A DNA stretch of 64,000 nt from Azolla caroliniana. Taxonomy: Eukaryota; Plantae; Polypodiophyta. The notes under the pieces are model-generated. The model saw only the letters and a program-made list of their open reading frames with translations, was not told the DNA's origin and did not search any database. The stretch spans positions 26,412,001-26,476,000 of the forward strand of contig JBHGNT010000002.1 in assembly GCA_043228905.1 (NCBI GenBank). The letters are read 5' to 3'. Positions 1 to 64,000 of this stretch are shown here, in pieces. Position 1 is the stretch's first letter; the number at the start of each line of letters is the position of its first letter. Position numbers and translations under genes: made by a program.

Positions 1-3000
1 CTTCAGGATGGCTAAAAAGCCATTCCATTGCCATCTCGACACTGTTTGTCACCACTCTTCTTAGAGCCTCTTCAGCTCGCTCTCTAGAAAAACCCATCTC
101 AACAATCATCAAAATTGATGATTCATCTGGTGGAGGAGCCAATACATTGGAACCAGCAGTCCTCTGGGGATTCACATCATTCACTCCTGTGTATATGTGC
201 GTTATAATTGAAGCAACAGAAGTTATGTAATTCACATTACACTTGGGAAATGAAGGGTGGTTCCATACAGGAAGGATGAATTCCAATACTTGTGACTGTA
301 ATCTCTGTACAAAAGTCTCAGGTGCCACAGGAATAGCAACAAGAGCCCCAGGAATTTGCTGGGCAAGCATCTGAGCCATTGGCTGCGGAGACAGGAACAA
401 TGTAGGTATTACAAGGTGTTCCATGAGCTTAGCAAAGCTTTGCAAAGTTTCAAACAGACATGATTTTCTTTTGGACAGAGATTTTATGTCATTGACCTCT
501 GACTTATTCATTCCATCCTCCATCGCCACATCAGATTCTTGTGTGACCATCCAAAACATATTGCTAACATTCTGGAATGCTTGCAGCAGTTGGCCAAGAG
601 TACCATATGCATAGAAATTATTAATCAACAGTGTGTTGCAACTATGTCTCCGACTGTCAAAAAGTATTAATTGGATATCATCAACAAGGCGGCGAAAGTA
701 GAGACATCTGGCCATCTCCAATTGTGGAGAGCCAAGCCCACCATCAAACCCCATGTTTTCACGGAAAATCTTTGCAATAGCTGCAGAAACTTCCTTAGCA
801 GCAGAGCCAGGAGCTGCCACATCATCACGTCGACGAGACGGTACCACCATTGCCTTTCCCAATGCAACATACAAACCACGTGCAGCATTTGTAAGCCGTG
901 TCATTACTTCATAGTCTATAGAGTCAGGAGATTTCTGATTCAAACATTCAAGAGATTGTGTCACTTCAGCATTGGAAGCAGCTTCCACATCAAGTTGAGA
1001 AGGTTGGCTTGGAGCATGGCGTGCAAGCCGACGCATCCGCTGAGAAAACAAATCAGCTACAGCACCTTGCTCTCTTCTTGTACGACGATGAAATCCATCC
1101 CCAGACGAAATTATAGGAAAAAATTCTGGTTCCATATCCCAGTGAGAGCCAGACCCATTTCTTATAGATACTGGATTCACATACTGCACAGGAGGAATCG
1201 TAGAATCTTCATCGCCCTCTTTGTTAACGGAACCATGTGTAACATTAACACCTGTCTCGTCCTTCTTTAATTCAGCTTTTGCATCATCATACATAGATAT
1301 TTGCCACAGAACTTCCCGATACACCTTTCCAAGGTCATATAGCACATCAATTCCACCAGCACTTAGTTCAGTCATCGTGGTATTAGTGCTCCTTACCAAC
1401 ACAGAAGACAGAGATAGATACAACTCTGTTGAAGAAAGACAGCGCACAAGTTTTTTCCTATCTGAAATACCCATATCAGAAAGCTTTGCTCCACCTAACA
1501 CATTTAATGCTTCTATGGTAGATGCAAGACTTTTTCTTAAGGCATTGCAAACAGCTCTAGACAGAGGGATCGCATGAGATGGTGAGAAGGCCCTAAAAGG
1601 TGAAGACATGCTGTGTGCCACTGAGGATCCACCAAACGACACTGGCAAATTAGGTAATGAGAAAAGATTTAATATAGCTTCCACTCCTTTCTTTTCAACA
1701 AAGATTCTGCTTGTTTCGGCATTTTGCAAAAGATTTTCAAGCAACCTTGCAGCATTGTGAATATATTCAAGAAGGAAGGACTCCGTAGTTTCAATCTCAG
1801 AAGGTGTTGCTTCAGATTGCTGACCAACTTCAAAAGTAGCTATTTCCGACTGTTGCCCAACCACTTCTGAATCTGCCTCCATTGGCACAGAAGCATCACC
1901 ATCACTCTCATTTTGTGATTGCTTTGAGTCAGTATCAACAAAACCTCCGATTATAGCAATTTCTCTTAATATCTCTATGCAAGCATCAACTCCATCCCCA
2001 CGTAAGCTTGGTGCATGGCGCATCAATTCATCCAATCCAGCAGCTAAAAAGGTAGGTGTTTCGTTTGCCAACGCTCGAAGATACAATTTTGAAGTGAAGA
2101 TCTTTACGAAACAATGCAGCGCATTCCTGTCCTTGACAGCTTGTAAGCCCGCATTATTTAAGCATAAAGCATCAAGACTATGGGGAATGCAACTAACTGC
2201 CTCAGATGATGGCAGCACCTCATTAATTGATTCTAAAAATGCTGCTGGGAGACCTGCAGAATCAAGGGTTTGGAAGCATGTTGGATCCTTATGTATTAAA
2301 TCACTCATCAGAGATGCTGCTAATGAGAAAACCCCACCACCAAAATCTTTGGCATGCCTGAAAATTGTGCACATACATGATGCCAAGACATTCTCTTCAG
2401 AGCCATGGATCCTTGTTGCATTTCCTGGTGCATATGTTCCCAAAGAAATAGCTCGAAGCAAAACTTTCAGAAGTAACCTTGACTGGAATGAAATAACAGA
2501 CTCTGTCTGTAGATCTACATCATGCTTCTCATCCATATGCTCAACTGGAAGCTTGCCTTTCTCCAAACAAGGTAAGTTTTCCCTGACCTTATGCATATAA
2601 TCTCCCACACGATTTATCTCGACCTCAAGTCTCGTGATGGCATCATCCAGGCCACCCAAATCCCTAAACAATATAGTTGCCGGATTGCTGTAATCCATAA
2701 ATGCTTCTAAAATATGCACACCGGATGCAACTAAGTGAGTGTGAGAGGGGTTTGTATCTTTAAGAAATGGAATCAGCGTAGGTATAAGACCTGATTCTCT
2801 TAAAGCTGCACATCCTGCTGATGTAGATACCAATACCGTAATTAGGAAGAGTAGAGCCTCTACAAAGGATAGTGAACAGTTATGCTTTGTGCCATTCAAA
2901 TATCCTACAGATTTTTGTACAAGTATGGGTAGAATTCCTCGGTTACCACCTGCACTGATAGCAGTAAGAACACTCGCTTGCCGAGGCCGATCTTGAGCTT

Positions 3001-3658
3001 GTGCTGCTAATGCAAGAAGTGCTAGCATTCGAATATCTTCAGTCGCTGTATCCTCACAATGCAATAGCATGACTAGTTCATTCACAAACTCTGGTTCGTT
3101 GTTGAAGAAAGCAGATAGATCTTCTGCATCAGGATTTGATTGCAGCAGAATAATAAATGCCAAAAGCCGAATGCAAAGATATTGTCGGCGAGTGTGTAAA
3201 TGGGTAAAGGATTTTGCAAAACGGAGCCTTGTAAAGAGCGAGAACCTGAGATTGCAGGGAACTTTGTATTCATTGATCAGCTCTTGCAATAGGTCAAGAT
3301 CACTTTTGCATTCATTCTGCAAGTCCTTATGAATCATCTTTAAACCTGTTAACCTGTTATCTACCCCTTCAGATTCAAGATCTTGCGTATCTAGATAGAA
3401 CTCAAAATGAAGATTCGAGCCCAGTCTTAAAGCATTCTCATCACACCCAGTCTCCATTGCACATGCTACTAACCCAAGTCCTTCTTCTTTACTACCCCAG
3501 CCTTGAGCAAGGGAAAATAAACGTAAGTTTAATGTCTGATCTCCATGCCATCGGACAGGCCGATTTGACTGTATAGATTTCTTCACGAATGCAGCTAGAG
3601 TTTGCAAGGACGCTATAACAACCTCAGTGTCTGTTGATGCAAGGAGGGAGGATAAATG
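1..3658 (-). CDS. UPL1: UPL1/UPL2-like large coding exon 4 (DUF908/DUF913 region through UBA domain), continues beyond the window
   Basis: CAG acceptor 3661-3659. Reads HLSSLLASTDTEVVIASLQTLAAF...LFSLAQGWGSKEEGLGL...EAFMDYSNPATILFRDLGGLDD..., and in the same frame ends at FSRERAEEALRRVVTNSVEMAMEWLFSHPE (UBA) at the window edge. Not in the ORF track because no stop lies inside the window. Confidence 0.93.
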
Positions 3659-3763
3659 CTGTCCAAGAGAAAAGGTAACTTTAAAATATTTCATCCACAA
3701 AAGAAAAATATATTTCAGCATAAAAAGTGAGAATCTGAGATATTCTCGAGTCTAGAAGCTCAC

Positions 3764-3967
3764 CTCATAAGAGCTGTAACAATGTTTATTTATGCAATTG
3801 TCTAAGATGATACGAGTTACTCTGAGAATCTGTAAGATGGCATCCTTTGGAAGAGGACAACCTTCGTCATATTCTCCATCCAGCTGAAGATCCTTTCTTG
3901 GCCTCACATGCTTTTCAAAATATGCATCAAAATGATTCATGAGTTCAACCCAATGATAGAAATCCCC
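3764..3967 (-). CDS. UPL1: UPL1/UPL2-like coding exon 3 (GDFYHWVELMNHFD...NKHCYSSYE)
   Basis: CAG acceptor 3970-3968, GT donor 3763-3762, 204 nt. Matches GDFHHWVDLFN...ENCTNKHFYSSYE of UPL1 (DUF908 start). Confidence 0.92.
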
Positions 3968-4023
3968 CTGCAAACAGCACAAACATCAATACCAAGAAAA
4001 TTTTGAAGAAATGATAAATTAAT

Positions 4024-4220
4024 CAGGAAACTCCAGAAAGAAAATTTGTCTTTGTTCAAATGCCCATAAATTTTTGCCATTTCCCAATGTCCTCTGTCAA
4101 CCTCCAAGAGAGGCATATGATTGCTCTTTTGAGCTTGACCAAGGGGATTTGGGGAAATAGTGAAAAAAAAGGGCATTTGGGGAAATAAAGAGAAACTCAG
4201 GGTATTTTGGGCTTTTCCCC
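4024..4220. mobile_element. Mutator-type MITE in UPL1 intron 2
   Basis: 9-bp direct repeat TAAATTAAT at 4015-4023 and 4221-4229, long degenerate terminal inverted repeats (CAAATGCCC...ATTTCCC vs GGGAAAT...GGGCATTTG). Removing it leaves an ~84-bp intron. Confidence 0.65.
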
Positions 4221-4257
4221 TAAATTAATTCAGTGTCTAACACTCTCAATAGAGTAC

Positions 4258-4353
4258 CTTGTCATATTCCCAACTGAATCTAGCTAGGGGAGTTTCTATG
4301 CACTCGAATGGGATGCTGATCACGCTGTTAATGAATGCCTGAACCCTTGGATG
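4258..4353 (-). CDS. UPL1: UPL1/UPL2-like coding exon 2 (HPRVQAFINSVISIPFECIETPLARFSWEYDK)
   Basis: CAG acceptor 4356-4354, GT donor 4257-4256, 96 nt. Matches the UPL1 N-terminal SFINSV...FRWEFDK segment. Confidence 0.9.
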
Positions 4354-6049
4354 CTGCCATAAATACAATCCAATTTCTTCCTTGTGAGATAATATTCTAT
4401 ATACAAAACTCACTTCAATCAAGATAACTGACGTTAAAGGGAGAAAAGTATTTATTATAGAAGACATCTCCTTTTTCATGCAGAGATGAAATTATTCTTC
4501 ACCAATTTGATGTTTTGAATCTACTGATGACAGTATCTATCATCTGCTCCTCATCATATGATACTGGTGATACATTATGGGTGCTTCAATATATGATACG
4601 AGCAATGTGTCAAGCACATATCAACATAAATCCACCAACCATTAACAAACATTCCACACATGCATTCATCTATAGATTTATATGAGCATCCAAGACACAT
4701 ATATGAGCACATACAAGACTTCATATATGCACATAACATCCAAAATTTCTCATCCAATTGTACATCCTACAATTATATCATACATAAATACTCATGTAAC
4801 GTTGTGGCCCAAAAGGTGCCATGTGAAGCATATTAATAAATCAGCATGAGCATTGTAGATGTTGTGATATGGAGGCCTGTGGCTACTAAAGGCATATGTG
4901 TTTCAAAAGTCACTCATTCTTTTTGGTAGGGGTATTGGGGACCAGTAGATACAAACCTGCCAGTCACCAACTACCTTTTTGATGGTGGATTTCTCCTGAA
5001 ACGACGGCTATCAAGTGTAAATTTTTTTGTTTGGTTGGTAACGACGGAAATAGAGTGCAAGATTACTATTGCTTGCCTGTCTGAGTCATTGGATAGTAAG
5101 CACATCAACAAGTTCAGAGTGCTCAGCACCATGGGATTGAGAATTCCCAAAACAGGCATCTAATGTGAACGAGTTCAACATGGTGATCATCATGGATTGA
5201 ATATTCTCAAAACTAGCTGACATGTCATAACACCATAGATGACCAATGCATCAATTGTGATCCAAATTTCCAGATTTCTGATCAGAAACTGTCAACACGG
5301 CCAGATATGTTACAACACATAGAAAGCCACGTCATCTATTGTGGACAAGTTTGGAGTGCTAATCGCCATAAAATAGGAGAACAGATACAGCATGGATAAC
5401 AAAACAGATATGGAATATCCCAATGATAAGTTAACACAGAATCAAACATAAGTCACCTGAAAATAACATAAACGGAAGCAAGGCATCTGCCAGAAAGAGG
5501 CTTTTGAATGTATCAGTACGTGATCAGAAAGGTAAGGGTATCAATCTTAAAAAAATACAGAGTGCTGACCAAACACATGGATTACTACATCTTCAAAATA
5601 ATTGAAATCTTGTAGCATTGTAGAAGGAAGGGTGCAATGGAATCTATCACACAGCATCTTCAATTACAAAAAAGACAGAAAAGAGACCTCCAAAATAGAA
5701 ATAATCAAGGGAAGTCGTAACCACTCATTGTGAGCAAGTTCAGAGTTTGCAAAAATTCACAAAACAAACGGATGGGTTATAACATTGCAGAGGCAAGTTA
5801 AAACCAAATCTAGCAGAGGCCACTTCCATTTTATAGAATAAACGTAAAAACCATAGATTCATGCCAGAAAACAGACTCTCAGAGTACCAGGGATCAGAAA
5901 ATAAAGCACTTTCAGTATGTTGATGACCATGGATTACAAACTGACCTTTATTCGCAAGCATATATGCTAAAACAAACCAAAACTGAAGCAAACTACATGC
6001 CGAGAAATAGGCTTTTCAACATATATCCGCACAGCAGTTATCAGAGAAG

Positions 6050-6050
6050 G

Positions 6051-6082
<32 letters not shown>

Positions 6083-6091
6083 GAGAGAGAG
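6050..6091. repeat. (GA)n microsatellite at the 5' end of UPL1 intron 1
   Basis: Direct reading of the GA run next to the exon 1 donor. Confidence 0.95.
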
Positions 6092-6098
6092 CCAGTAC

Positions 6099-6131
6099 CG
6101 CTTCGAGTCCTCGTCTTTTCTTGGCTTTCAT
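6099..6131 (-). CDS. UPL1: HECT E3 ubiquitin ligase UPL1/UPL2-like, coding exon 1 (MKAKKRRGLEA)
   Basis: ATG at 6131-6129, 11 codons, then GT donor at 6098-6097. The peptide resembles the basic N-terminus of plant UPL1/2 (MKLRRRRASEV-like) and splices in phase 0 to exon 2. Confidence 0.8.
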
Positions 6132-6754
6132 GATGGTGAGGATCTACCTCCGATGTGATGAATTTTCAATCAGCAAACAGGAAGTTTAAGGAGAAAAACA
6201 TCTGCACTCGCCTAAACGTAATGCAGATCAAAGAATAAGTACGATAAAAGATCGTTCAGTGTGGAAAGTCAAAAGGTTTCTGATCAGTGGTCTTGCTTTT
6301 TGAGTTTTGGATAGATGCAAAGCAAGAAACAAGAGCTAACAGATATGGCGATGTAGACGGCGATGCCGGTGAGGAAGAGGGAGGCAGTTCTTTCTGTTCT
6401 TGCTTCTTCTTACCTTCTGTTCTGTCTTTCTTCTGGTTGCAGACCTAAAGCAAAGAAAGCCTTGCAGCTATGGCGTTTCTGAGAAAACGAAGCATCTAGT
6501 TTTATTAATAATAAAACACAGGGACAAAAAACTAAGGGAAGAAAGAACTGCCTTATTATTTTTATTTTTATTTTTATTTTTTATTTTTAAATTTTTTTTT
6601 AAATTTTAAATTTTTATTATGTATTTACATTCATACTTACTTACTTGAAGGTTTTCCTCTTTCCTTCCTTTTCCTTCTCCTTTTCCTTCTTATTGATGAT
6701 TTTTCTTGTGGTGGTGTTGTGGTGGTGTTTCTTTTCTTTTCAACTAACAAGAAG

Positions 6755-6811
6755 ATATATATATATATATATGTATGTATGTATGTATATGTATATACAT
6801 ATGTACATATG
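6755..6811. repeat. (TA)n/(TATG)n compound microsatellite
   Basis: Direct reading. Confidence 0.9.
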
Positions 6812-6936
6812 TCCAAGTCCAAGCCTTCAATTGTGACTCCCGTCTCTTCGTGCGCACGCCTTACTTGACCCTGGCCCCATGCTCTGCTCATCTCGTCCAC
6901 GCAACTTTTCACCCCCTCACCCTCCTGCTTACACTC

Positions 6937-7210
6937 ATGACTTGCCTCTTCCTAGTAAGTTCTCCATTCTTTCTATTGTTACCTCAATATCCCAGCTCCC
7001 TCATAACTTTACCCCCAATAACCATGGTGACTTGTCTCTTCTTGGTAAGTTCGCTCTCCCTCCTTTAGCGACTTGTCCTTTCCTCGTAAGTTCACTCTCT
7101 TTACATCAATAATTCGTCCCTTCCTCGTAGTTCGCCTTGTTTAACCTCATCAGTTGTCCCTTCCTCGTGTATTGTTTTCCCTAGTTGCTCTTGTGACTTG
7201 TCTCTTCTTC
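6937..7210. repeat. Degenerate short repeats (GACTTGTC[CT]YTTCCTCGTAAGTTC-like, about 6 copies) upstream of UPL1
   Basis: Motif recurs near 6938, 7029, 7069, 7114, 7154 and 7194. Possibly subterminal repeats of an old DNA transposon. Confidence 0.55.
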
Positions 7211-9567
7211 TTTATGTTCCCTTTATGTTCCTCCTCAAATGTTGCTATAATTTTGTCCCTTCGTCACAAATAGTTTTCTTTGGATTACTTTACCACCTTC
7301 TCTTGTTTGTCATAAGTTTACCATTGTACAAAAGTTGTGATCAAATATCAGATACCATGTGCCCTCATCACAAAATGGTAGGTATGTTTTGCATGCAATT
7401 GTAAAGCCATCTCATGCACTAAGATCATCATTGTGGACTCTTATGAACCCTAAAGCATTTTACTTTGTTCAAATACAAAGAAGTTGAAATCGCCCATAAT
7501 TGCTATCATGATTTGTCTCATAGGCTGATTTTAGCCTCTAATAGATGTTGAACATATTTCTTTCTATAATACTATTGGTTTATTCAAGCAAGGATGCCCA
7601 CTTTTACTATCTATTTGGTCCATGCATTGGTGAATTAGCACATATGGTTATCAAGCAAAAACCATTGAAGAAATATCATCTTTAATGTACTCATCATGCT
7701 TTCGTTGTATGTGAGATGATGTGTTGTTTTTTGCATATACTCTAGGAACATTTTACATACATGCTAAATTGAGTGAAAATTGTTCTAAAACGAAGATTAT
7801 GCTTGTGAAGAGCCAAAGGATAAACTATGCATTATATACAAGTATGAACTACGCGAAACTTTGGAAAGCCTTAAATACTTTGGCCTTAAAATTCCTTCAC
7901 ATCATAGATGGAATGAATGTGCTATCTACCACTTAGAAACAAGAAAGAAAGCATTTTGTGCATATGAGAACACAAGCAATGGTGGAGAAATTAATGGTTT
8001 GGTCCTTAATAAACACCTTTTCCACACATTGGTGCCATTGGTGCTTCCCTATAGGGCGGTCACGTCCCTATGTTCATTTGGAATGAGTTTGAAAATGTCC
8101 AAAAGCATTTATTACAAAGTTTCTCCAAGTTGAGAAACAAATTTCACACATCCTACTTCTTGAGGTGATATCACTTCCCATTGAGATCATTGTTATGTCA
8201 AGGGTTGTTGAATGCATTGCTTGAGATTAAAAAAAGTTCCTTTCATCAACTTCCTACAATTGCATGGGAAACAAACAAATGATCTAAACAATGCATAAAG
8301 GCAAAATTTTGTGTTTCAAATTTATGGAGTTTATGAAAAATGGGTTGAAAGTTGAGATGCAACACACTTGCTTCATGATATATCAATAGATTCTTGTGTG
8401 AATGAGGCATTTTTGCGACGCCAATGTATCGCGATATGGGAAAATGCAGAGGCTCACATTTCACAGATTATGCTACATTGTTGTACCTAACTACAAAACC
8501 ATATTGTTCATTGAATGGGGATTTTGCAGACATCAATACACATTAGAGTTGATCCCATCATCAACTATATGAGCTATTGGTTCCATACAACTTAGTTCAC
8601 ATGCACTTCATTGTGAGATGAAACATAGGAGCAAGTGGTGACAATAGTTGACTATTGTAAAGAATCGGATATGATTCTTGTGAAGTGGAAGAGAAGAGAG
8701 GAGAGGAGAAACACAAGATATATAAGAGACAATATAAAGTACTCGAGAAGAAGGAGGAGATGTATATTAACAAGTAGAATATGAGATACAAAATAGCATT
8801 ACAAGGAGTCACAACCGACTTAATATGGAGTAGGAGGAGGGTGCTTTATATAGAATCAGATCCTCTCTCTTCATTTACTCGTTAAAACGTTCACTCTCTC
8901 ACTAGAGCCTTGAGGAATGTGAAGTCTTACGGTCATGGGGAATGTGGAACCATTAGTTATGTGTCATAGAATATGAATCTATGACACATAGTTTAATGTG
9001 TAGAGAGTGGTGGTGTGACTCTCGACCTTTGAGTAATCATATATTCTCAAAAGTTGTGTTCACACGTTGCTCTATGTTGAGCTTGATTCTCAACACGCCC
9101 CCTCAAGCTCAACTCGGGTCAGCTCCTTTCGGTTTATGTCCGCTTTGGCTGGTATCCGGTTCAGACGATCTCAATTGTCCGTTTCGGCTCGTACCCAGTT
9201 CAATCGGTATCTGATTCTCGCTTGTACTCCCCCTCAAGCTTGGCAAGTCAGGGATTATCAATCCAAGGTCTGACATGAATTGCCGAAGCTTGTCGGCTCC
9301 TAAGGCTTTTGTGAATATGTCGCCCGTTTGATGATTTGTGTTTATGTGTAGAACGTCGACATCTCCGGCCTGAACACGCTCTCGAATAAAGTGATAGTGC
9401 ACTTTGATATGCTTTGTGCGTGTGTGGAACACTGGGTTCCGAGCCAAATAAATACTGCTCATGTTGTCACAGTAAAGGGGAGTCGGATCCTTGATGGGAA
9501 CGCCCAGATCCTTCAAAATCTTCTTAAGCCATACGACTTCACATGCAGCTACGGCTGCGCCTGTCAC

Positions 9568-9643
9568 AAAATGTGAATATCAAGGTTTGAACTTGTGACC
9601 TTCAAACAATGGTCTTACACTTCAACCATTGCACCAACTCATT
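9568..9643 (-). promoter_or_regulatory. tRNA-gene-like Pol III cassette, antisense within U3 of the element B LTR (copy also at about 14075-14135)
   Basis: Minus strand: A box TGGTGCAATGG (9636-9626), variable-loop AGGTC (9601-9597), T-arm CAAG-TTCAAAC-CTTG (9595-9581), then TTTT (9571-9568). Confidence 0.65.
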
Positions 9644-9960
9644 TTCATATTATTATTATTCAAGAACTGTAGAGCACTAGACACATTAAATGACCGCCAA
9701 ATGGCATGCACCTTGTACGCCAAGTGGCGCACAACATGTATGCCAAATGGCGATCATGCACATTCTGATGTATAGTATATAAGTCGAAGATCTGTTTAGT
9801 GTTGAACCATTCCGGTTCAACACCAGTCTTCAACAACCTTGTAATCTCGGTTTCCGGTAATAGAAATTCTTGTATTTTTGTCTTGTAAACGTCTTCTCGT
9901 TTGTTATTATCTTCTTTTCTTCCAAATCGACCTTGTTTTCGAAGCTTGGGTCACGACAGT

Positions 9961-9972
9961 TTGAACCGGAAT
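9961..9972 (+). promoter_or_regulatory. Self-priming primer-binding site of element B
   Basis: TTGAACCGGAAT is the exact reverse complement of ATTCCGGTTCAA at 9809-9820, which lies about 33 nt downstream of TATATAA (9776). No TGG tRNA-type PBS is present. Confidence 0.8.
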
Positions 9973-10085
9973 CCCACATTATTTTTTCTCGAGTATTTAG
10001 TGAAGTTTTTCCGTCACAATGGAGACCGTCAGTAAACAAGAGTATATGCGTATTCTCTCAGAACTTGACCTCCTAACAACAAAAT

Positions 10086-13000
10086 TTGTTGCATTGGAAC
10101 GAGAATCATAAACTTCTTGGCGACTCGCAACAAGTGAGCGTTGAAAAGGCACAACAACATGAGGAACTCTTGAAACATGTCCAACAACTTGAAGCTATTG
10201 TGTTATCTCTTCGACAACAAGCTTCAAACTCTCAAAGTTTGTTGAAAGAACCCAAAATTAGTTTACCAACAAAATTTGATGGTACAAGGTCTCAATTCCG
10301 AGGATTCTTAAATCAGGTACGCCTTATAATTCATATGCATCCCAACCGATATCCAACTAACGCAACTCGAGTGGGGTTAGTTGGAACATTATTGACAAGA
10401 ACCACACTAGCATGGTTTGCACCATTGCTAGAGAAGAAATCCCCAATACTAGAAAACTTTGATACCTTTATCAACGAATTCCAAGCTAGTTTTGGTGATA
10501 CTGATAGTGTAAGAACAACAATAAACAAGATATGTAGGTTGTGCCAAGGAGATCGGCCAGCCTCATCTTACGTAGCTGATTTTTGTCTTCTTACTTGTGA
10601 TATCCCTTGGGATGAAGCAGCGATGATGGACTTGTTTCAACATAGTTTGCGTAATGATGTTAAAGACTTGCTCTTAACATTTCATGATGAACCCAAATCA
10701 CTGACAGAAGCTATTAGCCGTGCAGTTTGATGTGACAATCGTTTGTTCGAAAGACGTTCTGAGCACCAACAAACGTTGACACGCCTTAGATCTGAGCAAA
10801 CATATGCCTCAGCATTAGCCTCACCACCTTTAGGACCAGTGCAAGTTCCTAATCCTAATTCTTTTAATGGACCTACTCCAATGGAGATTGATGCAACACG
10901 TCGTCGAGGTCCTTTGTCCGAAGCCGAGAAACAACGACGTCGAGCAAATTGACTTTGCCTATATTGTGGTGGTCCAGGACATATAGCAATACATTGTCCA
11001 CATCGACCAAAGAGACAATTAAATCAAGTAAGTGCTATTGAGAATTTTGATTCATGTTCTCCAGTCAAAGCCAATAAACCAAGAACTCTTGTCAACAACT
11101 CTCAATCCAATAGTTTTGATGTTCTAAGCCAACTAGATGAGATGTTAAACGAGTAAGTCCAGCCAAAATCGGAGCCATTTGGTTGGACCAACCAAAGCAT
11201 ATAGAACTTGTTCCGAGCTTAGGTTCCATTTCATCGAACTGAGTCAGTGAAGTTTTCACAGCGCAAGTTCAACTCAACACATCAAGATGTCATCAAGTTC
11301 TTGCATCTGCGCTCTTGGATTCAGGAGCCAACTCATGTTTCATGGATCGGGATTTTGCCACAACACAAGAAATTCTACTCTATAAGCTTCCTCGTCCAAC
11401 ATCAGTAGCAGTAATTGATGGACGTTCTATTGCATCAAGAGATATTACTGAAGAATCAGAGCCTATTCGTGTAGTTCTTGGTAATTTAGCTACTGTAATA
11501 TCTTTTAATATCATAAGCAGTCCCAAACATCCAATTGTTCTTGGGTTGCCGTGGTTTGAACTTCATAATCCAAAGATTGATTGGAAGAAGCGGGAAATCA
11601 TAGACTCACGAGACAACACTTTAAGGCTCATCACCACATCAACCTCAAAGCTAACACCAAGACATATATCAACTATCTCTCTTAAAAGATTACATAAAGA
11701 AGCTACAATAGAAGATATGTTTGTGTTTGCAGTGGTCATAACCCCATTCTCAAACCCACAAGATTCAGAGGTCCATTTGCCATCAAAGTATCAAGAATTT
11801 TCCGATGTGTTTGATAAGGTAAAGGCCACAACACTTCATGATCATTGCCCATATGATTGTCCCATTGATTTGCATGCTGAGAAGGAACCACCATGGGGAC
11901 CAATTTATAACCTTTCGCCGTCAGAATTGAAAGTTCTTCGAGAATATATTGATGAGAATCTTGCAAATGGCTTTATTCGACATTCCCGATCTCTTGCTGG
12001 CGCTCCTTTTTTCTGTTAAGAAGAAAGATGGCTCTTTACGTTTGGTCGTAGACTATCGAGGCTTGAACAAGGTTATGATTCGAAATCGATATGCTCTACC
12101 ATTGATTCCAAATCTCTTGGAACGTCTCAATGGGACCAAATACTTCACAAGGCTAGACTTACGAGGAGCTTACAACCTTGTTCGTATTCGACCTGGTGAT
12201 GAATGGAAAACTGCTTTTCGCACATGATATGGTCACTTTGAGTACACAGTAATGCCATTCGGGCTTACAAATGCTCTAGCAGTTTTCCAACATATGGCAA
12301 ATGATATCTTTCGAGATTTCCTCGATATCTTCACGATAATTTACTTGGATGACATACTAATCTACTCAAAGACACAAGAGGAGCATAATAATCATGTTCG
12401 ACAAGTTCTACAACGATTACAGGAATTTGGTCTTTATGCCAAACTAGAGAAGTGTTACTTTGACTGCAATCAAGTCGAGTTTCTAGGGTATATGGTCTCT
12501 CCAGAAGGTATTTTTATGGATCCAAAGAAAGTACAAACATTTCTAGATTGGAAGACACCAGGCTCAGTTCATGATCTGCAATGTTTCTTGGGATTTGCAA
12601 ATTTCTACCGCAAGCTCATCAAGAGTTACTCAAAAGTTGTTTTGCCCCTCACGGAACTAACACAGAAGAACCAACCATTTGTATGGACATCAAGTGGAGC
12701 TGATGCATTTGATAGCTTGAAGCAAGCATTTACATCTACTCCCATTTTGGTCCACGTTGACCTTAAAAAGCCGTTTATCATAGAAGCGGATGCATCTGAT
12801 TTTGCACTAGGAAGTATTCTATCGCAAGTAGCGGATGATGAGAAATTACATCCAGTTGCATTTCATTCAAGAAAGTTTGAACTTGTAGAAATCAATTATG
12901 AAATCCATTGCCTCGACATCGGCCATATGGTTTGTTGCACCCATTGCCCATTCCAGATGGTCCGTGGAAATCCATTTCTATCGATTTCATCACAGATCTC

Positions 13001-14076
13001 CCATCTTCCCAAGGCTATGATGCAATTCTTACAGTGGTGGATCGCTTTACGAAAATGGCACATTTTCTTCCATGTAGAAAAACTTTTACTAGTCAAGAAT
13101 TGACAAGTCTTGTTATGCGAGAAGTTTTCAAGCACCATGGCCTTCCAAATGAAATCATTAGTGATCGTGGACCACAATTTATTGCAACTTACTTGAGAGC
13201 CTTGGAATTTCTCGTAAACTATCTTCAAGCTACCATCCTCAAACCGATGGGCAAACGGAATGCACAAATCAAACATTAGAACAATATCTCCATTGCTTTA
13301 TCAACTATCAACAAGATGATTGGATGGATTTCTTACATATTGCAGAATTTGCTTACAATAATTCAATCCATTCTTCTACGGGATTCACTCCGTTCTTTGC
13401 AAACACAGGATATGATCCTCGATGGATGATGTTCGAATGTCCAAAAGTCTCAAAAAATCCCACGGTCAAAGATCGTCTAGAAAAACTCAAAGAAATTCAA
13501 ACCAATCTTTCTCACAATTTGCTTCATGCTCAAGCCAAGTACAAGAAGGTGGCGGATAAACATCGCTTAGATTCTTCACTTGAAGACCCTAAGTTTAAAG
13601 TTGGTGATCGTGTCTGGTTATTGTATCGTAATGTGAAAACTACTCGACCAAGTGCCAAATTGGATTTCCAACGTCTAGGTCCATTTGTAATCTCTCATCA
13701 AGTCAACGATGTTGCATTTCATCTGGACCTACCTTCACATATGCGTCTTCATCCAGTATTTCATGTTTCATTATTAGAACCATGGACATCAAGTTCTATT
13801 CCAAATCAGGTTATCCCACCACCACCTCCGGTTCAACTTGCTGAAGGACCTGAATATGAAGTAGAAGCTATTTTGGACTCTAAGGTCATCCGCAATAAGT
13901 TATATTATCTAGTAGATTGGCTGGGATACACGCCCGCGGATCATACATGGGAACCTGCAACGAACGTCACTAATGCCTTTGAACTTATACAAGAGTTTCA
14001 TCTTCGTTATCCCCATAAACCAAAACCTAGTTCATGCATTGCGACTCATGGAACTCGTCGTCAAAGGAGGAGATAA
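10086..14076 (+). pseudogene. gag-pol of element B, with nonsense codons, frameshifts and an internal deletion near 12908
   Basis: ORF fragments 10086-10730, 10743-10952, 11315-12019, 11949-12227, 12252-13103, 12908-13279 and 13324-14076 carry successive Gag/PR/RT/RH/IN/chromodomain motifs. Confidence 0.9.
11144..11216 (+). promoter_or_regulatory. Putative -1 ribosomal frameshift signal between gag and pol of B
   Basis: In-frame heptamer G TTA AAC just before the gag TAA, a 6-nt spacer, and an 11-bp stem 11157-11167/11178-11188. pol is in the -1 frame. Confidence 0.7.
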
Positions 14077-15660
14077 GGTTTGAACTTGTGACCTTCAAAC
14101 AATGGTCTTACACTTCAACAATTGCACCAACTCATTTTCATTAATAAATACATTTTCATATTATTATTATTCAAGAACTGTAGAGCACTAGACACATTAA
14201 ATGACCGCCAAATGGCATGCACCCTGTACGCCAAGTGGCGCACAACATGTATGCCAAATGGCGATCATGCACATTCTGATGTATAGTATATAAGTCGAGG
14301 ATCTGCTTAGTGTTGAACCATTCCGGTTCAACACCAGTCTTCAACAACCTTGTAATCTCGGTTTTCGGTAATAGAAATTCTTGTATTTTTGTCTTGTAAA
14401 CGTCTTCTCGTTTGTTATTATCTTCTTTTCTAAATCGACCTTGTCTTCGAAGCTTGGGTCACGACAACGCCCCTGTATTTCACCTCCGTACTCAAAAGAG
14501 CGACGGTAGGTTGCTTCTTGCTACTCCCGAAATCGCTCCGCTGCCGAGGGAGAAGACAAATCCGGAGGTCGATCGTCGATCAGCTTTGTAGCCAGCCCAA
14601 TCCGCGTCCATGTATCCTTCGAGTCGTATTGGTGTGACTGATTTGTAGAGAATGTTGTAATCCATTGTTCTGCTCACATATCGTAATACTTGCTTAGCGC
14701 AATCGAAATGGATATCTCGGGAGTTTGCATGAATTGGCTAAGGAGTCCGACCAGATAGCTAAGGTCAGGTCGTGTGATCGTGAGATAGATGAGACTCCCG
14801 ATCAGTTGTCGATATTGAGTCGGATCGCACTCGTTTGTGCCGGAGTCGGCATCTAGTTTGAGGTTTCTATCGAGAGGCGTAGCGATCGATTTGCACTCCA
14901 TCATCCCAAACTTGTATAACAAGTTGAGAATGTAGTGCCGTTGAGAGATCATAATGCCGACCGGATTCCGAATCACCTCGATGCCTAGGAAGTAGTGTAG
15001 CTCCTTCATGTCCGTCATCTCGAATTTGTTGGAGAGGAGGGACTTCACCTTGTTGATGTCAACTAAATGCTCACCTCCAATAACGAGATCTTCCACGTAT
15101 AGAATGATAACAATTGGGCTTTTAGACTCGTTTCATACATAGAGGGAGTTGTCGGATTTCGACATTCGAAAGCCGATTTGATGAAGATATTGTGTAATCT
15201 TTGAATGCCAAGCACGTGGTGCTTGCTTGAGGCCGTAGAGAGGGTTCTTGAGTTGACACACAACTTTCAGATGGAGGTTGGATTCGAAGTCGGGTGGTTG
15301 AACCATGTACACCTCCTCTTCCAATTCACCTTGAAGAAAGACGTTCTTTACGTCCATTTGGTGGAGGTGTCACCCTTTCACCATTGCAAGTGCGATCACG
15401 GTCCGCATAGTCGTCATCTTTGCCACCGGGGCAAAGGTCTCTTCGTAGTCAACTCCATGTGTTTGCGCGTATCCTTTCGCTATGAGTCGAGCTTTGTAGC
15501 AATTGACGGAGCCATCAACATTATACTTCACCTTGTAGATCCATCAACAACCTATCGCCTCTCTTGTGCGGTGAGTGGGGAACGACATCCCATGTGTCGT
15601 TCTTGGGTAGTGCATGCATCTCCTCGTTCATTGCTTTGATCCATCGCGGGTCCATTGCGG

Positions 15661-16227
15661 TGTCGTGAAGAAAACCGGCCAGAAGCGGAATCGGCAAAGC
15701 AAGGCGCATGACCCGGCCCTACACCCTTCCACATCAATTAATACCTTGTACATAACTAGGAGTAGGACGGTGGGTGCAAATAGACTAGATGTGACGCATT
15801 GAATGTCTAGGAAATCGAAGAGTATCTCTATCCAAAAGGACAGAGAATATATTGATGAAAACGAGGGTGCAACGGCCGGCCTCGACGGCCTATAAAAGGG
15901 AAGTAAGAAGGTTCACCAAAGGGATCACGTTTTAGGAGTGAGGACGAAGTGCTGTTGGACTGGGACCGAGAGCTCTCCTCCATCGTTCGTCATTCTCTGG
16001 AGGATTACAGACTGAGTTGCCCCTGCTTCGTGGACAACCCGTGTGCTTCCGATAGAGGCTCGCCGCTCCATAGTGCAGTCGGGGCTGTATGCGTGCGTGA
16101 GCATCGTGTGTGTGTCTATGTTCGCCTGAGTTGGGTCCGTTGCCGGCTTGCCGATTGTAATCGTTATTGATTTTGTAATTAAGATTTTGTTCTCTCTCTC
16201 TTCCTCCCTTTGTGTTTCTGCAAGCTG

Positions 16228-16259
<32 letters not shown>

Positions 16260-16335
16260 TCTTCCTCACACTCCTTGGTTCAAGGCCCCTGCGGTTCCAC
16301 CTCTTTCTGCATGAGAAGAGTGTACCAATCCGACA
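15661..16335 (+). mobile_element. Solo LTR F (675 bp) in the IN-RT linker of A
   Basis: Termini TGTCGTGAAG...CCGACA, TATAAAA near 15891, (CT)n, and a U5 motif shared with D and G. The host reading frame rejoins across it with a degenerate 4-bp duplication (GCGG/TCAG). Confidence 0.8.
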
Positions 16336-18112
16336 TCAGCTTTGGAAAAGGTTTCCGGCTCCCGTATTGTTGCGACCTTCATCATAAAGGCGTAATGGTA
16401 TGCCATATACTCATCGTAACCGAAGCGGCTTACAGGGTTCTTTTCACGGGTGGATCGGTGTAGCTTCTTGTTTGCGGATTCTAAGGCTTTCTTCACTCCA
16501 TTTGTTTGGATGTCAAGGCCTTTGAACTCACTATCGAGGGAGTGAGTCGATTCGTTGCCATCGAAATGAGCATCTTCATACTTCGGCATTTTGGCATTCC
16601 CTTTGTCCAACTTCGGACTTGCTCGAGATGTGCTTTGATCGCTCAAAGGCTCTTGTGGTCCGCTTAGTCGGGTCATGATCGGACTTTCTTCGAACATGCG
16701 CGTAAGCCGATCTTCATCCTCTATCTCTTGTTCGGCGTATTTCGGGTCGAGCAGAATTGGAGTCGAAGTTGTCTCTGGTGCGTACCAGGATGCGAACTCA
16801 TCAAAAACGACGTCTCGACTTACTCGAGATTTTCGAGTTGAGGGGTTGTAGCACTTGTACCCCGTTTGCTCCAGTGGGTATCCTACGAGGATACATTTCT
16901 CCGACTTCGGGTCAAGCTTTTGACGCTTCTCATCGGGGATGTGCACGTACGCAATGGAGCCGTATATCCGAACATGCAATAGGTCTGGCTTCTTTCCGAA
17001 GAACTTCTCGTGCGGAGTAAGTTCGTGCACACCCGATGTCGTACACCGATTCATGAGATAGATGGGCGTGTTAGTTGTTTCGGCCCAATACGATTTCGGC
17101 ATGTGCTTTTCGTTAAGCATAGCTCGTGCCACTTCGAGGATGTGCCGATTCTTGCGTTCGGCCACTCCGTTTTGTTGTGGTGTATGTCGACACGAAAACT
17201 CTTGCCGTATTCCTTCTTTTCGTAGAAACACCGAAAATTCGTCGGAGAAGTACTCCTTGCCTCCATCTAACCGAAGACATCGTACATGTCGGCTTGTGGC
17301 TTTCTCGACTTCATTCTTAAATTTTTGGAAGTGTCCGAACACTTCGCTCTTTTGTCGCATTGGGTAGATCCAAGTGTGTGCCTAGAGAAGTCGTCGATGA
17401 AGGTTACGTAGTATCAGAATCCGCCAAATGTCACTGTTTCAGCCGGACCCCATACATCGGAATGAATTACATTGAGTACGGCTTTGCTCAAGTTCCGCTC
17501 CTTCGGAAATGGGTGTCGATGGTGCTTGCCGAATTGGCAAGCGGCACACACGCCTTCAATCTCTTTCACCGTGAATGTCGGGAGCTCGATGACGACTCCT
17601 TTCGATTGCATTGCCTTGAGCTTTTGGAGGTTGATGTTAAGAGTCTATTACTAATCAATAGACCAAATCAAGTAAAAAGGAAGAAAATAGGTTGGATAGA
17701 AGAACCCGTTCCACCCGACCACCCCCGAGCTATGATCTAGACATAGCCAACCTACCACCGACGTCCCATACCGCCGGATATTAGGATGACTAATACCTTG
17801 GAAGAGATAAACACGATCGTTGAGACGAAAGCCTAGCCCGCACCACCGGTGTCTACGACAGCAGCCTTCCGACGTGATTCCTATGAGGGTAGCTAAGCCT
17901 CATATTTATACCTTTTCCTAGGCCCCTTGAATAGATGTGCCTTTCTAAAAGGCTCTCTATTCATTGGTTGTCTAAATCATGATAGTGCATGCACATATCA
18001 TTCATTCTATCCAATCATTAGTCCCCTTTTTAATAATAGTGAACATACCCTTCACTAATGTAAATATTAGTGACCTACCCTCACCAACGTTATGTGTACA
18101 TAACATACTCCC

Positions 18113-21100
18113 CTACTTCAAAAGATTGCACTCTTGCAATATAAAGTGAGGAAATTGTGCCTTAAGCGAATGCTCGTGTTCCCATGTGGCATCATCAATA
18201 GGTTTATCCATCCATTTGATCTTGAATAGCCGAATCTCTTTAGAACGTAAACGTTTAGTACGAGAATCAAGAATTCGTTCAGGAACATGAGGTTTGTAAG
18301 AAAAATCCTCTAATGTTACAAGATCTTGGATTGTGATGGTGTTATCACCAGAGCCTAAAAATGGTTTTAGACGACTGACGTGAAAAACAGGATGAATACC
18401 AACGTTACGAGGTAAGGCAAGGTGATAAGCAGATGACCCAACTCGCTTAAGGATTTCAAATGGGCCACAATATCGTGGGGCTAACTTAGCGCACTTGCCC
18501 GTAGATAATGACGTAGAATCAGTCGGGACACGCAAAAAAACTTTTTGACCAATAGTAAATGCACGAGGACGTCTATCCTGATCAGCATAAAATCAAGCAC
18601 GATCTTGAGTTGTCTTGACATTTTCTTTGGCAATATGCAACATTTGGTTCATGTCTTGCAAAAAATTGCGTGTACTGTCTAATGTATCACGATGAATCGT
18701 GACATCAACTGGGGCACGTGGCTGAAAACCATACATCAACATAAAAGGACTATATCCAGTGGATGTATGTTTAGAGCTATTATAGGCAAATTCGAAGATA
18801 GGAAGGTATTGCTCCCACTTAGAAGGGGTTTTTGCTACATAAGCTCGAAGCATGTCCTCAATAATTTGATTAACTCGTTCAGTTTGTCCATCAGACTGAG
18901 GATGATCTGCGGAACTCATGCTCAACGTAGTTTCTAGTTTCTTAAATACCTGAGTCCAAAAGTCACTAGTAAACTTGGAATCTCGATCACTAACAATATC
19001 CATCGGTAATCCATAAAAACGAAATAACTCATCAACAAATTGATAAGCCAACTGTTGAGCGGTTACCGTGGTTTTTGTAGGAATAAATCTAGCTAATTTT
19101 GTTAGCCTGTCAACGACAACCCATATGGCATCATGACCCCTCTGTGTACGAGGTAAACTAACAATAAAATCCATCGAGATACTTTCCCATTTATTGTTGG
19201 GAATATCTAAGGGATGTAAAAGACCAGCAGCTTTAAGTCGTTCCGACTTATTAATCTGACATTGTAAGCATTGAGTTACGTATTTATGCACGTCAGAGCG
19301 CATCTTAGGCCAGAAAAAAGTACACGAGATGAGAACGAGTGTGCGTTGTATTCCAGGATGACCAGCAGATGGTGCATCATGACATTCATGAAAAATTTTC
19401 TGTTTAACATTTGGTAAATCTGGAACACAGACCTTTCCACTACGGTAGAGCAAACCGTTTGTAATGTGAAAGGTCGCCTTCGAGGGTAGGGTGCTAGTAT
19501 CGGCATCTAAACCAGATTCGGCTTTCGTCCAGTATTTTGAGAAATAACTGTCATCAAGGTATTTCCCTCGAAGGTGATCTAAAAGATCAGATTTTATTTC
19601 CGTGAAGCTAAGCATGTTAACTTCTTTAATGCGACTAAGAGCATCAGCAACGGTGTTCATAGAACCCTTGCGATATCGTATGGAAAAATCAAAATCTTGC
19701 ATAAGGTCAGCCCAACGGCCTTTACGACCAACAAGATCGGGCTGGTCACAAAAATACTTTAATGATTGATGGTCTGTTGTAACCACAAATTTATTTCCAT
19801 AGAGATAGTGCCTCCATGTTTTAAGTGCGTGTATCACCGCAAACAACTCTTTCTCTTGAACCGAATACCGAGATTGAGCAGCATCAAGCTTCTTACTTTC
19901 AAAAGCAATAGGGTGACCACCTTGATAAAGAACGGCACCAATAGCATAATCACTAGCATCGGTTTCAATTGAGAAAGGCTTAGAAGGGTCTGGTAATAGA
20001 AGAGTGGGAGCCTGACACACATGCTCCTTGAGTGTCTCAAATGATTTGTCAAGTTGTTCATTCCATGAAATTGGTTTGACAGACTTACGTGGATGACCTT
20101 TTAAAAGGTCAGTTAATGGCGTAGTCAATTTGGAATAGTTACGAATTGATTTTCGTAAAAATCCAACAAACCCTAAGAATGATCTAAGTTCACGAATATT
20201 ACGAGGAATGGGCCAAAGTTTAACCTTTTCAATACGAGAAGGTTCAATTTCAACGCCCTTTTCTGTAATTAAATGACCTAGGTACACAATAGATTTTTGG
20301 AAGAAGTCACATTTTGAATGTTTTGCATAGAAAGAGTTGTCACGCAACTTTCGCAAAACAAATCGAACATGTTGAACATGATCTTGCAAGGTACGTCTAT
20401 ATATCAAAATATCATCCAAGAAGACGACAACAAAATCACCGAGTTGATCTCGGAAAACATCATTCATCGCTTGTTGGAATGTGGCTGGAGCATTAGTCAA
20501 CCCAAACGGCATGACTAAAAACTCATAATGGCCATAGCGCGTACGAAAAGCGGTTTTAGGAATATCATCCTCGGCGATGCGAATCTGATGATAACCAGTT
20601 CGTAAGTCAATTTTCGTAAAATATCGAGCCCCGTGCAAACGATCAATCAAATCATCGGCACGAGGTAATGGATATGCATTCTTAATTGTCATTTTATTCA
20701 AACGGCGATAATTGATACACATTCGCCACGAACCTTCCTTCTTCTTGACTAATAGAACTGGCGTACCCCAAGGTGATTTAGTATACCTAATGTGGCCCAT
20801 ACTCAAGTATTCCTTAAGTTGTTTAGCGATCTCATCCTCTTCTAATCGACTAAGTCGGTAAGGTGGAATGCTCACAGGAGCAGCCCCAGGGATGAGTTCA
20901 ATTTGATGGTCCACATTACGTTTAGGTGGTAAAGTAAGCGGTAATTCAGTAGGAAACACATCTTGAAAATCCTCTAAAATAGAGTCGAGTAATCATTGCT
21001 CAAAATGTGGTAATTGTGTGGCGTCAATATTAAAATAATAAAATTGAACCGCAGGATCAATTACACACGAATAAATTAATGAACTAGAATACTCACTTAA

Positions 21101-22516
21101 AGATTTAGAAGACACAAGTGAATGAGAAGGAAGTTTGGAACATTGAATAAAATGTTTACAATTATTAAGTTCAAATGTGATTGAGTGATTAACCCAATCA
21201 ATGGACAAAGAAGGGTTTTTATTAAAAAACCAAGGATATCCTAAAATGACATCTGCGGATTGTAATTTCATAACATGAAAGTCAAGCTTCTCCAAATAAG
21301 TATCTATTTGAATTGGCAGTTGACCAACAATGCCACTGATGTATTGAACGTTTCCATTTGCCATGTGAACTTGATAGATATGATCACTTGCGTTTATGTG
21401 GAGCTCCATTTGCTGCACAAAGTGATCATTAAGAAAATTGTGAGAACTATCGGAATCAAACAAGAAATGTGCTTGTGTTCCATTGATATATCCGACTGCT
21501 CGGAGTAAATCATTAGGTCCAAGTAAATGTGAAGGAAAAGTGCATTGACATAAACTTAAGTGATTGGTATGAACTTCAACAATATCAAAAGACTCACCTG
21601 TGTGACTCGTAGATTTGTCTTGAGGAGGGGTGTTCATTGACTTCCTCTCAAGACGACGACAGGTATCCTTTGTGTGGCCCCGCTTCTTGCAATATGCACA
21701 GAAGAGGTTCGGTTTCTTTGAGTCGCAGTCAAGAGTGTCACTGGATTGCTTACGTTTCCCAATGAACTTGACATTCGGAGTTTTGGCGAACTCAGGTTTA
21801 TTGTGGTCTTTCTTGGAAGTCCTATAGTATCGCAGCACAATGTTGACGGCTTCCTCGAAAGTTGTGGGGTCCTTGTCATGGACAATCCAATGATAATCCC
21901 CATTGGGAATACCATTCAAAAAACAAGCGACAAACCATTTCTCACCCGTAAGTCCCGATTTTTGGATCTGGGTCCGAGCGTGATGCACATAATCCTCGAG
22001 AGAGGTAAATGGCTTACTAGACAATGTGAGCAAGTGTTGCGCTTGTTCGGTTTGAGAAGGTGGCTGCAAGAATTGTTTCTTAAAAACATCAACGAAACCT
22101 TCCCAAGTTGTGGGTAAGTTTTTTGCGGTCCTTAGGCCACGCCACCAAGCAGCAGCTCGGCCACCTAACTCACGACCGACATAACCAATTTTTATTGCAT
22201 CGGGCTTGGGATGAAGCTCAAAGTGAGACTCCCAACGACCAAGCCAAGTGCTAATGGCCTCCTCGGTTCTTTCTTTCTTATCTCCCTTGAAAGGCGTGAC
22301 TACGAAGGAAGGTTCACCTTCTTTCTTGGACTCAATAGTTAATTCTTGGAATTTCTTTTCCAATGCCATATTGGCCTGTCTCATTTCGTCCAATTGATTC
22401 AAGGTAGTAGTGAGCAATTGCTCAATAGTGATCTCAGCTTGTGTGCGAGATGCGGATTGGGGTTGGGAGGTCTCATTTGGAGAGATCGTTCCAACTGCGT
22501 TCAAAACTTGTTCCAT
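18113..22516 (-). pseudogene. Single-frame Gag-PR-RT-RH-IN-chromodomain polyprotein of C, with two in-frame TGA codons
   Basis: ORFs 20993-22516, 18593-20959 and 18113-18535 are all in one frame. Motifs: CAYCKKRGH knuckle, FLDD, HHCC/DDE integrase, GPF motif, and a group II chromodomain (PERILD...IKW...ATWE). Confidence 0.93.
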
Positions 22517-23504
22517 GATGCACGCTGTGGGTATGCAATAAAATAAGGAGGTTCAGAAAATACACAAGCAAAATGAATGCTTGAAATTTTGATTGAAAGA
22601 ACTTTATCCAAGAAAGTATCTCATGTCTTTACCCCTCTAGACATATGAGATGTGATTCGAGATCCGATAACTATGGTAACACTATGGTGTTTTAAAAACC
22701 ATGGGGGAAAACATAGCTAAGATGTATTTCTCGGATCTCTATCTTGAGTAATCATGGCGGCTTCCCGAGGCTCAACCATGGTTCTTACATCAATGAAATT
22801 TCCTAGATAGCCTTATATTAATGCCAACCCATCATGTATTATATGGTCGAGAAAGTGTATTACGTGAAAAAACAAGTGCACTCACAAGTAATATTCTAGT
22901 CTTGCGAGCAATAAGCAAACGTGATGATAAAATGATAAAATAAGGCACTACTCATAAGAGTTAAGTAGTGACGAAAACAAGGGTAAAAAAAAAGAACCCA
23001 TGTGTTACCTACGAAAAAAACAATGTCACAAATAAATGGGAAGTGCAAGGTATGCACTTATACATCCCAATATGATTGTTATAACTTGCACAATTGTGAC
23101 ATAAGCCACAAATTGATACAAGTGATGACGGTGTTGTGCGCAAAGATGTAATACTCAAATCCATGAGTAAAACATCAATAAGGGAACTCATATGGTTTTA
23201 CTCGTTTTCTAAGGCTTGATGATAAGAGTTAAACCTAGATGACCCGTTGAAAAAAAAAATCGTTCAACAAGCCACTCCATACAAAAAAAATAGTCTACAC
23301 GTAAAGGTTACATTAAAAATAAACGATGTAAATACTTTATACATGAAAAGGAAGTGGAAAAAGGAGAGTTAATTGTGGGCCGGTAAATAATAATTACTAG
23401 AAAATCATATAAGTGAAACAATACTTATGAAATTAAAATTTAATTAGAATAATCAACAATTAGGTGTATGGAATCAAACATGCCCTAAGATACGAAACCC
23501 TAGG

Positions 23505-23836
23505 GTAGTTGACATGCACCTCCTCAAGACCACCACATATCCCTAGAATCGGCCAAGTAATGGCTAATTAAAGAGGAAAGTGGCATAGGTAAGTGACATA
23601 TACCTCGTCAAGGCCATATCATCCCTTAGAATCGGCCAATTGATGGCTAATTAAAAAGGAAAGTGGCATATGTAAGCTACATATACCTTGTCAAGGCCAC
23701 AACATCCCATAGAATCGGCCAATTGATGGCTTAATAGAGAGTAGAGTGGCATAGGTAGGCAACATACACCTCGTCAAGGCCACATCATCCCTTAGAATCG
23801 GCCAAGTGATGGCTCAATAGAGGGGAAGAGTGGTAT
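23505..23836. repeat. About 83-bp tandem repeat x4 in the 5' leader of C
   Basis: Unit containing TAGAATCGGCCAA...GATGGCT...AGTGGCATA repeated four times. Confidence 0.9.
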
Positions 23837-25173
23837 ACTCAACATCATATGCAAAACGGCCATGAGATAAGCGTGTGCGATTAGAGCAAACACGCTCGAC
23901 CCAATGCACAAGAATAATTATTATCGTAAGAGTTCAAGAGAGGAGAGAGTGGGATATATATCGCAATATGCAAAAGGCCATGAGTTGAGCGTGTGCGATT
24001 AGTGCAAACACGCTCGGCCCGATGCATAATAATAAGTAAAATCGTAGCGTAGTAGGAGGTAGAAAGAAAGAGAATAAAACGTAATACCAATTTGATTCGA
24101 CCATAAAGAACGCATAATAGAAAAAGAGAAGAGATCAAAAAAGAAGAATACCGGGTTTAGAGTGTTGTTTTGATCCTGAGAAGAGCATGACGAGCCTTGT
24201 TAGATCCCCCTCGCTCACACGCAAAAACATCAAAACAACAAAAAAATTGTTAGTAAAAGCTCTGATACCACTGTTAAGAGTCTATTACTAATCAATAGAC
24301 CAAATCAAGTAAAAAGGAAGAAAATAGATTGGATAGAAGAACCCGTTCCACCCGACCACCCCCGAGCTATGATCTAGACATAGCCAACCTACCACCGACG
24401 TCCCATACCGCCGGATATTAGGATGACTAATACCTTGGAAGAGATAAACACGATCGTTGAGACGAAAGCCTAGCCCGCACCACCGGTGTCTACGACAGCA
24501 GCCTTCCGACGTGATTCTTATGAGGGTAGCTAAGCCTCATATTTATACCTTTTCCTAGGCCCCTTGAATAGATGTGCCTTTCTAAAAGGCTCTCTATTCA
24601 TTGGTTGTCTAAATCATGATAGTGCATGCACATATCATTCATTCTATCCAATCATTAGTCCCCTTTTTAATAATAGTGAACATACCCTTCACTAATGTAA
24701 ATATTAGTGACCTACCCTCACCAATGTTATGTGTACATAACAGTTGATATGGCCAATCCGCTTGTGCCATAAATCTATGTCGGAATCGGCTTTCATGCCC
24801 TTTGCGAACATGGCCGATTTCATCTCGTGTGAGTCGAGAATGAACATTCGGCCCTCTCTTCATCCGTGTGCGATGAGTCGGCCCTCTTTTTCGATGAAGC
24901 AACCGCCTTGATTAAATCGTACTTGCCTTCCTTGCTCTACAATTTGGCCGACGGAGACCAAATTCTTCGTGATAGTTGGTACGTGCAAAACATTTTTAAT
25001 ATAAGTTTGCTCACCTTCTTCTTCGAATGGAACATTGCTGATGCGCCGAATCGGGTGCGTAGTATCGTCTTCGGTTTCGACATAGTCGGGTCGGGTCGGC
25101 TCTCGAAGTTCTCGAAACCATTCTTGATGCGATGTCATATGGTTCGAGGCACCGAAATCGACGAACCATACAT

Positions 25174-26701
25174 TGTCATGAAAATCCGTCACTATGCGCG
25201 GATTGTGAGGCGGAACCGCCGGGGTTCTGGACTGAAAGGATTTAGTGCAACACGTACAACACAATCAATTCACATATAAGACGAGTAGATGAGAGGAAAC
25301 GTTCGTTTATTGCATAAGAAAATAGATTCTTTTATAAATCAAGAATCTTGAACTACAATGGGTTGGAGATGAAAATGAGAGATAAATTTTTTAAAGAAAG
25401 GAGCCAACAACCATATAAGGAGTGGTCCAATATGAATATGAGAGATAAATTTTGACAAGAAAGATTGAGCAAGCCAAGTCAAGAGTTTGATATCAATATG
25501 AGAGATAATTTTTCCCCCCCAAGGAATGGGAGAGAGAAGAAGAAGAAGGGAAAAAAAAAGAAGTAAAGGGAAAAAAATGGAACATATATTCAGCTCTTTG
25601 TTGATCCTCCTTCCCAATGTTACTTTGCATGTCCACTTTTAGTTGCATGGCCTATATTTTTAGTTGCATGCTTCCATTTTTAGTTGCATGCCTTTTACTT
25701 TTAGTTGCATGGCCTTGGCTTTTAGTTGCATGCAACCATCCGTATAATTTGGCCAAATGACCCAATCATCCATAAAGTTTAGCCCGTGCGCAATCCGTAC
25801 GTGCGTCGCAACCAAACCGTAGACGCATCCGCGTGCAAAAGTCCCAACCGCGTAGTGTACGGATCCACGCATGCACACGTCCTGACCGCACCGTGTATGC
25901 ATCCACGCGCTCGTTCGCAAACACGCGTCCGTCTGAAACATCCATGCGGCTGTGCAAGCGTCCGCACGCAAAAATCCCGACCGTGCCGCAGTGTACGCAT
26001 GTGCGCGTCAGGACCGCGCCGTGTACGCATCTGCACGCTCGTCCACACACACATCTGTCCGAAATGTCCACGCGACCGTACACGCATACACCTAAAACTT
26101 GCACACACGCTTACATCCAAAAACGTCCACGCGACCGTGCATACATGCGTACGTTCGAAATGACCGCACGCTCATCCACACACACACGTATGTCCGAAAC
26201 GTCCATGCCTACATCCGAAAATGTCCACGAGACCGTGCATACACAAGTACGCCCGAAGCGTGCACACCACACAATGTAGCCCAAGTCACCTTGAACATTT
26301 TGAGCTCCACACATTGATAGAGTGAATATGTTTTGATTTCCCTTATATATCCTGGGTTCCAATGTTGTCCTATCTATGCGGGATATCTCACAATTTTGTC
26401 TTTTCTTTCTTCTTCTTCAAACTTTACACTCACATAACTTGATACTTGTTTATCCGTTTCATGCGTAGTAAAATACGCTATGAAGCTCTTGAAGACATCT
26501 ATCTATATGAATACATTAAGCTAATCTGAAATAATTGTTTTACTAGTTTTCATATCGTGTGTGAAAAACCACACGACAACGTCTTTCGGATCGGAGGGTG
26601 TGTGAAAAAAACACATGACATTTATCTATATGAATACATTAAGCTAATCTTAAATAATTGTTTTACTAGTTTTCATATCATGTGTGAAAAACCACACGAC
26701 A
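25174..26701 (+). mobile_element. Large solo LTR-like insertion E (about 1.4-1.5 kb) at the Gag-PR boundary of A
   Basis: Termini TGTCATGAAAATCC...CACACGACA, 4-bp TSD ACAT/ACGT, and the host codons E-D-V-W rejoin across it. Contains TTTAGTTGCATG repeats (25637-25730) and a CpG-rich degenerate repeat block (25785-26280). Confidence 0.8.
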
Positions 26702-28714
26702 ACGTCTTCCGGACCGGAGGCATTAGTAGAAGTAGAGGTCGACATAGAATTCGTTCTATGTCTCATCACGAACATTCTGCCACGATCGTCATAGTCGGAG
26801 TTGATGGCGTAGTTGGTGAGTTGTCGGCTAGTGGAAGCTGACTCGCGTATCTTCTTACGACATTCTTCTTCGTGGTGGCCGACTTTCCCGCAATATTCGC
26901 ATTCGATTGAGGTTTGTCGGCTCGGACCGGAATGGTGGCTCCCCCTTCTTCCGAAGGTTCCCCGATGGCCTCCATCTTGTTGCCGTAATTGAGAGTTGTT
27001 TTCGTAAATTGGTCTGCCTCATCCTTGGCCGAATCAGCCTCTTCTTGCACGACCGCGTCCTCTTCCTCCGTCCGAATGCGTGTAGAGCATTTGGCCATTT
27101 GAGGCTGTACTCCTTGTTCGAACATGGTTTTCTTTGACCAACAACATGGGTTGAAGATCGAAGAACAAGGGCGGATTCTCCCGTGCTAGTACGACGGTCC
27201 GCATTGCGCTGAATCTTGGTGCAAGGCCACTGATGCACATTTGCACCATCTCGTCATCCTCCACGTTAAATATGCTTATCGAGCCGAGCGAATCACAAAG
27301 CTCCTTGATCTTCAAGGTGTAGCTCGTGACAGACATATTCCTTTGTTGGATATTATTCAACTCTTGGCGGAGTTGAAGCTTTCTCACGGTAGTGTTGGCG
27401 GTGAAAATTTTTCGTAGATTCTCCCATGCTTCCTTCGGTGTCTTGGCTTCTCGAATGTACTCGAGCATGTGGTCGTGAACACATGTCGCCAAGCAATACA
27501 TCACTCGGCTTGCCGCTTGCTCCCATGTTGCATAATCGGCGTCTTCCAGGTTGGGTTGATTTTCTTGTGCTCCTTTGATGTAGCTTCAATAGCCTTGGTC
27601 GACAAGGTATTGGTGCATCTTGTACTCCCAAGATGCAAAGTTGTTGCGATCCAACTTCTCGCTAGGGAGAGCGCTCCCCATTTGAGTATTCATGGTCGAT
27701 GTAGATTTCTTCCTTCTTTTCTTTTCCTTCTCTCTGGAACATGAGCTATGTAGTCGCACTACAGTAGCGATGAGCCGATTCTTCTTGAACGTCGGTGTAG
27801 AGCACAACACACGATCACGATGAGGCGAGTGGGTTAGATCGAGCTACTAAATCGCTCTGATACCATGTAAAGAACTAGATATGATTCTTGTGAAGCGGAA
27901 GAGATGTGAGTTATGTGTGTATGTGTGAGAGAAGAGAGAAGAGGAGAGAAACACAAGATAGATAAGAGACAATATGAAGTACTCAACAAGAAGAAGGAGA
28001 TGTATATTAACAAGTAGAATATGAGATACAAAATAACGTTACAAGGAGTCACAACTGACTTAATATGGAGTAGGAGGAGGGTGCTTTATATAGAGGCAGG
28101 TCCTCTCTCTTCATTTACTCACTACAACTTTCACTCTCTCACTAGAGCCTTGAGGAATGTGAAGTCTTACGGTCATGGGGAATGTGGAACCATTAGTTAT
28201 GTGTCATAGAATATGAATCTATGACACAGTTTAATGTGCAGAGAGTGGTGGTGTGTGACTCTTGACCTTTGAGTAATCATAGATTCTCAAAAGGTGTGTT
28301 CACACGTTGCTTTGTGTTGAGCTTGATTCTCAACAACTATGTACATTTTGCCCTAAATTTTTTGCAAGTCAAAGTATCACAATTTCATATACTGCTCTAT
28401 CTTTTCTCACATCCAACTATGCTTTTCACACATCTTCAACCTAACCCAATCCTTGTATGAATTTTCTCTCACGATCACAGTGCGCACTCTCAATTGCAAC
28501 ATTCATTAGTAAAGTTCTTGAATATAGAGGGTCACTAATTGCTTTCACATGTATTACGTAAAAATGTTATATTTGTGGTTTCATATGTCATATTTGATCT
28601 CCGAAGCCATTAATAAAATATCTTTTTATAGTCGTAAGTATCAATGATGTCGTTCAATTTTGGTCACATTTGAACTCGTAACCTCGAGAACAAATCTCAA
28701 TCTCTCTCTCTTTT

Positions 28715-28918
28715 TTTATCGTAATTAGCTTACCCTAGTGGTAAGTCGTTATATACTACTATCACTACATCTTGGGCTCAAAACCCAAATTTCTCTCCTC
28801 TCTATTACATACTCCATAGATATCACTTATTTCACTAAATGCCACTATGGAATGTAGTGGTTGAACCCATGACCACTTGGTCTCCATTGGGCAACCTTAC
28901 CAACTGAGCTACATCCAT
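28715..28918. repeat. Tandem unit, copy 1, with two convergent tRNA-like modules (SINE-like)
   Basis: Plus strand: TACCCTAGTGG (28731) and GGGCTCAAAACCC (28774). Minus strand: TAGCTCAGTTGG (28911-28900) and GGTTCAACC (about 28867-28859). Homologous to 38196-38399. Confidence 0.7.
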
Positions 28919-30097
28919 CTAGGCAACTCACTCACTCTCACACACACTCTCTTGTTGCGAAATAGCGCGGAATATAGCTCGGCCACAACCGAGTCTTGAA
29001 CACTTCGATGAGAATGGAGAACACAGAAATGGGAACTAAAGAGTGAACACAAGATGTTTACATTTAAAACCATAATAGGGAAAAACCACGGGAGCCCACA
29101 GACTCCGAACTATCACTATGAATAGAAGGGGTACAATCAGAGAATCGTAGGCAACGACCTCGAGCTCTGTATCTTCATCAGGCGGCAGTTACAACATAGT
29201 ATCACTTTGTATCTCACTCTCCCTCTCTGTCGTTCTCATCTATACAATAATTACCACAACAAAAAATAACCACACAATAAGTAGTTGCCCTAGGTCATAT
29301 TTATACTAATATGCCTTTAGGACTATTTACAAATATGTCTTCTACATCCGGTTATCACCGGGTCTTCTACATCCGGTTCTCAAGATCCCATCCAGAGGGA
29401 CCGAAATCCCAACAATCTCCCCCTTCACTCCGGCATGGGATGTTTCGTCAGCCCGATCCGCGTCCGGCATGTGTCCAACTTGTTGAGTGTCAGCACTTTG
29501 GTCAGCATGTCGAACCCATTCTCCTCCGTGTGGATTTTTGTCAGCACGAACTCTTGATCTTCTACTCTTTCTCGGATCCAGTGGTACTTGCGCTGGATAT
29601 GCTTCGTTCGGGAATGGTAGGCCGCGTTCTTTGCAAGCTGGATGGCACTCTGACTGTCACAATAGAGTTGGTATTCCTCTTGTCGGATCCCTAGCTCACC
29701 GATGAAGTCCTTCATCCAGATTATTTCCTTGCCGGCTTCCAAAACTGCCATGTACTCCACTTCCGTGGTTGACAACGCAACCGTCTTCTGTAGCCTTGAC
29801 TGGCACGAAATAACTCCCCCTGCATAAGTCATGACATAACCGGATGTGGACCGGTTGGTATCCGCATCGTCCGACATATCCGAATCCGTGAATCCGTCAA
29901 GTTGGGGTTTACCGGAGCAGAATCAGAGGCACATGCTCGAGGTGCCTTTCAAATACCGGAGTATCCACTTGACCGCGTTCTAGTGCTCTCTTCCGGGATT
30001 GCTCATGAAACGGCTCACCACTCAGATTGCATATCCAATATCCGACCGGGTACACACCATTGCGTACATCAAGCTCCTGACGACAGAGGCATATGGT

Positions 30098-30319
30098 ATC
30101 TTCCGTCCGGCTTCCATCACGACCTTTGCCATCATCTCCTCGAAGTCGAAGTCTTCTTCCATCTCCATGCTCCCTTGCCGCCCTTCACGTCGAGTTCACC
30201 AAATATGTCGCGTTGTTACGCGCGTGTGTGTGAAAGGGGCGGGACCACAGGGGTCTTGGACGAGGGAGAAGAGGAATGCCAAGAAAACCGACACCGCACA
30301 CGACCCGGGTGCAACCGAA

Positions 30320-30391
<72 letters not shown>

Positions 30392-33300
30392 AGGGAGAAC
30401 GTCCGCGTGACACTGACTCTTATGCATAGGAAGCAAGGGTTGTGCTCCCGACACCACCAAATACACCGAAATGCACAAACAGATATGAGTATGTATATTA
30501 TAAGGGAAAAAATACATCCTCGGCTTCGAGCCGGACCAAGGTAGGTTAGGTTACAACAACAGTCTGCTACCAAGCCGCAGATTGGGGGAGCTCTCGGGCT
30601 CATCGCGCTGAGTGGGGTCTTGCACAAGAGACTGAGTAGAAACAAACCCTAAACAGACACGAACTCTCGACCCATGCGACGAAGAAGAAGAAGGAGAAGA
30701 CCTCCAAGTTAAAACCACTAACCCTAATCTAACGGTATACCCTCTAACATAAAATGGGCAACCCCTTCATAAGTGATCCCTCCCTTCCTTTTATAGCCCA
30801 AGGAGGGAGGGACCTTATAATGTGGGATAAAATTTCCCCTCTTATTTCTATATACCATTTCCTAGTACACGTGTGCACATGTTGCACACCACCGACTTAC
30901 CCATTCCACCCCGGTTTCCCCCTATGGATGAAAATCTTCACGACATCCGCCCCCACCAAACCGCACATCTCCATGCATCTCCTCCGTTTCCCCAGACACA
31001 ATCCTTCGTTCATACTGATCGTGCTCGTCTCATGCCGTCAATCTTGGCGTCTCGTCGCGCCGTCTGTCGTCCCGCGCTTGCCTCTCGAAGGCTTCCTTTG
31101 ACTGTCATCATCAATCACTCATTGTGGCTCCTCTGAATGCACGCTCATTCTTTGGTCCTTAGGTGACCCGATTACGCGCACCTTGATTCTCCCTTGCTCT
31201 CCGTGCTCTCTTGTTGTAGAGTGTATCGTCATCCCGACTTTTGTCTCGGGGTTCTTCGCGGCTCTCGTTACCACTTCATCCCGACTCGCATCCTCTAGGC
31301 CTGCTTGGCCCCGCATGCCCTCTGGGACGCCGCTTTTTCTCCCCCTGGTGCGTAGTTCTTTGCTCTCCGTGCATCATCCTCCGCTCTCGTCGTTCATTCG
31401 CCAATCCCGGCAACTCACCGCTCCGTCTCTTTCCGCGTGCTTGCCTCTCAAAGGCTCGACCGGTCCGCTGTTGCCGGTCACTCGTTGCTGCTCTTCCGGG
31501 TGCGTGCTTGCTTCTTGGCCCTTCGCCGTCCGTAGTGCATGCTCTGTTTTACACCGTAATGCATGTTTCGTGTTACACGCTTCTTCTGCCGTAGTTCCGA
31601 CCTCCGCGTCGACCTCTTCTCCCTTCGTTGTCGTAGCCCCTTTCGACCCCGGCTTATCGTCTTGGCCCTGCTCATCTGTCATTTCGTATCGGATACCCGT
31701 TTTGGTATCCTCGTCCGCTCGGGCTTCCGATTCCTCGCCACCACCCGCCATCTCTTTGGTCTTACGTCGATCCAAAACCGCCAAAGTCTCAAGGATAGAT
31801 GTGGAGGGCTCCTCTCGCTCTCGGCCTCCCACCGAGTCGTACTACTAGTGCATGCTTGGTCTCCTTCTCGCGCTCACCAACTCCCACCAGGTGTTGTGAC
31901 CCGTAGTCCTCGACCTCCAATCATGCCGGCATAGCCCTTTCCCGTATCGGTCCTGATCGATCATAGCCCTCTCCCTTTCGTGATTGTAACCGGCTGGTAA
32001 GGGTTCGGCAAAACAATTCTGTCCTTGCCGGCTCTTCTTCCATTTGGGCCCGGTTGGCCAGCCCCCACTCCAATATTCTTCCACATCATCTTTCGGTCGT
32101 GTTGGATTACTGACCGGTTCGTCTTCCGGTCGGGTCGGTTCCCGACTCTCTCCTCATTGCCGTTCCCGGCCTCTCCTTCGGTTCCTTTGGATATGCCTGT
32201 TCCGGGCCTCGCATCCTCTTCATATGTGCCCGCTCCGGGCCACACCTCCTCACGGCCCCCGCCCTTCTCTCCGGTCTTATGTTGGCATTCGAGTGCAACC
32301 GCCGTAGTCTCCGGCCTGATGTCGAGGGGTCTTGCCTCCGTCTGCTACAATCTTCGTCGTCGTCTCGGTTGCCCGCCTTGCCGCCGCCACCGCCTGTCGC
32401 TCTTGGACTCACGCCGGCACTTGGGCCGACCGCCGGAGCCTCTAGGACCGGTGTGGGTAAGGACCCGGCACTACCGCTCGTTGTGTTTGTAGCCGCCTCC
32501 ATTCGGACGTTGTTGTCCGCGACTACCCCGCCTCCGATCGCACAAGCCTCGATTACGCTTGCCACCATCTCTTTCATGTCGTCGTCTCAATTTCCCACCT
32601 TGCCGCCTTGCCGCCCGTCGCTCTAGGTCTCACGGTGGCACTCGGGCCGACCGCTGGAGCCTCTAGGGCCGGTGTGTGTAAGGTCGCGGCACCATCTCTT
32701 GTCTCCTCCCCACTCGATGTTTCGGGCTGCCATATCCTGAATCCGTAGTCACCGGCCTCCATGGCCATCCCTTCTCCGCAAGGCAAGAGGGTCGCTAGTT
32801 CCGCACCCTCTCCCATGTCGCCGTCGTACGCTCTCCCGGTCTCCGTATAGGCGCCGTCTTCTACGCTTAGGGAGGCTTCTTCCTCCGCATCCTCCGATTG
32901 CCTCCAACCCGACTCCATAATAAGCCCTTCTTCGGCTTCGATTTTCGCCTTCACAAGCTCGCATGCCTCCCGTATTAGCGCTTCTAGGTTGAGCTCCTCC
33001 GAACCATTTTGCGTTGAGCTCTCTTCCGGCGGTAGTGCGTAGTCACTCGCCGCTCTCTCTTCTCCGCCGTTCGCGGGCCGTGTTGTGGCCAACCGCCTCG
33101 CATCATGTTGCCGGCATACCCATTCCACTTCGGACCACTCCTTGGTGAGACCATGTGTTCCACAATCATCTTGAAGCTCGAATAAGATGTCCATCCTCTC
33201 CTCATGATGGACCATCTTCAAAAATAGGAGGACGTTGTCCGCCCCCACCGATCTCCGTTCCCACTCCGAGAGTTGAGAGAAACGACGCTCGAACTCTCGG

Positions 33301-34427
33301 AATGCCTCCATCGCGCTCCGATGACGCCTTGCAGACGCCACCCACCGATTGAAGTCACGTCGACCTCTTCCTTCCAGTTCCGCATACCCGTACACCTCCA
33401 ATAGAGCTCCCTCAAAGGACTCCCACAATTCGTGAGCTTCTCGGAGCTTCTTGACCTCTTCGTACTTTGATACGGCCGCCACTCGACAAAAAAAATCTAG
33501 CCTTGTCACTTCGTCCGCACCCCGCTCCGTCATCTCGGCATTGTAAGCTCTCAAAAATTTTGGAACCTCATTCCCATTGAACCAGCCGACTCGATCGACC
33601 ACCCTTTCGACGGCTTGTTGAGCCGCATCTCGCTTCGCAATCTTCCGTCCAGCTTCCATCACGACCTTTGCCATCATCTCCTCGAAGTCGAAGTCTTCTT
33701 CCATCTCCATGCTCCCTTTCCGCCCTTCACGTCGGGTTCACCAAATATGTCGCATTGTTACGTGCGTGTGTGTGAAAGGGGTGGGACCATAGGGGTCTCA
33801 GACGAGGGAGAAGAGGAATGCCAAGAAAACCGACACTGAACACGACCCGGGTGCAACCAAACACGAGAGAGAGAGAGAGGGAGAATGTCCGCGTGACACC
33901 GACTCTTATGCATAGGAAGCAAGGGTTGTGTTCCCGACACCACCAAATACACCGAAATGCACAAACAGATACGAGTATGTATATTACAAGGGAAAGAATA
34001 CATCCTCGGCTTGAGCAGGACCAAGGTAGGTTAGGTTACAACAACAGTCTGCTACCAAGCCGCAGATCGGGGGAGCTCTCGAGCTCATCGCGCTGAGTGG
34101 GGTCTTGCACAGGAGAACGAGTAGAAACAAACCCTAAACAGACACGAACTCTCGACCCATGCGACGAAGAAGAAGAAGAAGGAGAAGACCTCCAAGTTAA
34201 AACCGCTAACCCTAATCTATACCCTCTAACACAAAATGGGCAACCCCTTCATAAGTGATCCCTCCCTTCCTTTTATAGCCCAAGGAGGGAGGGACCTTAC
34301 AATGTGGGATAAAATTTCCCCTCTTATTTCTATGTACCATTTCCTAGTACACGTGTGCACATGTTACACACCACCGACTTACCCATTCCACCCCGGTTTC
34401 CCCCTATGGACGAAAATCTTCACGACA
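30098..34427 (-). mobile_element. Non-autonomous gag-only LTR element D with tRNA-Trp PBS, plus a truncated start of a second tandem copy (30098-30205)
   Basis: LTRs 33748-34427 and 30206-30945, PBS TGGTGAACCCGACGTGAA (33743-33726), PPT GGTGGGGGGCGGA next to 30945. The 2.8-kb interior has no PR, RT, RH or IN motifs. Confidence 0.88.
32574..33710 (-). CDS. Retrotransposon Gag-like protein of element D (378 aa, acidic low-complexity C-terminus)
   Basis: Starts just after the PBS. FNGNEVPKFL...WESFEGALL...FREFERRF spacing is typical of a Gypsy capsid domain. Confidence 0.7.
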   Translation of the reverse strand: MEMEEDFDFEEMMAKVVMEAGRKIAKRDAAQQAVERVVDRVGWFNGNEVPKFLRAYNAEMTERGADEVTRLDFFCRVAAVSKYEEVKKLREAHELWESFEGALLEVYGYAELEGRGRRDFNRWVASARRHRSAMEAFREFERRFSQLSEWERRSVGADNVLLFLKMVHHEERMDILFELQDDCGTHGLTKEWSEVEWVCRQHDARRLATTRPANGGEERAASDYALPPEESSTQNGSEELNLEALIREACELVKAKIEAEEGLIMESGWRQSEDAEEEASLSVEDGAYTETGRAYDGDMGEGAELATLLPCGEGMAMEAGDYGFRIWQPETSSGEETRDGAATLHTPALEAPAVGPSATVRPRATGGKAARWEIETTT

Positions 34428-37400
34428 ATGTACTTTTCCTATGACAGCCACAATAGCTTCTTCGACCGGTCCCGGATGATGTGCATCCCCAATATCTATT
34501 TTGCCGGACCCAAGTCTTTCATTGAGAAGGTCCGGTTTAGGGCCTTCTTCAGCATCCGTATTTTGACTTGATCTCGTCCGACGACCATCATATCATCCAC
34601 ATACAGGAGGAGTATTAGGAAATCTCCTCCACCAAATTTCTTCACAAACACGCAGTGATCAGCCTGTGTCTTGTGGTACCCTTGGTCCGTCATGAAGGAG
34701 TCAAACTTCTGGTACCATTGTCGGGGAGCTTGTTTCAGTCCGTATAAGCTCTTCTTCAGCCGGCATACCAGGTGCTCCTTCCCTTTCTTCACGAATCCTT
34801 TTGGTTGCTGCATGTAGATCTCCTCTTCGAGGTCACCATGGAGGAATGTTGTCTTGACGTCCAGTTGCTCTAACTCGAGGTCCATTCTTGCTGCTATGCT
34901 CAACACCGTCCAGATGGAAGTCATCTTTACTACCGGGGCAAAGATCTCGTTGAAATCCACTCCTTTATTCTCCTGGAATCCCTTCACCACGATTCAGGCC
35001 TTATACCTTGGTGGATTCCCGGCGTCTCCCGGTTTCAGCTTGTACACCCACTTGTTCCGGAGTGCTCTCTTCCCTTTCGGCAACTCTGTCAGTTCATATG
35101 TGTGGTTCTCATACATGGAATCCATCTCATCCTGCATGGCACTCAACCACTTGCGGCTGTGGGTGTCTCTCTTTGCTTCTTCGAAGCTTTCCGGCTCCCC
35201 CTCATTGGTTAACAACACATGCTCTACATCCGGAAATCTCCGGGGGGCTCTTCTCTCTCGGAGAGGATATCTTCATCCTTGGCTTCTAACTACCAGTTCC
35301 TCCGTTTGTTCCGAATCCGAATCCGATTCCGGATCTTGTCTAGTTCCGGTGTCTTCTTCTTCTTCTTCTTTGATTGGTTCGGTTTCCTGTCCATATCCAG
35401 CCGGTTCGTCGAGTGTCATCCAGCTACCGGCCAACATCCGGTTTTCAACCGGGTAGGTCCTTGTGTCCTTAAACTGGTTTTCATTGGATGATCCAGAGTT
35501 GATCATCTTCTTCTCCGACTCCTAGTCGGCAATGGTCCTGTCTTCCATGAAGACCATGTCCCGACTCTGGAACACCTTCTTCTCGACTAGATCCCACACT
35601 CGACAATCGAACTCATCATCGCCGTATCCAAGGAATATGCATGGCCTGGACTTTGGATCCAGCTTTGCTCTCTTGTCCTTCGCCACATGCACGTATGCGA
35701 GACACCCGAATACCTTCAGATGCCAGTAAGAGACATCTTTACCGGTCCATACTTTCTGAGGTGTGTCTCCGTCCAAGGGTACTGAGGGTGATCTGTTTAT
35801 CACATAGGTCGCCGTCGACAGCGCCTCAGCCCAAAACGTCTTGGGTAACTTGGCATGTGAGAGCATGCTCCAGACTCTCTCCATTATGGTTCGGTTCATC
35901 CTTTCGGCCAACCCGTTCAATTCCGGCGTCTTCGGCATGGTAAATTCGAGTCGTATTCCCTTTGACCGGCAGTACTCCTCGAACTGCCCTCGGTATTCTC
36001 CTCCGTTATCTGCTTGAACCGCCTTCAGCTTCCAGCCGGTTTCTCTTTCCACTCTCGCGTGGAGCTCCTTGAAGACGGATAACACCTGATTCTTCGTCTT
36101 CAATGGTGAGAACCACATCTTCCGGCTGTGGTCATCTATGAAGGTCATGAAGTACTGTGATCTGGTATGTGACTTCGTGTCCACTTGACACACATCGGTA
36201 TGCACCACCTCCAGTGGTGCATCCCGTCTCATCGGTGGTCTTGACCGAAAGGAGGTTCGGTTTTTCTTGCCAACCAAGCAATCGGTGCACTTCTCAAGTT
36301 GCACGTCCTTCACCGAAATGAGGTTGTCTTCGGCAAGCTTCTTCATCCCCTTCTTACTCATGTGACACAGTCTTTTGTGCCACAACTCACCGGTAGTGTC
36401 GGAAGCAATGTTCACTTCTTCTTCCCGGCATAATCGGGCGTTCATAAGGTACAATGTGTTGACTTTTTGGGCCCGAGCCACTATTAGGCTCCCCTTGTTG
36501 AACTTCATGACTCCGTTCCGGATGCTACCCGTGTAGCCTTCATCATCTAGCCGACCGATTGATATTAGGTTCAGTCGAAACTCTGGAACGTGTCGGACAT
36601 CCTTCAACAACAATTAGCATCTGGTTGCTGTCATCAACCACACGTCTCCTATGGCGACAATTCGACATGTTCCTTCAATCCCCATCCGGACACAACCGTG
36701 CTTACCGGCTGTGTAGGATGAGAAGCATTTCCGGTCCGGGGTAAGGTGGAACGACGCTTCGGAATCGATAACCCACGTTGTCTCGTCGCCGGCAAGGTTC
36801 AACTCACTCTCCTCGATGATGAGCATTAGTTATTCTTCACTTGCCGCGATCGCCGTCGTTCCCTTCCGGTCCGGGCCTTGCCGATCCGAACTGTTTCGGT
36901 CCAGTGACTTCTTCGAATCGGTACTGTCGGTTCCCTTGTCTTTTCGGAAATGCCGACAGTTCTTCTGGAAGTGCCCCGGCTTGCCGCAATAGAAGCAAGT
37001 GGGCCTCCCCCTTGACTTTGACCGTGTCCTAGACTTTTCCTGGTTTTGGGGACTCTGATTCCTTTGTCTTCCACGTTTCGATTCGGTAAGGAGGGTTTTG
37101 GCATAAGAGATCACCTCCTTGTCTTTCCGATGCGCCTCCTCATCTAGCAAGCTCGACTTGACTCTTGCTAGGGATAGCTATTTTCCTTCTGGCCCAGCGT
37201 TGCCTAACATGACAACTAACGTCTCTCAGTTATCCGGGAGGGAACTGAGCAAGAGTAGAGCAAGTACCTCATCGGCGAGAAGTACTTCCAACGAGGTTGC
37301 TTGATGTATCAACCCCTAGAAGGCATTCATGTGCTCCGCCATACTAGAGCCGTCCTGGTACCAAGGCCTCACTAGCTTCCAGAATACCGAAACTTGATTA

Positions 37401-38195
37401 ACGACATTCTTGTTCTGGAACATGATGTCGATCTTCTCCTAGAGTTCATGAACCTTTCTCTCTTCATTGAAGTTGTTGGACAGGCTCATGTCAATGAAGC
37501 ACCGAATGTATGTCGTCGTCTTCATGTGCATCACCTCCCACACTGTGGCGTCGATCTTATTGGGTCTCTTGTCCCCAAACTGAACCGGCAACCAAAGATC
37601 TTTGACCACCAACATATCCCTCATCTTCAACTTCCACACTGAGTAGTTGGAGCTGGTGAGCTTGAACATGCCGCCGAACGATTCTTCCATTTTCCGTGTT
37701 GTTCGCTCTAATACCAGTTTGTTGCGAAATAGCGCGGAATATAGCTCGTCCACAACCGAGTCTTGAACACTTTGATGGAGAACACAAAAATGGGAACTAA
37801 AGAGTGAACACAAGATTTTTACGCGGAAAACCCTAATAGGGAAAAACCACGGGAGCCCACAGACAATCAGAGAATCGTAGGCAACGACCTCGAGCTCTGT
37901 ATCTTCGTCAGGCGGCGGTTACAACAGAGTATCGCTCTATATCTCACTCTCCCTCTCTGTCGCTCTCATCTGTACAATAGTTACAACAACAAAAAATAAC
38001 CACACAATAAGTGTTTGCCCTAGGTCATATTTATACTAATATGCCTTTAAGACTATTTACAAATATGTCTTCTACATCCGGTTATCACTGGGTCTTGTAC
38101 ATCCGGTTCTCACCGGGTCCTCATCATCCGGTTCTCAAGATCCCATCCGAAGGGACCGAAATCCCAACATCTCTCTCTTTCTCTCTCTGTGTATG

Positions 38196-38399
38196 TTTTA
38201 TCGTAAATACCTTACCCTAGTGGTGAGTTGTTAGACTACAAGCACTATGTCTTAGGTTTGAAACCCAATTATCTCACCTCTTTATTACATACTTCATACA
38301 TATCTCTTTTAATTCACTAGATGCCACTATGGAATGTAGGGGTTGAATCCATGACCTCCTGGTTTCCATTGGGTAACCTTTCCAACTAAGCTACATCCA
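38196..38399. repeat. Tandem unit, copy 2, with two convergent tRNA-like modules
   Basis: Aligns with 28715-28918. The two copies were adjacent, separated by a CT/CA microsatellite, before Copia I inserted. Confidence 0.7.
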
Positions 38400-40491
38400 G
38401 CAAGGGTCTCTCTCTCTCTCTCTCTTCTTGATAACTGGAATTACTAAATATTGTGAGCTTGTCCTTGTGCTATGTATAACACTTGTACTAGATGGTAGTA
38501 CATGTAATACGAGGAGACCGTCTACATGTTGACTTGAGATTGGCCAACACTTTAGTAACTCTCCCATTCACAATTTAGGACAATGTCCCTCTGTGCATGA
38601 AGAGTGAAAGTGACAATCGAAAAATACTTCCAATTTATTTGGAACTATCCATTATAAAAGTTTCCAATAAACACTAGGAATGTTTACTATGAAATTGGAG
38701 ACAAAGAGAAATATGTGGAATCTTTGTCTGAAACTCTATAATTCTATTGACAACAATGGATATATAGATTTTGATAAAGATGCAAATAACTCAAAAGGGG
38801 GATCTTAGACATCAGAAGGAAGAAATGTTATGAACCCTCAAAATGTTAAATGAATGCTAGAGTTGAGAACATCATGAACCTTAAGCAACTTGATTCAACT
38901 CAAAATGGAATGATACGTCTTGAGGGAACAAATTGGCTTTGTCCGAATGAATTCACTTCACATGTTGAAGATGAAACGAAAGGTCAAGGTTAGAGAGAAT
39001 AATATAGTCGGCAAGGTGGGAGCATGTAGTATAACAAAGTGATAACTTGGCAGCCATGACAAATATCCCTCGAGAAAATATGAGTAGAGCTAATTGGGGG
39101 AGGAAATGAAAGGTTCTAAATGGAATAGGTGGTATTGAAGTACGAACTAGAAAGTATGGCGAACAACCAAACTTTGGACTTAGTGGACAAACCAAACAAA
39201 AAGCATAAAGATGAAATACTTTAAACTCTTCATGTTATTCAATCTATGCTTGTTGTATAAAGAATATGGAATCACAAGGATTTGTGTAATCCGTGCAAAC
39301 TTCTTCTTTTGATCAATTAACATATAACGAGGTGGTAATCCACCAACAAGAAAATTAACATGTTATAATTATTGATTGTGTATAAAAATCGGTTTGATTA
39401 GAAACAAATCATCAATGGATAACAAATTAAATATTTCAAGCTTTTTTGCTTTTCAATCTACTCAATGATCAACATTTGAATGTTGCGTCCCACTAGTATG
39501 TAGAACAATGTTGTCTTACTCTAAGCCAAGTAACATCATTTATGGTAATAATATTCTTGTCAAATAAGGCCTTTGCATCAAAATATATGTGTGTTTTTCC
39601 ATCTTCACAAAAGATTATTCCAATTGGACACCGGGTAATGTTAGATTTTTTCAAAGCTTAAACCATTCATTTGGATCTCTTCAAGAAGTACCGTAATAAT
39701 AGATGGGTTTGAAGCTGCCTTTCTCCCTTTCTTATTAAGTATCTACTATCACTACATCACATGCATAAAAAAAAGTATGAAATGGGCCATTCTAGTGAGG
39801 TGCTTGAATATTATGGGTGAGACTAGCAATATATTCCTTAAGATTTTGAATGTGGATAGTTGAGCACCTCCCTGAACATAAGGGATAGCCTACTTAATGA
39901 AGTGAGATAAGGGTGTCACACTTCACCTTCTTACCATGCCATTTTAATAATGTAAAACACTAAGTAATTTATTCAGGTCTTTAGGATGTTCAACTTCGTG
40001 ATACTTATAAGTTATAAGTTATAACATTGTCTTCGTCCATAAACACACCATAAACTAATACAAAGCCTTGAATATCTAGAATTCTTCTCCTTTTCCTTTT
40101 CCAAAGAAATCATCTATGAAAATCATCGTAAAGGACATTGGATAAGACTCAAACATTTTCATGGCACCTTATGAATATGAATTTTAGTAGTTTTAAGCAC
40201 AAGATTGATTATTGTATGCATAAAAGTAACCCATTCAGGATAAAATATATTATTTGTGATACTATTGATATATTTTGCTATGCTTCTGGAAATATTATTA
40301 ATTGGAATAAGTCGGTAGGGTTATGAGATTGTGGTGTTCACAGGAAGGGTTTCGATGGATTCTACATGGTAAACCTATAAGATACTTGAGATGTCAGGTA
40401 CGTATTAATCTTTCGCCGAAAGATAATGTAGCTCATTTGTAGCTTACTATAAGGAAGAAATTGTTATATTGGAATACTGCTAAAATATTCT

Positions 40492-40577
40492 TGAAAAAGA
40501 TTATGTGCGGAAGCAATAGAAAACCAAACACAGAAAATATGTAGGTTTAATGGAGAGCTTGAATATACACAGTACGT

Positions 40578-40623
<46 letters not shown>

Positions 40624-43600
40624 ACAGAAACTCAATTCAAAATAATACTCAATTTGTACATACATCGTGCTACCTGACAATCGGGCTGACACAAGTACTG
40701 ATAGTACTTGACCGCTCATAAATGAGCCTACTACACTAACTCCCAAAATTATTCCTTACGAGGAATATCTTCCCAATGGCTTTTCGGTTTACGCACCGAT
40801 ACGACCAAGTTATGTGTACCGATTTACGCACCCAGTCTATGCACTAGGTTACGCATCGTATTACGCACGAATGTTGAGCTTGTCTCTCAACACTCCCGCT
40901 CAAGCTCAACTTGAGGTTCCACTTCCTCCGCCGGATCTACGCTCCGATTCCGTTTGGCTTCATGCCTTGCTCGCACTCTTCGACCTGTTCGATTCCGTGC
41001 GCCTCGACCCTTTCGGTCGGCTTGTCTGCTTACACGGCCTTTCTCAGCTTCCTTGCTGTCGCGGTGTTGGCGCCTCTTCTGTTGCCTTCTCTTCCGCTTG
41101 GCCCTTGGTTGATTCAACATATCCGAATCAAACATCCGAATCGACTCGGCTTCCTCCAATCGGTTTTCCGAGTTGGCTGTCTCCAACTCGTCTTCGGTCT
41201 TCTCGTCCTTGATGGATTTGTCTCCCCCACGCTTGGTTGGCTTCGGCTCTTTCTTTCGACTGCTCCCCTTATGTCTGCTTTCGGACTCTTCCGCAGATCC
41301 GCCCTCGGCTTCTTTAGTCGATCCGAGATCGAATTCGTCATCCGACTCGACGTCACGGTCTTTTCCGCTCCTTTCCTACTCCCTTCCGTGGTCATCATGG
41401 ATGTCTCTCCTCCTCAAGTTCGGCACGTCGAGGTGACGCAACCCAAGCGCACTTGAGAATTGCCGCAACTTGTCCAAACCAAGGGGCTTGGTGAAGATGT
41501 TGGCATTTTGCCAATCCATCGGAACATACTGAAGTTCGACTTCACCGGAGAGGACACGCTAACGGACGAAATGGTAGTGCACCTCAATGTGCTTAGTCCA
41601 GGCGTGGAAGACGGGGTTCTTAGCTAGTTGGATGTTGTTGAGGTTGTCGCAGTAGATTGTCGTTGGATCGGATACCTCCACCTGCAGATCCTTAAGTAGC
41701 CGCTTCAACCATATGGCTTCGCATGTCGTGACAGCCGCTCCTCTATACTCGGCTTCGGTGCTCGATAGCACAACTATCGGCTGTTTCTTGCTACTCCATG
41801 CAATCACGACACTCCCAAGAGAGAACGCGCAACCGGACGTGGATCGGCGATCGCCGGCATTTTCGGCCCAATAAGCATCGGTGTAACTGACCAACTGCGC
41901 GGCAGTATCGGTTCGATATAGTAGCCCCCGGTCCTTAGTGCCATTGACATACGGGAGTACGCATTGTGCGCATTATAGGTGCTCTTCGGTCGGTCGCACC
42001 ATGAACTGACTAATCACCTCGACCGGATAGCTGAGATCTGGTCAAGTGATGGTCAAGTATATAAGGCTTTCGACTATTTGTCGGAACCTCGTCAAGTCAC
42101 ATACCTTTTCGGAATTGGGGCGAAGCTTGACAGTTCTATCTAGAGGAGTCGAGACGGACTTACAGTCGGCCATCCCAAATTTGAAAAGCATACTCAACAT
42201 GTAATGCCGTTGGCTGATTAGTATGCCTTCGGGGGTGCGGATCACTTCGATTCCGAGGAAGTAATGAAGGTCCCCTAGATCCTTCATGTCGAATGATGCC
42301 GCAAGCTGGAGCTTCACGCGGTCAATCTCACCTAGGTCGGCGCCGGTGATGACCAAGTCATCAACATACAGTAAAATGCTAACCGGCCCGAGTCAACCTT
42401 TCTGGATGAACAGTGAGGAGTCAGATTTTGACGTCGAAAAGCCCAACCGATGCAAATGTTGCATGATCTTCGCGTTCCAGGCACTCGGGGCTTGCTTTAG
42501 TCCGTAAAGGGACTTCTTCAATCGGCACACCGCCGAAGTGTTCATCCGGAGTGAAATCCGAGGGTTGTACCATGTACACCTGTTCCTCAAGCTCACGTTG
42601 TAGGAATGCATTCTTTACATCCATCTAGTGTAAGTGCCACCCCTTTGCTGCAGCTACCGCGAGCAAAACACGAACGGTCGTCATCTTCGCGACCGACGCA
42701 AACGTCTCATCGTAGTCGATGTCGTGTTTCTGCGCGTAGCCTTTTGCTACTAATCGGGCCTTGTATTGGTTGACCGAGCCGTCAGTGTTGTACTTGACCT
42801 TGTACACCTACCTACATCCGATCGGCTTCACACCTTTCGATGTGTCAACCGGGTCCCAGGTTTCATTCTCCACTATTGTGCGCATCTCTTCCTCCATTGC
42901 GGCGCACCAATTTGCGTCCTTCGCCGCTTCTGCGTAGCTCTCCGGCTCACGCACTTCTGCTACAAGGGTCATGCACGCATAGTGATGCGCCATGTACTCA
43001 TTGTATCCGAACCGCACAACAGGGTTCTTCTGGCGGGTAGATCGGCGTAATTGCTCATTAGCCGAGGTTGAGGCTTTCTTAGTCGACGCTGTTGTGAAGA
43101 AAACCGTCCCTTAGCGCAATCGGTGCATAGCGCGCGTGAACCGGCTCTTCGCGCGTGCGCGCCCTTAATGTATATAATAGGGGATTAGGTACATAGGTAT
43201 ATCCTGGGTAGTTAGATTCGGTAGGTAGGAAGTAAATGAGGAAGATGGCTTCCTTCTGGACGCTATAAAGTAGAGGGAGACACAGGGGAGAAGAAAAAAA
43301 AATTGCGCATTGAGGAGGACGAAGTGCTGTCGAATCGTAACCAAACGCTTCTCCTCTGTTCATTCTCCATCGCTCTTCTCTGCAGGATTTCGGGAAGCTC
43401 GCGCTGCTTCGAGGAACGCCCGTGTGCTTCCGGCAACACCTCCATCCTATCCCCTTTCGTGCGCAGACGAACAGGCATCGACATCTGTTCGCCGGCCTGG
43501 TCGGTTGTAACCGCTCGTGTGCTCTGTTGTTTTGTGTCATTTGTTAATATACAAACATTCGTGTCTCTCCATCTCTGTGTCCATTCGTGTTTTCTGCGTT

Positions 43601-46499
43601 GACGGGCCGTGTCCCTGTGTTTCTTTGCTCGTACGTTACTGGTTGTCTTTCTCTTTCTCTTTCCCCCTCCTATCACCTGCTTCGGTTCAAGACCCTGGTG
43701 GTCCCGCCTCGTTTCTCCACGCACGCGCGTAACAACACGACAACGCGGACTTTGCTCTCGAAGACCCGTCATCACTTCCCTCGGAGTCGGACTTGTGTTG
43801 ATCCGACTCGTTCCTATCCGTGTCGTAATCCGACACCTTTTTCTTCCCTTTTTCTTTCCGTGTAAGCCGTCTCCTCGGCTTCCTGCGCGGGGAATGCACG
43901 ACCGAGTCTCCACTACTCGCTGGCTCTTCATTGAACTAGTCAAACCGACTCAGTCATCCATCCGGTCTGCTTAACCGAAACAAAATCGGACTCTCTTCGC
44001 GGGTCCCGATTTTAGGCTCATCCGGAGGCATCTCGGCCTCGCTGACCTCATCGTCAGAATTCGGTTTAGAGATGAGGTCCAGAGTCGGAGGCAAGTACCA
44101 GGACGCGGACTCGTCAAACACAACGTCGCGGCCCACACACGCTTGTTTGGTGCGAGGGTTATAACACTTATAACCCTCCTGCTCGTCCGAATAGCCGACC
44201 AAGATACACTTCTCGACTTTCGCGTCCAACTTCCTCCGTTTCTCTTTCGGTACATGCACATACGCAATGCTACCGAAGACTCTCAAGTGTCGTTGGTTCG
44301 GCTTCCTTCCAAAATATTGCTCATGCGCCGACACTTTTTCTCCGATCCGATTCTAGATGTATACCACAGTTCGTACCACCTCGGCCCAATAGAACTTGGG
44401 CAAGCTCTTCTCCTCCAACATTGTCCGTGCCGCTTCTACAATTGACCAGTTCTTCCTCTCGGCCACGCCGTTTTGCTCCAGCGTGTATCTATAATTGAAT
44501 TCACGCCGAATTCCCATCTGTTGCAGATAGTCGTTGAATTGACCGGAAAAGTACTCTTTTCTGCCATCCGAGCACAAGCACTTGATCTTTCGTCCTGTTT
44601 CTGTTTCCACGAACCCTTTGAGGTCCCGGAAACAGTCGAAGACTTCAATCTTCCTCTCAATTAAGTAGATCCACGTGTGCCGCGTATAGTCGTTGATGAA
44701 GGAGACAAAGTATCGACTCCCGCCAAGACTAACGTTCTGTGTTGGCCCCCATACATCAGAATGTATCAAGTCGAGCTTGTTTCGGCTCCGGTTATGCTCG
44801 TTAGGGAAAGGAAGTTGGTGTTGCTTCCCTAGCTGGCAGGCTTCATAAATTTGCGCCTTCCAACGACTAAATTTGGACAATCCGAACACCACATGTTTCG
44901 ATTATAGGTCTTGAAGTCGTTGATAGTTGACGTGGCCTATCCGTTTGTGCCATAAGTCGATATCGGACTCGACTTTTTGTCCTTTCGCGAACATTGCGGT
45001 GCCACCGTTACTAGAGTTAAGGATAAACATCCTCCCATCTCTACGCCCTTGCGCAATAACTCGGCCTTCTTCCTCGATGAAGCACCCGAGATGCGTGATC
45101 CGGACTTGCATCCCCTAGTCAATGATCTGCCCGACCGACACCAGATTCTTTGTGATTGTCGGGACGTGTAACACGTTCATCAGTTTCCCTTTCTGCCCGA
45201 CATGGCTCAGGGGAACTTCACCGACATTCACGATCGGATGCGGAGTGTCATCTCCAGTTGCGACTACTCCCGGTTGCATTAGTTTCTCAAGGTATGAGAA
45301 CCACTCCTTCTTGCACGTCATGTGGTTTGATGCGCCGGAGTCGACGTACCACACCTCATCCGATCGAGTTTGCTTCGTGTCTCGTCACGAAGACTAACCC
45401 TTTTCCGGATGCTTCGGCGTAGTGCGATTGCTTCCGATTTCCTTTGTCAGTCTGTCTGGTATGTCGGTTCTCTCCGAATCGGCGTGCTTTTTCCAACACT
45501 TGCTCTCCCTATGGCCTTTTTTTGCCACAGTACCAGCATTCTGCAACAAATTTCCCTTGTCGGTTCTCGTCACCTCAACTCCCCCATGTTTCCGGAGGGT
45601 CCGGAATTGCTATTAGCATCACTTTGATGCCTTCTTCCTTGATCACGTCAGCCGCCTCCATTGCGCACAGACTCGCCTTGTCTACCATGACCACGGGGCC
45701 TATCTCCCTCCATGTACAACATCTTGTTGTCGGCATGCGTGCTTATCAACGCACCCACGTGGTTATCCTCTATAAGGAGCATCGACTGTAAGTCGAAAAA
45801 CAACGACGTATTCTCCCGTGTACACACAGCAATTCGGAACGCTCCGAACATCGACGTCAATCCCCCGAGACAGATTTGCACCATCTTGCCTTCCTCGACG
45901 TTCACATCGATAGAGGCTAAGGAGTCGCATATGTCTTTGATCTTCGAGGTGTATTCAGCCACCACAAGTCGCGTTGTCGTAAATTGCTCAGCTCCTATGG
46001 GAGTTGAAGCTTCCTAGCTGTGGTGCTTGCGGCAAAAGTCTTCTTCAGATTTCCCCAAGCATCCTTTGGCGTTTTCGCATCCCGAATATAGCTCACGAGC
46101 TGTTCGCCCACACAAGACACGAAGCAATACAGTACTATGCTTGCCGACCGTTCACACGCCGGGAAATCTCTGTGTGTCGATTCGGGTGCTGTGTCATTTG
46201 CTCCGTTGACATAACTCCAATAATCGTGCACGGGCAGGTATTGGTGCATCTTGTAGGACCAAGATGCGTAGTTGTTTCTGTCGAGCTTCTCGGTAGGAAG
46301 CAAGCTCGCCATGCCTCTATCCATTTTGTTTTTCCTATTCTTCTTGGTTAGTTTTATTTTCAAGCTATGTCGGCTGCAGAGGTTCTCAACCCTCGCGCTC
46401 TGATACAATGAAAAAGGTTATGTGCAGAAGCAATAAAAAACCAAACACAGAAAGTACGCAAGTTTAATGGAGAGCTTGAATATACACAGTACGCGGGAC

Positions 46500-46568
<69 letters not shown>

Positions 46569-46859
46569 ACAGAAACTCAATTCAAAATAATACTCAATCT
46601 GTACATACACCATGCTTAGTGAGCACCTTTTATACAAGCCCTCACAATAGGGCTGACACAAGTACTGTCAGTACTTGACCGCTCATAAATGAGCCTACTA
46701 CACTAACGCCCAAAATTATTCCTTACGAGGAATATCTTCCCAACAGCCTTTCAGTTTACGCACTAATATGGGCAAGTTATGCGTACCAATTTACGCACCC
46801 AGTCTGCGCACTGGGTTATGCATCGTATTACGCACGAATGTTGAGGTTGTCTCTCAACA
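40492..46859 (-). mobile_element. Ty1/Copia LTR retrotransposon J (related to A, degenerate), containing solo LTR G
   Basis: LTRs 40492-40892 and 46409-46859 with (GA)n, TSD ATTCT/ATTCA, Met PBS 46397-46408 (1 mismatch), PPT 40893-40905. Gag EKLDRNNYASW, PR DSGASNHM, IN, RT YVDD, RH. Confidence 0.93.
43090..43742 (+). mobile_element. Solo LTR G (653 bp) in the IN-RT linker of J
   Basis: Termini TGTTGTGAAGAAAACC...AACAACACGACA, perfect 4-bp TSD ACGC, TATAAA near 43264. The U5 end is near-identical in motif to the D LTR. Confidence 0.88.
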
Positions 46860-49558
46860 ATTCATACACGGAATATAGGTCCTAATGGCTTGCTGGCTCC
46901 CCGACGATTCGGCCTAGCCGATCGGTCTCCATTCAATCCGGGCCTAACTGATCGGTTTCCATCTGATCTGGTTCCCAGCTTCTTCAGTCGATTCTGACCA
47001 AACCGATCGATTTCCATCCGATCAGGTTCTCAGCTTCTTCAACTGATACGGGCCGAACCGATTGGTTTCCATTCGATCCAGTTCTCGGCTTCTTCAGTTG
47101 ATTTGGCCCAAGCTGAGCTTGCTTGCCCAACACTCCCCCTCTTCGTCTTGGCATCGTCTTCGGCTGCCTTCTCGTCCGTCTGGCCTTCATGTGATTCAGT
47201 TTGTTTGAAACACTCTTCTCGACCGAATCTGTTGTCTCTTATTCGTCTTCTTCTAGGCCTTTGACCACATTCTAGTCTTGGCCTTTATCTTTAGGTCGAC
47301 TCTGCCCTTCTTGGCTCTACCGCATGTATTGTCTTTCTTAACTATGACTCCCCCTTGTTTGGTTGGTTCCAGCTCTAACTCTTTCCTTAGACTGTTCCTC
47401 GTGTAGCTAGTTGATCTCCACTTGGTTGCTCCTCTTCCACTTGTCTTCATGTCTGATGTGTCCTCGACTTCTTTAGCCGATCCGGATGTCCCGCCAACTT
47501 TTTCAGTCGTTCTGAAATCGAACTCCTCATCTGAGTCGGCTTTCCGAACATCATCTCTCTCCATCTTTCCGGCGTCACTCATCCCCCTCAATTTCGGCAT
47601 GTCGAGATGTTGTAAGCCAAGCATGCATGAAAAATGCCGCAACTTGTCAAGACCAAGAGGTTTGGTGAAGAGATCAGCAGCCTGCCGATCCATCAGAATA
47701 TACACAAGTTCAACTTCTCCGGAGAGGACTCACTTGCAGACAAAATGATAGTGCAACTCAATGTGCTTTGTCTAGGCGTGAAAGACGGGGTTCTTGGCTA
47801 CCTGGATGTTGATGAGCTTGTCACAATATATGACTGTCGGCTCGGACACCTCCACTTGCAGATACTTGAAGAGCCTCTTGAGCCATATGGCTTCGTATGC
47901 CATGACAGCCGCTCCTCGGTATTCAGCCTCGGTGCTCAACAATGGCACTGTCAGCTGCTTCTTACTGCTCCAAACGATCGCGACGCTTCCAAGTGAAAAC
48001 GCAAACCCTGACGTAGACTTGCGATCACCAGCATTTTTGGCCCAATCGACATCTGTGTAGCAAACCAACTCTTCGGCTACACCAGTCCGATACAACAACG
48101 CTCCATTCTTCGTGCCGCTAACATATATCATGATCCTATGCATGCAGTAAAGGTGTTCAATCTTCGGCGGCGACATAAACTGACTTATCAATCCCATTGG
48201 ATAACTGGTTTAGACGAGTAATGGTCAGGTAGATCAAGCTTCCGGCTATCTATCGAAATTGTGTCGGGTCGCACATCGTTCCTAATTAGGGGCGAAGCTT
48301 GACATTCCGGTCTGGAGGAGTCGAGACGGATTTACAATCTATCATTCCAAACTTGAAGAGCATACTCAACAAATAGTGCCTTTGGTTGATTAGTATGCCT
48401 TCGGGGGTGCAGATCACATCGATCCCGAGGAAGTAATGAAGGTCCTCCAGATCCTTCATGTCAAATGATGCAGCAAGATGGGACTTGACGCAACTGATTT
48501 CCTCCAAGTCGGCGCTGACAATGACTAAATCATCCACATATAGTAGAATGCTTACCGACCCATGCCGACCCTTATGGATGAAAAGTGTGGAGTCCAATTT
48601 CGACGTAGCAAACCCCATCCAATGCAATCGTTGCGTGATCTTTGCGTTCCTATATGTTCATATAGGAACTTTTTCAGTCGCCAAACAACTTATATGTTCA
48701 ATCCAGACTAAAATCCGGGAGCTTGCACCATGTACACCTATTCCTCAAGTTCTCCTTGCAGGAATGCGTTCTTCACATCCATCTGGTGCAAGTGTCATCC
48801 CTTGGCTGCCACTACCGCTAGTAGTATCCGAATTGTTGTCATTTTGACAACCGACGTGAACGTTTCATCATAGTCGATGTCATGCTGCTACGCATAGCCT
48901 TTGGCCACTAGTTGGGGTTTGTACGGGTTAACGGGGTCGTCGAAGTTGTACTTGACTGTGCACACCCACCTGCACCCGATTGGCTTCACACCCTTGGGCC
49001 CAAGTTCCATGTCTTGTTTTCCGCTAGTGTGTGCATCTCTTCTTTCATGGCGGCAAGCCAATTCGCGTCCTTCACCACCTCGACATAGCTCTCTAGCTCA
49101 CACACATCTACCACCTTCGCCATATACGCACAATGATGCGCATTATATTCATTGTACCCATACCTGATTATGGGATTCCTCTGGTGGGTGGATCAACACA
49201 ACCTCTGGTTCGCCGATTTCAAAGCCCTCTTGGCCGACTCCGACCTCATCTCCGGAGGTCCATCTTCACTCCTGGCCGTGTGGGATTCACTCCAGTCCGA
49301 TGTGTCGGCCTTTGTGTCATACTCTGGCATCTGCATCTTTCCCTTCTCCTTGTGCGTAAGCTATCTCCTCGATTTCTGACACGGGGACTACACGACCTAG
49401 TCTCCATTACTCACCGGCTCATCATCCGATTGGTCGTTCCGACTCAGTCTCTCATTCGACCCACTCAACCGAAATGAGATTAGATTCTCCTCTTGAGTTC
49501 CAATTTCATCTTCCTCAGTGGCCTCATCTCCAACAATCGGTTCGGAGACGAAAGGGAG
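46860..49558 (-). mobile_element. Copia K, 3' half only (end of IN, RT, RH, tail, PPT, part of the 3' LTR)
   Basis: RT LLYVDD (48286-48627), RH 47772-48197, PPT 47133-47143. The LTR starts TGTTGGGCAAGCAAGCTCAGC at 47132, contains a 55-bp x3 repeat (46944-47108), and is interrupted by J. Confidence 0.85.
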
Positions 49559-50970
49559 TGTTGAATACAGTTTCTAATGGTCGGAAAATTTTGTAAATAT
49601 GTGAAAGGGTAGGTGTGTGAGCTCAGTTAGTATATAACTGACTTTGTAACCAAGCTCATAAGGTTGTTGCCTCCATTTGTAGTAACTTTGAGTTCGAATA
49701 ATACAGTTACATCTTCTGTGCCATTTTGTGTCTCCCCCTCTGTCTCTTTGATCTTGCTCTACCATGCTAACTCAATGATCTTCTAAGCATAGATATTGTT
49801 CTTGTTTCCGCATTGACGGTCTCAAAGCTCGAGGTTATTCAACTTGCTGCCTGTCGTCATCTGTTTTGAAGAGCATTCTTGGCCCTGTCTTCCTGAAGAC
49901 CCTGAGTTCAAGATCTCATCTTGAGAAGAGAAAGAAAATTGAAGATTTGCACTCTACTGAGCTATATCACTCTTAAGGTAAGCCAACCAACTGTACCTTG
50001 CTTCTGTTATTGCAACCGCGCAGAGTGGAATCTCTATCAAATCGGTTTCGATCGTGCTTTACCAGGTTAGACATTGTCTACTTGTTTGTTGTAACCACTC
50101 AAAGCAGATCCATCCTTAGGAGCAACCTCATATGTGCTTCACTCAAGTAGACGAAATCCGGGAAGAATAGTTTAAATTTATCCTCCAGTCGCCATAGTCA
50201 CTCGAAGCAAGATCAACCTGAAAAGAAGGCACATAGTCTGTGATCAACCTCTAAAATTTGGTATTCGGAACCTATTTGGCATATAGTTGTGCTCGTGTCC
50301 AAATCCGGTTAGAACGAATTCGGATGAGCTAGTCGACTCTGGACAGAATCGCCCAAGGCCGAGACAGATGGCTTCAACATCTGGCTCATCAGAAATGAGT
50401 CTAAGGAAGTTTGATGGATCGAACTTCAACCTCTGGAAGGAGTAGATGCATGACTATTTAATAGTCAAGCATCAGATTGATCCAATCGAGACAGAAAACA
50501 CTCAAGAAGGATTCAAGCCAAATGAGTGCATGAAACTTGATAGAATTTTCCAAGCCACCATTCGGATGCACTTGTCAAAGTCAGTGTACTTCATAGTGCA
50601 TTTATGTCTGACTGCCTTCCAACTATGGAAGATACTTTCGGACACTTACGAGAAGAACGTCACCGCCACAAAGATATATTTGATTCGGCACCTTTACAAC
50701 TTTTGGATGAAAGAATCTGACTTAGTCCAGGCACACCTAAACGAGTACGAAAGTCTAAGCTCCCAGATTTCGGCCTAGGGGACGACGATAGAGGATGAAC
50801 TAAAAGCCATGCTTTTAATTAGTAGTCTCTTCTAGGGAAACTTTCATCACAACCGTGTGTAATGCGTTGACTGCCGCCATAAAGTACTTCGAAGTCACAA
50901 GCTCAATCTTGACGGAAGCTGCTCGGTGGAAATCGTTTTGGCAAATGATTTGGCTAGTGACACTTACGTA
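49559..50970 (+). mobile_element. Copia L 5' fragment (LTR, leader, gag N-terminus), apparently inserted into K and then truncated
   Basis: TGTTGAATAC begins where the K integrase tail (LPFVSEP) breaks off, with TATATAA near 49631. Gag MASTSGSSEMSLRKFDGSNFNLWKE starts near 50368. The LTR 3' boundary and PBS are unclear. Confidence 0.65.
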
Positions 50971-51540
50971 GTACATGGGTGACCTCCCTGGAAGTCCTAG
51001 TTACATCTACGATAGTAATGGGTTCGGGGGGGCATTGCTATGAAGAGTGGACATGCTCTGTATTCGTGCGGTATACTAACCCGCACTGCAAAAAGCCATA
51101 AGGAAAACCCTATGTGATACTAATATACTATGGAGGGATCACACCTAAACGTAGAACATGTCGTCATGAGGTGACTACTAATCACGGGGCTCTGGTAGTT
51201 GCGTAGTTCACACTTGTAACCGGTGTGAGTTTGGAATCGGTATACCATCCACTTTCAGGTGACAACCAACTACTTGTCGGGGATCAATGTGTAGCATATT
51301 CCAACCTACCTTGGCAATTCCCATACCATGAGTTTTGTGGTTGTCTCGATGCTTCAGGCATTGTAAGTTAAGTGTGCTTGAGCCAGAACAATACTCGGAT
51401 GGGTGACCTCTCGAGAAGTCCTGGTTACATTTATAGTAATGGGTTCGGCCCCATTGCTATGAAGAGTGGAGATGCTCTATATTTGAGCAGTATACCGACC
51501 TGCACTCCTTGCAAAAAGCTGTAAGGCAAACCCTAAATGT
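50968..51540 (+). mobile_element. Cassandra-like element with a 5S rRNA-derived Pol III promoter domain in two direct repeats
   Basis: 51365-51430 AAGTTAAGTGTGCTTGAGCCAGAACAATACTCGGATGGGTGACCTCTCGAGAAGTCCT matches the 5S rRNA A-box/IE/C-box half. A truncated second copy starts at 50975 and the repeat period is about 424 bp. No clear PBS or TSD. Confidence 0.65.
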
Positions 51541-52363
51541 GTTTTTTGTGTCAGTTATGGAAATTAGTCGTAAGTGTCTTTATCAAGAGGGAATCAATTG
51601 TTGGAAATGTTGGTGGTTACCAAGGGTTGGCTCTAAGACAACCAAGACTCGCATATGATCAAACTCTGTTTAGAGTAGAGAGCTTAATCACTTAACTGAA
51701 ACTTAATATTAGAGAACTTAATACAAAGTATTAAAGAAGCTTAATACAATGTATGTACCTCTTTCTTGTGATCTTATAATACTAAAATAAAATAAAATAA
51801 GAAAGAGTCGATAAAAGTAGAGAAACATAATTGATTAATTAAGAAGAGTAAGTACAACAAAGTTAATATTTGATTACTAGTATATTCTCACATTATTTTT
51901 ATTACAAAGTAGTAACCCCTTCTTAGAAAGCAATCACATACAAGATGATATGTTGATTTGGTCCCATTGGTCAAATTTGGACTCCTCATGGATGATAAAA
52001 TATGGATTCTATTTTATTCCATTCTCCCTCTTAAATAGGAGCAATGTTCTATACTCACTATTAAGATTGATCTAAGGTTTCTCGTTTGTCATTACATTTT
52101 CCTTTGAACTTTTACAAATGTGGTGAGGGGTGTGTTTATGCCTCTTGACCATCTTAGCTTCAAGGATGTATTCAAACTTTATAATATTCATATTTGATGG
52201 GAAATAAAGAGGTTGTCTATGATTGTTGTTCTTTACTTAGAATATATTATAGGATCATATTTAATAGTTCATTGATCTTCCTATTATAATCTTATGTGTC
52301 CTAATCTATTTTGCCCCTTTATAGTTACATGTGGCTTGTTCACACTTTGTTAGATCCAATGTT

Positions 52364-52588
52364 TGTTAATAGGCCAATGTTCAGTTCCCTAATGTAGTGG
52401 CTTTAGCCTTTCACACTAGCAATGGACACTCTAGGTTAAAGCTAGTTTTGTAAATAGTAGAAAGGGCAGTTGCCCTAAGTTTATTGGTATTTAAACCAAC
52501 TCTTTTGTAAACAAGCTAGTGTTGGATGTATTTTACATATTGCTAATACATCTTCTTGTTCTCTATCTCTCTAAGTTCACTCACTCAG

Positions 52589-52645
<57 letters not shown>

Positions 52646-54640
52646 CACACACACACACACACAGAGAGTTCTATCCGCTACACAAGATCACCTACACTCT
52701 CCATTTCTTTACATGGTATCAGAGCGTGTGGTAGTAAAATCAAAACTTGGTCAACTGTGTTGTGTCACACGCTGACAATCAAACAGAACCAGCTCAACAA
52801 CAAAGAAGAAAAATGACACCATAAACACTCGAATGGGAAACACTCTTCCTATCGAGAAACTTGACGAATCGAACTTTCCATCTTGGGAATACAAGATGCA
52901 CTAATACCTTTTCGGCCAAGGTTATTCGAGTTACATCGAAGGAGCTCAAGAAAATCAACCCAACCCTACACATGCCAACTACCCAACATGGGAGCAAGCA
53001 ACAAGTCGCATGTTGTATTACCTAGCATTATGCGTCCATGATCACATGCTCGACTACATTCAAGAGGCAAAAATGCCGAAAGAAGCCTAGGGCAACCTCA
53101 AGAAGATTTTTGCAACTAACACGATTGCACACAAGCTTCAACTCTATCATGAGTTAAACAATATTCAACAAAGGGATATGTCGGTCATCATCTACTTCGT
53201 AAAGATCAAGGAGTTGTGTGATCCCTCGGATCAATCAACATAAGCATGGATGATGATGAAATGGTGTAGATATGCCTCGATGGTTTAACACCATGATTTG
53301 GCACGATTAGATCAGCCATCCTTGCAAGGGAGAAACCTCCCTCCTTTTTCGAGCTTCAGTCGATATTGTTAGATGCAAGGACGAAAATCACGTCCTATCA
53401 AGGAGCAAGCGCAAGATGGTTAGATGCTCTACTCCCAGTCGAGCGAGGGAAGAGGATTTAGCCAAGGAAACAGAGATCAAGTCAGTCACCCGAGAGCATG
53501 ACTCCCACTATCAACAAAAGGCCAGGAACAGACCAAGGGAGTTCGGCAAAAGGGGGAACCATCGTGCCGAACCAAGTCGCCAAAACAGCCTAATCGAATG
53601 TGGGTACTGTGGAAAATGTGACCACTACAAAGAGGAGTGTCAAAAGAAGAAACGAGAGTTGGCTTCAACCAGTTGACAACTCACAAACTATGCTTCGAAT
53701 TTCGATTATGACGATCTTCGCAAAATGTTCTTAATGAGGCGTAAAGCACACTCAATGTTGGTATCAAGTACGACCAACACCTCTATTTCAGACAATGTAT
53801 GGTTTGTTGACTCTGGAGCCTCCAATCACATGACGTCACATGAAGATTGGTTTCGAAGTTGCGAAAGCCCAATCGACCCGTCTATGTCGAAACTGGGGAC
53901 AACATAATTCACCCCATTCAGCTTGTTGGAGATGTCCCATTCAGGAACGATGGCAAACAAACCTACATCAAGAACGTCTTGCATGTCTCGATCATCATGA
54001 AAAATCTTGTCTCGATTGGCTTGATTGTAAAACAAGGCATGCAAGCACGATTCAAATACGAAGGGTGATTTATTGAAAAAGACGGTCAATTTGTTGCTTA
54101 GGGTTGTCAAGAAGGACGAATGTTCGTCCTCGAGTTGAACGAGGTGAAGTCAGCCATGTTCGTGAAAGGCCTCAAAGTCGACACCAACTTGAAATTGTGG
54201 CACAAGAGGATCGACCACATTAATCTCTAGAAGCTCTAGGACGTGAGGGCAAAAAGAGTCATCGTCGAACTCCCAACCTTCACAGAGAAAGAGAGGTGTG
54301 GAGTGTGTGAAGCATGTCAATTTGGCAAACAACATCGGCATCGATTGTCAATGGAAATGAATGTGAATAGAGGCCACATTTGGAGGATGTTGATATTATG
54401 TCATGTTCATCGACGAATTCTCTAGGCACACCTGGATTTATCCTATGTGGCAAAAGAGTGAAGTGTTCTCACACTTCCAAAATTTTAAAAGTGACGTAAA
54501 AAAGACAATCGGTCGACATGTTCGATGCCTTTGGTCGGACAAAGGTAAATAATACTTCTTTGACGCCTTCATAGCATACCTTTGACAAGAAGGAATTCAA
54601 CGAGGGTTTACTTGTCAACAAACACCTCAACAAAACGAAA
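52364..54640 (+). mobile_element. Copia M 5' fragment (same family as A): LTR, PBS, gag, PR, start of IN
   Basis: LTR ends TTTACA at 52713 (start approximate), perfect PBS TGGTATCAGAGC 52714-52725. EKLDESNFPSWEYK, CGYCGKCDH, WFVDSGASNHM. Truncated at TPQQN. Confidence 0.85.
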
Positions 54641-54646
54641 GTCTCA

Positions 54647-55167
54647 AGTTCAAAGTGTTTTCATCACAATTTGATCTTAAATTTATCAAATTCAGGTTCT
54701 AAGTTTTTATTTTATTTAATTTTGCGTTTCTTCGAGAAAAAAAAACTTTAAACCTGAATTCGATACTCAGTATCAAGTTCAGGTTTAAAGTTTTTTTTTT
54801 TCAAAAGAAAAATGAAAAAAAAACTTTAAACCTAATCTCGATATTAACTACCAAGTTCGGATAAAAACAAGGTGTTTTCATCACAATTCAATACTTAGTA
54901 TCGAATTTAGGTTTCAAATTGTGATGCTTTCAGAAAAAATAAAAAATAACTTTAAACCAGAACTCGATACTAAGTATCGAGTTGTAATGTAAACACCCTA
55001 TTTTCATCACAATTCAATACTTAGTATCAAATTCAGGTTTTGACATCACAATTCGATACTTAGTATAGAATTCAAGTTTAACATTTTGATTTTTTATAGA
55101 ATAAAATAAAAACTTTGAACTTGAATTCGATATTAAGAATTGAATTGTGATGCAAACACTTTGAACC
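54647..55167. repeat. AT-rich foldback element with about 70-bp imperfect terminal inverted repeats and internal palindromes
   Basis: TTCAAAGTGTTTTCATCACAATT... is mirrored by ...AATTGTGATGCAAACACTTTGAA. Internal TCGATACT(N)AGTATCGA-type palindromes are repeated. Confidence 0.75.
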
Positions 55168-55734
55168 TAAGTATTGAATTGTACTACAATATGAATTCGT
55201 TACATTGTATTGAATTGTACTGAAATCTCTGTTTTTAAAATAATTGTGTCGATGGTAATAATTGTGTATGACTTACACTAACAAAAGTTGGATGAGCAAG
55301 TGAGTTTCTTTCACATGAGGATTAAAGCCTTAATGTTTTCACCATGGATCGCATGAACCAATTCCACAATTAGCTAGTGAACTTAAGGAGCTTATTGATT
55401 TTAACGATGAGCTAGTCGAAGACCCTACCATTGCTAGCCTATGTGGAGTCGATACTATTGCACAAAGTTTGGAGGAGAGTTCTCAAAATAAAGAAGAGGA
55501 GAGCAATGTGGATACCCTGATAACTATGTGATATGTTCCAAGGATATATTAATGTTCACGTGTACGTTTGACAATTTTGATAGTTCATGAATATTGTCTA
55601 CATTTTTGGAGTTCTAACTTTATGGATGTTGATGAGCACTAAATTTATAGATGTTAATGACACTTACGGAACCTACATCTCCTCAAGATGGTGAACCATT
55701 AATCTTAACTTGTGTCATGAATACATAAACATCA

Positions 55735-55807
55735 TTGGCTTCACCTAAGCTTGAACCCAAGACCTTGTAATACATAATCAAGAACCCAACCATTAAGATA
55801 GCCTATA
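55735..55807 (-). promoter_or_regulatory. tRNA-gene-like cassette, antisense in U3 of the H LTR
   Basis: Minus strand: TATCTTAATGG (55800-55790), AGGTC (55765-55761), TTGGG-TTCAAGC-TTAGG. Spacing is the same as in B. Confidence 0.55.
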
Positions 55808-56952
55808 ATCATACAAAATAATAAAAACTACTTTTTGTAATATATTGATTATTGTAAAACTATGGAACATTCTAGAACATTCTAGAATATCCTAGAACAT
55901 CTTAGATTATTCTAGGTGTAGAACTTTCTAGAACATCATAGAAATCTCTATGTTATTTTATAGGAACCTAGAAATATAGACATACAATTATTCTCAAACC
56001 AATTTGAATCAGCACCAATCTTTAGCTCTCATTACATATCTTGTATCCATTCTTTTTCTTTTTCTATCTTAATACACCCATTCTTCTCTTATCATTTCGT
56101 CCCTTTTCTTCTCGTGTTCTCTTATATCCTTCTTCCAACTTTTATTTTTCATTTTGATAGTTTGATTCAAAATTTCTCTCTCCTTTATCCTCTATAAACA
56201 TCACGAAACCATGGCCGCCATCAACTCAGAAGAATGTCTCACTCTTCTTGCAAAAATGGAGAATCTTAAAACCAAGTTCACATCTCTTGAATTAGAGAAT
56301 CAACCGGTATGGAGAAGCAACAAGTTACTATGGACAAGGTTACTATGGAAAAGCAACAACAACAAGAGGAGTTTACACAATAGGTTCAACAATTAGAGTT
56401 GACAATCATAGTTTTATAACAACAAAGGGTCGAAGGTCAAGGAATTATCGAGGCCAAAATCAACCTCCCAACTAAATTTGATGGTTCGAGGGTGCATTTT
56501 CAAGGTTTCTTGAATAAAGTACGGTTGGTAATTCAAATGCACCCCACACATTATCTGACAGATGCATCACGAGTCGGGTTAGTGGGCACCTTATTGACTG
56601 ACGTAGCGTTGTCGTGGTTTGCTCCATTACTAGAGACAAATTCTTCTCTACTACATAATTTTGAGGAATTTATCAAAGAATTTAAGGCTTGCTTCAGAGA
56701 TATAGATCGGGCAAGAACAACAATCAACAAGATTCGCACACTACGTCAAGGTGATCAGCCAACATCGACATATGCAACCAATTCTGTCTCATCGCAAGCA
56801 ATATTCCTTGGGATGAACAATCCCTAATGGAGCAATTTCGTTTCAACCTTCGTAGTGATGTGAAAGACTTCTTACTTTCCCTGAGGATCTATAATCCCTT
56901 ATAGAAGCTATTAGTCGAGCAATACGATGTGATAATTGTCTTTTTGAGCGTC

Positions 56953-57535
56953 GATGTGAGCGACAACAACAAATAACAAGATCAAGATTCACACCAACTT
57001 ATGCATCAGTAACAACGCAATCATCTCCAAGGCAAACATATAGCCCTGCTCTAACTCCAAGGCAAACACGTAGTCTAGTTCCAATCGATAGGCCTACACC
57101 CATGGAGATCGATATGACCCAACGACGAGGACCATTGTCAAAAGAGAAGCAACGACGTTGAGCAAACTGTTTGTGCTTATATTGTGTAGGTCCAGGACAT
57201 ATAGCCATTCATTGCTCCCGTAGGCCGAGACGTTAGGTAAATTAAGATGTGAGCAACAACAAATAACAAGATCAAGATTCACACCAACTTATGCATCAGT
57301 AACGGCGCAATCATCTCCAAGGCAAACATATAACCCTGCTCCAACTCCAAGGCAAACACGAAGTCTAGTCCCAATGGATAGGCCTACACCCATGGAGATC
57401 AATATGACACGACGATGAGGACCGTTGTCGGAAGAAGAGAAGCAACGATATCAAGCAAACCGTTTGTGCTTATACTGTGTAGGTCCAGGACATATAACCA
57501 TTCATTGCTCCCGTAGGCCGAAACGTCAAGTAAAT
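56953..57535 (+). repeat. About 290-bp tandem duplication in the gag of H, including the zinc knuckle
   Basis: 56953-57245 and 57246-57535 align. Confidence 0.9.
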
Positions 57536-60500
57536 CAAATTCACTATGACAATAAAAATGAGTCCAACATTTTAGAAGCAGTTAGTGATTCTAATATTAT
57601 GAATAATCCACCCTTGTCCAATAAGTTTGAGGTCCTAAGACAATTAGAAGAAGAGTCAAACAAATCAATTCGGCCAAAATAGGAGCCATTTGGTTAGACA
57701 ACTCTAGATTTGTACAACGTAGTGTGGGTTCCATTTCTTCCAAGCATGTTAGTAGAGTCTTCTCAGCCCAACTACAAGTTAGGCCACCAAGTTGTCAACT
57801 TCAGGTCTAAGCCCTCGTAGATACCAATGCCAATTCTTGTTTCATGGATAAAGATTTTGCCCAAAAACACCAAATATCTTTGCATACCCTTCATTGCCCA
57901 GTTTTCGTAGTTGTGATTGATGGACGTCCCATAGCTTTCGGGAAGATATTCAAAGAGTCTGAGCCAATGCATATACGCTTAGGTGATTTAGGATGTGTAG
58001 TTTCCTTTAACATAATCCGTAGCCCCGAGCATCCAATTGTCCTTGGTTTGTCATGGTTCTGTCATGAACTGGTTCTGACAGGTTCGAGCTACATAACCCA
58101 ATAATTGATTGGAGGAGGCGAGAAATTTGGTGCCCTTCAGTAGAAAACATCATTGCCAAGGATTGAACCCAAGACTATTCCCTTAAAGAATATAGTTTTA
58201 CCAGTGCACCATCTCCGTTTCATTGAATCTCAACCATCACATTGCAACAATTGTCCCAAGTGGAAGGAAATTTTCTTATTTACAATATCAATGACACCTT
58301 CTAGTGCCACTCAAGGGAATTCAAGCATCCAAATTCCCAAAAAATATCAAGAATATGTTGATCTTTTTAACAAAGTCAAAGCTAGTGTACTTCCAAAGCA
58401 TCGGTCATACGAATATCCGATTGACCTCCGACCAGGAACAAAGCCACCATGGGGTTCGATCTACAATCTATCACCAACTGAGCTTGAGGTTCTTCGAGAA
58501 TACATCGAGGTGAATCTTGCATATAGGTTTATCCGACATTCAAAGTCTCTGGTCGGTCCTATATTTTTTATGAAGAAAAAGGATAACTCGCTTCGTTTGG
58601 TCGTGGACTATCAAGGATTAAATAAAGTCACCATAAAAAATAGGCATGCTCACCCTTTAATCTCTAGTCTTTTAAAGCACATTGGTGGGGCAAAGCATTT
58701 TACAAAAATCGATTTAAGGGGTGTATATAATCTTGTTCGAATTCGACCGGGAGATGAGTGGAAAACTGCATTTCGCACCCGGTATGGTCATTTCGAGTAT
58801 ACAATCATGCCTTTCGGACTCACAAATGCACCCACAGTTTTCCAACATATGGCAAATGATATTTTCCGGGATTTTCTAGACATCTTTCTCATCTTCTATT
58901 CAAATGATCTGTTGATTTACTCTAAAACATAGGAGCATGATATACATGTCCGGAAAGTACTTGAACGCTTAAGAAAGTATGGTTTGTATGCCAAACTTGA
59001 GAAGTACAGTTTTGACATCAAACCAGTTGAATTATTGGGTTATACTATTTCATCCAAGGGTATCTTCATGAATACAACAAAAGTCAAAACAATATTGGAA
59101 TAGCAACCCCCACATTCTGTTCGAGACGTCCAATGTTTCCTCGGATTTGCTAACTTCTATCGCAAATTCATATGGAATTATTTAAAGATCATGTTGCCTC
59201 TCACCCAACTCACCAAGAAAAACCAAGCGTTTGTTTGGACTATTGAAGCAAACACAACCTTTACTCAGCTCAAAGAGGCATTCACATCAGCTCCTATCTT
59301 AGCACATATTGATTCCGAAAAGTCATTTACCATTGTGGCGGATACGCCAGACTTTGCATTGGGGAGTATCCCATCACAACCATGCAAGGACCGGCAGTCC
59401 CATCCAATCGCGTTTCACTCTAGAAAATTTGGGAGTAAATAGGGGTGAATTAGGGTGTAGAATGTTAAAGGAGAGAGGACGGGGAGACAAATGACAAGGT
59501 TGATGGGATTGGAAGAATTCTGAAGTGGATCAAATCGATAATTGACGATATTGTTGTGAGGACGAAGAACAAATATAAGGGGGGAATAGAATGTCCAAGA
59601 GATGAGATGTGGTGGTGAGGAGTTGGGCGGTGTCACCATATAGCCAATTGTGTATCATTTGTTGCAAGCACAAAACTCGTGACATCCAATCATGAGAAGG
59701 GAGGGTGAGAGTGTGGGTGGGGTTACTTGGGAAATATGATATTTTTCTTTTAAGAATGTGTGTGTGTTTGGAAAAGTAGTTAAAGAGGAAATGAAAGAAA
59801 GATGTGAATCCTAGGCTTGGTCTTGACCCTAAGATTGGTTAAAGGATAAAAAGGTGGTGTTGGCTCCTCGATGAAGGAATAATGCGTGACATCACGTACT
59901 AGCGCCCATCATCCTTTGAAGGAGGCTACCACTTCACAAATGTAAGTCTTACTCTCATATTGCATGTATTACGATGGAGTTATCGACACTGTCAATAGAA
60001 CCCTTGTTAAGGTGAGCATCTCTCCTCGTTTACAAGCTATAGTTGTCTTTAATTTTCATTTGCTTTTCATCTACCATCCACATCATGTGAAATCAAGAGC
60101 CTTGTGAAAACTAACATTATCATCTTCTCCTCCCTTTGCACATGTGACACCCCAACAATGTGTTCTTCAAAAATGCAATAGTGAGGATGAGTTGGATGAG
60201 TGGGAAGAAACAAATGAAGGTGTGAATGCCAAGACTGGAGATATGAAGGTGGTTTTTGATAAGGTCCTATGTGATTCACAAAATTCCTAACTCAATGGGC
60301 TTTACATTGTGTAGTTTGGGGAAGGCATATTAGTTGAAGATGAGAAAGTCACGTTGGTTCTAACCATCGTGGAAATTCAACTATGCCCATCGGTGTGAGA
60401 TCATATAGAATGAATGTGAGGTCGTTGCCCAATAGGGGACATGAAAAACCATTAATATAAATGCACATAATTATATAGGATAGAGTATTAAGGACATGTG

Positions 60501-61259
60501 ATAAAAAATAGTTGGAGATCATTTAAATATTGTCCACTCACTTTAAGAGTTAAATCTCTCCATTGTAAGACTCATCCATGAGCCACTTACAATCAAGCAA
60601 AAAGGGACTTACATCTTAGGTGATGGCGATAAGAAGCCTTCTTCCTTTTCCTTTTCGCTATATGAGCAACTTTGTGATGGCCCAAAAGGCAGAGGTATAA
60701 TTGAGTACGTAATTGTAGCCTATCCTTTTACGGCATCTCTCTCTTTCTCTCTCCAGTTCCATTATTTATTGAGTGGTGATTATGGATTTCCATGTTTGAG
60801 AGATAACCAACCATATATGAGTGTTTTTGTCCTAATTTCATTGACTTTTCTAGTCAAGCTAGGTAGCACACGATGTGTTGCCTTGTTACATTGTTGGACT
60901 TTACTCTCATAGTCAAATACATCTCTTGTAACCCATGAGAAAACATATGGCAACCATGATGGGATAAATGAGGGCTTGTGTAAAGCACAATTAAGCTATA
61001 ATGATTGCATTCACAAGATGGGATTTCAAAAACTAGCACAATAATGAAGGATGGAACTTTAGAATAAGGAGAAAACCCATGAAGAACTTTAGTTTCCCTA
61101 GTGGAGAAAACTACAAGAATGAGCCAAACTGTTGCACAATTACAAATCTAGCCACATCAAGGCAGATTGCCATAAAAAGAAGAATGATGCCCGCAAGGGA
61201 GTAAAAGAGAAGTAGAAAAAGGAATGGTATTAAATTCATGAGGAGCCGGTTGGGAAGAG

Positions 61260-62040
61260 TGTTGGGATTAGGATTCAAGATAACACAAAATAAACTTAAA
61301 ACACAACCACAAGCATAGACACAATATTTACGTGGAAACCCTAAATTAGGGGAAAAACCATGGGAGCCCTCTAACTCCAAAGATTTTACTGTGTGAGGGG
61401 GTGTATACAGCCTGCTTAATGGTCTCTCTAACGCACTAGGGAATTTCAAAAACTCAAATGCGACAACTCAGACGAAGAACACACAGAGAGCAAAAAACAG
61501 AGAATAGGGAACAAGGTCACCTGGATCTAACGAACAGAGAAAAGCACACTTCTGGACAGCAGGGATAGAAGCGCTAGAATCTCTGTAGAGTCTCCTAACT
61601 CTGTAGTGTTCTGTCTCTATCTCTCGTTCTTTGCCTCTCACGTTCTCTATTTCTCTCTCACACCTCTACACATGCATACACACCTCACACTTCTATCTCT
61701 ATTCACCTAATAATGTTTTACCCTAACTCGTTTTCCTTTCATATACTTATTTTCGGCATTCTCGCCGTTTTCGGCCATCCGGCCCCTCGTTCGGCCTCCT
61801 GACCAATTCTGGTCATCCGGCCTACAATTAGCTGGTTGGCCGACTTACCACCTTTCAGTCGTCTTCCCCTATCATGAGGGACACACATACATAACAAACT
61901 CCCCCTTCACTCTTGTATGGGGGAGTTGACCAGACCTGTCTTCAACTTGCAAGCAATGAGTTTTTCCATAGATAAAATCTTTGTAAGTATATCTAACCCA
62001 TTTTCATCAGTAGCGATCTTCACTAGAGCAATCTCACTAC
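61260..62040 (-). mobile_element. Copia N 3' remnant (Tork-like): end of RH, PPT and 3' LTR
   Basis: LTR 61260-61896 (TGTTG...TAACA) shares the GGAAACCCTAA...GGGAAAAACCA motif with the I LTR. PPT 61897-61911. RH tail KIATDENGLDILTK. Confidence 0.8.
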
Positions 62041-62677
62041 ATATATTTTAGCATAATAAGCTGGTTTGAATCTACAAACACCATAATATGAAGTTCATAT
62101 AATTGATATGTATAAGTGGTGGGCAAAATATTGAGCTATATTTAGCAATTTCCATGCCTTCTGAAGCACCTCTTGAGCCTTTATGATAGAATAAAGATAT
62201 ATCACAATTTTACCATAGGGCATTCACCCACTTTTTCTTTTTCTTTGTGGAGACTCAACTGAACCTGGATCGTGTTGCCAAACTCTAGGCTTGTTGTGGT
62301 GTAAAACAACAATCCCTTGATACAATTTGATTCCTAAGCTGGTTTATTGTGGCAATGAGAGGAGACTTTGTTGTGCTTTTCAATATCCAAATGCATGCAA
62401 TTACTCATATCAAATGACCGTGTTTCGCCATATTTTCCTTTGGAGTATACAATCTTTTTTATGAAACTTGTCTTGGCAAACACATGTTTTACTCTAACAC
62501 ATGAGGGGGTATTTTTCATTATGTGAAGTTTGGGCCACTAAGGATGCCCAAAAATGATAATGAATAGCTTTTTTAAAAAGTAATGGAATAATAGATAACG
62601 GTATAAAGAACCCAAACTCAATTATAAACATGATTTCAAGGGGGAATATGTCGGTATACTTGTCCACATTTGTAATG

Positions 62678-63795
62678 TGTTAAGAGTCTATTACTAAACA
62701 ATACGTACCATACATGCATTCGCATTTGAGTATGGTAAACACCCTTGAAGTATGGTAAATACCATATTTTTGTATTCAATATTTCACTATAATAGTTATT
62801 TACCCTTGAAGGACCGAAAGGGCAAGTAGTGGAGAGGCGCGATGAAGGTGGATTGGTTGAGTTGCACCAGTTCCATGCTATGGTACTACATATGGCTATG
62901 GCGAACATTTACATCTCCATACATACATACATACATACATACATACATACATACATACATACATACATACATGGAGCTTTCGTGTGAACCCAAATTAAAA
63001 ACATCACATAAATATTCGTTAATAATGCAAGAAACCCATCATCATGCAATCCAAATCCAACCACCCCACACATCAATCATGACAATAATAATAATATTAG
63101 TAATAGTATTAGTGAATCGTGATAATAATGTTATTATTATTGTTGTTGTTGTTATTAAAGACATCACCCTCGTCTTTTTAATTAGACATTTGTAGTGGCC
63201 ACTAATCGCATCCTAATCACTAATTGGCCATACATACCTACTCTTATAATTAGCGACCATTTAGAGTTGTCCTAATCAAGGACAAGTTTCAATGGGTGCT
63301 AATTCTATCCTAATCAGGCAATTCGTCATGAATTAATCCACGTCTCCATTAGAGTGGTGGAGAGATGTTGTGAAGGTGGAGGGGTGAAAGGGCAAAAACA
63401 ACATGGAGGTGTGGCGAAGTTCGGTGGACTGTGGAGGCATGGTGAGGGTCGATGCGTTCGGGGCTATCTACTCGACCCTCTATGACGCGGCCAAATCATC
63501 GAAAGTGAGTCAAAAAGAAAATTAAAAGTAAAAAGAAAACATAAGTATGTTTGGATAATATATACGCATTCGTTTGCAAACATATAACAATAAATGTTTG
63601 AGCAAATGAATGCATATGTTACGTTTTATACAATAGTGCAGTTAAATTTTTTTAAAGGTAAATAGATTGGATAGAAGAACCCGTTCCACCCGACCACCCA
63701 TGAGCTCCCATATTGAAAGATATTAGCGGTAGGTTGATTATGTCTTGATCATTTGACTAGTTACTGTAGCTTGTACAATGTTACGTTAATAACAT
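62678..63795. mobile_element. Fragmented, rearranged relative of the C LTR with intervening unrelated sequence
   Basis: TGTTAAGAGTCTATTACTAA at 62678 and AAATAGATTGGATAGAAGAACCCGTTCCACCCGACCACCC near 63660 match the C LTR. An inverted piece lies at about 63726-63751. Confidence 0.6.
62918..62972. repeat. (ACAT)n microsatellite
   Basis: Direct reading. Confidence 0.95.
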
Positions 63796-63887
63796 GTGGT
63801 ACATAATATCAACCACTAAGAGCATATATGCATATAAGATTAGAGACTCACATAAATAGATAATTTCAAAACTAGGGTTATAGCCAC

Positions 63888-63889
<2 letters not shown>

Positions 63890-63925
<36 letters not shown>
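63890..63925. repeat. (TA)n microsatellite
   Basis: Direct reading. Confidence 0.95.
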
Positions 63926-63927
<2 letters not shown>

Positions 63928-64000
63928 GCAAACACGCTTGCTATGTTGGCATTTTGGTCTAAATCCAAGTCAACCCCTCTCTCTCTTCCGCATATTTAGG

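Follow-up and report, generated by a model that had tools for sequence, protein, structure and literature searches.

An antisense, tRNA-gene-like promoter signature in the LTRs of self-priming, Tcn1-like chromoviruses

Element B and the module in its LTRs

The 64,000-nt stretch of Azolla caroliniana DNA analysed here (hereafter the window) is a nest of LTR retrotransposons, and no host genes were found among the 20 ORFs scanned in it. The module of interest belongs to one of these elements, B (Table 1), which sits inside a minus-strand Copia coding region and is bordered by a 5-bp target duplication with four of five bases identical between the two flanks. Its chromodomain matches the Pfam Chromo profile, and the aromatic cage residues (Y, W and Y) are all present in the alignment. 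Given this aromatic-cage chromodomain, the self-priming and the 5-bp target duplication, we regard B as a Tcn1-like self-priming chromovirus with a group I chromodomain, an assignment made by these features. The terminal 20-22 nt of the 3′ LTR are gone directly after the polypurine tract (PPT), at a 2-nt microhomology (14060-14082), so that this copy is left without one integrase end; the loss presumably postdates the insertion.

Table 1. Features of element B, and the module of element C, with positions counted from the first nucleotide of the window
Feature	Position	Strand	Remarks
Element B	9562-14466	+	4.9 kb, LTR-bounded
5′ LTR of B	9562..9958	+	TG...CA, 397 nt
T4 run	9568..9571	-	12 nt past C61, the terminator place of a tRNA gene
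B box	9584..9592	-	G53-C61
AGGTC	9597..9601	-	tRNA positions 44-48; conserved across families
Decayed anticodon arm	9602..9619	-	spacer of fixed length
A box	9624..9636	-	T8 at 9636; conserved part A14-R15-T16-G18-G19-T20
AT-rich tract	9637..9680	-	upstream of A box; candidate TFIIIB site
Pol II TATA box of B	9776..9782	+	putative, from position and conservation
Self-primer of B	9809..9820	+	predicted RNA 5′ end, 33 nt past TATA
PBS of B	9961..9972	+	12 nt complementary to self-primer, not to a tRNA 3′ end
Broken gag-pol of B	10021..14076	+	Gag, RT, RNase H, integrase C-terminus with SH3 and chromodomain
Polypurine tract of B	14063..14074	+	
Damaged module, B 3′ LTR	14073..14135	-	G18 changed, no terminator; 13.7 bits
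3′ LTR of B	14075..14466	+	lacks first 20-22 nt; 18-nt insertion; 6 substitutions relative to 5′ LTR
Module of element C	55737..55806	-	LTR start 55713; 25.1 bits with a profile excluding C

The initial annotation had described, on the minus strand of B, an A box, an AGGTC variable loop and a B box with 44 nt between T8 and G53, and all of these were located in the 5′ LTR, where the B box matches GTTCRANNC exactly. The paired T arm was borne out with four of five pairs forming, as was the T4 run 6 nt inside the LTR end (9571-9568; LTR start 9562). The further statement that this is not a functional tRNA is likewise supported, since the anticodon and acceptor stems are unpaired and the fold has a z-score of -0.36. 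The module had also been said to be present in both LTRs; the boxes can indeed be recognized in the 3′ LTR in damaged form, but there the TG end and the T4 run are missing and G18 has become T.

B had been described as an element that no longer uses a tRNA primer. Self-priming was confirmed, and among the positive loci listed the relatives have a 12-nt match between the PBS and R, 32-33 nt after the TATA box, with five PBS types, each changing together with the RNA start. No sign of the implied connection between module and priming was found, and a relative without the module (L057) is self-priming as well. The possibility that the U3 motif is a second self-primer site was rejected, given that the PBS and self-primer covary while the U3 motif stays unchanged. 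The predicted RNA start of B belongs to a short inverted repeat (9800-9821). The self-primer of B also holds a B-box-like string on the plus strand, which is gone in families with another primer sequence and is therefore probably a coincidence.

Another chromovirus lies on the minus strand at 17635-24742; it is tRNA-Met-primed, young (its LTRs are 99% identical) and has a long, tandemly repeated 5′ leader (23504-24046). The profile search of the window found no module in this element, and two 'tRNA-Leu' calls made by ARAGORN in its LTRs (at 17682 and 24319) were rejected, as they appeared only at a lowered threshold and had no profile match.

Detection and spread among relatives

Taken alone, the module of B is a modest match. 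A strict scan of the window for A plus B boxes gave two matches against 0.2 in shuffles. Neither ARAGORN nor Rfam recognised the module as a tRNA, whether in the window or in 60 and 20 loci; ARAGORN picked up the copy in B only at the 80% threshold, amid 38 calls, and the Rfam tRNA search suggested in the initial annotation returned no match for the window module at E<=10. That neither program sees the module may explain why it has been overlooked.

The module was clearer with a test profile built from 19 LTR clusters, from which B, C, L001 and L064 had been left out. This profile matched the 5′ module of B with 22.9 bits (E 3.7e-6), and its top three matches in the window were the modules of C (25.1 bits), of B (22.9 bits) and of the 3′ copy of B (13.7 bits); the best score in 20 shuffled windows was 9.8 bits, so that the module scores above shuffled sequence. 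All strong profile matches at LTR starts are on the minus strand. The full profile gave no match at E<=1 with L057, L066, L072 or L077-L098, and two real tRNA genes matched only weakly (9.3 and 9.6 bits, E 0.3-0.4). Two weak minus-strand matches in the window, at 58154-58210 and 28861-28901 (10.9 and 10.5 bits), barely exceed the shuffle maximum of 9.8 and are probably due to chance. Away from the anchored LTRs, matches were seen at L029:2946-2978, L059:1188-1219, L005:453-508, L010:838-908, L019:7301-7371 and L028:531-600, some of which are probably the other LTR or solo LTRs.

Element C is a second, diverged chromovirus of this kind in the window, with 66-68% nucleotide identity to B in gag-pol. 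The LTRs of B and C could not be aligned by BLAST, yet the module is placed alike in both. In element C, gag contains a tandem duplication of 293 nt (56953-57538), and the element stops abruptly within RNase H near 59430.

Relatives were sought with an alignment of the integrase end, which yielded 76 loci in metagenome assemblies, taken from the 80 best among 195 confirmed stretches, together with 22 more remote loci (L077-L098) in prokaryote genome bins; the chromovirus integrase-chromodomain genes in the latter contigs are most likely eukaryotic contamination. Viral contigs yielded no relatives. The sequencing runs listed as containing the stretch include leaf and plant metagenomes and no RNA run, a result that does not bear on expression. 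LTR starts of at least 100 nt could be taken from 63 metagenome loci and 11 distant ones, while the other 13 and 11 were left out. The 63 metagenome starts, which stem from the best 80 of the 195 stretches, and those of B and C made a set of 65 LTR starts, which fell into 35 clusters at 80% identity. A B-box core was present within the first 110 nt of 55 of the 65 starts, against 417 of 4138 background bins (10%), and in one of the 11 distant loci. The module is clear in 23 of the 35 clusters; the remaining 12, being decayed, interrupted or outside the clade, were set aside from the clear set. One of the loci, L008, carries two intact tRNA genes, Asn-GTT and Thr-AGT, tail to tail (552-627 and 831-906), about 150-200 nt from a 5′-truncated copy of the clade.

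In a quick tree of 47 integrase-chromodomain peptides, 22 clear and nine partial carriers lie on one side of a branch with an SH-aLRT value of 90, and all 12 non-carriers are outside it. The integrase-chromodomain proteins of the families with the module are as little as 56-58% identical. Clade and source are confounded in this comparison: 73 of the 76 metagenome loci, every carrier among them, come from one assembly series, and plant Tcn1 elements from outside the clade are missing from the sample. The boxes are carried by the B family and by the clade, and a one-off SINE insertion confined to one subfamily does not fit a module that is clear in 23 of 35 clusters and whose carriers form one branch of 31 rows. 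The proposal that a tRNA-gene-derived type 2 Pol III promoter signature is built into the U3 and passed on with the element is supported, and from these sequence comparisons we conclude that the module is a real, selected, clade-wide cis-element.

Conservation of the boxes and loss of the fold

To guard against circularity, anchoring was done on each half of the module in turn. With the B-box core as anchor, 18 of 29 clusters have the D-loop motif at a distance of 35 or 36 nt, and no other offset occurs more than once. With the D loop and GGTY as anchor, and the B box left out, 42 of the 65 loci could be anchored and 37 of these read GTTCRA. In the loci anchored without the B box, G57A was observed 17 times and C56T twice (7 versus 2 clusters); the B box tolerates G57A, and C56 is kept despite lying in a CpG.

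The conservation alignment was unselected and comprised 29 cluster representatives, broken copies included. The B box and AGGTC each had a mean top-base frequency of 0.83, and the A box reached 0.78 in its 3′ half, compared with 0.73 for the TATA box and 0.69 for the self-primer. The value was 0.53 in the anticodon arm, 0.39 in mid-U3 and 0.51 in the A box's 5′ half (poorly conserved across the clade, with a full match in B). The boxes are conserved as much as the TATA box, and the spacer is near the level of other U3 sequence; that the boxes exceed the flanking U3 agrees with what the initial annotation had led us to expect. Within the B family, three DNA runs list at least seven variable places, none of them at conserved box positions, a number too small for significance (rough estimate about 0.1), so that it is not counted as evidence here.

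The tRNA fold has fared differently. All four bases occur at position 59, positions 49-51 and 63-65 of the T stem change freely, as do both other stems, and position 62 is a T opposite G52 in 10 of 23 clusters. The proportion of cloverleaf cells that pair is 37% in the acceptor stem, 57% in the D stem, 44% in the anticodon stem and 68% in the T stem, where pairing is mostly in the two or three pairs adjoining the B box. RNAalifold predicted no pairs for the module alignment. Overall pairing was 49.9%, against 46.7% in shuffles (11/500; covariation score 7/500), a slight excess of a level that relatedness alone can give. With cloverleaf pairing low and RNAalifold finding no structure, a conserved RNA fold was rejected. 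In two loci (L021:1191-1263 and L055:959-1031) the spacer is now complementary to the B-box side, which makes a long hairpin with a z-score of -5.2 in L021 (-6.2 on the plus strand) and -3.2 in L055.

The terminator is not a feature of the whole clade either. Ten of 23 clusters have a T4 run inside the LTR, and five of 23, all in B's subclade, have it at the position expected of a tRNA gene (11-12 nt past C61); the first T4 follows the B box at a distance of 0 to 887 nt, if one was found at all in the sequence examined. The suggestion of a conserved, terminated small RNA with a tRNA-like fold is thus not supported, there being no shared fold and a T4 run inside the LTR in fewer than half of the clusters. 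On the other side of the module, the AT fraction at -35 to -20 averages 0.80 (21 clusters), while the upstream CAA of plant tRNA genes, which is reported to be weaker outside angiosperms, is present in one of 23 clusters. A CCA at tRNA positions 71-73 was seen in eight of 23 clusters; its interpretation as an inverted PBS was rejected, as it is 3 nt short of the mature tRNA end. Between the module and the TATA box, 10 of the 24 LTRs examined (window 55860-55960, L012, L013, L014, L019, L021, L043, L050, L055 and L058; B is without) carry arrays of TTCnnGAA units, which we take to be heat-shock-element-like motifs, and the families with such arrays may be heat-inducible.

In yeast, TFIIIC is reported to contact positions 44-47, upstream of the B box (PMC11724288), and the positions kept in our alignment match those read by TFIIIC, 44-47 included. 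The conserved boxes with the spacing of an intron-less tRNA gene, beside a diverged spacer and a lost cloverleaf, point to selection acting on DNA motifs for TFIIIC rather than on a tRNA fold. As the promoter bases are selected and the fold, the spacer and the terminator are not, a role at the DNA level would be expected.

Possible roles and known systems

As far as can be judged from sequence, the module is probably a selected TFIIIC-type promoter signature. The module lies between the LTR end and the TATA box and faces outward, and as the U3 is copied into both LTRs, the site would lie at the upstream edge of each new insertion and each solo LTR. Group I chromodomains are reported to target H3K9-methylated heterochromatin (MAGGY; PMC3350952), and tRNA genes are reported to insulate via TFIIIC in yeast (PMC4370569, PMC11724288), which together make a portable barrier our best guess. 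Protection of the element's chromatin is a serious candidate for what is selected, although it falls a little short of being probable. More tentatively, we propose that an outward-facing tRNA gene was captured once and kept as a portable TFIIIC/Pol III barrier, which would let elements aimed at heterochromatin stay transcribable and would scatter TFIIIC sites. The capture, of a whole tRNA gene or of a tRNA-derived SINE head, would have taken place once at the base of the clade. TFIIIC would bind the reversed A and B boxes at the edge of U3, and TFIIIB would thereby be positioned over the AT-rich tract immediately internal to the module, with low-level outward Pol III transcription of which the RNA would be incidental; the module could then shield the element's Pol II promoter from flanking heterochromatin, the most speculative step. 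The strict spacing of 35 or 36 nt is not required by the barrier model, since yeast TFIIIC reportedly tolerates distances of 31-93 bp between the A and B boxes (PMC4370569, PMC11724288). Support for barrier action by tRNA genes comes from yeast and animal work, no plant evidence having been found in the open-access literature.

The module could instead be a working Pol III gene whose selected product is an antisense RNA, tuning copy number or feeding small-RNA pathways. The A box, the B box and the AT-rich upstream tract are all kept, T4 runs stand 11-12 nt past C61 in five of 23 clusters (all in B's subclade), two clusters have long hairpins (L021, z -5.2; L055, z -3.2), and A/B-box-dependent Pol III miRNA genes are reported from simian foamy virus LTRs (PMC3993851). 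The RNA would be about 90 nt long in B's subclade; in other families it would run on from the 3′ LTR through the PPT and into the sequence that codes for the chromodomain. However, neither a fold nor a terminator is shared and the transcribed spacer is the most variable part, which makes this reading unlikely. We consider it improbable that the module acts in the genomic RNA (plus strand) by annealing to the T and D loops of a host tRNA, which would aid dimerisation, circularisation or packaging. Its place and orientation are as in Ty3, where U3 is reported to bind the primer tRNA at its T and D arms (PMC5371799); the strict tRNA-like spacing fits, tolerance of G57A but not of C56T suits annealing with G-U pairs, and HIV-1 U3-R is reported to carry a tRNA-Lys3-like sequence. 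Yet the elements are self-primed, their PBS covarying with the RNA 5′ end, so that no primer tRNA needs anchoring, and the U3 motif does not track the changes of the self-primer. Moreover, only loop-sized blocks are kept whereas T-stem positions 49-51 and 63-65 and the other stems vary, and the T62 opposite G52 (10 of 23 clusters) would mismatch a tRNA with a G52-C62 pair. The pattern of variation also speaks against an unbroken complementarity to any single host tRNA.

TFIIIC and TFIIIB at the U3 end might also serve integration, by tethering the cDNA end or by turning existing LTRs into landing pads for further copies, comparable to the targeting of Pol III starts by Ty3. The module is 16-63 nt from the integrase attachment end, but the B box lies at varying distances from the LTR end, the interrupted LTRs (L025, L034/L059, L056, L068, L070 and L071) break at differing places as judged by eye, and B itself landed in a Copia coding region, so we think this has little chance of being right. 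Least credible is the view that an old SINE or tRNA insertion has simply stayed in the LTR as a neutral relic. The single origin suits an insertion and traces beyond the boxes persist (the CCA at 71-73 in eight of 23 clusters), but this reading is largely refuted by boxes conserved like the TATA box, with a spacer near other U3, across families 56-58% identical in the integrase-chromodomain region, and by a C56 that is kept though in a CpG.

Group I chromodomain elements enter silent chromatin yet some stay active, and a conserved, point-mutable TFIIIC-type site would bear on how this is possible; RLG1 is reported to make up about half of the class I sequence in Physcomitrium, and some moss families are reported to be both transcribed and abundant. 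If bound, the module would put a Pol III element into an autonomous LTR retrotransposon of plants; among plant LTR elements, Cassandra, itself non-autonomous, is the only one cited as a Pol III user in the text available (PMC12786077). Within the open-access literature, the bound module would also be the first transposon-borne tDNA-like barrier found for plants. If the proposal is true, TFIIIC sites have been scattered in large numbers through the host genome.

Among described elements, the Tcn1 chromoviruses share with B the aromatic-cage chromodomain, self-priming and a 5-bp target duplication, and the accessible text of their descriptions makes no mention of a Pol III or tRNA-like LTR module (PMC6317226, PMC2864245, PMC3350952); in plants they have been reported only from mosses and club-mosses (PMC6317226). 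In the open-access literature we found neither Tcn1 nor any other autonomous plant LTR element described as having a tRNA-type promoter, and such LTRs may be noted in the supplements to Kojima (2024), in Repbase or in subscription papers. According to Kojima (2024), 'not a few' Repbase LTRs resemble tRNA, in an analysis of elements below 1 kb, and autonomous partners are argued to have to use Pol II promoters (PMC10886601). Helenus/TRIMp3 comes close in having a tRNA-derived LTR segment with conserved boxes (PMC10886601). However, Helenus is reported as non-coding, 311-1263 bp long and primed by a host tRNA, and it is proposed to be transcribed from its own Pol III promoter (PMC10886601), whereas the B clade has Gag-Pol, self-priming and a Pol II TATA box, and its module is antisense and faces outward. 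The Cassandra TRIM likewise shows that an internal Pol III promoter can be maintained for long in plant LTRs, but it is described as a 5S (type 1) promoter in sense orientation which drives the RNA of a non-autonomous element (PMC10886601, PMC12786077), in all of which the B clade is unlike it; a 2025 review singles out Cassandra from the plant LTR elements, which are otherwise transcribed by Pol II (PMC12786077).

Outside plants, the miRNA cassettes of foamy-virus LTRs are A/B-box Pol III units beside a Pol II promoter in an autonomous element, with a hairpin, a terminator and a demonstrated RNA according to the report (PMC3993851), whereas the B clade has the layout of a tRNA gene in which fold and terminator are not conserved. 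The bipartite PBS of Ty3 resembles the module in that U3 is complementary to tRNA T and D arms; it is described as tRNA-primed and as matching one tRNA (PMC5371799), unlike the B clade, which is self-primed and has box-sized motifs only. The tDNA and ETC insulators, with A and B boxes or B boxes, bound TFIIIC and proposed boundary roles, are reported from host loci in yeast and animals (PMC4370569, PMC11724288), while the site of the B clade would be carried and multiplied by a transposon. Compared with the known Pol III promoters captured by LTRs, the module is unusual in being antisense and in residing in protein-coding, self-primed elements.
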